Origin: the human T2T-CHM13v2.0 reference genome, Homo sapiens
Strand: one strand, 5' to 3'
NCBI RefSeq assembly: GCF_009914755.1
Contig: NC_060937.1
Length of the DNA: 64,000 nt
Position 1 is the stretch's first letter, and each line of letters begins with the position of its first letter. The notes under the pieces were generated by a model. The model saw only the letters and a list, made by a program, of their open reading frames with translations, searched no databases and was not told where the DNA came from. Shown piece after piece: positions 1 through 64,000 of the stretch. The position numbers and the translations under genes are program-made.

Positions 1-79
1 ACAACCAAATACAGATTTTATAAAAGTAGTATTAGAAATAAGCTAATATGCTGTCCCAAAATTTCAAAAGAAGAAAAGT

Positions 80-330
80 AAATAAATAAGCCAATAGAGA
101 AGATTAAACTGGAACCAAAAAAAAGAAAAAAGAAAAAAAAAAAAAAAAAAAAAACCTCAAGGCCAGAAACTGCAAATAAAGAGGAAAAAAAACGAGAACA
201 ATGGAAAAAATAGAAAACAGCTAGTAAGAAGGTAGAGGTAGAATTTAATCCAGTAACATCAATACATTAAATATAAATGATCTAACCACAACAGCTAAAG
301 CACAGAGATTTTATTATTAGAGTAAGATTT
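80..330 (+). mobile_element. Old L1M fragment (inter-ORF region and ORF2 start)
   Basis: aaatagaaaacagctagtaagaaggtaga...atttaatccagtaacatcaatacattaaatataaatgatctaac...agagatt resembles the L1M ORF2 endonuclease start. An A-rich tract lies inside it. Confidence 0.6.
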
Positions 331-585
331 AATGTGAATCGAGCAATTTTGACAATATTCACATGTAGTGGAATAAATTGGTACTGTTAAATGATTATCA
401 CTGATTTTTTTTCCTACATTGTAAATTTTAAACAGTGATGTTTATTAATGTATTTCTAAAACATAGCTTTGGCCATATTACATTGTGCCTTTGGTCATTG
501 ATAAACTATACAAAAATTACCTGAGATAAAAATTTCAATCATGGTTCTTCTTTTAACTGATTATTTTCAGATATGGTACTACTAA

Positions 586-943
<358 letters not shown>

Positions 944-2369
944 TCAGATTGATCATATTATTTGTGACTATTTGCATTCATGGAAGAACATAAATATAAT
1001 TGCAATTTCTCTCTATCTAGACTGATCAATAATGATCCTTTTTATTTGAAATTACAGCTAAAATTATGAAATAGTTCTGTTGAGCCTAGAACTATTTTTT
1101 TAAAACCTAATATTCAAGTCTGAGGGATAAACAGAGTATGTAATTGCCAGATTCAAGCACAATATCTTACTGCACATTAATTGTGCTCTAGAAATTTTAA
1201 ATTCAGTTTTTTAGAAAGAGAATTATGTAGTTAGACATTTCTTGCATTGATTTTTCCTTTTGTTATCTCTTGGTATTATTAGAATGTTTACCTTGAACAG
1301 ACACCTTGCCAAAAGTAACAAGGAGGTTGGAAACACCTTCCAGACTAAAGAAATTCTATTACTATGAGCATAACGTAATGAGAGGCAGAATTTTCAAACT
1401 TCAATCTTTGAAGACTTTGATTGAACTATTTGAAATGAGCACAATCTGCAGAACTAAAGGCTAAGAATGAATTTAATAATTTTGACGACTACTTTAAAAT
1501 GATAAAATCATTTTTAGGTCATTGGGACATTGTCCCTGTAAAGCTTTGCCAAGTGATTATTGCATTTTCATGGATAATGTGAAACACACATGAATTGACC
1601 AATACGTTCTGTTTTTTATTATTATATTGAGCACATTTCTTTTAGAGGCAAATGCTATGTTAGGTACAAATGATAAATGACAATGAATAGTGCACAGGTC
1701 CTTTTTATGTAAGAATTGTACATTGAAATAGACAAAAATATATGAATAAAACAGGGATGTAACTACAAGGAAGCATATAATAAGTGCCAAATGTACTTTA
1801 ATGAACAATGGGAGGAAATATTACACTTGCCTGAGATAATTTTACTCTGGAGAATTTTTATCCACCTTGTTCCATGAAATATAAATATCATCCAAAGAAA
1901 ACTAAATCTCTGGGAAAGTTATTAAGTGTCATTGTCATGATATACTTTTCTGGGTCCTACAATTACCTTCCTTTCTTTACCCTGGGCAATCAAATTAAAT
2001 CAGAATTGAAAGCACCAATTCACTTCTGTCATCCCATTCCATTGTGTTGGGCTGTTCCTATTGTGAATCAAAAGTCTGAGCAGCCTGTAAATGACAGAAA
2101 CTTAAATTATTTCAGTAGCTGAAAGTCCCAATTACTGAGGAAATAACTCTATACAGATAAGTAGAGTGAAGTAGGATGGTTAGTACAAATTGAAATATTC
2201 CCATCAAAGTACCATAGAACCAAGTATGTTACCATGCTGAATAAAAAAGACTAAGTAAAACCTAATAGTTTTCACCCTTTTACATTTACTTATTAGTTCA
2301 TTTATTTCCATTTCCATTTTATTTTTGAGAAGGAATTATGCTATTATCACTTGCAAAATTCTTATTAAG

Positions 2370-2880
2370 TCAATCATTTTCTAAGCCCCTACTAAGTGTG
2401 TCAAGTTCCACTGAGGATATGGGAACAAACAAGAAAAGTTTCTCCTGCCATCAAAACCTCAGAGACTAAAAGAAGAAACATATATAAAAATAATTACAAA
2501 ACAGTGTGAGATGAATAAAGGCAACAATAAGGTGTTAGGAAATTATGAAAGAAGACTGACTTGATGGCATTAGGATATAAAAGAAGGCATCTGAGAGGAT
2601 GATCTGATATGCAATGAACCAGTAGGAGATACTTAGGCATCTGGTTAGGGGAGCTCTTCCTAGACAGAAGGGCAGCCCTTCTCAAAGATCATATAAATAG
2701 AGTAGGGCAAATTCAAAAATCACAAGCAATCCAGTATAAATGCAGTGAAGACTGATGAAAGGAAATTGGCATGGGAAGGCAGGGGCCACATCATGAAGAC
2801 ATTTCCATGCCATAAAAAAAGTCTTGATTTAGCCTCTAAGGTACTGAAAACTGCCGATGAATTTTACAACAGGGGATGGG
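2370..2880 (-). mobile_element. L2 3' fragment
   Basis: Degenerate L2 tail (ctaagcccctactaagtgtg...) followed by purine-rich L2-like body. Confidence 0.5.
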
Positions 2881-3189
2881 GTGCTCAAGGCCACCAAATG
2901 AGTCATGCACTTTGGTCACAGATGAGTTTGCCCGGCAGTGGAACGTCATTCTGCTCATCAATCTATATGGTCACCTGGGCCAGATTCTGCCTGCGGGAAA
3001 GAACATCTATTTTGTTATCTGTCTGCAAAGGGAATGCCTTGAAATAAGCTTAGAAATTAGCAAATTTGACCTTAACAGCTCTATGAAGAAAGAATTTTCT
3101 CTATTTTGAAATGGAAACAACTGAAGCTCAGTGGGGCCAGCCCTCTTGAACGGCTAAGAAAACGGGCCCCAGGTTGGAAATTTATACGC

Positions 3190-3385
3190 ATCTTTGCTGA
3201 CTATCAGATCTCTGAGAAATTCATTCACAGCTCTGCATCTCGATTTTACCATGTGTCAAACAGAGACGATAATACTACCTATCACAAAAGGTTGTCATAA
3301 CCATTAATTTATTATTAATGAATAATTTCATTAATACAAATGATTATGACAGTTACTGACACATCTTAATTACTCAGTAAGTATT
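3190..3385 (+). mobile_element. MIR fragment
   Basis: ctctgcatctcgattttaccatgtgtcaaacagagacgataatactacctatcacaaaaggttgt matches the MIR core. Confidence 0.55.
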
Positions 3386-3388
3386 AAT

Positions 3389-3550
3389 GGCTGGGTGCAG
3401 TGGCTCACGCCTGTAATCCCAGCATTTTGGGAGGCTGAGGCAGGAGGATCACTTGAGCCCAGGAGGTAGAGGCTGCAATGGGCCTAGATTGTACCACTCT
3501 ACTCCAGCCTGGGTAACAGAGTGAGACCCTGCCTCAGAAAAATAAATAAA
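3389..3550 (+). mobile_element. Monomeric Alu (left-arm 5' part joined to right-arm 3' part; AluJ/FRAM-like)
   Basis: ggctgggtgcagtggctcacgcctgtaatcccagcatttt...gaggctgcaatg...gagaccctgcctc plus A tail. TSD taagtattaa at 3378-3387 and 3551-3560. Confidence 0.9.
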
Positions 3551-4016
3551 TAAGTATTAACAATTTATATTTCACCAAATCTGCTAAGTAATGAGAAGTA
3601 GATTAAGAAGCCCAACCTTGACTCCCGGCTAAGTAAGTTTGTCTATTTCTTTATATATGTCATTGATATTTACATTTTATAATGAGATATAATAATTTTA
3701 AAGCACAATTTGATTAGAGTACAAATTCTCCCTGTGACCATCAACAGTGGAAGGCTGGGAGAGCAGAGGAGTGAGGGGGGACCAGTGGTTACATTACCTG
3801 GACAAGCCATGTTTACTATGATATGAGTGTTTGCAGTGACTGTATAACATTTACTTTCACCCACTTCGTTGACTGAACAATTTGAATATGATCTGGATAT
3901 GCCCTGTTCTTCCTTCATTGAGATGTTCCAAGTTTGCTATAGGAAAAAAAATCAAATGCAATTAGAACACGACAGCAAAATTTATCCTCTGTAATTCAAA
4001 ACTTAAAAGAGAAAGA

Positions 4017-4316
4017 TGGTTCACGACTGTAATCCTAGCACTTTGTGGGTCCGAGGTGAATGGATCCCTTGAGGCCAAGAGTTCAAGTCCAGTCTGGCCA
4101 ACATAGTGAAACCTCACCTCTAATGAAAATCAAAAAAATAAATTAGCCCTGCGTGGTGACATGCCTGTAATCCCAGCTACTCAGGAGGCTGAGACATGAG
4201 AATCACTTGAACCCGGGAGGCAGAGGTTGCAGCGAGCCAAGATCCCTAGATCATGCCACTGTACTGTAGCCTGGGTGACAGAATGAGACTGTGTCTCAAA
4301 AAATAAAAAATAAAAA
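4017..4316 (+). mobile_element. AluS (Sx/Sz-like), slightly 5'-truncated
   Basis: Dimeric Alu with middle A-rich linker and A tail. Confidence 0.9.
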
Positions 4317-5130
4317 CAGGAGGAAGAATGAGCAGAATTGACCACTGGGGCCTGGTGCTTCCAGTCACTGTTGGGAGGCATTATCTTCTCACACTGATTC
4401 TTCTTTTGACTGTCTCATTTTATTTTCTAATACTGTTTTCTTTTAGGAGATGGCTTTATTACTTGTTTATTTATTTATTTGATTATTTTATTTTTGCTTT
4501 GTGTCGTTTTGGTTTTCATAACAATACCAAGGATACAACATTTCGGTTGAGAAAAACCAGCCCTTCACCTTCACCTTTGGGCCACAGCTTCTCTTACCTT
4601 GGGTCCTGAACTCATTCATCTTCTCAGGAAACTTCCACTCACTTTGTGGTGAAAGCTATCTGACTGGTAAATCATATATTATGTTTTTAGATTTAAAAAT
4701 GTTTTGTTATATTCATTATAAAAGTATTAACTGTGAAAGCCAAAGTTTCAAATCTACTTCTGGTTTATACAGAAAAAAAAAATGTAAGGCCCAATAAGAA
4801 ATTTGACTTTACTATTGACAAAGTTGCAACAGATCATCATTTTCTACTCAGAATATCCCACCTAATTGATTTCACTTGCTGGATAGTTCCAAGGTTCAGG
4901 GAATACTGAATACCCAAGATAGACTATTTCTGTTTCTACATTACATTAAGAGAATGTTCTCAGATACAGTGCTTAAGGTACAAAAACATAAAACTATCCC
5001 ATCTGCGTTTAAATGCTCAGCAGTTACTCTTTTGTAAAGCCTCAAGAGTATAAAAAAAATTAGATGGAATTCAGAATAGAGCCATCTAGGAAGATGATGG
5101 TAGTCACTCTGTTCAGACATGATATTCCAC

Positions 5131-5784
5131 CATAGCTGCCCAAGGCCTGAGGAACCCCTTGCCCCAGTGTTCCCTGGATGTCAGACATGGAGTCAAAAGA
5201 GATTATTTTGGAGCTTTAAGATTTAATAAGTGCCCTGTTGGGTTTTGGACTTTCATGGGGCTTATAGCCCCTTTTCTTTGGCAGATTTCTTTCTTTTGTG
5301 ATGGAAGTATTTACCCAATGCCTGTACCTCTATTGTATCTTGGAAGTAACTTACTTGCTTTTGATTTTACATGCTCATAGGTGGAAGGGATTTGCCTTGT
5401 CTCAGATGAGACTTTGGACTGTGGACTTTTGAGTTAATGCTAAAGTAAGTTAAGACTTTGAGGGACTGTTGAGAAGGGATGATTGTACTTTGCAATGTGA
5501 AAAGAACATGAGATTTAGGAGGGGCCAAGAACAGAATGATATGGTTTGAATCTGCGTCCCATCCTAAATCTCATGTTGAATTGTAATCATCCCCAGTGTT
5601 GGAGGTGGGGCCTGGTGGGAGATGATTGGATAATGGGAGCAGATTTTCCGCTTTGGTGCTGTTCCTCCGAGAGAGTTCTCATGAGATTTGCTTGTTTAAA
5701 CGTGTGTGGTATCTCCCCCCTTTCTTCCTCTTGCTGTGCACATGTGAAGATGTGCCTGCTTCCCTTTCCCTTCCACCGTGACAG
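5131..5784 (+). mobile_element. MSTA-int 3' end (to 5536) plus 3'-truncated MSTA LTR (5537-5784), MaLR
   Basis: Internal motif agacatggagtcaaaagagattattttggagcttt, then a purine tract, then the LTR start tgatatggtttgaatctgcgtccc...ggaggtggggcctggtggga. Confidence 0.85.
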
Positions 5785-8700
5785 TTCCACATGTTGTACA
5801 GGAAGCATAGCTGAGGTCTCCCCAGCAAGAACAGACTAACGCAACAACACAACCACACAGAAACCTAATATATGACAAAAAATGTGGAAGATGAATTGTA
5901 AATGAATTCTCATTCTAAGATGGGCTCATTATTTTAATTATGAGGAAACTTTTCATACTGATAAGCCAACAGAAAAGATCAGAAAGCTTTAGAAGTGGTA
6001 TAGATAGGAAAGCCTACCCCCCCTTATTCAGTATAAGGTGAAAATAAAATTATGGAAACTATGATCAAACTCCCTAAGCAGTATAAAACAGGGAAAAATA
6101 TCTAGGCCTATGTAATTTTAGTGAAGGGACCATATTCTGGTCATGTGAAAATATTTATTGCCTTGTGAAATTGCCACAATGTTCCACATCACAGGCCTTT
6201 GTACAAATTGTACCTTCTGCTTAGAATAGAGCCTTTCATATCTGCCTGATAAAAAACTACTTATCTTATGAGAAGAATGCCAAGGGCTACAGCCTCTAGA
6301 AAAACAAGCTCCTCTTTTCTAGGAGGATCATATAATGAGCACATTGACAATTACAAATATTTATCAGTGAAAAAACTCATAAAGTAAAAATTAACCAATT
6401 CCAAAGGGAATGGAGTTAGTTTAAAATGTGAAACATGTTATTTTTGACAATATCTAAGTAAAGTATATTTTACAACAAAAGTTGTAAACACATGAAACAC
6501 TGAAGATTTATAGGAGTCAAAAATGTAGACACTCCAGAGAAACTTACATAGCTATGGGAGCTGAAACAATTCTAGAGAAGATGGTATAGATATTTATGCT
6601 ATACATGTAATATTTGTGATTTAGTTGATACATGAGAATACTACAGCCTTTTTAAAAAAATTTTGCAGTGGCAAAAGTTATCTGGTAGATGTTTTCTTTC
6701 TCTTTTCTTTAGATGTGATATAATATTCTCGTTGTTGTCATCCTATAATTTCTTAAATTTTATTCATAAATACAAAACAATGTATATCATTAACAAAGTT
6801 TGTATGTGTTACAATATTTTTCTTCATAATTATAGCTAGTAATTGAACAATTCACAATATATGAAATATAAGTAGGTTTTGTTCTTTCAATACTTTTATT
6901 CTTTATTTCCACTAATAATATCTTAAAAACCTAAAACATTAACAAATGCCATAATAACTTGAGCACTCTTAAGTAAGGAAAGCTGTCTTTCTCCATAACT
7001 GTGTTTTTTCTGAGATTAATGGCATGAGAAGCACATCGGATGAGTTTCTGAACCATAATACATATGCTATACTCATGACAGGTGTAATGTGAACTATTAA
7101 TCTGACTATATGGAATTTCTCTCCAATTACCAATCAGGATTAATGTCAGCAAGTGCCAAGGACATTCTAACCTTCCAGGGCCACTGATGTGTTATATAAT
7201 TTGTAACTCCATCTTTAATATGTTCCCAACAGCACCTAGAATGATATTAGCTAACATCAATATTTCAAAAATTGTGTTATTATATTGCTGACCTGGTTCT
7301 TTCTATCAAGATTAAGACCTGGTGGTACAATTTCTAAAAATAAACACAGTTTAATTTAACTTTTAAATTATCCTTTCCGTGATATATTTTAGTTCATAAT
7401 TCCTGAAAAATCAAATTTCCTGATCACTATTGAAACAACTTTAGAAGATATTCAGCATGATTCTCCTCTTCTGTCTCTCTGCAGTATGTTGGAAAATGCC
7501 TTCAAAGTGGTTTGCATGAGAGAGAGTGTATATTGTTATCTTGATGTTAATTTCCTGCTAAATCATAGCTTATGAGCTCAGAACCACAGGACATACCAAG
7601 AAAAGTTGTGAGTAAGGAAAGAGAGACTAGAGATGCTTTGGAGACAGAGCACCAAGAAGACACAGATTCCCAGTGTTCTGCTCAGGCATTGACCCAGTCA
7701 CCTTGGGAGACTCGCTGATGCACCCATAGTTTTGTCGTTCTACATTTTAGTGCGTATCAGATAACATGTCAGAAGTTGCACACGCATATACATAAAATCT
7801 ATTTAATCTTCACAATAGCATAACCTGCGTTGATAAAATGAGGAGGGTAAAATAGCACAGGACCAGCACTTGAAGACCTCTGGGTCACATCCCAGACTAT
7901 CTGACCGTAATGTCTCCCTACTCCTCATACCCTGCATACATTTCTTTCATTGCATTTAATGCTGAGGCTAGACTGAAGTCAAATGTTAAAATGAAAATTG
8001 CTAGAACTAAAAATTATCAATGAATGCTCCTCAAACCATTTTGTAATTTTTGGGACCTGGGAACTTGACTCCTAAATTGGCAAGAATAACTATTTTTTGT
8101 CAGTTTTTCTTTTCCATAGACTATGGGGCTAAAAACAGATGAACTGGAAAAGGACAAAAGGCAAATTCATGCCTTCTCTTCTCCAGCACATTCTCTTTTA
8201 TCCTTCTACACATTAGCCAATTCTCTTCCCCTCAGTCACAGGGTTCATTTATATCCACTTGATATCCATGCATTGAGCCACGGCTAAGAGGTAGAAGGAA
8301 AAAGCCTAGCACCTCATTGTTGGTATAATTACTTTGTGAACATACACGTGGCAGATATGTACAGCTGTTAGGCTCTTGATTCATAAATTGTGCTTGACAT
8401 TTACACTGTTTATTCCATTGTTAATGACAAAATCAGAACACTTTTTGTTGCTTGTTTTTTATTCTGAAAATATTTCTTTAATCAAATTCCATAATTTTTA
8501 TTTAAGCAACAAAAAGCAGAAACATGATTAATTCATTGTTAATCCAGCTTGCTTTAAAATTAAGTAAAAAAGATAATAACTGCCAAACAAAAATTATTTT
8601 TTCCCACAACCCCAATGTATAGTTCAGAAGCACATATACTAATAATAGTAAATTTTTGGTGATAGCAAACTATAATTCTTGGGAAAAGTTTTCAATAATG

Positions 8701-9054
8701 TGTTTTCTACAGTCAACTTTGTACCAAAATATCATAACTTAGGCAAATCTCAAAATCCATTAATTATACCACCAAAAATCATTGATAGTTAATAAGAATC
8801 ACTGGGAAAATCTTTTTTAAACATACACTTTCAGTCATAAAAACAAATATACAAAGAATTATTTTTTGAAAGATTATTGTAAAATGTGCTGGGATAATGC
8901 TTGCTTAGCTTTTTTTAAATGTACCATTTTTCTCTAGCAGCTCTTTATCATATTTTTAAAATGATTTTTTCTCTAGATATTTGTGGTGATAAATGTGACC
9001 TCTTCTTTTAATTTGTCTTCACAAAATATGAAACATTTCCAAATAGAAAATAGT

Positions 9055-9572
9055 TTTTGACTATCTGTTCCTGCGTAACAAAGTACCCCCAAATTTACTG
9101 GCTTAAATAAAAGCAATTTGTTCATGACTCTGAGACTAGGAACTCAGGTTAGGCGGCACAGTTCTGCTTCTCCAAGTGGGGTTCACTGGGATCGTTTACT
9201 TAGCTGCATTTAGCTGGTGGTTGGTCAGAATGGGAAATTTTTAAAATGATCTGGGTCCATGTCTGGAAGGGGCTGCTGGCTGCCGGCTGGGAGTTCACCT
9301 GGGACTTTCAACGGTGGCTGTGCTTCTACTCCACATGGCCTTGTGGACTTCTCGCAGCATTGAAAGTGCCTTCCAAAGAAATGGCAGCCCACATACATGG
9401 AAAGCAGAAGCTTCTCATCTCCTAAAGCCAACCTGAGAAGTGACATAACTTTTCTTTTGTCACAAATTATTGTAGACTCCACATCTTGATAGAAAGCTTC
9501 AAGATGACCAGGCAAAAAGGCCTTTAAGATAGAAAGTATTGCTCTGGCCATGTTTAGAAATACAATCTGCCA
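9055..9572 (-). mobile_element. MLT1 (H/G-like) LTR
   Basis: Ends in ggccatgtttagaaatacaatctgcca, the reverse complement of the MLT1 start. Begins with ctgcgtaacaaagtacccccaaatttactggcttaaa. Confidence 0.7.
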
Positions 9573-9579
9573 ATAAATC

Positions 9580-9874
<295 letters not shown>

Positions 9875-10049
9875 CCCCCTTTTTTTCCCCCCCAAATAAC
9901 TCATGGCTTAAATGTTTTTTAAACATGACAAAAATATATATTTTGCAGAGTTTATTTCATGATATGAAAGCTTGTACTTCAAGAAGTTCTAGAAAGATTA
10001 GTTGCATGAGATAATCTGATCTCTAAAATTCTGCCTTTTTAATATTTTA

Positions 10050-10300
10050 TCAAGGGATCCAAGAACAGTTACTGCAATATTCGTACCACAATCAACTTTG
10101 CAATTTGAAAAGACACCAGCTTGTTGGAGGAGAATGAATTGCGAGCGGAGAGAGTCAGAGAGGAGATAAGACTCAGTTTGAGGAAGGCCTATTGAGACAT
10201 TTGGTTCATGTGACAATCTGGTGTTTTGTACTGTGGTCATTTCCACGGAGATGGAGATAAATGAGCGTATTTTGGACAGTTTATTTAACAGCATACTAAC
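10050..10300 (-). mobile_element. L2 fragment
   Basis: ggagaatgaattg...gagactcagtttgaggaaggcctattg...ggagatggagataaatg matches the L2 body. Confidence 0.5.
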
Positions 10301-11021
10301 TTTTCATATTTTGAGGTTTCTAAAGTTGAACGCATCTTCTAATTGATGACATGTCAGTTTGATACATTGTTTTTCTCTGTTAAAAACATATGCTATGATA
10401 CATGGCATCTGAGATGCAAAGAAATATGGTACTTTTGGTGGCACAGAGTGCATATAGCACATAGTAGATAATACCTATTGAACTGAATGACAGCCAAGTC
10501 AGATGAGTGTATTTTCTCCAATTATAATGTGTTTTGAATATTATATACAGAGACAATTCAAACATGTTTCATGATTGGTATGCCTGATTTTTAAATTGAC
10601 CTAAAGAAACATTTCAAGGATTTGACTGCAATGAATCAGAAATGATCATACAGAGCTGGCATAAGGCCTTAGCATTGTTTACCTTTCAACTTGAGTCTTT
10701 TTGGTCCTAGTGTGAATAAATGCTTTTTGTGTCCTTTGCTATTAAATCATGTCCTAGGTGGGGTGGATAATGTTCCCCATGCATTAACACCCTTCTCCAG
10801 GTACATTTTAAGCAGCAGCCCACAAATAAGAACAAAGCCTACAAGGTGAAACGAGACAGGGAGGCATCACGGAACATCATTTAGGTCTTGCCCATTTTTA
10901 CTCCCAGCCTTGCTAATTGCCACCTTTTCACTTGTCACTAACTTTGCAGACATCAAGCCTCCTTTCCAATAGTCTGTCTGAAAAATATTTAACATAAAAA
11001 AAAATTTAAGACTAAACTCCA

Positions 11022-11175
11022 TTTTTTCTTTTTTTGTTGTTTTGTTTTGTATTTTTAGTAGAGATGAGGTTTCACCATGTCGGCCAGGCTGGTCTCGAAC
11101 TCCTAACCTCAAGTGATCACCCACCTTGGCCTCCGAAAGTGCTAGGCTTACAGGTGTGAGCCACTACACCAGGCC
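11022..11175 (-). mobile_element. Alu left arm only (AluS-like or FLAM-like)
   Basis: gtatttttagtagagatgaggtttcaccatgt...ccactacaccaggcc with a T-rich tail. Imperfect TSD taag(a/g)ctaaa. Confidence 0.9.
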
Positions 11176-14100
11176 TAAGGCTAAATTATCTTAATCAAAG
11201 GTTAAAAGACTTAGTTTTTCCAATGTGCAGCCTCATTATATACTGATGAATAAGAGTAAAAACATATACTATATAGAACTTTAACGAATTAAAATTAACA
11301 AGTTACAACAGGGGCCTCGCTGAAAGAAAACCTCAAATGCTATATATCATACTTGCATTCTCATCATATTGATTTTCTCTTGGGATAATTTAATGATTTT
11401 GAAATCATGAACAAAACAGCACAAGATGTAGTACCTTATTATTTCAATAATTATATTTCATTTCCAGAAGCTCTCTTAGATGGAAAACACAGCTTATGGT
11501 CAGGTGACTGCAGCCACTATGATAGTGGATCACAAAAGTTAAGTGATTACTCATTCAAGATTTATAAAGAGTTACTTCTGGAAGCCACTTCAGCTACCTG
11601 GTATTTGGAGGTTTTATGCTGCTAATTAAAGCTAATTAAATGCTAGATATGCTCTTCTGGTGACTGGAGAGGGCTCGATGCTGGAGTGAGTTTTAACTGA
11701 CTTAACCGCACAGCATTGTATGCGTGAACACAATAGGCCTTATTAGGTTTGATTTCAATGCAATGATGTTCTCAAAGTATAGATAAAATTACTGAGCCTA
11801 CATTAGAAAGACTTACATTTACTTTTTTTGATCCTCTCAGGAGTGGGGATGGTTTTCCCCTCATACTCACTCTGTCATTTTGATGGTCCATGGCATTTGG
11901 CGTCATAGCTAGTTGGCATTAGAGAGCAGTCTGAATCCACGAAACAACAGAAAGCTAACAGGTCCATGCAGGAGTTGACTTGTGATCTTGGCCTTGTTAG
12001 CCCATTGGCCTAAGTATGTCCTTGCCATCAAATCACTGCTATTCACTCGCCTAGTTGCAATGACACTGGTAAGTAAAAGGGTAAAGGCCTTGGGAGTTGG
12101 AATTATGACTTTCTTTTCTTGAAGTGTTTCCCCCTGAAATTACAGTACAACACTGACAAGTTGTTTGATCTATCATGCTAACCCACAAGGATAATAAGTC
12201 TTCTCCTCAGCCCTGTGGATTTACTCATGGGGTGGTTAGGTCTGTCACCATACCAAAAGCTTTGCAGAATCTCATTTCACCACATCTTCATACAGTCTGG
12301 CATTTCTAGTACTTTCACTGCCCACGGTTAATAGAGAAAATTTATTATAGAATTTTATTAGCATCTACATCTATAGTTTCTTGCTCATCATAAGCCATTT
12401 GAATACATAGTATTTATACATTTTGCTACATCATTTTATTAGTTTAGATTTTTAACATAAAAATAAAATAAAACTTCCACAGTAAAATATTTAAGAAGTT
12501 AAATATAGCCTGGTAGTGTGATGTGTCATCATACAAAATGCTAGATATTATTATCATAGAGAAGTGATGTCTGATTTAATCTAGCATTACTTGATTTGAG
12601 TCCCCCAAAAATCTAGCCCTAGATTAATTTTGGAAATATAGATTAATGAAAGCTAGTGTTTTAGGCTTGGTTTTCAAATGTAAGACAGAATGATACAAAA
12701 ATGATTTCCTTGAATTCCTTAAAGGCATACCTCAGAATGTAATTTAATATAGAAAACTGAAGGTTATTTGTTAAAGTATGTTTATTTGCTTTATACTTAA
12801 TATGCATAAATATTACTTTTTATGAACCAAATCTAATTTGGAACTTAGAGGTTTTCAGATTTGAAAATAGTGCCCTATTATTATTATTTATCCTGCATAA
12901 ACAATATGATCCTTTGACATTTGTGTACTAGTAATTTTCAAAATTAGTCTTTCTTACTAATGAAAAGTAGCTCACATGTAAGTGGGAATGAAATAGTTAA
13001 ATAAAAAAACAGCATTCACTACATCCAAGGGGAAAATGTGATGGTGCAATACAGAAATTAAATAATAAGATGATTATCTAAAAAGTGGCAGAAGGTTTTT
13101 GAGGTGAAATTTAACAAGAAATTATATAATAGCCAAAAATGCCACAGCAGCTAAGGGGGGAAATTCATTTCTAGGTATTCACAAGAAACTGCAGGATGGA
13201 TTTTTACAATAAGCACTCTAAGTTTCAACTTTTGATCTGCGTGGTGATAGCTAGTGAGAATAAAAATAACCAGCTAATGAAGATTCTGCACTTTGAATTA
13301 CAGACACTGATTCTGCAGATAGTTGGCAATTTCTTCAAATATGCAATTAATATGTCAAAGCTGATCCATATCATGATGAAAATGCTGACCAGTTCAGAAG
13401 AGCTTCTGTGTAATATGTTGACGATAACTTTTCATCAACTATAAAGCTGATAGAATGAGATTTGAAAAACACAATTTGAGGATCACCAATAACATTATAT
13501 TGCCAGTGAGCCTACCACTGACAAAACTCTATTTCCTTCTCCAGGATCAAAAATACAGATTGTAAAACTAGAATTGGAGCGGCTGTATTCTAACACATTC
13601 CCACAGATGACAGATACCTTCCTACATCTCACGCCATTAGCCAGTCCCCCAATTTCCATATGTATCTCCTAGCTGTACATTGCAACTCTCAGAACGTTGA
13701 ATAAGGAAGGAGAACTAAGGGGCTATATTTTATCCAGGAAAGTTAATGTTTTATAGTAAGTCTGTTAGCAGATATAGAGAAAAAAAAAACCTGAAATCGT
13801 AAATATTAGGACTTTAATTTGTTTGTTTCTGGTAAGATTGCTTAGGAATTAGAAGCAGCTTCCAACTCATGCAGCCATGGGAAATGCCTTGCTAAACACT
13901 GGTAATTGACTGAAGGGATACTGATATTGCCCTGTGGTCCAGCTCTAGACGCCAAAAGGAGAGAAAGGCTCAGAATTGTAAGCAAACCCATATACTAGGT
14001 TGGCAAACAAAAGATCTGAACAGATATTCATTTTCGAGAGTGGCAATGAAAACTTATATAGTCTATAATAAAAAAAATGAGAGGACCAATAGATAATGCT

Positions 14101-14394
14101 GAAAACTCAAGGAAGAAGAGACGCTTTTTTTTTTTTTTTTAAAAAAAGGTACGTATTATAAGATCCAGAGGTTTGAAAGACATGTTTTAAAAATTGGCAT
14201 GCCCTATGAACTATTAAGAAGTAGGCATCTAAAGAGCACAAAGTAGAAACACACCAGCAAAAAAAAAAAATATCTGGAGGGCCAGAAACTAAGAACTATA
14301 GATGTTTTCGAAGGAAATAAAATGTGTTAAGGAAGCAACTTAAAATTGCATTTAAAAGACAGAAATACATAGTATTAAATCAAAGACGAATTCC

Positions 14395-14770
14395 TGGATG
14401 TTCACTTCTGCCCCAAAATCAGTAATTTACATGAGAATGGCTTTCTTACTGATAAAAATCTAGAAAACTAGATACATGTAAAAAACAACATTTTTTACAT
14501 ATCAGACAAACAGAAGCACAGGGTTGTAAACTTTAAGGGAAAAAACATAAATGGATGAATGGATGTCTCTATTTTTTGCCAGGAGGCAAAATCCAGACTG
14601 CACTGAAAGGAGGGTAAACCCACTTTGAGCTAAGCAGGCTGTCTGGGTTCATGAGACAGAGAGGCGCGCACAGAGGCCAAAGCATTTCAAATTCGCAAAT
14701 AATGTACTGAAAAGAAGGGGCTTTGCAGAGAAAAATCTCCATTAATCTGCATAGCATTGTCTTATGTCCC
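14395..14770 (+). mobile_element. Old L1 (L1MC/L1MD-type) 5' region
   Basis: cacttctg...aaaactagatac...ccagactgcactgaaaggagggtaaaccc...gcagagaaaaatctcc...atctgca resembles L1M 5' ends. Confidence 0.55.
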
Positions 14771-15675
14771 TTATGCATTTAAAAATAAAAGCAAAAACAG
14801 AAGATATAGATTAGAATATATAACATACTGAAAATAATTTTTTTTATTTTTTTCCTCTAACATTACTCTGTATTCTGTATTTCATTACTCATCCTAGGTT
14901 ACTTACATAATGGGCCAAAAAAGTCTATATCATAAAAGCAACAACCTTTTACAACCTAAACAAAGTATTAAGGGGTCAACACAGAGGCAGGGAACCCCCA
15001 GATTCAGTACATTTAGCTTCTCATCTTCTATTTCTTAGAATCTCACTTATTGAAAGAATAAAATACTATTTTTTACTCTCTAATATAGTTATGCTTTCCT
15101 TTTAATCTTTATTTTTACTGGAGAAAACAATTGTAATACATTTGCTAAATGATAGTAATCCAGTGCTAACCCTTTCAAGTTCTAATTGATTTTCCTTTTA
15201 ATCACGTGTTTATAAAAGAAATATCTTCCCTTCCTGTGGCTTAAATCTTTATTCTGTGTTTTTTTTTCCTTGTTATGGAAAACTGACATACTAAAATATG
15301 GCTAATTTCAAATCTTTCTTAAAATTAATATCAAGTTACAATATAATAAGCTCGTGGACAATAGCATAAGATATAGAAGAGGGGTGCAAAAAATAGTTAT
15401 ATCTGTCAATACTAGGTTCTGCCTGTTTTTCAAGAAAAGACTAATTTTACAGTATTGTTGCTCCAGAACAGCTATCTACAGTTAAAATGCAGCCAATATA
15501 AAAATTCTGATACTCAAGTAGGTTTACAGATATATTCAACACTACACAGCTAATAGGTGGTGGAATTAGGATTCGAATCCATCAGGGCTTCCCCTTGGGT
15601 CTACAAGGCCCTAGACAAATATGTTTTTGGGGGTCTTTGTCTATATAAATATAATTTTATAAATATAGACATTAT

Positions 15676-16460
15676 AAAAAGATTTTCAATGTCAGTAATC
15701 ATTAGGAAAACTCAAAACCAAAATGAGACACTACCTCACACTCATCACGATAGCTATTAAAAAATAATACAACAGAACATAACATGTATGGCAAGAATGT
15801 GAAGAAATTGGAACCCTCGTACATTGCTACAAGGAATGCAAAATAGCGCAGCTGCTATAGGAAACAGTGTGGCAGTTCCTCAGAAATTAAAAAGAAAAAT
15901 ACTTCATTCATCAGCCATTCCATTTCCGAGCACATACCCAAAAGAACTAAAAACAATAGGTTTTTGAACACCTATGTTAATAGCAGCAGCATTCACAATA
16001 GCCAAAATTTGGACGCCACCCAGGTGGCCATTGAGGGATGAATAGATAAACAAAATGTAATATATACACACAATGGAATGTTATTCAGCCTTATAAAGAA
16101 GGAAATTCTAACATACTACAACATGGATGAACCTTGAAAGTATTAGTATAATACACTCATACAGTCACAAAAAGACAAAAATTGTATGGTTCCATTTATA
16201 AGAATTTCCTGGAGTAGCTAATTCATAGAGACAGAAAGTAGAAGGGAGATGGTCATGGGCTCAGTGGAGAAGAAAGTGAGGAAATAGTGTTTACTGGGTC
16301 CAGAGTTTCAGGCTGGGAAGACAAGACATTTCTGGTGATAGAAGGTGGTGGAAGCTGCACAACAGTGTGAATGCCCTAGTGCCAACAAACTGTACATTTA
16401 AAAATGGTTATGATGGTGCATTTTATGTTATGTATAATTTACTGCAATAACAAATACAAA
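15676..16460 (+). mobile_element. L1MB (L1MB3-like) ORF2 end and 3' UTR
   Basis: gaaattggaaccctcgtacattgct, catggatgaaccttgaa, aattcatagagacagaaagtagaa, aaaatggtta...ttttatgttatgt. Confidence 0.85.
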
Positions 16461-19400
16461 ATGTTGGAGCTCCTGTGAAATATAATGATTCAATCTGGAC
16501 ATTTATATCAATGAGTAGATCAGAGTGGATTACATATCTGTCCATTGTCCAGCTACCTTGTCTTTCTTGTCTGATGCGGGAACTATCTCTTTGTGTTCTT
16601 AACTGTCAAATATTGAGTGCTGGGCTAATTTTGTATCTCCTACCAGTAAAAAAAGTTAGCAACCCTCCTATTACCCTCCTTGTTAGGCCTGTGTTTGTAC
16701 TTGAACAATATAGATGGCCTTTTCCCTGTGGTTTCTTGACATCATTGTTTCAATGCTGGGTATATCATCCCTCATCACTTGGCATTGTCCATCCTGCTGC
16801 CTGTGACCTCTGAGTTTCAAGGACTCTTCTCTTCGATCATGATCACAATCCAATCCAAAGTATATAGCAAAATGTGAACACTAATTCTTTGTCTGGTTAT
16901 GTTAAGTTTACATTTAACTTTTTCAACTTTTAGAGTGTGAACACAGAACAATTTTCCAATCAGGTGCTCTGTGGAAATCTGTAACCCATAATTGCTGTAT
17001 GTAGAGGATGTTCCTCTTCCCATGTTGACGATGCCTCTGCTGGCCACACACCTGATCCCCAGCAGGAAGGATAAACATGGAGTTTGCGTGTGGAGCTGGA
17101 ACAATCCCATTTATGCAGAGTATGGCAATCCATCATTGAGCCTGGCAGATGACCACTCAGCAAACATGATATCACCCCATTGGTTGAGGTTAGACAGGAG
17201 AATTGGAAAGGCCCATTAGCATTGTGGACTAATCATCTCAAAAGCTCTTGAAACAGAGAGGTGCAGCCACCCAGATCTGCCTCACATAGAGTACAGAGCC
17301 AGCAGAAAGACTGGGTGACCACCCCAGGGGCAAGGACACACAGGGTAAGGAAGGTTGCTGTCACCCATGCCAGCCTTGACTGATGTAAACCAGACATGGT
17401 TCCATGGTTGGAACCCAGAGGTGAGAATCAGCATGCAGCCACACCAGAAAGTCACAGTGGATTGCAGGTAGCCCTATGCTCTAAATTTGTCCTGTGTCAA
17501 CAAGTGTGACAGTGACCAGATCCTCGGAAAGAAATACTGTGACTGCCAGTGGTATATCCTGGACCGATGAGGCCACGGGTCTGAATGGAACCCAAAGACT
17601 GAGTCCCAGGGCTCCTCTGGGCACCCATTTGAACCCACTCATAAGATGAGGGACCACACATGCCCCAAAGGGAAGAGTACAGGAACCCATGCCCACGCGA
17701 GTCCCTTTCAGACCCAGGCTAGATTCCTGCCAGCACTGCTGGCCCTGGATGGTCCCAGCCACTGGAAGGGGTACTTAGAATCTTCTGAACAGGGTATTCT
17801 AAAGTGGATCTAAAGTTGCTACTAGAATTGATATATGCCTACCTCCAAATTTAGTTTCACTGTCAGTGGGTTTCTAATTTTTTAAATAGCAGAGGCTTTA
17901 AAATAAAATCTTACATAAGCCTAAATAGAGAAAGCAGCTAATAGAAAAAAACGTCTGCTTGAAGCATGAGTGAGGCCTAAGATATCACTCACATGTCCAA
18001 CCTCTTGGCACCTCCATCGTTCGGTGGCAGCTCCCAGGACATTGGCAAAACACCCTGCAAAACACCTTCTGACTGAACGGGGCGGTTGTATTCCATCCCT
18101 GCTCAGAGCTCTTTGGAAGAATCAATGAGATTGATATAATTTGATCACCATCAGTCTTTTCTCTCCAGTTTGCAAGCTACCCTGGTTTCCTGTTTCATTC
18201 TATTGACCCTCACTCAGCTATCCCTAGGGAATGGACCTCACAGTATCTTACATCTTTAGTTTTATAATCTAACATACATATTCAGTAAATTAAACAATGC
18301 AAACAAACACAAAAGTTATGATCAGGGAAAATAAAGCAAAAATAAATTAATTGGTCCTGATACACTGATTCAGTGCTATAGCAGTTTCCTCTCTTACTGG
18401 GTATTTCATAATCCCTACCCCTTTGATTTGTACCATGACTGACTTTTCTTAGATTTTAATTTTATTAGGAAATGTCAATGCCTAACAAAATTTAAGTGAT
18501 TAATGTGTAAATGAAATTATTCTATTTATAACATTTTGTATTCTGTGGTCAGAACATTCTCAAACATATTTTATGTTAGCTGTGGCTTTTATCAGATAGT
18601 TCCCTGACTTTAAAACTTTCAATAAGTATTAACCACCAAATGTCATCCAGATTCCTTATCAAACTTTCAAGGTTCACTGCAATTCAATCTCTAGCTGCCT
18701 TTGAATCTTCGCCAACAATTCTAATGGACCAACTGCTAATATCACTTATTAGACCATTTTTATGTGCCAATCACTTAGGTAAATAAATATGTTCATTGTT
18801 TAGATGTATTTATGTATAGATACATATGCTGTATATACAATATAGATATTGTATATATTTGTGTACATGTGTGTATATAAAACTGAGGTTTAGAAAACAA
18901 ATAATTTTACCTAATGACACAAAATCACTGATTGTAAAGTGTAAGTTGATTTCAACTGAAAGGTGTTGCCATTTCTATTAAAGAAGTGAAACATTACCTG
19001 CCTCTTTAAACCATCTCATGTGTTTATTCACCCCAAATACATTTTCAGCACTTCCTTTCTTCTTCCCTCATTCTCTGTTTCTGACTTCTCTCCATCCCCC
19101 TTCCTTCTTTTCTTCCGTTTCTTTGTTTTTGAGAAATTACCGTTATAATTCTGAGCATTGGACTCAATCTAGAGGAGCAATTGACATATAAAAATATTAT
19201 ATATGTATGTGCATATGGGTGTGTATATAATGCACTTATTGACCAGCGAAGTTCAGTGCAGGTGCTGGGAGTTTTACAGGAAAGATAAAACTTGACAGCA
19301 GTTAATTGCTGTACACTATCTGTTGCACAAGGAACTTGCATACTATGTTAACATAGTATGCAAAGATTTTATACCCTGAACAGGTAGACATAGATTGATT

Positions 19401-19550
19401 GATTGATTTATATAGATTACGTAGATGTGCATTAAGCATTAGTTATACCCATATACTTAGGTATATATCAGATATATGTTATACATAGTTATGTATACAT
19501 TTTTATTATATTATATATAATCTATATTGTATTATAATTATATTTTATGT

Positions 19551-21850
19551 TGATATGGTTTGGCTGTGTCCCCACCCAAATCTCATCTTGAATTGTAGCT
19601 TCCATAATTCCCATGTGTTATGGGAGGGACCCAGCGGAAGGTAATTGAATCATGGGGGTGGTTTCCCCCATACTGTTCTCATGGTAGTGAATAAGTCTCA
19701 AGAGATTGGGTGGCTTTATAAGGAGAAAACCCTTCCTCTTGGCTGTCATTCTCTCTCTTGCCAGCTGCCAAAATAAGACATGCCTTCCACCTTCTACCAT
19801 GATTGTGAGGCCTCCCCAGCCACATAGAAATGTAAGTTCATTAAACCTCTTTTTCTTCATAAATTACCCAGTTTCAGGTATGTCTTTATCAGCAATGTGA
19901 AAATGGTCTAATACAGTAAATTGGTACCTGGAGAGCTGGGTGCTGCTGTAAAGATACCCCAAAATGTGGAAGTAACTTTGGAATGGGTAACAGGCAGAGG
20001 TTGGTACAGTTTGGAGAGCTAAGAAGAGGATAGAAAGATGTGAGAAAGTTTGGAACTTCCTAGAGACTTGTTGAATGGCTTTGACCAAAATGCTGATAGT
20101 GATATGGACAATGAAATCCAGGCTGAGGTGGTCTCAGATGGAGATGAGAAACTTATTGGGAACTGGAGTAAAGGTGACTCTTGCTATGTTTTAGCAAAGA
20201 AACTGGCGGCATTTCACCCCTGCCCTAGGGATTTGTGGAACTTTGAACTTGAGAGAGATTATTTAGGATATCTGGCGGAAGAAATTTCTAAGCAGCACAG
20301 CATTCAAGATATGATTTAGGTGATGCTAAAAGCATTCGGTTTTAAAAGGAAAACAGCATAAAAATTCAGAAAATTTGCAGCCTGATGATGTGATAGAAAA
20401 GGAAAATCTATTTTTTGAGGAGAAATTCAAGCCCGCTGAAGTAATGTGCATAAGTAATGAGGAGCTGAATGTCAATCCCCAAGACAATGGGAAAAGTGTC
20501 TCCAGGACATGTCAGAGATGTTTGCAGCAGTGCCTCCCATCACAGACCCAGAGGCCTAGGAGGAAGAAATGGTCTCATGGGCTGGGCCTAGGGACCCCTG
20601 CCATGTGCAGCCTAGGGACTTGGTGCCCTGCATCCCAGCCACTCTAGCCATGGCTAAAAGGGGCCAAGGTACAGCTCAGGTTGTGGCTTCAGAGGGTGGA
20701 AGCCCCAAGCCTTGGCAGCTTCCACATGGTGTTGAGCCTGCGAGTGCACAGAAGTGAAGAGTTAAGGTTTGGGAACCTCTGCCTAGATTACAGAGGAAGT
20801 ATGAAAATGCCTGGATGTCCAGTCAGAAGTTTCCTGCAGGGACAGGGCCCTCATGGAGCACCTTTGCTAGGGCAGTGTGGAAGGGAAATATGGGGTTGGA
20901 GCCCCACACAGAGTCCCCACTGGGGCATTGCCTAGTGGAGCTGTGAAAAGAGGGTCACCGTACTCCAGACCCCAGAATAGTAGATCCATCAACAGCTTGC
21001 ACAGTGCACCCGGAAAAGCCACAGACACCCAGTGCTAGCTAGCCCATGAAGGCAGCTGGGCACAGGGGCTGTACCCTGTAAAGCCACAGGGTCGGAGCTG
21101 CCCAAGACAATGTGAGCCCACCTCTCACAACAGCGTGACCTGGATGTGATACATGGAGTCAAAAGAGATCATTTCAGAGCTTTAAGATTTGGCTGTCCTG
21201 CTGGAGTTCAGACTTGCATGGGCCTTGTAGCTCTTTTGTTTTGGGCAATTTCTCCCATTTGGAACGGCTGTATTTATCCAATGCCCATACCCCCATTGTA
21301 TCTAGGAAGTAACTAAGTGGCTTTTGATTTTATAGGCTCAAAGATAAAAGGGATTTGCCTTGTCTTGGATGAGACTTTGAACTTTGAGTTAATGCTGAAA
21401 TGCGTTAAGACTTCGGGGTACTGTTGGGAAGGCATGATTGGGTTTGAAATGTGAGGACTTGAGATTTGGGAGGGGGCAGGAGTGGAATTATATGGTTTAA
21501 CTGTTTCCCCACCCAATCTTATCTTGAATTGTAGCTTCCATAATCCCCACAAGTTGTGGGAGGAACCCGGTGGAAGGTAATTGAATCACAGGGATGTTTT
21601 CTCCCATACTTTTCTCGTGGTAGTGAATAAATCTCACGAGATCTGATGGTTTTATAAGAGGAAAACCCTTTTGCTTGGCTCTCATTCTCTCTCTTGCCTG
21701 CTGCCATGTGAGATGTACCTTTAACTTTCCACCATGATTGTGAGGCCTCCCCAGCCATATAAAACTGTGAGTCCCTTAAAGCTCTCTTTCTTTATAAATT
21801 ACCCAGTTTGGGGTATGTATTTTTCAGCTACATGAAAACGGGCTAATACA
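19551..21850 (+). mobile_element. Full-length THE1 (B/C-type) MaLR: 5' LTR 19551-19915, internal 19916-21487, 3' LTR 21488-21850
   Basis: Two LTRs of about 365 bp (tgatatggtttggctg...ctaataca). Internal region starts gtaaattggtacc and carries the disrupted MaLR ORF (ELPRDLLNGFDQNADSDMDNE...). Purine tract precedes the 3' LTR. Confidence 0.95.
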
Positions 21851-22396
21851 TAATTATATAATGATTCATGAAAAGCATATAATTTATCATATATTGTATT
21901 ACACACCTAGTTCAAATGTAATATAACATATATTGCATATAATGAAAGTTGTATTATATGCTGTATTCTATAGAGCCTATATAACATATATCATAAAAGT
22001 TGTGTTATATGCTATATACTAAATAGCCTACATAATGTGTGAAATATATAATATATTAGAGTATTCACTAGGACTAGATGGTGAGATCTTGACTCACATG
22101 CCAAAGTGTTGGTTCCTCACCCCAAATGTGATGCACAGCCATAGCTGCAATACAGCCCCCTCCTCTGTCATGTTCCTGCATCATGACCTGCTGTAAGCTT
22201 CTGTGGTTGTCATTGTATTGCACCACAATAAGTCAATTGCCTTTTAATTCACTATATTTTCTTTGCTTTATTTTCTTTAAATTTGGCTTATGTATCCCTT
22301 GCCTCGTGAATTCAATTATGATTTCCTTAAGTGCAGGTGCTATCTGTGTTTTGTATATTTCAGAGCACCTAGATACTTTAAAATAGTAGTAATTAT

Positions 22397-23185
22397 ATTT
22401 TTAACTTTTAGTTTCAGGGGTACATGTGCAGGTTTGTTTAATAGAAAAATTACATGTTGTGGGGGATTTGGCGTACATATTATTTCATCACCCAGATAAT
22501 AAGCATAGTATCTAATAGGTTATTTTTCGGTCTTCACCCTCCTCCCACCCTCCGCCCTCAAGTATGCCATGGTGTCTATTGGTCCCTTCTTTGTGTCCAT
22601 GTGTACTCAATGTTCAGCTCCCACTTGTAAATGAGAACATGCAGTGTTCGGTTTTCTGTTACTGCATTAGTATTCTTAGAATAATGTTGTCCAGCTCTAT
22701 CCATGTTGCTGCAAAGAACATAATATCGTTAATTTTTATGGTCACAGAGTATCCCATGGTGTATATGTATGAAATTTTCTTTATCCAGTCTACTATTTAT
22801 GGGCATTTACGTTGATTCCATGTCTTTGCTATTATGAACAGTGTGGTGAAGAACATATGCATGTGCCTTTATGTTATATACTACATTTCTGTGGGTATAT
22901 GCCCAATAAAGGGATTGCTGGGTTGAGTGGTAGTTCTCTTTTAAGTTCTTTGAGAAATCTCCAAACTGCTTTCCACAGTGGCTGAACTAATTTATATTCC
23001 CACCAGCGGTATATAAGCATTCTCTTTAATCTGTAGCTTCACCAGTATCTGTTGTTTTTTTTTTTTTTTTGACTTTTTGATATAGCCATTGTGACCAGTG
23101 TGCATATCTATGATTTTTATTTGCATTTCTATAATGATTAGTGATGTTAAGCATTTTTTAATATGCTTGTTGGCTGCATATATAT
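22397..23185 (-). mobile_element. L1PA15-like 3' end (3' UTR and ORF2 C-terminus)
   Basis: ttttaacttttagtttcaggggtacatgtgcagg...tatttcatcacccagataataagcatagta...ctcaagta...atgagaacatgcagtg. Confidence 0.88.
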
Positions 23186-23506
23186 TGTATTAGCCCATTC
23201 TCACACTGCTACCTAAGACTGGGTAATTTATGAAGAAAAGAGGTTTAATTGACTCACAGTTCTGCAGGCTGTACGGGACGCATGGCTGAGAAGCCTCAGA
23301 AACTTACTATCATGGCGGAAGGAGAAGGGGAAGCAAACATGCCTTACCATGGCCGAGCAGGAAGAAGAGAGAGTGAAAGGGGAAGTGCTGCACACTTTAA
23401 AACAACCAGATCTTGTGAGCACTCGTTCACTATTACAAGAACAGCAAAGGGGAAGTCTTCTCCCATGATTCAATCACCTCCCACCAGGCTCCTCACTTAA
23501 CATGTG
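23186..23506 (-). mobile_element. MSTA LTR inserted in the L1, missing its 5' terminus
   Basis: tgtattagcccattctcacactgct...gcaggctgtac...catgattcaatcacctcccaccagg. The terminal aaaccatatca is absent. Confidence 0.88.
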
Positions 23507-24946
23507 AGTTGGGTTTGGTGCTCACTTGGGTTTGGGGTAGCTGCTCTGCTGCCTTAAGCCGGGGGCTCAGCCTTGTGAAGAGTAGTGGGTGGGGGAAGAA
23601 AGACTATTCTCTGCTCTGCATGGCAGCTGTGGAGTGCTGGAGGTGCCAGCGATGCAACCAAGCCCTTTGTTCTTTCCCCAGCCCGAAGGCAGGAAGGGTA
23701 ATACCACTGCAGCTGCAATGGGAGAGGGCTGTTGGTTGTCTGTGGAATTTCCTCCCCAGAGTAACACGGAGCCACCACCGACTGAAGGGTTCAGTCAGGG
23801 ACAGGATGGTTGGGCTGGGGACCAGGTTGAGAGGCCCTGCCTAGTGAGGAGTAACAGGGGCAGGGACCTATGTGGAAAACACTGTGGCCACTATTGTGTA
23901 AGGCAGCTGCACAGTGCTGGAGGCCTGTGTTAGTCCTTAAGCTCTTCCTCCCTCCTTAGCCTGAGGGCAGCAGAGGCAGGAGCTGCAGAACATAACAATG
24001 GTGGGCCTCCCTGCCGCCTCTGGGAGCTCCATCTCAGGGAAGTGCAGAGCTGCTGCCAGCCCGAGAGCTCGGGTGGGTCTGGGGTGGCTTAGGTCCCTGG
24101 TTGGGAGGCCCTACCCAGTGAGAAGTAGCAGGGGAAAGGACCCATGTGGAAAACAGTCTGGCAGCTTTTGCATAAAACAGCTGTGCTGTGCTGGGGTCTG
24201 AATTAGTCCTTAATCACTTCACTGTCTCCCAAGCCTGAGGGCAGCAGGTGTGGTGGTGGGGGGGTTGTTGGGGGGTGCTGTAGAGCAGCAAAACTGGTGG
24301 GCCCGTGTGCGAGTGCTGGGAGCTCCATCCCAGGGAAGTACAGGGCTGCTACTGGCCCAAGAGCTCAGGCAGGGCTGGGTTGGCCATGCTAGGGTCCCAG
24401 GCCACTTGGCTTTGTCCTGTACTGTGCAGTACAGGCAAGGCCTGCAGTCCATCTGCTCTTCAGCCCCATAGATTCAGCTCCTATTCTGACAGCATGTAAG
24501 GGAGTCTGGCCTCCCCTGTTGCCAGCGCTTCAGTTGCTGGTGCTGGGGTGTCCAGCTGTCCAAGTTCCCTAAGGCTAGGCATGTGCCTGCACAGTGGCTC
24601 TGCCCAGACTCCATGTCACTCTCTGTGTCAGTCTGGAAGCCCTGGTGGGGATGGGAAGGGATGATCACAGGGAATTGCCTGAGCCCAGAGTTGCAAAGGT
24701 CTGTGGCAAAAGTGTGGTCCTCGGGGGCTTTCATTCACTCACCGTTCCACACAGTGGGGAGCCTCCTCTTTAGTCCCAATCCTGTCTGGTCTTGCTCTTC
24801 TTTGTTCTCTGTGGGTCACATTGTTTCCTGGATGCATCCCAAAGTGTCCTCCTGGACCATCCAGGTCAGGAGCTAATGTATACTCACCACTGTTTCTCCT
24901 CCCCATGAGAATGGCAGACATCAACTTCTAGTCAGCCATCATGGCA
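23507..24946 (-). mobile_element. L1PA15/16-type 5' UTR with degenerate ~273-296 bp tandem units
   Basis: GC-rich segment ending cttctagtcagccatcatggc, whose reverse complement matches the L1 5' motif gccaagatggccgactagaag. Repeated blocks tagtccttaa (23931, 24204) and tgggagctccatc (24021, 24317). Confidence 0.75.
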
Positions 24947-24954
24947 CTAGAAAA

Positions 24955-25139
24955 TATTTCCTGGCTTCCAGGGATCCTGCTGCCTTAGTTATGGATGGAT
25001 CTCCCAATACCTTCCAGTCCCAGAATCACAGAGTCTGCAGTAGAGTCACCTAGGGTCTCCAGGAGCAGAGGGCACGGAGAGGTGAAGACAGGATGTGGAG
25101 CTCTGTCTGAAGAAAGAGACAAAGGCCCTGCCAGATCCC
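24955..25139 (-). pseudogene. Retrotransposed exon 1 (5' UTR to start codon) of a ZNF91/ZNF93-clade KRAB zinc-finger gene, fused to the L1 5' end
   Basis: Minus strand reads gggatctggcagggcctttgtctct...agagctcca...gtcttcacctctccgtgccctctgctcctggagaccc...ggtattgggagatcca...actaaggcagcaggatccctggaagccaggaaATA. This is collinear with the recalled clade exon 1 (ggcctttgtctct...ggtattgggagatccacagctaag...ggaagcctagaaATG). Confidence 0.75.
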
Positions 25140-26055
25140 AGTAATTATTTTTTAATGTAATTTTATCATAATACTTTTTCTAATTTGTTCTACTTTATTT
25201 GTATATAAAATGTACTTAAAATGCTATTTTTCATTAATAAAATCATAAAATGTTTTATGTATTACCAAAATTTATATTCCAATTTTTCAAATTGGGAATA
25301 ATGTCCTTGAATTTTTACCATTTAAGTCTAGCAAAGTTTTATATCATTATTGTATGAATATACACTATATAAATAACATAAACATATTATATATAAGTAT
25401 ATTGCATGTATGTACATGTAAATATATCGATCTAGTATATATGTAGATTTATTGAATATGTGCATATGCATTTGTGTATGTGTGTAATGGTTACGGGGAT
25501 TACCAGGTTCAAGATCTATGATATAGTAAATATCAGTATGTAAATTTTTAAGAGTCTTACTATACCCGTTCATAGTATTTACACACATACACATGCACAC
25601 AGCCTGCAAGAAGAGGTGCTAATCATCTTAAAGCATATTGCAGCATTTTTCAAACCAGACTCATACATTATTATCTCCGCTTCCTGATTTAAAGCCTGGC
25701 TTACAATTTTATGTATCACACATCTATTTGGATCATAATATATAGAAGACTGTTTTATGAAATGATGTTTATAAACTCTTTGGGTATGAACTTATAATTA
25801 CGTCCAGATATCAAGTATTTTGACCGAAAATATAACTCCTTTGGTGGAATCTAATCAAATTGGTCCAATTAATGACTCAGTACTTCGTACTTTTTAGATG
25901 TTTAAGTGTTCGTTAGCACAAGTTAAATTTTTAAATATAATTTTTTCACACAGAAGTGTTCCTTTTTAACTAATATTTTGTACTGAGTTTTGGGATATTG
26001 TTAAATGGATTTTGTTAAAATTTCTTTGTCACTGTTTTTCAAAAACAAATGTCTC

Positions 26056-27025
26056 CCAGACATTCTATGTTCATGGATTGAACGACTTAACATTGTTAAG
26101 ATGTCAATACTACCTACCGGTATCTGTAGATTTAATCCAATCCCTTTCAAATTTCCAATGGCATTTTTTACAGAAATAGATAAATCCATTCCCAAATATG
26201 TATAGAATCTCAAGAAATCCCAAATAGCAAAAACAATTCTGAAAAGGAAAACATAGCTGAAAAACTCACACTTTCTGATTTAAAAATGTACTAGTCTTAC
26301 AACAATCAAAACAGTGTGGTACTGACCTAAAGACAGAGACCAGTGGAAAGAAATAGAGAGTCCAGAAGTAAATCCTCAAAAATATGTGCAGGTGATTTTT
26401 AATAAGGGTGTTAAAACTATTCAATGGGGGAAAAAAGTCTTTTTTAAAAAATGGTGCTAGGAAAACTAAATATCCACATGCAAAAGAATCAAGTTGGACC
26501 CTTACCTAATACTATGTAAAACATGATGTAGTATTTAAATAAAAATGAATTCAGTATCTAAACAGAGACCAGAAATTATAAAACTCTTAAAACAAAACAC
26601 AGGACAAAACTTCACAATATTGAGCTAGCAATAAGTTCTTGGCTAGGACACCAAAGACACAGGCAACAAAGTAAAAAATAGACAAAATGCATTTTATAGA
26701 AAGTAAAAGAAAATAAAAATAGATCTTCAAAGGACACAGTCAACAGAATCAAAATGCAGCTCACAGAATAGGAGAAAATATTTGCACATCATATATCTAA
26801 TGAGGGATTAATATTCAGAATATAAAGAGAACTCCTAAAGCAACAACAGCAAAACACACAACCCAACTTAAAAACAGGCAGACAGCACAATTTAAAAAAA
26901 AAGACTTAAATAGAGATTTCCCCAAAGAAGATATACAAATGGCCAATAAGCCCATGAAAGGATGTTCATCTCTAGTCATTAGGGAAATGCAAATCAAAAC
27001 TATCATGAAATACCAATTCCCACTC
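26056..27025 (+). mobile_element. Old L1M ORF2 fragment
   Basis: Translates as [19 protein letters not shown]...[17 protein letters not shown], homologous to the L1 ORF2p at 49729. Many disablements. Confidence 0.88.
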
Positions 27026-27808
27026 TTAAATACCATTTCAGGCAAAATTGGTCATCTTACTGCTTTAAGTGCATTTATCTGATGCTAACATTATTCTTTT
27101 TAAGAGACAAATATCTTTATCAAATAATATATAAAATGTTTCATTTCTTCTATCACTGAAGATGTTTGCGTACAATGCAAAATAAATAAATGCTGGCCTC
27201 TTGCAAGTATGAAAGGAACTCAGTATACAGCACGTGCTGTTGGTAGAACACCCCTGGCTTTCGCTATTTTGTCATGAACTCTGCTAAGAACCACTTACCC
27301 TAGTCAAGGTCTCAGATTGCTCCTGTAGTTTGGCAGAGAGTCCAATTGATGGTGTAAGTTGAAGAGCTCTTCTAATACACACTTTCTTTGTTTGTGGTTC
27401 TAAAAAGAGTTGAGCTCAGTACGGAAAGCTCATTACATTCACTATAAACAAGCAGCCTTGTTCTAAGATATTCCTGCTGGGTAATCATCATTGTGAATAT
27501 ATGTACATCTAAGTTCTTGGTTAGCTTTTTTTCCACACCCACCCCCTCCCCAAGGGGTGCCATTTGGTATGTATTAAAATTCTGTCTTCTTGAACATTAT
27601 TGACAGTCAGTTATAATGATTTCACCAGAGGTGATATGTGCCTTATTCAAAAATAAAAATCTTAAATTCCAAGAACTTCAATGATACTAAGGGGTCCGGC
27701 ATTCCCAGTGAATCAAAAAATTTGGTTTTCAGATATTAAGTAAGTATGGAAAACTCACATATGCTTAGAAGTTATGGCACAGATTGAAAATAAGGAAAAA
27801 AATTGGAG

Positions 27809-28099
27809 GGCTAGGGGCAGTGGCTCATGCCTGTAATCCCAGAGCTTCAGGAGGCTGAGGCAGGAGGACTGCTTGAGACCAGAAGTTTGAGACCAGCCAG
27901 GCAACACAGTGAGACCATGTCTCTATAAGAAATAAACCAAAGTAGCCAGATATGGTGGCCTGGGTGTGCTGTAGTCCTAGCTACTAGATTGCAGTGAGCC
28001 CTGGAGTTCAAGGTTACCGTGAGCTGTGATCATGCCACTGCACTCCAGTCTGGGAGACAGAGGGAGACTCTGCCTCAAAAGAAAAAAAGAAAAAAAAAA
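27809..28099 (+). mobile_element. AluJ
   Basis: Divergent dimer (ggaggactgcttgag, ggagttcaaggttaccgtgagctgtgat) with A tail. TSD-like aaa(a/g)attgga. Confidence 0.9.
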
Positions 28100-30090
28100 G
28101 ATTGGAAATATAGGTAGAACTCACTTGCTTATGGAACTGTATTATCCAATTATAGGGTGGTTAACAATATGTGGCCCTCAAGTGTCTGTATACACATATA
28201 CATATGTGTCTAATGTTGCATATATTATTGCTAACATATTATACTACACAGTATATATCTAGAAGTTACATGATATTATAACTATAAATAAAATGTCAAA
28301 TCTAAATTTTATTTTCAGACTATCTTAATAAGTTTAGCATTTGGGAACATATTAGAATCATCTCCGTATGTGAGAAATGGGGAGTAAAGTTTTCAGCACA
28401 GCATACATTAGCTCAGGATGAAAATCTTACCTGATTGCAAGTGATTGTCAGAGATTAATATGTTTTAAGTTTCACAGGGAGGACACCCCAATAATCACAG
28501 ATGCTTCTTGGACAGTTCAGCCATGTCTTAAAGTGACGTGCAGAGCTCTCTGAGTTCAAATCTATAAAAATGTTCTCTTGTCTTATCTAGTTCAGTCTAT
28601 ACTTTTGTACAGATCTAAGGTATTTATTTTTTTGTCGTTAATGTAATAATATATATTATGCTGAAATAATACCTAAGTAGGTTATAGATACTGAACACTT
28701 AACAAAGTGACAAAGTGTTTACTTATTATGAATTTTGTTATTTGTGTTTTTTTGAACTAGTCTATCTATTTTTAAAAGCACAGATGTCCAAACATTATAG
28801 TTAGTTGTTTAAATACCTTGTATCTCATTTGATTGTAAGCAAAGCAGGGCTATGAATGAAAGAGAAATACTTAAATTTGATTGCATTAGAATATTTAACT
28901 GCATAAATTATTCCAAAAATATAAAGTCTTGTGACTTAAAGGTTTGGAACAAAACAAAATTGTGATGATTATTAATAATGTATATTGACTTGTGCCCTAG
29001 TTATTTTTTATCAAGTTAAAGGTTAATTTACAATTCTTTCATTACTAAACTATTAATTGAAATTCTGTCTCAGTATGGGCTCGAGATGTTCAATAAAAGA
29101 GAGATAAGTGAAACTTTCTTTGATTACGGAAGCTCATCCAATATTTGCAAATGCCAAATTTTATAATAGATTTAGGCACCAAAGGAACTTATGCTTTTCT
29201 CCAGGAAAAAAAAAAAAGAAATAATCAATCACCACCATGATGTCATGATGTATACATCAGTTTTGAGGCAAGTTACAATCCCCACTTTCACTCCCAAACA
29301 CCCCATTGCAATAACTGCGCAAGTAAGAGTCCTCAATTCTGAAGCCTGGGTGGTCAGCCTGGTGAGTTTGGAGGTTCTAAGTAGTTTCTGATGATCAGGA
29401 AGTGAGGAAGCAGAGAGAAACAAAGCAGGACAGAGGGAAATGGGAGATACATACATCTCTCACGATGTGAGCCCAAGTTTGCAGAATGAGAGGTAAAGGT
29501 TAACTACCTAAGCTGATTCCCCACAGGCTGGCCTCCCGGGATTGGCCTCCTCTAATCCTCTGAGCAAACTGGCTTTGGTCAAGTGCTAATGACAATCATC
29601 CATCGTGGTCAATTGCAGAACTTAGACCCCAGTCTCACCTCAATTCATTAGTCTGTGGAAGAGCCTGTGTTTTCTGAACCAGGAATGCTGATGTGGCAAA
29701 TACTGCCAGTAGCTTGCCCCATTGTGCAATTGCAACAATTCATGGACGCCTGTACTGAATCATGCCAGTGGAGGGGCTGGAGTCCCCTCTAATGAACACA
29801 GAGCAGGAGACAAGGGACTGCTCCGTCATCCTGCTATTGTGCCTTGCTCCCAGACACATCAGGGAGGGAGCTGATGTTTGCCCAAGTATAGAATTTGAAT
29901 GCCTCATGGCCTTAGGTAATTTGAGCTGCCTCTTTGCCTTCTCTGTCATTCAGACAATCTCTTAAAAAGTAAGATTTCCTTGAAATGTCTCCAGCTAAAA
30001 ATTGTGGCTTGAGTATGTCCCTGATAAAGGCTTAATTTTATTTGATTTTATCTGGAAATACAAAAACATTATGGGGCAGGGAGGAAGCAC

Positions 30091-30092
30091 AA

Positions 30093-30134
<42 letters not shown>
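30091..30134. repeat. (AATA)11 microsatellite
   Basis: Perfect tetranucleotide run. Confidence 0.95.
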
Positions 30135-30135
<1 letters not shown>

Positions 30136-33100
30136 AATAAGATAAAACCAGGGAATAGGAAAAGCTCTCATTTGAAGGGTCATCTTAATTGGATACAAGT
30201 TCTTAGAACTTTTATGAAATATTCTTATAACTCTCATTTATGTATCTAAAAAAAATCACTGGAAGTAGATACTTATTCCAAACTGCCCATGACAACAACT
30301 ATCTGTGCTGTCTCTCCTGCCTTAAAGAGGCATCAAGCTGTAAAGGCAAATAGATAGCAGTTCTGTCTTTTAGAAAAGAATCTAAAATTTGGCTTAAAAT
30401 GTAACACCTGGTAAAGTAAAGCATATAGTAGATGCTTAATAAATGTTTTGAGAAACATATGAATGATTACATAAATGAATTGATCAAAGGATGGTGGCAT
30501 TAAGAAATTCTAATCAAATTGAAGCCACTGTGACAGCTGTCAGATAATCTAGGCTGACATCCTAGGGCACAGAATAAAAAAAAATTCTAGTTTCAAATTG
30601 CTTTCTTCAGACACTGATTAATACTAATAAACTTTTAATACAATGGAGTAGAATGGTGTTTTGCAGAAATACCTTCTACAAATCCTCTGAATAACAGGCT
30701 GCCTGGCTAGATCTCTTTCATGACAATGATATTTGCATGTCTAGAGAAAGATATGGTTTAATAATGTTGTCCCCTGGTCTGGAAGATCCCTCCCTGTAAG
30801 GTGAGATCTTCTCCTGTTTTATTTTTATTTCTTCAATTCCTACATAATCACTGTCCACAGTCTGTAGTTAGTAAAAGGTGCTTTTTCAACTGGACTAAAA
30901 ATATACAATGGCCTATAATTAAAATTTTTAAGTTATTTAATGCAGAAATCCATAAAAATAAAGGAAAAATGACAGACAAAATAGAATTGAGAAATAAAAA
31001 TTATACTCCAGATGGAATTTAGAATACATGGTCCTTAAAGATATAGAACTCATCTTATTTATTACTGTGTATTTGACACCTAGCCCAGGGCCTATCACAT
31101 AGTCATCATTTTATCAGTGTGTTTATTGTGTTTATTAATACAGTTGAAATATTTATTAATACATTGTTGAAGGAGTGATTCTGTCCTCTCATTTAGGCCT
31201 ACGCACATCAGATTTCAGTTTCCAGGTCTAGATTAATGTATGTTAACTTGAATATGAGGTGAAGAATCGGAACAGAAAGTTGAATTTTCCAAGATCTTGT
31301 AAATCTCCGAATTACCAATTTTGGTTTACGTAGAACTAATAGAAGTTATGGCTTTAAACTAGATAAGCCTACCCTAGCCAGAAAAACTTAGTGGGTTTTA
31401 TTTCTCATTTAAGTAAGTTGGCCTCTGTGCAGATGGTAATAGAATCAGTCTCAAATAATTGCCACAAGCTTAAATGAAAAGATACATGTTATTGTGCAAA
31501 GGCTGAAAAGCACATGTGCATCAGATAAGGACTCCCAAGCCACCTGTAGTGAGAGACAGTGATTTGCATCACTGTGTCTTGTTACCCTCCAGCTCAGAGA
31601 ACATGATACTTACAGGCCAGCCAAGCCCTCCTTCTTGGACTCATTCTCATTCAGAATCTTCCACAATCTCTGACTCCTGTACTTTCATCCATTATTGACT
31701 CCTCAACCTGCTTCCTCACAAACAGAAGATGACATTCTGTCACAAACACAGAGCGAATCTGTACCCCCAAATTCCAAAAAAGGCAGATTTTCTGCTCTGT
31801 GTGTCCACATGAAACTTCATACTCGATGTTCCAACATGAGGGTGTGACCCATCTGAGCAACTTATGTCACTCAAAGCAATTGAAGAAAACACTTATTCAG
31901 AGAATCATTAGCAAAACACCATGAGCCTAGGTCTAACTGGGAAGGAAAATATTTCAATCCACTTCGAAAATATTCTGCCAAAAAACATGTTAAAACACCC
32001 ATCAACTTTTTGTTTTTTAGATTTTCCTTCCCCCATCATATGTGGGCAACTGTTTTGTGCTGTCAAGTACTGACATTTTTCAGCTATAATCTCTCCTTCC
32101 TTGGTAGCCTTGGGGTTGTTTATTTTCTTAGGGTTTTAAGTTATTTTTCTTGGCCTGAAAACTCATGGTGCCTACTGTCAGAGCTGCACAGAACCCAGTG
32201 CTCAGCCACTGCGTGCCTCCAAGCGCTGACATCCTAACAACAGTCTGGGTCTCTGAGGTCTTGGAGCAGAGGGAGGTGAGACAAAGATAACAGGGTCTAA
32301 ACTGTGCCTACTGGAAGTCTCTGCTCTCAAATAATAAAAAAACTTAAAATGAACAACATTTTACTAAATATAGCCTGATCACTGCATTTGCATGGGGGCT
32401 GGATTGATCTGGAATGATCAGAGCTAACATGAAGCTCTTTTCTGGAGATGTGGGACATCAAAGTCACATACTAAGAAGGGATGAAGACATTGCAGTGTAT
32501 CGGTCTCCCTCACCCTGTCCTTCTCTAGCGGTACCCCCTCTCTGAATCTTTTCTTACTGGCCACAAAGAACAAAACTCTCAGTGCAATGCCATGACAAAT
32601 TTCTCCAGGAAGGCTAACCAAATCGTGAAAAGGTGCTTTTTTTGTTGCTGTATTTTTAAGGAGTCTTTAAAGGTTAAAGTGAATCCATAAAAGGCTGAAT
32701 TAGAAATGTTATGTTTTTAATTTTAATAGGCCATCTTACGTCTTGCTCTACAAACACCAAGTTCATTGTGGAGGCTAAGAAGCAGCGCTGCTGTGTGCAT
32801 TTGTTTTGTGAGGTCAGTCACCTCTTCTCTCTCATGCGCACAATAACATATGCAAAAAATTCAACTCATACAAATGTGCTCCACAGGAAAATCAATGCTT
32901 TTTTGGTCATGCCAACCTAGTTATTTTTCTTTAATGATTACGGGCTAACTACACACAGTCGAACAATGTTCACTAGAAATAGATTAACTCGGCCTTTCAG
33001 TTGATGTGAGCTGGCTTCCAATGCTGGTTATGAAGACAAAAGCCGGCCCAACAAAAGCTTCTCCCCTCTCTTTAGTGGCTTTGATGCTGCTTTTCAGCCC

Positions 33101-34469
33101 CTCTGTGCAGTGACAACCTCATCGCTTGTGATTGATCTGAGAACCTGTGCACTTGGATTCCTTGAAAGTTTTTGTCTTGGTTTCACTGGCATCTATCTCG
33201 CATTCAGTTCCGATATCTGTGACTTCATCATATCCATGGCCTGCCACTAGCTACAGAAGCGCATTGTTCAGCCTCTCTTCATGCCGGAGGAGGTTTTCCT
33301 AGGGGTTGCTTCTTGTTCTCAAACATGAAAATGTGTGAAGCATAAAACTCCAGCTGTGAATACTTACCTCCCTGCAGTGTTAAAAAGTTCAATATACAAA
33401 ACACCTGGTTTCAACTAAAATGTACATCAAGATATACAGCAAAGAGACAGATTTAATATCCCCCATAGGGCCCTTGGGCGGTTTTTAAAATTAAAGACAC
33501 AACACACTTTCTTTTTTTTTTTTTTTTTCAGATGAGGTTTTACTCTTTTACAAATAATGAACCAATAAACATCAGGCAGTCGAAGGGAAAGTTGTAAGAA
33601 AACAGTGGAAAGGGTCATTGTCATGTAAATGAAAATCACACAGGCGTTACTTAGACACATTGTAAATGTATTTATTCCTGGTCAGTAAAATTCTTTTTAC
33701 AAGTGATAAATGCGGCCAAAAGCCTCAATGATTTAAATCCTGTGGGGAATACTAGCTCTCTTAACTTCAGCGACCTTCTAAATGTTCATCATGAATTTAT
33801 TTACTAGCAGATAAAAGTAGTAGAGCGGCCATTTTAATGTCTTCTTCCTTGCAAGAATCCTAAACTTGGATAAATGATTATTAGAAAGTAACTGAATGGT
33901 TATTTTTATAAGTATCCTTAAATCCTCCCAAAGTTAAATTTAACATTTTTAGATATATATATATCTAAAATATTGAAAGATATTGAGAGGGCAAGAGTGG
34001 AGACAGCAGAAAACATTTTAATATGGCTTCGTGCAAGGTATTAATTGAATAAAATATCTTTAACTGTTTTTTTTTTTTTTCTGGATTCCCCATTTCAAGG
34101 TTAAAGAGCCAAGTGCCTGTCTTTAGGAAGAGCAGTGAGTGTGGGTATCTGCGGGTGTATCAAGAGTTAGCTCAATGTGGTTCACAGTGTCTTTCCAAGA
34201 GGGTGCAGAAGCTGCAGCAGAAAGTGTGTGGTTGGCCTCACTTTCCTTCCCCCTCCACTCACAGCCACGCCCCCCATCAGGACTCTCTCCCCTGCATTTT
34301 TGGCCTAAATATCCTAGGATCGTTCAGGGCCAGATTCTGAGATAGAAACAGCTTCCCATTATAATTATGGTGCAGTATTCAGTTACAAGGGTCATTCCCC
34401 GCAGTCTACCTTAGAAAAGGAAAAACAAAAGAGCCCAAATTTAACATTCTGTAATTCTCACTTGCTTCT

Positions 34470-34713
34470 GGTGTAGTTGTTAAAAAGCACAGAGCCCTGG
34501 GCAGAATGCCTTAGTTCAGACCTCACTGCTCCTTATGCTGTCTGTGCAACACTGGGTATACTGCTGGTCTGCAGTTTTCATCTTTGCGAAATGGGAATAA
34601 TATTAGTACCAATCTCATCCAATTTTGAAAAGGATGAAATGAGTTAAAACAGGACAAGGCTTAGAAGAGTGCCTGTCAGATAATAATATTCAGCACGGTT
34701 AGCTAATATCATC
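34470..34713 (+). mobile_element. MIR
   Basis: ggtgtagttgttaaaaagcacagag...cagttttcatctttgcgaaatgggaataatattagtacc...aggatgaaatgagtta...gcttagaagagtgcctg. Confidence 0.75.
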
Positions 34714-35399
34714 ACTGCCGTCATCTTCTCCATTAAATACTGATTTTAGTAAACTCTGATTCTATCTTGCTTATACACCCTACCAGCAGGTTTTGATTCT
34801 ATTTTACGTCATCTTTGGTGGAGTTTTTATTTAAAGTATTTGGCAGAAGGAAAGTGATACTGGTAGTATTACACAAAGTGTTGGTGCATTCACTCAGCAA
34901 ATGCTTATTCATTAAAACTCAAGGAACCCTTGGGCATCATTCTCCAAGAGACCGTTTTTGAAACAAGGAAGATGTATTGGGTTTTGTATTTGGGATATGT
35001 AAGTGCCAAGAGTGGTCCTAGTGTTAGTTTAACAAGCTTAACAAATGATGTACCTTTTAACATCTCTTAACTACAAATCCATAGTCATAACCTCATTTGT
35101 TTATGGAAGGGTGTTCTGGAATAATAAAATATTTTTTCACTCAATTAGCTCTCCCACGCTCTGCAATGATCTTTTTATTCTCCCTGCAAAAGTAACCAAC
35201 ACCCCTCCTCACTTTCCCACTCATCAAGTTAGATGACCTTGCCAGAGAAAACAGAGGGCATTGGTTGGAATATCTCTCAACATGTCCCGACCCACATCAG
35301 GAACTGTCTTACCTCTTACTAAACAAAAGGAATCATTTTTCTTTTTGCATAAGGCCAGTATAATTGTCCCATGTTTCAGTACTGTTCATATTTGGCTTC

Positions 35400-36155
35400 T
35401 CTGCTTCCACTTTTAGCACTTTCTTGCTTATTCTCAACACAGTCACAATCATCCTGGTGGTCAGCTAATGTCTCTCCTCTGCTAAAAACATCCTTGTGAT
35501 TTTCCATCTCACTCAGAGGAGACACCGAAGTCCTCCTCACAACCTGCAAAGCCCTGGAGCTGTAGTTCCCAAGGTGCTCCTGGTGTTGTGCTGCATCAGT
35601 ATTTCCCTGAGAACTTATTAGACATGCAAATTCATGGGCCCCACCTGAGGTTTATGGAATCAAAATCTCTGAGAGCTTAGAAATCTGCATTCCGCAAGCC
35701 GCTGGGCGATTTGATATGTATCTCACCTTTTATTTTTTTCTAAACTGATCGTTCTCCTTCATTTTCATCAAACACCCATTAAATATTTTCATCAAAACCA
35801 TCATGCTCTCAACGCAAGACATTTGCACTTTTGGTTTCCTCTGTTACAAACATCCTTTACCCACATCAACTCAGGCCTCCTTGCCTCCTGCATATATTTA
35901 TTCCAATGCGACTTTCCCAGTAAAGATGTTCTCAAACATCCTATGTTTAATTTCACCTTTCTCCATTTAGATATATTCCTCTCTCCCTTTCCTGATATAT
36001 TTTTCTCTGTAACATTTATCTTAATAATACACAGAATGTTTTACTTATCCATTTTTGTCTCCTTGCACTGCAATAGGAGCTTCTCTACAGCTGGTATCAT
36101 TGTCAGTTTACTTCACTGGTGCCTCCCCAGACCCTGGAAGATCAGAAGAGCTGGT
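35400..36155 (+). mobile_element. L2 (L2a-like) 3' part, interrupted by MER5A
   Basis: ttctcaacacag...tctctcctctgctaaaaac...ccatctcactcaga; resumes after 35720 and ends cttcactggtgcctccccag. Confidence 0.6.
35560..35720. mobile_element. MER5A (hAT-Charlie MITE)
   Basis: gcatcagtatttccctgagaacttattagacatgcaaattcatgggccccacct...gaatcaaaatctctg...aaatctgcatt. Confidence 0.75.
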
Positions 36156-36246
36156 TAACACTTTGATTTGGAAAATTTTTGGTTTTGTGGGTCCCATCTG
36201 AACTTTATCTCATGCACATCCCAGTATTTCTTCATACCAGAGCGCA

Positions 36247-36667
36247 TGTATTTTTCAGCTTTTACTGAGGCAACAAATAAGCCCCAGATCTTAAGTTCTT
36301 ACAACTGACTCATGGTTCTTGCTGAAGGTCACCTGGGGTCTCTGGGAAGTTGCAGTTCTGCCAGGTTCTGCTGGGCACTACAGGAATCAGCCCAGCCCCG
36401 CTCAGTGTGGCACTCCATGTCTTTTTATATGGTTCCCAGGTTGAGGGAAGGAGCTCCAGTAGCAGAGTGAGGGGGAAAGAGGGTTCTTGCAATATTTCTA
36501 AAGGTTTCTGCTAATATAAGGCAAACACATTATCTTTTCACAACCCACTGGCCAAAGCTAGAAGCATGCCTAACCCCAAAATCTATGGAGAAGTGAACAT
36601 ATTACTTCACAGGACGGGGTAGAAAGGGGATGGATGTAATTGGAAACAAGTAGTACAATCTACTACG
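36247..36667 (-). mobile_element. Old MLT1 (I/J/K-like) LTR
   Basis: aacaaataagccccagatcttaag...ccactggccaaagctagaagcatgcctaacccc...caatctactac. Confidence 0.55.
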
Positions 36668-36961
36668 TGCAATCTCTTCAAAGTAAAGTTTGTACTTCTT
36701 GGATTTCAGAGAATTATAATACTCTGGAAGGAAAAAAAGGTCCCAGAACCCCTGCTAAGTTATGACACTGTACTGGAGAGCCTCATCCTGTTGCATGTAT
36801 AGAATAATTTCTAGCAGGACACACAGGGAATGCAAATAGCAGCATTCTCTCTGTAAAGTAAAAATCATGAAAGAGAAAATAGCATTCTCATTTTTCATAT
36901 AAACTACTTAAGAATTGCTTAAAACTGTTTTCAAAAAATATATTTTACTTTTGTAATTCTT

Positions 36962-37312
36962 GTTTTTTTATTGTGGTAAAAGAGAGATAACACAAAGTTT
37001 TCTATTTTAACTATTTTGCTGTGTGCAATTAATTCATTGGCATTAAATACCTTCACAGTGCCGTGCAACCATCACCTCTGGTAGCTCCAGAACTTTGTCA
37101 TCACTCCAAATGGAAATCTCATACCCACTAAAGAGTCACTCCTTATTCTACCTACCCCCCAGCTCCTGAACAACACCAATCAGCTTTATGTCTATATAGG
37201 TTTACTTATCGTGGATGTTTTGTATAAATGGAATCAAACAATATGCAGCCTTTTGTCTCTTTTTTATTTTCCAGTATTTCTTTTTGTAGCTGAATGATAG
37301 CCCATTGTATGG
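36962..37312 (-). mobile_element. L1MB 3' end
   Basis: ttattgtggtaaaa...gcattaaataccttcacagtgccgtgcaaccatcacc...ccagaacttt...tataaatggaatca. Confidence 0.85.
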
Positions 37313-37734
37313 GTCTATTCTTCACTTCAGGAGTGTATATACATATATATATATATATATCCTAGAATAAAGAAGACAGCTGAGTTCCTTTTTTTTTTTT
37401 TTTTTTTTTTTTTTCTATTTAAGCCAAATGTTTCAAATGGTAGACACAGGCACTGGAGATAAAAAAAGTATTTGACATTCAGAAGATATAAATAGCAAAT
37501 ATCAACAATGAAAACATGATGAAACAGGGCATAGAACTTATTCATAAACAGGAGGCTGGGAAGACTTCATATGAGAAGCTAGTTCTTGTCTCACCACCAT
37601 CCAGCATTCCCTCCTCACCCCTCCCATCTCAGTCCCACTAAGAATGATACAGTCATTGTTTAATGAGGGAAAGAGCCAGAATTATGGAAAATACAAAGAA
37701 GGTTAATGACTGATGCAAAATTTTTTCAAAAGGG

Positions 37735-38114
37735 TGTATTAGTCCATTCTCATGCTACTAATAAAGACATACCTGGGACTGGGTAATTTATAAAGGAAAG
37801 AGGTTTAATTGACTCATAGTTCAGCATGGCTGGGGAGGCCTCAGGAAACTTACAATCATGGCAGAAGGGGAAGCAAAAACGTCCTTCTTCACATGGTGGC
37901 AGCAAGGAGAATTGCCAAGCAAAGAAGGAAAAGTCCCTTATAAAACCATCAGATCTCGTGAGAACTCACTATCATGAGAAGAACAGCATGGGGGTAATAG
38001 TCCCCATTCCCATGATTCAATTACTTCCCACTGGGGCCCTCCCATTACACCTGGGGATTACAGGAACTACAATTCAAGATGAGATTTGGGTGGGGACACA
38101 GCCAAACCATATCA
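37735..38114 (-). mobile_element. THE1 solo LTR
   Basis: tgtattagtcc...gccaaaccatatca. TSD aaggg/aaggt. Confidence 0.95.
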
Positions 38115-38539
38115 AAGGTAGTTGTACCTTGGCCTCTAGTAGGATCAAAAACCTTGGGAGAGATAGAATAAAAAGATGGAATTTTCACAGTTGTTTTGGG
38201 GAAATCCCAGGAGATAAAGGACCTGATCCCTGATTTCCTGGAAATTTCAGTCAGAGAGAGATGCCCTAATTGGGCATGGAGTTAGAATCGTCAGTAGCAA
38301 TGTCACAGTGCCTTGTTCAGGAGAAGGGCCTGAAGGCATCCTCAAAGGCACACCAGCCAAGGGAGAGGATGACATGACCTGGCTCAGTCAGGGTTTGAAA
38401 AACTCAGAGTGCAAACCCAGGGTTTGGATATTGAGGGGGGACCTCAGACATCAGGCATTGTCTGCAAGAAATGCTGGCTAAGACCTTAGGGGAGCTCCAC
38501 TGCAGAGGAAGCCAGCGGGAACATGCCTAGGCCCTGCAA

Positions 38540-38700
38540 GGTACTTACTAAGTGCCAACCACTGTTTTTAGGACTTAAATATTGTAAAATATTTAATTCG
38601 ATTATCAGTATAGTGGGAAAAATATGGTTATTTCCATATTCCTTTTATAGATACAGAAATTAAGTCATAATAAAGGTATGTAACTTGTCCAAGGAGGTCC
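38540..38700 (-). mobile_element. MIR fragment
   Basis: ttttatagatacagaaattaag...aaaggtatgtaacttgtccaagg. Confidence 0.5.
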
Positions 38701-39696
38701 AGATGGGAGGAAGACCTGGCGTGAGGCAAACTACCCCTAACATCTACCCTGGAGAAGAAAATATGAGGGAATGAGATCAAATCTAACAAAGCATCTAAGT
38801 CTGGATTTTACCTTCAATTGCAAGATGAAGGTCATTGGATATTTGGAACTACCTTGAGTACAGGTAAACAAAAACTAATGTGTTTAATTTTTTATATATT
38901 TTATTTACATTGGATATGAAGTCGCCTATTGACTACATGTCTCTATATCTCTCTATCTTCCATGTATTTATTATTACTTATTGTATAGTAATCTCGAAAT
39001 TTCCCACAATGCCTAGAGCAATACTGTTCTCAGAGTAGGCATTACAACATGTGATTGAGAAATCAACCAATAAATCAAGGAGTTCATTCTTTTTTTGAAT
39101 TTCCCAAGACCTCCAAATTAATTGTTGCAGATATAATTTTTAAAACAAAAATTGAAATAACTAATTTTATTAGTAGCAATAGTAGCATTCTCTGAACTTT
39201 AACGTATCTTTGAAATTTAGATTGACCCAAAGTTGAATAATTTAGTTAAGCAACTAGTCTGAGAGAAACATTTTATTGGCTTCAAATTTTTAGTTGGGTA
39301 AAATAAAGAATCACCGTATGCTATATCCAGAAAGCATTAATGTTGTCATTTCATGAATGCAACAACTCTGGTTTTGCAATTTTAAGCAAGATTTTGTTGT
39401 TAAATAATAACAGAGTTAGCATTAGTCATAAAATAATTCTAAGCTCCTTGGCCTGTCCTTGAAGGACTGGTGTGTTTTTGGTTAGCCTTTATGTTTGCTT
39501 TCTTTTTTAAAACATCTTCTTCATAAAAGTGAAGTGTTTAATAGATCAAGAAAAAAAATTTAGATAATTCCAAGAACTCCTATAACTTCATTTTAGGTCA
39601 ATAGTCATGCATCCCTCTTGAAATCCTTCAAGCTCAAAGCATTGTATTAAGCATAGACTTTTCTATTAAGTTAACCAAGATATTAATACAAAATAT

Positions 39697-40049
39697 TGTA
39701 TTAGTCTGTTTCCATGCTGCTGGTAAAGACATACCTGAGACTGGGATGAAAAAGAGGTTTAATTAGACTTACAGTTCCACATGGTTGGGAGGCCTCAGAG
39801 TCATGGTGGGAGGCAAAAGGCACTTCTTACATGGCAGTGTCAAAAGAAAATGAGGAGGAAGCAAAACCTGGAACCCCTGATAAACCCAGCAGATCTCATG
39901 AGACTTATCCACTATCTCAAGAATAGCATGGAAAAGACCGGCCCCCATGATTTAATTACCTCCCCCTGGGTCCCTCCCATAACACGTGGGAATTCTGGGA
40001 GATACAATTCAAGTTGAGATTTGGGTGGGGACACAGCCAAACCATATTA
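39697..40049 (-). mobile_element. THE1A-like solo LTR
   Basis: tgtattagtctg...aacccctgataaaccc...gccaaaccatatta. Perfect TSD aatat (39692-39696 and 40050-40054). Confidence 0.95.
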
Positions 40050-40557
40050 AATATGTTATTTTATCATCAACAACTTTGTTTTCTAAGAATCTTAAATTTA
40101 GCTTTGCGTTCTCTATTTTCATAAGATCAGTATTAGGTAAGAGAGATATAATGTTTAAATTTGATACTAATATCCCAATCTTAAAAACAGGACAAATTGG
40201 TCCCAGCATAAAGGAGAATAACTTGCCTCAGTCTAGCAATTAGCAGTACTTCTAGAAACCAATCTTAACAACTCAATTACTGGGCTAATATTAGAATTCT
40301 AAATAGAATTCTATTCTATTTAGATAGAATAGAATTAGATGGAATAGAATTAGATGGAATTCTATTTTATCACATCAGATGTTCAAATGCAGTTCTTTCT
40401 CTAACTGAAGGGGAGTGAGACAGGGACAGAGGTTTTGCTGCAGGCTTTTAATATATAGTGTTTCAAGTATAGTATTTAAAGGCTTATTCAAGGTGGTACC
40501 ACTAATATGAGTTTGCAGAGGAGTAAACATGAGGTAGAGAAATATATATATATATAA

Positions 40558-40862
<305 letters not shown>

Positions 40863-41689
40863 AGTATTTTCATTTTTTTATAACCTTTCTATACTTTTAT
40901 ACTTTTGATAGGTAGATGGAGCTGGTTGTTTTCTTTGTTTCTGCATTCATCATCTCTACATGTTAGTTCTTCCAGTATAATGCTGCCATACGTTTTACAA
41001 TATAGACTATATACACATTCTCAAGCATAACAACAATCTTTAAACAATGATCTTCCAGTCCACTCCTTTCTCTACAAGTGATATTGGAGCCAAGTTACAC
41101 AGAATGACTTTTATACCTAATGCCAGAGAAAATGCATTTCTTATTAGCTTGATTTGATCTGGAAAAAATGTAAAAAATTGATATCTGGACAGAATATATT
41201 TTTGAATCAGTGTATCACACTGGCAGTCCATTCACAAGCACTGCAGGCACTTTGATGCTTCCATAAGCTGATGAAAACACAAATTGGATTATGCCATAGT
41301 TGTCATTTAAACTCACAGTGAAAATAGTCTGATAAATGTCAACCTGCCACTGGGCTGCCTAATTGTTCTATTTTGCCATGAGCCAACGTGATGAGGTACA
41401 ATTTATTCAATATAACATTATGGACAAACACATATTTAACAAGTCCTGATTAAAATCAATTTCCAGATAACAATCCAGCTTCCATATCAGTGACAGCTTC
41501 TACCAATTGCAGGGAAAGCTGAATTTGAAGAAAGAGGTGGTTGAATTTGAGCTCATAGGAGTATTAAAATATTTTTAATGACATTGAAATAAGTACTCGG
41601 TGCATTCTGTTTAAAAAAATGTAAGAACCAAAAATGCTGAAATGTAATTGGCTAGAATTGCTGCACATGATGAGGAAACTTTGCAACTT

Positions 41690-42106
41690 ATCAATTATTT
41701 TCCTGGATATAGTATCTCTGAGGAGTTGCATGCAGAAGGCCTATTAGGCTGCAGTGAACTCAGGAGACACATCGGCACACCAATGAGAAAGGCCAGAATG
41801 GATTCAGGGTGACACTGATGTATAATATGGTTGCACCAGTGGCCACAGGGAGCTCTAGAACTGAGAGGACCTTGAGGATTCCAGCAAACCTTAGGGAAGG
41901 AGCTAGGCCATATCCTGCAGTCATTGGCCATGGGCTGCCCTCTTAAAGGGGTGTAAACTTGGTTGGGGTGGTTCCCTGTGGCTGAGGGCAATTCCTAGTG
42001 AGAGGCACATCTTCTCTTGCTCAGAAGCCAATATCTACTGCATTTAAGAGGTGGGCATGTCAGTCACACAAGAGGGTATCCAGGCAGGCCTCACAGTGTC
42101 CAGTTC
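41690..42106 (-). mobile_element. LTR16 (C-like) ERVL LTR
   Basis: cacagggagctctagaactg...cagtcattggccatgggctgccc...gctgagggcaattcc...cacagtgtcca. Confidence 0.65.
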
Positions 42107-44229
42107 ATTCTGTATAAATTACCTGCAAAAGATACTGTGTGCAGAGTGATATTTTTACCCCACTAGCCCATAATCCATTAAATCTACCCTGAAGACAATG
42201 TGTTTCTAGGCAAAGTTTGACGTTTAACACTCAATAGCAAGGAAAACCAGGGTGTTTTCGTGAGTTTCCAATGCCTGGAAAATGCTAGCACTCATTCTCT
42301 TCTTAGGCAGGTCAGGCCTCTGTGGCTTATGTGAACCCTCTTTTTGACCTGTGATTCTATATTCTGGCTCATTAATAAATCTCAAATATTGTGCCTTTAT
42401 ATATACTCATATGCAAGACTCTAGTAGCGTGCATTAGGTCATGCCTCACAGTACTGAAGTTTGGAGTTTAGGTCAAATTACTCCATAAACCCCTAAAACA
42501 TTTTGTTTGTGCTTAACCCTGGTGTGACCAAAACCTTTCATGTATGCTTAGCCAACCATACAGTATATACACTACCTAGAAATGTATTTTCAAGGCTGAA
42601 TTCTTTAGCTTTTCTCTTCTACAGTTGTAAAGAGGAAGGGTGTGAAGTCCAAATGGTCTCCAAACCAGAAACCACGGAACGCAAACCATTTTTAAACACA
42701 GCAGCTGGCTAGCTTCCAGCCACAGAAGTGCCAGTACCAAGATTTGCTTGCATATGAAGTTTTGAGGTTCAGATGAGATCTGGAGGTTTGGGGAACTAGT
42801 TTGAGAATAACAACACTTGGGACCTCTCTTTGGATGTAAGCTGTAGTTTGAATTGACTGCATTAGAAATTGAACATTTTGCTTTCCCATAAACATAGTTG
42901 CATACTTTGAAAAAAAAATCCAATCTCATATCAAACTTCTACAAGCTTTTGCCATATGTGATATGTGTGCCTGCATACATATCAGTGGCCACAAAACTTG
43001 CTTACTTTCCAAGGTACATATGAGTTTCAGATGCTTAGGAGCTGTAATCAAGACTGGGAAGCAGTCGTGGCTGTTGTGGTGTAACTGAGATGATAAGTAC
43101 ACCTATGAAGTGGGGATGTTGGGGACCCAGTTGCTAGTAGTTATGAGATCCTTGAAAACTGGACTGTGCTTTATTCAGCTTTTATTCCTTCCACTGCACA
43201 CTAAAAGTGCTGCATAATCTGAATGATATGTTTTGTACTAAATAAGCAAGGTATTGTTCTGAACCTTTGTTAGCTCTTATCTAAAATGATTCAAGTCCCT
43301 GGGAAAATATGACTTTGATAGTATTGAAGGAAGGGCATTGGGAGAGCCAGGTACTTCATAAGGCTGTGCACCTGTGAATATGCAACAAGTCTTGGTTGAC
43401 TGGTTGATTAATATACACAATACTTCATATGGTTCTCCAAAAGATCAAGCAATGAACTAAGTAATCTTCCAAGGTCTCTTCCAGCCTAATAATTCTGCTT
43501 TTGTCTTTTCTATTCACAGATGAAAGATGATACTGAAAGCTATAATATTGCCTAATTCTACATGTGAACTTTAATAAATGATGCATGACATATTATGCTA
43601 CCTACCTTAGGCACATGTGTAGATAGTCCTTTCATTAGGAACGGTGGCCAAGATGCCAGTTCGACACCATGGGTCAGATGCTTCACCTCAGGGGATTAAT
43701 AGAAACTTTGAACAGTAAGTGCAGCCTCATTCCAAATTGCCTCAGGCCAGGTCTGACTGCTACTGCTCAGAAATCACTATTTATGAGCAATGCCTCCTTG
43801 GGCCCTATTTTCTTATATTAAACCTAATGAGTGACAACAGGATCATCCAGGGAGTGAAAGGTCCCCGGGGTTCGGTAGTTAAGATATGAAAAGACACACA
43901 CTCCTTTCCTGTCCCTAATCTCACTCTTTTTATGAAGATGAAGTCTCTACTGGCTCATAGTGAAATATCAATAAATGATAGGAAGTTATTTTTAAAACAA
44001 TAGTAAATGACCCATAATCCCATCATTCAGAGGTTTACCTCCTCTGTTTATATTGTTGCACATTTCCTTGTAATAATTTTTATAGATTAATAGGAAAAAA
44101 GTGTGTGCATGTGAGTCTGTATGTGTGTGCATAATTTCATAGTTAACGCCTTGTGTATGACATTTTATACCTTGACCATACCATAAACATGTTTTATTAC
44201 ATATAAGCGGGCCAAGATTTTGGGAGTTA

Positions 44230-44380
44230 TGAGTATATTTATTATATTTCTATTATACAATTATATGTTCTATTATAGAATATATATTACCATATATTAT
44301 AATATATAATCTATATTATGCATATCATATATTATATATTCTATTATATATATTCTATTACATATATTATTATACTTCTA
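44230..44380. repeat. AT-rich low-complexity (TATTA-type) tract
   Basis: Degenerate ttctattatata repeats. Confidence 0.8.
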
Positions 44381-44649
44381 TTCTTTCCTTCACAATTAGT
44401 CTCCTGTAGCACATATGCTTTCCTCCCAACACTACATTGTTATTCATTTGTCAACTTATGTTTAAAATCTTCATTACTCCAGAGAATCAGGTGAGTCCTC
44501 TCTTTCTTCTCTGCACAATCCAAGGTACAGACTCCACCCTTCACTTAAATTTTCTGGTCACTCCCACAATCACAGAACATGATTTTTTAAAATCTTGATT
44601 TCCTGAAAAATAATCAATTCTTTTTTTTAAAATCATTAATTATTTTCAT

Positions 44650-45500
44650 GGCTGACCCTCAAGGTCAGGGTGTCTCCAGAGTTTCCTCCAGCTAATCTTT
44701 CTTCTCGGTGATCCTGCTCACTTGGGGGTCTACACTCTGCCTCTTGTCTTATTCCCTCACCACCATGATCTCCAAGTGCCTGTATCCCCAAATCTTTATC
44801 CTGAATTCCAATCATCCTAGTATTTCTTAAGTTCTTGCTCTAGGTTTTACGTTGTCTTATGCATTAGGGATCTTAAGGTAATTGAGACACTGTGCATTAG
44901 ACATTTGGTACCTAAAACTCAATAGATCCAAATCAGATTTCATTGTCTACTAGCTCCATGCCTCCTCAACCTCCTGTATTTCCCATAAAGGCCAAACTCA
45001 CTAAACGCCTCTGCATCCCAAGTAGCCACCAGTTCCTCTCATGTTCATCCCTTCCTACTCAACCTTCTCTTTCTCTTTGAAATTTCAGGATATGTCCGGG
45101 CATGGTGGGCTCATGCCTGTAATCTCAGCACTTTGGGAGACTGAAGTGGGAGGATTACTTGAGCCCAGGAGTTTGAGACCAACATGGCGAGACTTTGTCT
45201 CTACGAAAAATTTAAAAAATTAGCTGAGCATGGTGGCGTGCACTTGTAATTCCAGATACTCAGGAAGCAGGGGTGGGAGGATTGCTTGAGCCCAGGAGGT
45301 CGAGGCTGCAGTGAACAGAGATAACACCACTGCACTCCATCCTCGGCAACAGAACAAGACCCTGTCTCAAAAAACAAACGCAAAAACCTTTCAGTATGTA
45401 ATCCTCACTTGCCAGGGTTATTGCAATAGAATTCTGGAAGTTTTATTTCCTTCCTGCTTTGCTCTCACTAAAATTTACTTCAAATTGTTAACAGAGTGAG
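44650..45500 (+). mobile_element. L2 fragment interrupted by AluJ
   Basis: gtacctaaaactcaatagatccaaatcagatt...cctcctgtatttccca; resumes after the Alu with ggttattgcaatag. Confidence 0.5.
45094..45386 (+). mobile_element. AluJ
   Basis: ggaggattacttgagcccaggagtttgagacc and ggaggtcgaggctgcagtga are J-type. A-rich tail. Confidence 0.92.
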
Positions 45501-45789
45501 GCCTGCCATAAAGACGGCAACTTATCCACTTTAAAAATTAAACAAAAATGACAATGGGAACATCATTCTATTGCCCAATAAATGATATACAACTTTCTAC
45601 TGAGCTAAGTAGAAAACACAGCTACTTGCAAGTGAATGAGTTTTCTATCTGTATCTTAGAGTAGGTAGTTTTGGTAAATATTTATATCTTTCAGATTTGA
45701 AGTAACACTGCTGTATATGAAAATGTGATATTAAATTCTCTTTAATCAGTTTAACCACATCATGGGAAATATTGTTCAAAGAGGTAGTT

Positions 45790-46420
45790 TGGCAGAGTGG
45801 GTAAGTTTCAGACTCTGAGTTGAAATGGTACATTTTGAATCTCAGGTCTGCCACTGATATGATTTGGCTGTGTCCTCACCCAAATCTCATCTTGAACTCT
45901 AGTTCCCATAATCCCCATGTGTCAGGGGAGGGACCCGGTGGGAAGTAATTGAATCATGGGGCAGCTTCCTCCATGCTGTTCTCGTGATAGTGAATGAGTT
46001 CTCAGGAGACCTGATGGTTTTATAAGGGGCTTTTCCCCACCTTCACTCTGCACTTCTCCTTGCTGCTGCCATGTGAAGAAGGACATGTTCTGCCATGATT
46101 GTAAGTGTCCTGAGGCCTCCCCAGCCATGCAGAACTGTGAATCATTAAACCTCTTTCCTTCATAAATTACCCAGTCATGGTATGTCTTTATTAGCAGGAT
46201 GAGAATGAATAATATAGCCACTATCTTGCTGTATAACTCTAGAAAAATCATTTTGATTCTCTTTTCCTGAGTTTTGTCATTGATAAGATGCTGCTGCTGA
46301 AAATAACATATTCACCTACATGGTAGGGTTTTTCTGTGAATTAAACAATACATAAAAATAACTTTCTCTGAACCCGGCATATCATAGATGTTTAATACAC
46401 TTTAGCTAGTTTTATTATCT
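45790..46420 (+). mobile_element. MIR split by a THE1 LTR
   Basis: MIR head (gactctgag...ttgaatctcaggtctgccac) before the LTR. Core and tail (cctgagttttgtcat...tagggtt...) after it. Confidence 0.65.
45855..46216 (+). mobile_element. THE1 solo LTR
   Basis: tgatatgatttggctgtgtcc...taatata. Perfect TSD gccac (45850-45854 and 46217-46221). Confidence 0.95.
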
Positions 46421-46624
46421 AGTGATGATTTATGGAATTTGCAAGTGTGTGTCCAAGAGCACTGAAACTGTAGAGATCCCACAAGAAAAACTAACATCTT
46501 CTTTACAAACACATCTAAAGACATTTAGAATTTTTATTTTGAATATTTAAATATATGTGCAATTGATCTCTGAGAAATGCTGTAATAACTGAAATCTTAT
46601 CAGTACTACAATTAACAAGATGTG

Positions 46625-46850
46625 AGATATATTGCTATGGACACCAGGATCTAAAGGACTGGGTTCAAATTCTTGATTTGTCCTTTGCTATATTGGCCAA
46701 GTTACTTAGACTCTTCGGGCCTCAATTTTCTCATCTATAAAAGTGTGATAATATCTACATCAAAAACTCCATGACCTGATCTGTGTCTTTGAATGCAAAG
46801 TTCATAGTTCAGAGTTGATACTTGATAAATGGTAGTTACTATTATTATTT
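46625..46850 (+). mobile_element. MIR
   Basis: ctgggttcaaattcttg...ccaagttacttagactcttcgggcctcaattttctcatctataaaa. Confidence 0.7.
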
Positions 46851-49549
46851 TAAATAAAATATAGTTGCTTAATTCATATCAGATATTATAAAAAATGATC
46901 CGATGCTATGCAAATAAATAACTTAGCTATGATTTGGAATATCTGAGATGATGCCCACTAACCTATTTTTACTCAACTAAGAAAAAAAGCAAGAGAAGAA
47001 AAGGATCACTTATATTGTTGCGTGCCTACACTCAATATGACACCACCTTCAAGCTCCATTAAGTTTGCTCTTCTTATGGTACATTCTTCAAGTAGTGTAA
47101 TTGCTGAGAGTGAGATTTAGGTACGTGGGTGAATGCTACAAAACAGATCTCAGCATCTGTCTGAGATCTAGGGGAAATTTTTTAACAATATAAAGAATTT
47201 CATTTAGTTGAGTTCTGAATTTGTCCTATAAGAGTTGAAAAGGGGCAGAGGTCACATTTTTCAATGTTTGTATTTGCAGACTATATTCTTTTTCCCAATT
47301 TAACTGGGTTTGCCTCTTCCAAAGGAAAATATCCTGGATTATATGTGATACTTACAATAAACACCCTTTAAGATAATTTATTACAAAGTAACAATAGATA
47401 GCCACTTCTAACACAACAAAATATCCATCACTGAGGCTTCTTTCCCAAAATATTGAATCCATAAGGAAGATTTCTACACATCTATTTATTTCTACAAAAT
47501 TAAGTGTGAAATAACTTTAGACTCTGTGATAATTCTGGTACTAAATAAAGTTAATGCTAGAAAATGCACTGAGGTATTTGGTAGTTGATGATTTGGTAGT
47601 AAATAATGGCATATAATTTAATTTTATAGTCCTTTAATATTTGAAAGCTTTACGATTCTTCAGTGAAAAGACCCTATGTATTATCTTTATACAAAATTCA
47701 AATACTGCAATTTGTATCTTGAGCAACAGGTCAATCTTGACTGAAAACTCACATCTTCTGAGTTAGAATTTACCTGAACCCTGGCACCAGGTCTTCCTTG
47801 GCTTCTACTGAGAAACCTCCTCCAGTCATTACTTTGTGCTTACCTGTTCGTCTACAGTCCAAACCTCACCTCTCCATACTGGAGAAGGGTGAAAGGAAAG
47901 TATTTAAGCCTATTAAATTCCTAGCAACCTTTCATTCTTTCCACCTTTCTTAATGCCATTGTGCATTGACTCCCCATCTACCAAACCCCTCTCTAGGCAT
48001 CATATTTAAGAATAGCTTTATAACTTCTAGCTACGTAGGATATGAACTGAAACAATTCACAACTGCTAGTCGATTTCTCAAAGTCAATTTTGAACAATGC
48101 AGAAAAAGCAGTTTTTTGATTTTTCAAAAATCAGTCCAGATTTCAAAATATTATCTGGATAATGCAGAATTGTAAAAATAAATAATTACACACTTTATGA
48201 GCAGATGCCCCTGGGTGGTTGAAAAAAGAAGAGGGGATCACAAGCCCCCAATAAACACAGCTCTCTGGGTGTGCAAATGGAAGACAAATGATGGCGAAGC
48301 TCCCCTCTAGCTCCCAGAGGCATGCGACACAGCTGTGCCACTGGGTGCCTTTGCTTCATTATCCGGCCGCCTGTCCCTGAATTTGTGACTGGGTTCCAGC
48401 CCTCTCAATATGCTTCTTTCAATTTAGATCATTCATGCTGGAGGCCAAGGCTATTTTCATTGATTCTACCAGCTACTTTGACAGACACGTTCAAAAGTGA
48501 TATGTGGAGCCTTCGAGAGGAAAAGCCCTAAGTACACGCCCAGCATTACCGTTCTGGCACAAATGAAGTTCATGAAAGCTGGCCTGCAATGAGCCGTCAT
48601 TATCTCATGCAAACGTAGCACAAAGTCCTACATTCCCATAGCTTTTACAGCCATTAGAGTCAAAGCTAACGAATGCCATTGCTATCTTATTTCCAGAACA
48701 ATAATGGCACTTAGATAAAATACACTCAGGGTTCTTTCCCAGAAAAAGGCAGTGTCAGTAATGCAGCCTCATATTAATCAAAAGCAATTCTGGACAGAAA
48801 ACATTCTTTTATGAATATAGAAATTTTCTCTATTATCCTCAAGACATAGTATGCTGGTGGCATTCTGCAGAGTTACAGGGCAAATCTTGAAAGTAATTTA
48901 CTGACCATAAAAGAAATTCTTAATTAGAAAATAGGTTCATTTAGATAACTTTACTCTGAAATAAATGAAGATGGGATGGCAAATAAGTGGATTTTACATT
49001 TATGTGCTTCAGATTCGTTCCTTTCCTGGAATTGTGACCAACAAAAACGACTACAGTTCTGTGTATTTCCAATGGTACTTGAAATATTAAGTACTTTTAA
49101 TAATAGGTACTTTTAAAATAATAAGTACTTTTAATGTTTAATTTACAAATGTCTTGGCATTGTAAGAATTAATACAGGCATATTTATATTAAATATTAAA
49201 TGAAAAAAGAGAAAAATACTCCAAAAACTTTTTAAATGGATGGATATTAGTAATGATTTTTTTTTGCAATAAATGTTTCTGGATGTTTTATTATTCTATG
49301 TTGCTATTTTAAAGATAAATTTCAATTACTAAGGAAACACCAGGAACATAGCTACCTTCCATCAAATGAAACATCATCTTTTTGTTTCCTTTATTCTGTA
49401 TAATTTTTTAAGGAACCAAGATGGAAATTATTAGTTCTACATTTAGTTCACAAAATGTGAAAAGCACTCTCATGCTTATACTTCACTTATGAAACTTTTA
49501 CTACTTACTGCTGCATTAAATTTGTTACTTAATTGTATCAACTAATTTA

Positions 49550-51920
<2,371 letters not shown>

Positions 51921-52749
51921 AAATATCAAAAGAAACCAGAGTGCAGGCTTTTAAACCCGATCAAATGGTGGCTTTTTCCAGAGGCTGCTTCCTCATCATG
52001 ATCTTCACAGTAACATGTGATGTGCAAATCTCATGTCATTTTCCCCATTTGAAGAATGGCTTTAAGAAACTGGAAAGATTAAATCATCAATCAGTTATTA
52101 TAGAATCAAAGTACTGAGTTGTTCTAAATTAATTTGTTTTCCTACAACATGCTACTATATTTAATGCTTGTGACTTTGAGAAACCATAAATATACTATGG
52201 CTATGATATAAATATTTCAACTATCAGAAAAACATTGTTAAATTAACATTTCTATCGGTCTTTATTATACTCCTTGGGGAGTAGTATGTTTTTAGAGGAA
52301 TTCAATCCCCAAACAAGGAAACGTAATCCTGAAATGTATATTAAGAATAAGACATTAACATATTGGCACACGATGATCTTATTTATTTGTATTACAGGCA
52401 AATAAAAGTGTGGATCATGAGGAGGCTGCTCAAGAGTTAGGCTTTTAGGGTGGCCAGGTACTTCATCAAGACTTACCATAGGAAAATGTCAGTATTAATT
52501 ATTTGATATCAATTGTTAAATGCAGCAAAGAAGATTCCTTTTACCCAATCACTTGTCAAGACGAATGATGCTCTCATTGGAATAAAAACAATTTTGATTA
52601 CAATGTTTTTGATAACATGATGTACAGATAACACAAAAAAATTATAGACTTAAGTGGGAAAACCTGCCATATAATAGAAATGAGAAAACCTGGCAAATAG
52701 TATAACCCTATTATGTGTGTGTGTATGCATACATATATGATATGTGCAG

Positions 52750-53098
52750 TATCTAAGTCCATTTGAGCTGCTATAACAAAAACACCATAAACTAGTGACC
52801 TAAACAATCTATTCGCCATTGTTCTTAATGCTGAGAAGTCTAAGATTAAGGCACTGGTAGATAAGGTGTCTGGTGAGGGTCTGCTTCTTGGAAGACAGAT
52901 GGACTCATCTGGTGGAAAAAGAGCAGAGCAAGACAGCTCTCGGGGGTCTCTCTTTTAAGGGTACTAATCACATCCATGGGTACCCCACCATCATGACCTA
53001 ATCACCTCTCAAAAGCCCCATGTCTTAATTCTATCACTTTGAGTGTTAGAATTTTTCAACATATAAATTTTGAGAGTATAAACATTCAGTCTATAACA
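52750..53098 (-). mobile_element. MLT1A/MLT1A0 LTR
   Basis: agtccatttgagctgctataacaaa...ggtgtctggtgaggg...catgacctaatcacctc...aacattcagtctataaca, flanked by gtgcag on both sides. Confidence 0.85.
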
Positions 53099-53939
53099 GT
53101 GCAGAAAATTAAATCTGAAGTACTAAATATTTAATAGGAGTTATTTCTACCAGTCAAGTTGATATCATATTTTGGTAATTTCTATAATATTGGACAATTT
53201 TTATGATAAGAATAGATTGTTTTCCTAACCACAAAAACTACTGTAGCTATATAATAAGGAATTATACATACATATCTTTTACCAAAAAAAACTATAAGGT
53301 GAAAAAATAACCCTCATCATATCACAGAGGAATCAATACAAGAATGCATGACAGGAATAAATTATATCAAGGTTAATGAAAATTCAACCAACTATTTTTT
53401 TCTTTTGCCATCATTTCCAAGTGTATTTCTCCAGAGTATTGCATGATTTGGTAATTGTGGAAAACTTTTGTTGCTGTTGATAGGTAAATAATATTTAACA
53501 GCTTAAAGAAGAAAATCACAGTTGTAAGGAAATAGAGAACATTACATACAAAGTTAATAAGATTGATTGGGTTGAAAAGTAAAATTGAGACAACTGTATA
53601 AAGACTTAGAATTTCACATTTGTTTGCATAATACTTTTTATCACATCTAACCATACAATATTTAGAGATCACAAAAATGAGACTTAAAGATGAAGTATTC
53701 TAATGAGAGGTAAAATGGTATGAACATGTAGTATTTTATTAAGAATCATAGAAAGCTTGTCTTGATTATTTTTCTATTCAGTTTATAGCACAAAGTTTTC
53801 TTCAGATGTTAAAATTACACATCTGTAAGTCAATTGTTTCTCCTGCCTTATGGTGTATGCAGGCAAACCCAGAAGAAAAAATATGGAGCTTATCACCACC
53901 TCAGGAGGCCTTGAAAGAATCAGAGCCCCAATAACTGTT

Positions 53940-54453
53940 ATGGAGAAAGTAGGATAGGGGTTAGACCCTACACAAGTGTGCGGAGAACTTGGAAAGTTGG
54001 GAATGGAACATGGATAGGATTAAAGCAAGAGTCTTTCTGCAGCCACTACACAAGCCAATCATGCACCAAACTGGGACCAAGAAGGAAAACTGGAGGGTCA
54101 CCTCTGGGAAGCTGAGCCTCTGTGCCATCAGTACTCAGTGGGTCTAGAGCCGAGCATCTGGTTTGTGGAGTTGGCACCACTGTTGTTCAACAGGTTCTGT
54201 GGACATGAATGTGAGCTGGGCATGGATCAGAGGACGGCGAGGACAAACTGGAGCCCAGCAGGCACTTATGTGTTCACCTGACATTATATCTGACCATAAC
54301 AACCTTTACGGAGTAATGATAATTGCTTCTCTACCACCTTGCAATTTCATGGACTACCTCCTTTAGCCAACTCTTACCTGTAGTCATGCAGAGGAGATGA
54401 GTCTGAGAAATGTATTTTCCAGCTGAACTAATTTCACACTTTATAAACCCCCA
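53940..54453 (-). mobile_element. Ancient LTR (LTR78/LTR79-like)
   Basis: ggacaaactggagccc...gccaactcttacctg...tctgagaaatgtattttccagct resembles the recalled LTR78/79 terminus. Confidence 0.4.
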
Positions 54454-54469
54454 GAATCTGGGTGCACAG

Positions 54470-54904
54470 TTACGTTGGTAGTTGCTCATGAATCGCACTT
54501 CCAGTATTCTGCATCTTCTTTAGCCCCCTCCCATGTTGATCCTGGCTTGTTTATGTGGTTTTACTGAGCCAATGGGACATTAGCAAACATGATCCAAGCA
54601 GAGACTTGATAAGCATTCTCTTCATGGAACATGGAACCCAGGGACCCAGCTGCCATGCAAGAACCCAGGTCACCCTCCTTGAGGCTCAGAAATGGTGGAT
54701 ATGGAGAGTCCTCGAGTCCACAGGGAGAGAGAAGTTCATCCAATGCAGAATCCCAGTATAGCTCAGCTACAAGAAAACCCATTGGATAAAGGAACCTCAT
54801 GAGTGAGTCCTGCAAAGACCACCAGAAGACCTGTCCAGCCAGCCCTCAGAATCAGAAGCACCTGAATTCTGTAGTTGGGTATGAAGCAATAGACAACTGA
54901 ATCA
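54470..54904 (+). mobile_element. MLT1G-like LTR
   Basis: gccaatgggacattagcaaacatgatccaagcagagacttga...accagaagacctgtccagcc...gcaatagacaactgaatca. Confidence 0.7.
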
Positions 54905-56360
54905 GCCACAAAACTTACATGAACTCTTTCATTGCTGATGAAAAAATAAAATAAATATTAATTTTATTACTGTCTCACTAACAAGAACCTTTTTAAAAAG
55001 GCATGGAATTTGAGTTACTAGAAAAGAGTTTTCAGTTGAGCCTTAGCTTTGTCATTCAAATTACTGAACGGACACTTCAAAAATTTTTCAATACTTAATA
55101 TTTGCCAAAGTACTCTATTAAGACCCAGTGTCCTCATCACATCAGTGATGAACATTTATTGAATATATACTATGTTCCAGCCTCTGCATTAAGTCTTTTA
55201 CTCCATGAATTCTCATAATTTTATACTTCAAAGACCATGAGTATGCCTTAGTAAAAACAGAAGCAAAGAAATGGAAGTAACTCACCCCGCTGTATCAACA
55301 GAGCTGGGAATGGGATCGTGGCAGAGGCTACAATCTTCCTCACGACCCTAGAGCTTCTCTGAGGAATGTCATGTGCCTGGGGGTTTGGGAGGAAACATCT
55401 TAGCTCTGGGTTACTGCAGAAGCACAGGTAAAAAAGTTCAGTTACTTGCCAGATTCAAAGTTAACCTGGGCATGAAAAGGAGGAAAGGAGGTTTATTTTT
55501 ATTCCACCAATACCTCTGGAAATGGATTAAATGGTTTTAGGAAGTTAGCACAGAGAAGCCACAACACGACTTCCTTTATCTCTCCTCTGATGATGACAGG
55601 CCTGCAGATATAAAGCATAGTTTGCCTGTAGCTAAATAAAAACTGGTGTCATGTGAAAGGATAGAAGTTTATAATTTTTCTTCTGATGAACTTTGCCACC
55701 CTTTTCATCTCCATTCTAGGGGCTAGAGTAGTCTATCTTAGATTCCAACATGACAAAAAATAATAGAAATTAAGGACTATCTTGCTTTTGATCTCCAGGA
55801 CGCTAAACTGTTATTGGAGGGACTTCAATATGTGAGAGAAATGTCACTGTGAAGAGAGCTGGGGACTTGAGTTTCCCATAAAGGCTGGAGAGAAGATCAT
55901 TTGCGCTAGACAGAGTAAACGGGGAGACAGAGATGAAGAAAACATGTAAATTCAGTGTCTCAAATTGATGGTCCCATTCCCTGACCCCAGACAGAGGTTT
56001 GAGTGAGGGAGCTGGGGAGAGGGGTACGGTGTGAAGGGGATTAAAAGGCTAAAGAATGGAAATGAGTTTTTAGGAAATCTATGTAAATATGCCTCCTCAG
56101 ACCCTAAGAGGGTATCATATCCAAGTGACTATAAACCTGGTGAATAGCTACATAGCCTTAGATAGGACACAAAAGTATCCGTTACCTACAGGCAAACCGG
56201 AGGTAAGATGAGCTCATCAGTGTCCAGCTCGGATTTCTGTTTAAAGATCCCACCACACAATGAATCCTTCAGCAAATACCATCTTAGGTGGAAGATTCAA
56301 GATGGCAGACCGGCACCAGAATTCAAACCTTGCACTGACATGCATTGGTTGAATGAGATC

Positions 56361-56442
56361 TCAAAACTCAAATAGAGCTCATTTAAGTAGAAATGAAGAA
56401 ATCAAAACTCAAATAGAGCTCATTTAAGTAGAAATGAAGAAA
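56361..56442. repeat. Perfect 2 x 41 bp tandem duplication
   Basis: tcaaaactcaaatagagctcatttaagtagaaatgaagaaa at 56361-56401 and 56402-56442. Confidence 0.97.
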
Positions 56443-56599
56443 GGTTATTTTTATTTTCTTGAATGCTTTAGTTAGACATTGTTTCTGATCTGCTGCATCC
56501 AGCGTACAGCTATGTATTCTACTCCATGACTACTCTCCTAGGCAGTGTTAAGCTTCACAGATAGAGCAGGTTCAGTTTATAAGAGCAGAGGGAAGGATT

Positions 56600-57100
56600 G
56601 GTTTCCTCATGAGGCATTTAGAGGTGAGAGAAAAAAGAGGAGTTGCAAATATAACAGAGAAGGAGCAGTCAGAGAGCGCAAGAAAATACAGTGTCAAGAA
56701 GGCCCAGGGAAGTCAGAAGCTTCAAAAGATTAGAACTTAAAGAAGGGAACCTGTCTAGTAATGTTGCAGAGAGGACAAATGTTTACAGTATTGCAGAAAA
56801 CATTAAAAAGGTGTAAGATATGGAAAGAAGTAGCCCGTCTGGCTATTCAGATATCTGAAGTATGCTAGATTTGAAAGATTTTGCAAGCGTTAGAGAAAAG
56901 GATATGTGCTAAGGGAATGAGCACAGTGAGTATAAAAACGGAAGTTAAAGGATTTGACTATAAAATATTTGGGAAAATACGGTAATCATTGGAAAGGGAG
57001 AGGATCAAAGGGTTTTTAAATGGGAACTACAGAAAGGAAGCACACACGAGGAAGTTGACACAGAAGGTATTAGAAAGAGGTCACAACAGTATGGGAATAA
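56600..57100 (-). mobile_element. L2 fragment
   Basis: catttagaggtgag...gagaaggagcagtcagagag...cagtgagtata...gggtttttaaatggga. Confidence 0.5.
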
Positions 57101-59094
57101 GGTACTTCAGGAAACAAAAATAAATTGGATTAAAGATGAGCAGAGAATTCTCATATTCAGAATGCTTGCAGACACATGCAAATTGGAGTCAAAATAGATG
57201 ACATAAAAAGCATAAATGGTGGGAAATTGGTAAATCAAACACCAGCTGTTCTTAAATTCATAATAAACAGATAGAAGCAAGGTTACAGATCAAATTGGGT
57301 GGTGAGAAACTGTGAATGTAAGGAAAAAGAATGTGTTTAGGGAATAACTTTTGTGAGAAACAAGAAAGAATGTGGGTGGGCTTAATGCTTTGCCCATAGT
57401 AATAACTAAATTAATATTTACTTTTAAAATTTTTAAAATCACAAATAAAAATGGCAGCCAAACACGGCTGATTTTTTTTTTCTTTTTTGGTCAGTACAAA
57501 CCTGTGACAATATCTTCTTGTTTGTGAGAAACTATTCAGTACCTAGCTCAGCATAGCTTGATTACAAGTTGCAAGTTCTTTATCTACAAAATAGACATAA
57601 TACAGCCTACATTTCCCAGGGTTGTTATAGAAGTTAATTAATGTTTATAATACCCTCTAGGATACAAAGTGAAAACTCTGCTACTCACATATGAACACAG
57701 AATAATCTGAAAGGCCTACTTAAGTCCATTTGCCCATAGTGAATAATCAGTCTAACAAATGGAGAAATTAATATCTACTTTTATATACTTTTACTTGATA
57801 AAGTTGTATTTCTTAACCATAACAAGTAAAAAATAGAAAGATAATATAACAAAATACTAAGACAGGTTTCCAGAACCAATGAAACTGAAAGATTGACTCA
57901 CTTATGGCAAGTGAAGGATAATTGTGGAATGCCCCATAAAGACAAAAACAGATATGGACTCTAAAGGAACTAAATACTCCTAAATAGTTAAGGAAGCAAA
58001 TTATGTTTATGAAGAAAAATGATTGTCACTTTAGGAAACAACTTCTCATTATTGTAAAATGCATTGTGTATCTAAGGGGATTAATAAATAAAAAGTCAAA
58101 AATTACATACTTTGTAATGATGTAATGACTTCTCCAGCTCAAGATTGTGTGTTGGTGAGTTCACCAAGAGGGAACTCCTTTAATCCTGCTTCCAGAGAGA
58201 AGTATATAAGCTTTCACAGCTTTGACCATCAAATTCTTATAAATAAAACCATTACATATTAATTGATTGTGATTCATTTTGTCAGTTTCATAAAATTGTT
58301 GTCAAATCTCACTTGACTCTTCCTTTGTGAATGGGAGAAACTGCTTAATATGCCTGTAGTATTTCAACACTGTATCAGAAGCTGTGATATATATATTTTA
58401 AATGGTTCTTTTGCTTGTCTATAAAAAGCTTAAAATACGGATGAAGATAATGTTCCCAGGGTGCAACAGAATATTCCTAGGAACATTCCTTGCAAAACAA
58501 CAGAGAAGTAGAACTGACTTCCACCTCCGTTACCGTGGGGCTGCAAAGAAAGAGAACAATCATCAGAGCACAATTAACACAGAATCATGGGCTTGAATAG
58601 ATTCCATTTTGCATTTTTCATAGCTATTTAAAGTGCTTAAGTGTTGCTTTCCTAATTTTAAGACCTTTGTGGAATTGAAGTCAGAAATCTGAGTAGAAGA
58701 GCAGCTTCTGCCTTTTTCTAACCTTTCAGCCTGGACAATCCTTTTCTCTTAGCCTCAGTCTTCTCTATGAAGCTGAGTTACTATTTACATCTTAATGAGG
58801 TGGGAAGAGAAAATTAAATGGAATAACCTGTGAACAAACATAATTCATCACGATGGCTCAATACTTGTTTATTTGAGACAATTTTGAGAGAATTGGGACT
58901 TGGGGTCAGTCATAATTTAAAACATTTTGAAAACTACATGGGTTTAAAAGAGCACATATGTTCCGAAAGTAATATAGAAGTAGGTATATATTAATTGCTC
59001 AACAGGTTTTTATTTAAAAGTTAAATAACTTGGAAGTGATCACTCTATTACATGTAATAAGAAAAAGCTCAACAAACTTAAACATGTTCTCTTG

Positions 59095-59955
59095 GACCCA
59101 TTACAGAACTGCGGTTTTGGGGTTAACCACCCCAAAATCTGGAGAGACAGGCACAGCTGACAGGTGGAGTTGATATACCTGGACAGAAGCTACCAGAGAC
59201 ATAATCTGGTAGAACACTTAGATGGTAATTTTAATAAATTGCTGGAAGCTGGGTGTGGGTTAGTTTGAAAGTGAGGAGCTAGTAAGGACCATGTTCTTAG
59301 AGACTAGAGTACTAGTTTCTAACTAGAAACTTAGTTCTTAGAGCTAAGAAAAATCCCCTTTTGGCTTTAGCAGAAGGAAGGGAAAGTAACAGCTGTGAAA
59401 TATACCAAGAAAATTCTCTAAAACAAAGGCCTAACCCCACAGGAAAAGACTTTATCAGAGCCTGATCTACCTGTGGAAAGGTCATTTACCTGAGTGTAGG
59501 CCCCTCCAGCCTTCCTGTTTCACCTGAGAGGAGTGGGGAAGCTAAAAAAAATGTGTGAAAGTGAAGGTTGCAGCTCAGGAACACAAGCCCACTAAGAGAT
59601 GGAGGATGAGTCATGAATTTCCAGAACATTTTCCATCTTCCACATCTATCACTACACCAAAAGTGAATTTTCACTAAAAGATGTACAAGATACAGACCAT
59701 CTCTTTGAGCAGAACCACTTAGGAAAGTCTGGAGTTAACAGGTGAGACAAAGGCAAGGCCAATAGAGGAATATGACGACTCTGACCCCTGGAGTACCAAT
59801 AAACCTTCAACACAACCCAAATTCTAGACAGGTTAACATAAGCCCCCAAACTATAGTCCTATTACCTCCACTCCTATTGTCCTATACAACACGCCCAGCT
59901 TTCAACTACAACAAAAAAATTACAAGCCATGACACAGGCAAGAAAAAAAAACACA
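59095..59955 (+). mobile_element. L1M4-type (L1MB-lineage) 5' region
   Basis: ccccaaaatctggagagacagg...ggtaattttaataaattgctgga...ccctccagccttcctgtttcacct...cagctttcaac...aaaaattacaag. Confidence 0.7.
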
Positions 59956-59959
59956 AGAG

Positions 59960-60736
59960 AGCCACATTTAGACATGACCCAGGATACTAGGCCTGGCCAA
60001 TGGAGGAGGATGAAAAGATACTGCTGGAGAAGAGGAATGTGCTTCCTGACTTTGGTGTTCTTGCTCTGAAGGCTCCTGCGGCATGGGTGGCCCAGGCAAT
60101 ACACTGTAGCCAGCAGCACGCAGCACGCAGTGGGCCGTGGCTCCCCTGCAGCATCTTAGAGCTCTGTAAGTTCCAAAGGGTGAAGTTTCACCAAATTCCA
60201 TCAGAATGCCCCAACAGAAACCTATGTGCCATACAGTGATCGGTGACTATGTCCTCACCAGTGAGGTCTGGGAGCCTAGTTTTCAGCCTGGGAGGAAGTG
60301 GGGTGGTTCTTCCTTGGGTACTGTATCTTAGCACCAGTGATGACAGCTATTATATTAGATCATGTTGGATCATACCATATCATATTATGCCAGATTTTAT
60401 TTTATTTAATTATGTTACATTGTATTACATTTTACTCTTCGTATAATATCTATATTACATAGGTATGTTATATTGTGTCATATCATATCTGCTCATCTTA
60501 TATTCTTTAGAATTTTTTAAATTCTTTACAATTCTTTTTGCTTCTTGACATTCCTCCATTATTTCAATACTCTGTAAAAGTTAATAATTATTTATGTTAT
60601 ATATTTATTTATAAATTTTTCTCTTTATCTTTAATTGTTCACTTTTTATCTTTAATTGTTTATATTTTATAGTATACATTTACCTGTTCGAATTACTGTG
60701 CAATTTCACTTTCTACATTGGACCAAGGCTGATAAA
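59960..60736 (+). mobile_element. LTR33/LTR41-like ERVL LTR containing a degenerate AT-rich pentamer tract (60350-60490)
   Basis: 3' part tattctttag...gttaataatt...ctgttcgaattactgtg...ggaccaaggctgata resembles the LTR33/41 terminus. Confidence 0.5.
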
Positions 60737-60919
60737 GAAAAACATATTTTAATGGCCGTCATTTTATGCCACTAAGTTTCGGGTGGTGTGTTATTCATAA
60801 ACATTAACCAAATTTGGAATGTGAGTAATTAAGTAATAAATTGATAATTTTGAACTTTGTCACATTGCTTGAAATTCTCTTGCAACTGGATCAAATAAGA
60901 TTTTCTAAATATTTTCTAT

Positions 60920-61100
60920 ATTCAGTTACTCTGTGTCTGAAGTTTCTCTAAGTCTCAATTTTTTGATCTGCAAAGGTATCTGGGGGTAATAACAATATTT
61001 ACTTCTTAATAGAGTTTAATGTGAATATCAAAGAAATACTCTGTACAAAAGACTTAGCACAATATGTGGAATATAGAAGGTATATTAACTAATAAAATAA
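60920..61100 (+). mobile_element. MIR
   Basis: ctctaagtctcaatttttgatctgcaaa...ggggtaataacaat...gacttagcacaat. Confidence 0.55.
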
Positions 61101-61955
61101 TATTAAAACTGTAGGTCTTCTCATTGATGCTACTTTTGTAATAGTTAGAATTATTCTAAAAATTGCTACCAAAAATTACATCAAGTAAATATTTATGGCA
61201 ACCCATTAAGGAAGAATATAAATGGAAAATGTGCAAAATAAAAAAAAAATTACTTGATCCTTTTGTGTGTACCATTCATATTGTTCAAGACTCGTACTTT
61301 TAAAATAGAGTCATATAAGACAAATATTATATAGTGTGGAACCTAAGTTCTTTAGAAAATGAAAAGGGACCTCCACCTAATATGTAGATATTCAGGAAAT
61401 AAATCATGTAGGTAGAAAACACCTCCTATATTTTCTTTTGGTTATACATTTTTAAATAAATGTTATAAATTTATTTCATAAATTTTTGGTAGATAAGTCA
61501 GAAATTTTTTCCTTTACCTTTCCAAAATAAAGAATCTTTCTGCTTTAATTTCACAGCCTTTTGACAGACCACTTACCTATTCCATACTCACCAATTAATT
61601 GCTTAATTTGGCTAAGACCTGCAAGGCTGTGATCTAAAATCCCTTCTTAATAAAAGCCTTCTCGGCCTCCAGCTCTGATTTCTCATTGCGTCTTACATGC
61701 AGATCTACAATAATACGTTCACACTGCATTGTAAATGAATTTTCCCTTTTATCTGTCTATGTGCTTCAGGACCATAATAAATCAAGGATAAACTCAGTGT
61801 CTGACACCCAAGATTAGCACCTTTTGTTGGAAGAAGTATGAATGAACAAATGACTCAGTGAATGACACAACACACTTCATTTTCTGCTCATTGCCAGGCT
61901 CTACACACCAAAACCAATGAATATAGAGACAATTCCAAAACAAGGAGAAGGCAAA

Positions 61956-62240
61956 TGTATTAGTCCATTCTCTCGCTGCTAATAAAGACATACCCAAGAC
62001 TGGGTAATTTATAAAGGCAAGAGGCTTAATTGACTCACAGTTCAGCATGGCTGGGGCGGCCTCAGGAAACTTACAATCATGGCCTAAGGGGAAGCAAACA
62101 CTCAAACTCACTATCAAGAGAACAGCATGGGGGAAACAACCCCCATGATTCAATTCTCTCTACCTGGTCCTGCCCTTGACATGTGGGGATTATTACAATT
62201 CGAGGTGATATTTGAGTGGGGACACAGCCAAACCATATCA
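61956..62240 (-). mobile_element. THE1 solo LTR with ~80 bp internal deletion
   Basis: tgtattagtcc...gccaaaccatatca, only 285 bp long. TSD gcaaa/gcaag. Confidence 0.93.
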
Positions 62241-62539
62241 GCAAGTTTGTCACTAGATTATGAAATAAAATATTTCAAGTAGTGACTATAATGCACACAA
62301 ATGTACACATATGGAATTTGGAAAAATGAAGTGATCACCATCTAAATATTGAGTATCTGTTTTATTCAGAGATATCATATAATTGAGTTATACAAATATA
62401 ATTCCAGATTATCATTTTTTGTGAAAATAGGTAAGAAAAATCAAGAAAGACTTATATTAACAGTTATGAACAGTTTATCCATGGATTAAAATATCACACA
62501 ATAAATGTTAAAGGAATGGTCCTTTTCCACATTAGTTTT

Positions 62540-62636
62540 TTATTTATTTATTTATTTATTTATTATTATTATTATACTTGAAGTTTTAGGGTACATGTGC
62601 ACAATGTGCAGGTTAGTTACATATGTATACATGTCA
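62540..62636 (-). mobile_element. Extremely 5'-truncated young L1PA (about 60 bp of 3' UTR plus microsatellite tail)
   Basis: ttatacttgaagttttagggtacatgtgcacaatgtgcaggttagttacatatgtatacatgt with 14-bp TSD tccacattagtttt (62526-62539 and 62637-62650), followed by aa. Confidence 0.93.
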
Positions 62637-62879
62637 TCCACATTAGTTTTAAATTCAAAAACTATTTTACAACTTATTTGAATAATTAATATTAAAAACA
62701 GCATTGCCTTGGGATGATTTGTCAGGAGATGCTGAAAGTATAAAGTCTCAGTGTTTCAGAGCCACAAGATTAGAAATCAAATGACATCATTTCTTTTCTT
62801 CCTTTGAGTGCATATATGCCTGTGTTTCTATTACATGCAAGATGGCTGAGTAAAATGGAAAGGTCACTTGCTTATTTTC

Positions 62880-63100
62880 AAGTCAGAAAGACCATATTAG
62901 AATTCCAATTCTAACACACAGTAGCAATGTGACATTGGGAAATTTATTCAACCTTTTTGGGTTTTATAGTTACCTCATCTGACATCTGGGTGTAATAACC
63001 TTGCCTGTATGGGGTTGTCATGAGAACTGATGAGATAACAGAGGTGGTAGTGTGAGTAGAGCCTGGCAGAGAGACACTTTCTAAAGTCAAAGAATTAGTC
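62880..63100 (+). mobile_element. MIR
   Basis: gtgacattgggaaatttattcaacct...agttacctcatctgaca...ggggttgtcatgagaact. Confidence 0.55.
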
Positions 63101-63374
63101 CCTGGGCTGATGGGGTAACAAAGATAGATACTTAAGCTGACCTCAAGGAATGTAATGTCATTGGAGACAATGGAGAGCAATGATATCTGCCCTCCTCATC
63201 CAGTATGTTTCATTAAAATAATGATTAAATGAATAAAGTATATGGCAGAGATTGAAAATATAAGGTGGTGTGATAAAATACAAGAATATTATTTCACAAT
63301 AAAAGAAGAGGTTCAGAGAGCTAAGTTGAACTGTTCCCTAAATAGATGCTATTAATGATTTCACTAATGACACC

Positions 63375-64000
63375 TGTTAGAAAGGGTCTCTGAGGCACCA
63401 CCTTAAATGTCTTAAACATGCTTTCCAGTCACCCCCTTGGCTTCATCTTTAGGTTCTGTTTTCTTGACAATGTCCTGGATTTATTCTCTGCCCAAAAGCC
63501 ATTTTTTAATCTCAGCAGACTTTGCCATCTGGACAGACTAGGAATAAAGAAGAGTTTTATTTTCAAACCCAGCAAATCCCAGGTCTTTTGTAGTTAACAG
63601 TTCTTTCTCTAGTTTGTCTCACCCTCTCTCATTTGTCATGTGGAGGTAGAGAAAGTCACGTGGTCCTGTGGTTCACTACCTGTTTCAAAATCTCTTCACT
63701 ACATTATCAACTTAATTAGAACCCTTGTTGATTTCCTATGTTACTTCAGGCAACAACGTTGTGAAACTTATTGCTAGTATAAAGCAAGGGTCTCCTTTCT
63801 GCCAGCTTTTACTATCATTTTAATTTTTCATATTTTTTGTTAAGCCCTACTCAGAAGCCTCCTCCAGGCCCATTATGTCTCTGCTAACTCTCTCCAAGGT
63901 TCTCTTGTGAACATCGTTTAGTGTCTTCCTCGATTGTGTCCACTGCGTCAGCCCAGAGCTAATGTCAGTGTTTGGGTTGTTATAGGAGCACCTTCCTCCA
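63375..64000 (-). mobile_element. MLT1-internal (MaLR) sequence, running off the window end
   Basis: aagggtctctgaggcacc...ttttcaaacccagcaaatcc...aagcaagggtctcctttct...ttgttataggagcacc resembles the MLT1-int 5' portion. Confidence 0.6.

What the first reader, a model, noticed from the sequence alone, without database searches (positions are those of the whole stretch)
24955..25139. KRAB zinc-finger gene exon 1 fused to the 5' end of an old L1: candidate ZNF-promoter-driven L1 retrocopy
Seen: a GC-rich ~185 bp island directly upstream (minus strand) of the L1 5' terminal motif, about 8 nt away. It reads gggatctggcagggcctttgtctct...agagctcca...gtcttcac...cctctgctcct...ggtattgggagatcca...actaag...ggatccctggaagccaggaaATA. 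Established knowledge (recalled): ZNF91-clade genes such as ZNF93, ZNF85 and ZNF43 share an exon 1 with these blocks, ending in gaaATG just before the splice donor. The match here starts near the usual transcript start and stops at that exon boundary, with ATG now ATA and no intron sequence. Inference: a transcript from a KRAB-ZNF promoter was spliced onto a sense full-length L1 in intron 1 and retrotransposed. An L1 would then have borrowed the promoter of a gene family that includes retroelement repressors.
Basis: partly seen in the sequence, partly recalled or inferred. Interest (0 to 1): 0.85.

Follow-up and report, generated by a model that had tools for sequence, protein, structure and literature searches.

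The report
KRAB-ZNF first exon fused to L1
A 185-base copy of the first exon of a KRAB zinc-finger gene sits directly in front of an old L1 retrotransposon and was pasted into chromosome 13 together with it, an example of a recently published kind of gene-exon/L1 chimera that turns out to recur for this gene family.

Summary
Window 25139-24955 (minus strand) is homologous to exon 1 of the clustered KRAB-ZNF genes on chr19 and chr7. It starts where other retrocopies of that exon start. It ends at the ATG that is followed by a GT donor in 15 of 16 cluster loci, and it shares no promoter or intron sequence. Six bases further on, an old L1 begins about 9 nt into its 5' end. A 9-bp target-site duplication (ATAATTACT) flanks leader plus L1, so both arrived in one retrotransposition event. 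The L1 is not full length today: it has a 1.4-kb 5'UTR, an unrelated repeat, and the last ~0.8 kb.

The kind is already in print (Law & Burns, Cell Genomics 2026). They list 17 first-exon/L1 chimeras, one with ZNF681 exon 1. This locus is not in their table.

I found ten further KRAB-ZNF-exon-1/L1 chimeras in the same genome, on three L1 5'UTR types, each with a different junction. In one (chr6:25.07 Mb) the spacer is intron-1 sequence that starts at an AG acceptor. For the chr13 copy, cis versus trans joining stays open. The copy carries exon 1, not the upstream ZNF promoter.

Verdict: new member of a known kind, moderate interest.

The parts
25140..25148 (-). 5' copy of the target-site duplication, ATAATTACT. 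It may extend into the A-run to TTAAAAA-ATAATTACT, 25156-25140.
   Evidence: exact 9-mer at both ends of the unit. The extended match is 16 of 17 with one indel. 19 of 5000 shuffles reach the score. The 8-mer TAATTACT occurs 5 times in 128 kb of both strands.
24955..25139 (-). Leader: retro-copied exon 1 of a KRAB-ZNF gene, from the transcript start to the donor position. The ATG is now ATA.
   Evidence: homology and its boundaries. Pfam KRAB lies directly after the homologous exon in processed pseudogenes L015 and L094.
24949..24954 (-). 6-nt spacer TTTTCT of unknown origin, between the exon end and the L1.
   Evidence: it matches neither the exon family nor the start of the L1 family.
23530..24948 (-). 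L1 5'UTR, starting about 9 nt inside the family's 5' terminus. It contains an internal direct repeat (23822-24088 against 24096-24384, 71%).
   Evidence: 29 other copies, 68-76% identity; 22-29 of 29 loci align along most of 24950-23650, fewer towards 23550, none over the leader; the internal repeat.
23185..23529 (-). Unrelated dispersed repeat standing where the rest of the 5'UTR, ORF1 and most of ORF2 should be. From memory only, it looks like a MaLR/THE1-type LTR.
   Evidence: L1-family coverage drops to near 0; nine further partial matches in at least six places in the window, 65-80% identity; 73% over 333 nt to L013/L014.
22397..23184 (-). L1 3' part: the C-terminal end of ORF2, the 3'UTR and a short A-rich tail.
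   Evidence: 22874-23038 matches LINE-1 ORF2p residues 1140-1182 of 1275 (PDB 8sxt, E 4e-17); 74% over 420 nt to the L1 in L023; homology to L1 stops near 22400.
22388..22396 (-). 3' copy of the target-site duplication, ATAATTACT.

Best explanation
One L1-mediated insertion (target-primed reverse transcription) placed a chimeric RNA at this site. The RNA consisted of the complete first exon of a KRAB-ZNF gene (cap site to splice donor), 6 nt of spacer, and an L1 RNA from about its 9th nucleotide to its poly(A) tail.

A sense-oriented L1 sat in an intron of a KRAB-ZNF gene. Transcription started at the ZNF promoter. The exon-1 donor was spliced to a cryptic acceptor just upstream of the L1. The L1 proteins then copied their own chimeric RNA.

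Shown: the identity and boundaries of the exon, the L1 5' terminus, the single-event target-site duplication, and the recurrence of the same architecture.

Inferred: splicing in cis, from a sibling locus only, and that the L1 was longer when it inserted.

The inserted copy kept only exon 1 and not the upstream promoter. No two chimeras share a junction, so none shows progeny.
For: 1. The exon boundaries are RNA-like.
- The match ends at the ATG that precedes GT in 15 of 16 cluster loci.
- It lacks the conserved upstream block.
- Five retrocopies (window, L013, L077, L082, L021) begin at HMM positions 2-4 of the exon.
- In L015 and L013 the same exon runs straight into a KRAB-A box (Pfam KRAB E 1.6e-21).

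2. It was a single event. ATAATTACT flanks leader plus L1, next to a TT/AAAA-like site.

3. The leader is not part of the L1 family. 0 of 29 other 5' ends of this L1 type carry it.

4. The architecture recurs. Ten further loci have a KRAB-ZNF exon 1, a spacer of 0-130 nt, and an L1 that starts within about 17 nt of its 5' terminus. They are L003, L021, L023, L077, L082, L085, L086, L087, L091 and L144.
- In L003, exon 1 is followed by the complete KRAB-B exon, 82% and 75% identical to L013 and L015. That is a spliced RNA.

5. There is a cis signature in sibling L144.
- Its 78-nt spacer matches 21 places.
- 14 of them lie 0.86-1.9 kb downstream of, and on the same strand as, an exon-1 hit.
- In 8 of 9 fetched copies the match starts right after ...cctttAG.
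- The match ends 14-15 nt after a TTT/AAAAAG site, as a source L1's own target-site duplication would.

6. The published RAP1GDS1/L1PA2 case shows this cis route. Supplementary Table 5 maps 15 nt next to the L1 to the gene, and the main text describes the splicing (passages seen).
Against: - No source L1 was found. The closest other copy of this L1 type is 72% identical, no outlier among 68-76%.
- The 6-nt spacer cannot be traced.
- Junction searches for four siblings found no genomic locus with the same spacer next to an L1. These were L086, L087, L082 and L003.
- None of the 21 genomic copies of the L144 spacer has an L1 at the break.
- Law & Burns found no intronic L1 in 15 of 17 donor genes and favour joining in trans.
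- Two siblings look more like reverse-transcriptase template jumps. L085 has a 52-nt tandem repeat whose border is the exon end. L021 is joined at an AAGA(C/T)GGC microhomology.
- The genome searches score only the best candidates, so absences are weak evidence.
Confidence: 0.5

Rival explanations
1. Joining in trans. A ZNF RNA ending at the exon-1 donor was joined to the 5' end of an unlinked L1 RNA. The ZNF RNA could be a free 5' exon from splicing or a short transcript. The join could be trans-splicing, RNA ligation, or the L1 reverse transcriptase jumping templates at the L1 cap and adding a few untemplated bases (here TTTTCT). The product then inserted as one unit.
For: - The exon ends exactly at the donor, and the L1 starts within its first ~10 nt with no acceptor. 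This is the pattern Law & Burns describe and ascribe to trans events.
- Spacers are short in the window (6 nt), L091 (6 nt) and L023 (9 nt).
- L085 has a repeat whose border is the exon end, and L021 has a microhomology junction.
- No source loci were found.
- All eleven junctions differ.
Against: - The L144 spacer begins at an intron-1 AG acceptor and ends a target-site-duplication length after an endonuclease-like site.
- By eye, the L003 and L077 spacers also end 12-18 nt after T-run/A-run sites. No statistical test was done.
- A cis case is documented in print for RAP1GDS1.
Confidence: 0.33
2. Two separate insertions. A ZNF-derived fragment was already at this site, and an L1 later landed next to it by chance.
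For: The age of the two parts cannot be compared here, because no other primate genomes are held.
Against: - The target-site duplication encloses both parts.
- An exon-1-only fragment without a 3' end is not what retro-copying of an mRNA gives.
- The same exon-end to L1-start arrangement recurs at ten other loci.
Confidence: 0.03
3. DNA-level duplication of a ZNF promoter region, or chance similarity.
For: None beyond the similarity itself.
Against: - Genome-wide E-values go down to 5.7e-20.
- The similarity stops at the transcript start and at the donor, with no promoter or intron sequence.
Confidence: 0.01

Closest known systems
mRNA or lncRNA first-exon/LINE-1 chimeric insertions (5' transductions). 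Law & Burns, bioRxiv 10.1101/2025.02.02.635956 and Cell Genomics 2026, PMC13174262. I read the outline with abstract, section 24, search passages (including two short ones from sections 32-33) and all of Supplementary Table 5.
   Same: - Sense orientation.
- The 5' piece starts at a transcript start and ends at a splice donor.
- The L1 begins within its first ~10 bp.
- Short unexplained bases at the junction.
- A target-site duplication around the whole unit.
- Their first table row is a ZNF681 exon-1 chimera (hg38 chr3:94441985-94449213) on the same L1 5'UTR type as nine of my sibling loci.
   Different: - This chr13 locus and my ten sibling loci are not among their 17 rows.
- This one sits on an older L1 type and is internally deleted.
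- They do not report that one gene family recurs. 'ZNF' occurs 0 times in the preprint's main text and once in the supplements of the published version.
RAP1GDS1/L1PA2 cis-spliced chimeras (same paper)
   Same: Host exons are spliced to an acceptor a few bases upstream of an intronic sense L1. This is the route proposed here and seen in sibling L144.
   Different: In that case the source L1 is still present in the gene, and two progeny share one junction. Here no source and no junction-sharing progeny were found.
SVA_F1 / MAST2 exon-1 subfamily (Damert 2009; Hancks 2009; Bantysh & Buzdin 2009). Recalled, not read here.
   Same: The first exon of a host gene is spliced onto the 5' end of a retrotransposon and carried along.
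   Different: The SVA chimera founded a subfamily with one shared junction. The ZNF/L1 chimeras all have different junctions.
U6 snRNA/L1 template-switch chimeras
   Same: Two RNAs are copied into one insertion with one target-site duplication.
   Different: In those, the L1 part is usually 5'-truncated and the partner is a whole small RNA. Here the L1 is complete at its 5' end and the partner is an mRNA 5' exon that ends at a donor.

Membership tests
Exon 1 of clustered KRAB-ZNF genes (ZNF91-type) | Sequence homology to exon 1 of the chr19/chr7 cluster genes | tested here: met
   16 cluster loci, 67-78% identity. HMM E 9.7e-40; at least 38 cluster copies of the exon.
Exon 1 of clustered KRAB-ZNF genes (ZNF91-type) | Ends at the ATG that is followed by the GT donor | tested here: met
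   the match ends at 24955-24957, and 15 of 16 cluster loci read ATG|gtgag. The window reads ATA.
Exon 1 of clustered KRAB-ZNF genes (ZNF91-type) | The exon is spliced to a KRAB-A box exon in mature mRNA | tested here: met
   Processed pseudogenes L015 and L094 have Pfam KRAB (E 1.6e-21 and 7e-12) right after the exon. L013, the window's nearest relative (97/82 support), also reads a KRAB-like frame.
Exon 1 of clustered KRAB-ZNF genes (ZNF91-type) | Named parent gene (ZNF93, ZNF85, ZNF43...) | not testable with these tools
   No human gene annotation is on hand. The only name comes from Law & Burns (ZNF681, for another locus).
First-exon/L1 chimeric insertion (Law & Burns class) | One target-site duplication encloses the non-L1 piece and the L1; endonuclease-like site; A tail | tested here: met
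   9-bp exact duplication, up to 16 bp, next to TTAAAAA. The tail is only a short A-run.
First-exon/L1 chimeric insertion (Law & Burns class) | Sense orientation; the L1 starts within the first ~10 bp of its consensus | tested here: met
   the window starts at AGTGCC..., about 9 nt inside the common start of 29 copies.
First-exon/L1 chimeric insertion (Law & Burns class) | Near full-length L1 | tested here: not met
   only the 5'UTR (1.4 kb) and the last ~0.8 kb remain. Whether the loss came after insertion is unknown.
First-exon/L1 chimeric insertion (Law & Burns class) | Both parts arrive at the same time in species alignments | not testable with these tools
   No other primate genomes are held.
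Exon-carrying retrotransposon subfamily (SVA_F1-like) | Several copies share the same exon/element junction (progeny of the chimera) | tested here: not met
   The eleven junctions are all different. The leader is on 2 of 76 sampled 5' ends of the second L1 type and 0 of 29 of the window's type.
LINE-1 | Family 5'UTR and ORF2 protein homology | tested here: met
   (5'UTR). (ORF2p, E 4e-17). Pfam found nothing in three short ORF2 pieces.

The most novel reading that the evidence does not exclude
KRAB-ZNF genes were repeated launch pads for L1. Sense L1s in their first introns, or their RNAs, were joined to the ZNF first exon again and again over three successive L1 5'UTR types. This left at least 12 fixed chimeras: 11 found here plus the published ZNF681 case. 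They come from several paralogs, far more than one gene family's share of the 17 chimeras known genome-wide. Such elements would be driven by the promoters of the gene family that represses L1, independent of the L1's own 5'UTR promoter that KZFPs target.
Probability: 0.4. Interest if true: 0.7.

Novelty: new member of a known kind. Interest (0 to 1): 0.45.

Why it matters
On its own, the locus is one more fossil of a mechanism that is now in print.

What may matter is the recurrence. One gene family's first exon heads at least 12 independent L1 insertions. They involve several paralogs and three generations of L1 5'UTR.

If that enrichment holds up against a genome-wide control, it says something about where active L1 source elements sat. 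It would also show how L1 could be transcribed from a host promoter and so sidestep repression aimed at its own 5'UTR.

The L144 case also gives a concrete, testable cis route: exon-1 donor, then a conserved intron-1 acceptor, then the L1. For part of the published class, trans-splicing was proposed instead.

Tried and rejected
- **Leader as part of the L1 family's own 5' end.** Rejected. 0 of 29 copies of the window's L1 type carry it.
- **Leader as a common 5' extension of the second L1 type.** Rejected. It is on 2 of 29, then 0 of 47 further 5' flanks. One more flank, L143, had none.
- **Profile search of the genome with an exon-1 model.** DNA queries were used instead.
- **Source-locus hunts with spacer-plus-L1 junctions.** All failed.
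  - L086: only itself.
  - L087: the spacer is a dispersed repeat.
  - L082 and L003: all other hits begin at or near the L1 start.
- **L003 spacer as the start of the zinc-finger exon.** Not significant. 487 and 610 of 2000 shuffles reach the score.
- **Pfam on the L003 KRAB-B piece and on three window ORF2 pieces.** Nothing found. DNA comparison and the PDB sequence search settled these instead.
- **Literature.** Two full-text searches gave no paper on recurrent KRAB-ZNF-exon/L1 chimeras other than Law & Burns. Subscription journals are not covered.
- **Not attempted.** L1 subfamily names, absolute ages and the orthologous empty site. No repeat library and no other primate genomes are held.

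Full report
**1. The observation**

It is a 53% G+C island with one CpG, in flanks of 18-24% G+C.

Searching the window's own genome (T2T-CHM13) with these 185 bases gave 23 matches besides itself. Ten are on chr19 at 20-24 Mb and six on chr7 at 65.5-66.6 Mb, the two KRAB-ZNF clusters. Seven rows lie elsewhere. E-values go down to 5.7e-20.

**2. What the 185 bases are**

The boundaries are those of a transcribed exon.
- In pairwise BLAST the matches that reach the 3' end stop at window 24955-24957. None begins above 25141.
- In the multiple alignment, 15 of 16 cluster loci read ...agaaATG followed at once by gtgag.
- All 16 share a conserved block upstream of the match (tccaatcagg...). The window lacks it and has A+T-rich unique DNA there.

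The exon belongs to KRAB-ZNF genes.
- Two dispersed copies (L015 chr12, L013 chr18) continue from the ATG straight into a KRAB-A reading frame, so they are processed pseudogenes.
- Pfam finds KRAB in L015 (E 1.6e-21) and in a third processed copy, L094 (E 7e-12).

The start is a transcript start. Five retrocopies (window, L013, L077, L082, L021) begin at positions 2-4 of an HMM of the exon.

On a maximum-likelihood tree of 36 leader and exon sequences, the window pairs with L013 (97/82). The pair sits beside the chr19/chr7 core clade (99/98). The window keeps a 16-nt block that the core clade lacks. Three genomic exons with promoter and donor still have all or part of it: L007 on chr7, L090 on chr1 and L093 on chr19.

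**3. The L1 and the insertion**

Six bases (TTTTCT) after the exon end, the sequence AGTGCCATGATGGCTGACTAG aligns with the 5' start of 29 other genomic L1 copies at 68-76% identity. The window begins about 9 nt inside their common start. Upstream of those 29 starts the DNA is unrelated from copy to copy. None carries the leader (best BLAST E 0.004, elsewhere in a locus; best HMM E 0.52).

The structure of the unit is as follows.
- Family homology runs from 24948 to about 23530.
- Then comes a 345-bp dispersed repeat unrelated to L1.
- Then comes the end of ORF2, matching ORF2p residues 1140-1182 (E 4e-17), and the 3'UTR down to 22397.

The 9-mer ATAATTACT stands directly before the leader (25148-25140) and directly after the L1 tail (22396-22388). 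It extends to 16 of 17 with one indel, and 19 of 5000 shuffles reach that score.

So leader and L1 are one 2.74-kb insertion. Today it lacks ORF1 and most of ORF2.

**4. It is not alone**

Following up the dispersed matches, and the matches of a second leader type, I found ten more loci with the same plan. Each has a KRAB-ZNF exon 1, a spacer, and an L1 that starts at or near its own 5' terminus.

| Locus | Place | Features |
|---|---|---|
| L003 | chr3:143.352 Mb | exon 1, the complete KRAB-B exon, a 33-34-nt spacer |
| L021 | chr6:41.123 Mb | junction at a microhomology |
| L023 | chr3:7.252 Mb | a 287-bp fragment inside an older L1 |
| L077 | chr1:157.432 Mb | 33-nt spacer |
| L082 | chr18:13.927 Mb | the spacer is a piece of a downstream ZNF exon |
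| L085 | chr14:39.718 Mb | see section 6 |
| L086 | chrX:143.300 Mb | 54-nt spacer |
| L087 | chr1:91.182 Mb | about 130-nt spacer |
| L091 | chrX:149.381 Mb | 6-nt spacer |
| L144 | chr6:25.073 Mb | 78-nt spacer |

- Nine of them sit on a second L1 5'UTR type. That type's copies are 75-80% identical to L003.
- L144 sits on a third type and has a chr19-type exon that is 89% identical to a cluster gene.
- All eleven junctions differ.
- The L1-fused leaders fall into at least four separate groups on the tree.
- Among sampled 5' ends of the second L1 type the leader is rare: 2 of 29 and 0 of 47.

These are therefore repeated one-off events, not a leader-bearing subfamily.

Other dispersed copies of the exon are processed pseudogenes (L013, L015, L094). 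Others are fused to non-L1 sequence (L002, L088/L089, L092, L095).

**5. How the join was made**

The best clue is L144.
- Its 78-nt spacer matches 21 other places at 73-90% identity.
- 14 of these lie 0.86-1.9 kb downstream of an exon-1 hit on the same strand, which is intron 1.
- In 8 of 9 copies I fetched, the match begins right after ...cctttAG, a 3' splice site.
- The chimera leaves the genomic sequence 14-15 nt after a TTT/AAAAAG site. That is the distance and motif expected for the target-site duplication of an L1 that once sat there.

By eye, the spacers of L003 and L077 end in a similar way.

Several points weigh against cis.
- None of the 21 genomic copies has an L1 at the break.
- Four other junction searches found no source.
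- The window's L1 has no unusually close relative.
- L085 and L021 look like template jumps.

For the chr13 copy, with its 6-nt spacer, the data do not decide. My odds are about 0.5 for cis and about 0.33 for a join in trans.

**6. What is known**

Law & Burns describe exactly this class (bioRxiv 2025; Cell Genomics 2026). I read the outline with abstract, section 24, search passages (including two short ones from sections 32-33), and Supplementary Table 5 in full.
- They list 17 insertions in which first exons of mRNAs or lncRNAs, ending at splice donors, precede near full-length L1s. The L1s often start within their first ten bases.
- They propose trans-splicing for most, and cis-splicing for RAP1GDS1/L1PA2.
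- Row 1 of the table is a ZNF681 exon-1 chimera at hg38 chr3:94.44 Mb.
- Neither the chr13 locus nor my ten siblings are in the table. I judged this by chromosome, rough position, strand and the 5' sequence shown.

Two full-text searches found no other paper on the subject.

The SVA_F1/MAST2 subfamily (recalled, not read) is the classic analogue. It differs in having founded a lineage.

**7. Verdict**

The element is a new member of a published kind. It is an inactive fossil, and it carries the ZNF exon but not the ZNF promoter.

The point worth following up is that one gene family supplies at least 12 such chimeras over three L1 generations. No control for other gene families could be run here.

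**Limits**
- The genome searches score only the best candidates, 40 per query at most.
Later loci are therefore short, and the 3' ends and target-site duplications of the siblings were not examined.

Noticed in passing
L003, L021, L023, L077, L082, L085, L086, L087, L091, L144 (T2T chr3:143.352M, chr6:41.123M, chr3:7.252M, chr1:157.432M, chr18:13.927M, chr14:39.718M, chrX:143.300M, chr1:91.182M, chrX:149.381M, chr6:25.073M): Ten further KRAB-ZNF-exon-1/L1 5'-end chimeras. All have different junctions, and they sit on two further L1 5'UTR types. None is in the published table of 17.
   Followed up: partly
L145-L151, L153 and 21 places listed (chr19 21.4-24.3 Mb, chr7 65.6-66.6 Mb): A 78-nt segment about 1-2 kb into intron 1 is conserved among many cluster ZNF genes. 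It is preceded by ...cctttAG, so it is a ready-made cryptic acceptor or alternative exon. The L144 chimera used it.
   Followed up: partly
L085 (chr14:39.718M), oriented positions about 192-295: The last 52 nt of the exon-1 leader are present twice in tandem. The repeat border falls exactly at the exon end (ATG). This looks like a template jump onto an RNA that ends at the donor.
   Followed up: no
window 24947-24954 and L085 after its second ATG: In both chimeras the exon-end ATG/ATA is followed by TTT(T)CTAG, although the leaders belong to different groups. This is unexplained and may be chance.
   Followed up: no
window 24899-25076: The hub's RefSeq table lists a 'silencer' that spans the leader/L1 junction. 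I could not look at the underlying experiment.
   Followed up: no
window 23822-24088 and 24096-24384: The L1 5'UTR holds a tandem pair of units of about 270 and 290 bp, 71% alike.
   Followed up: no
window 23185-23529; also 46176-45920, 37735-38049, 61956-62185, 19915-19616, 5785-5607, 21815-21548, 39732-39988: A dispersed repeat (65-80% identity between copies) replaces the middle of the L1. From memory it resembles a MaLR/THE1-type LTR. This was not verified.
   Followed up: partly
L088 and L089 (chr10:81.096M and chr10:80.402M): The same exon-1 leader, fused to non-L1 sequence, occurs twice in opposite orientation about 0.7 Mb apart. The leaders are identical and the flanks, including an upstream Alu-like stretch, are nearly so. 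This is a segmental duplication of one retrocopy.
   Followed up: no
L002 (chr17:49.818M): The window's best genome match is an exon-1 leader joined to about 620 nt of non-L1 sequence. That sequence ends in AATAAA and an A-rich stretch, so it is probably a retrocopy of an alternatively spliced, early-terminated ZNF transcript.
   Followed up: no
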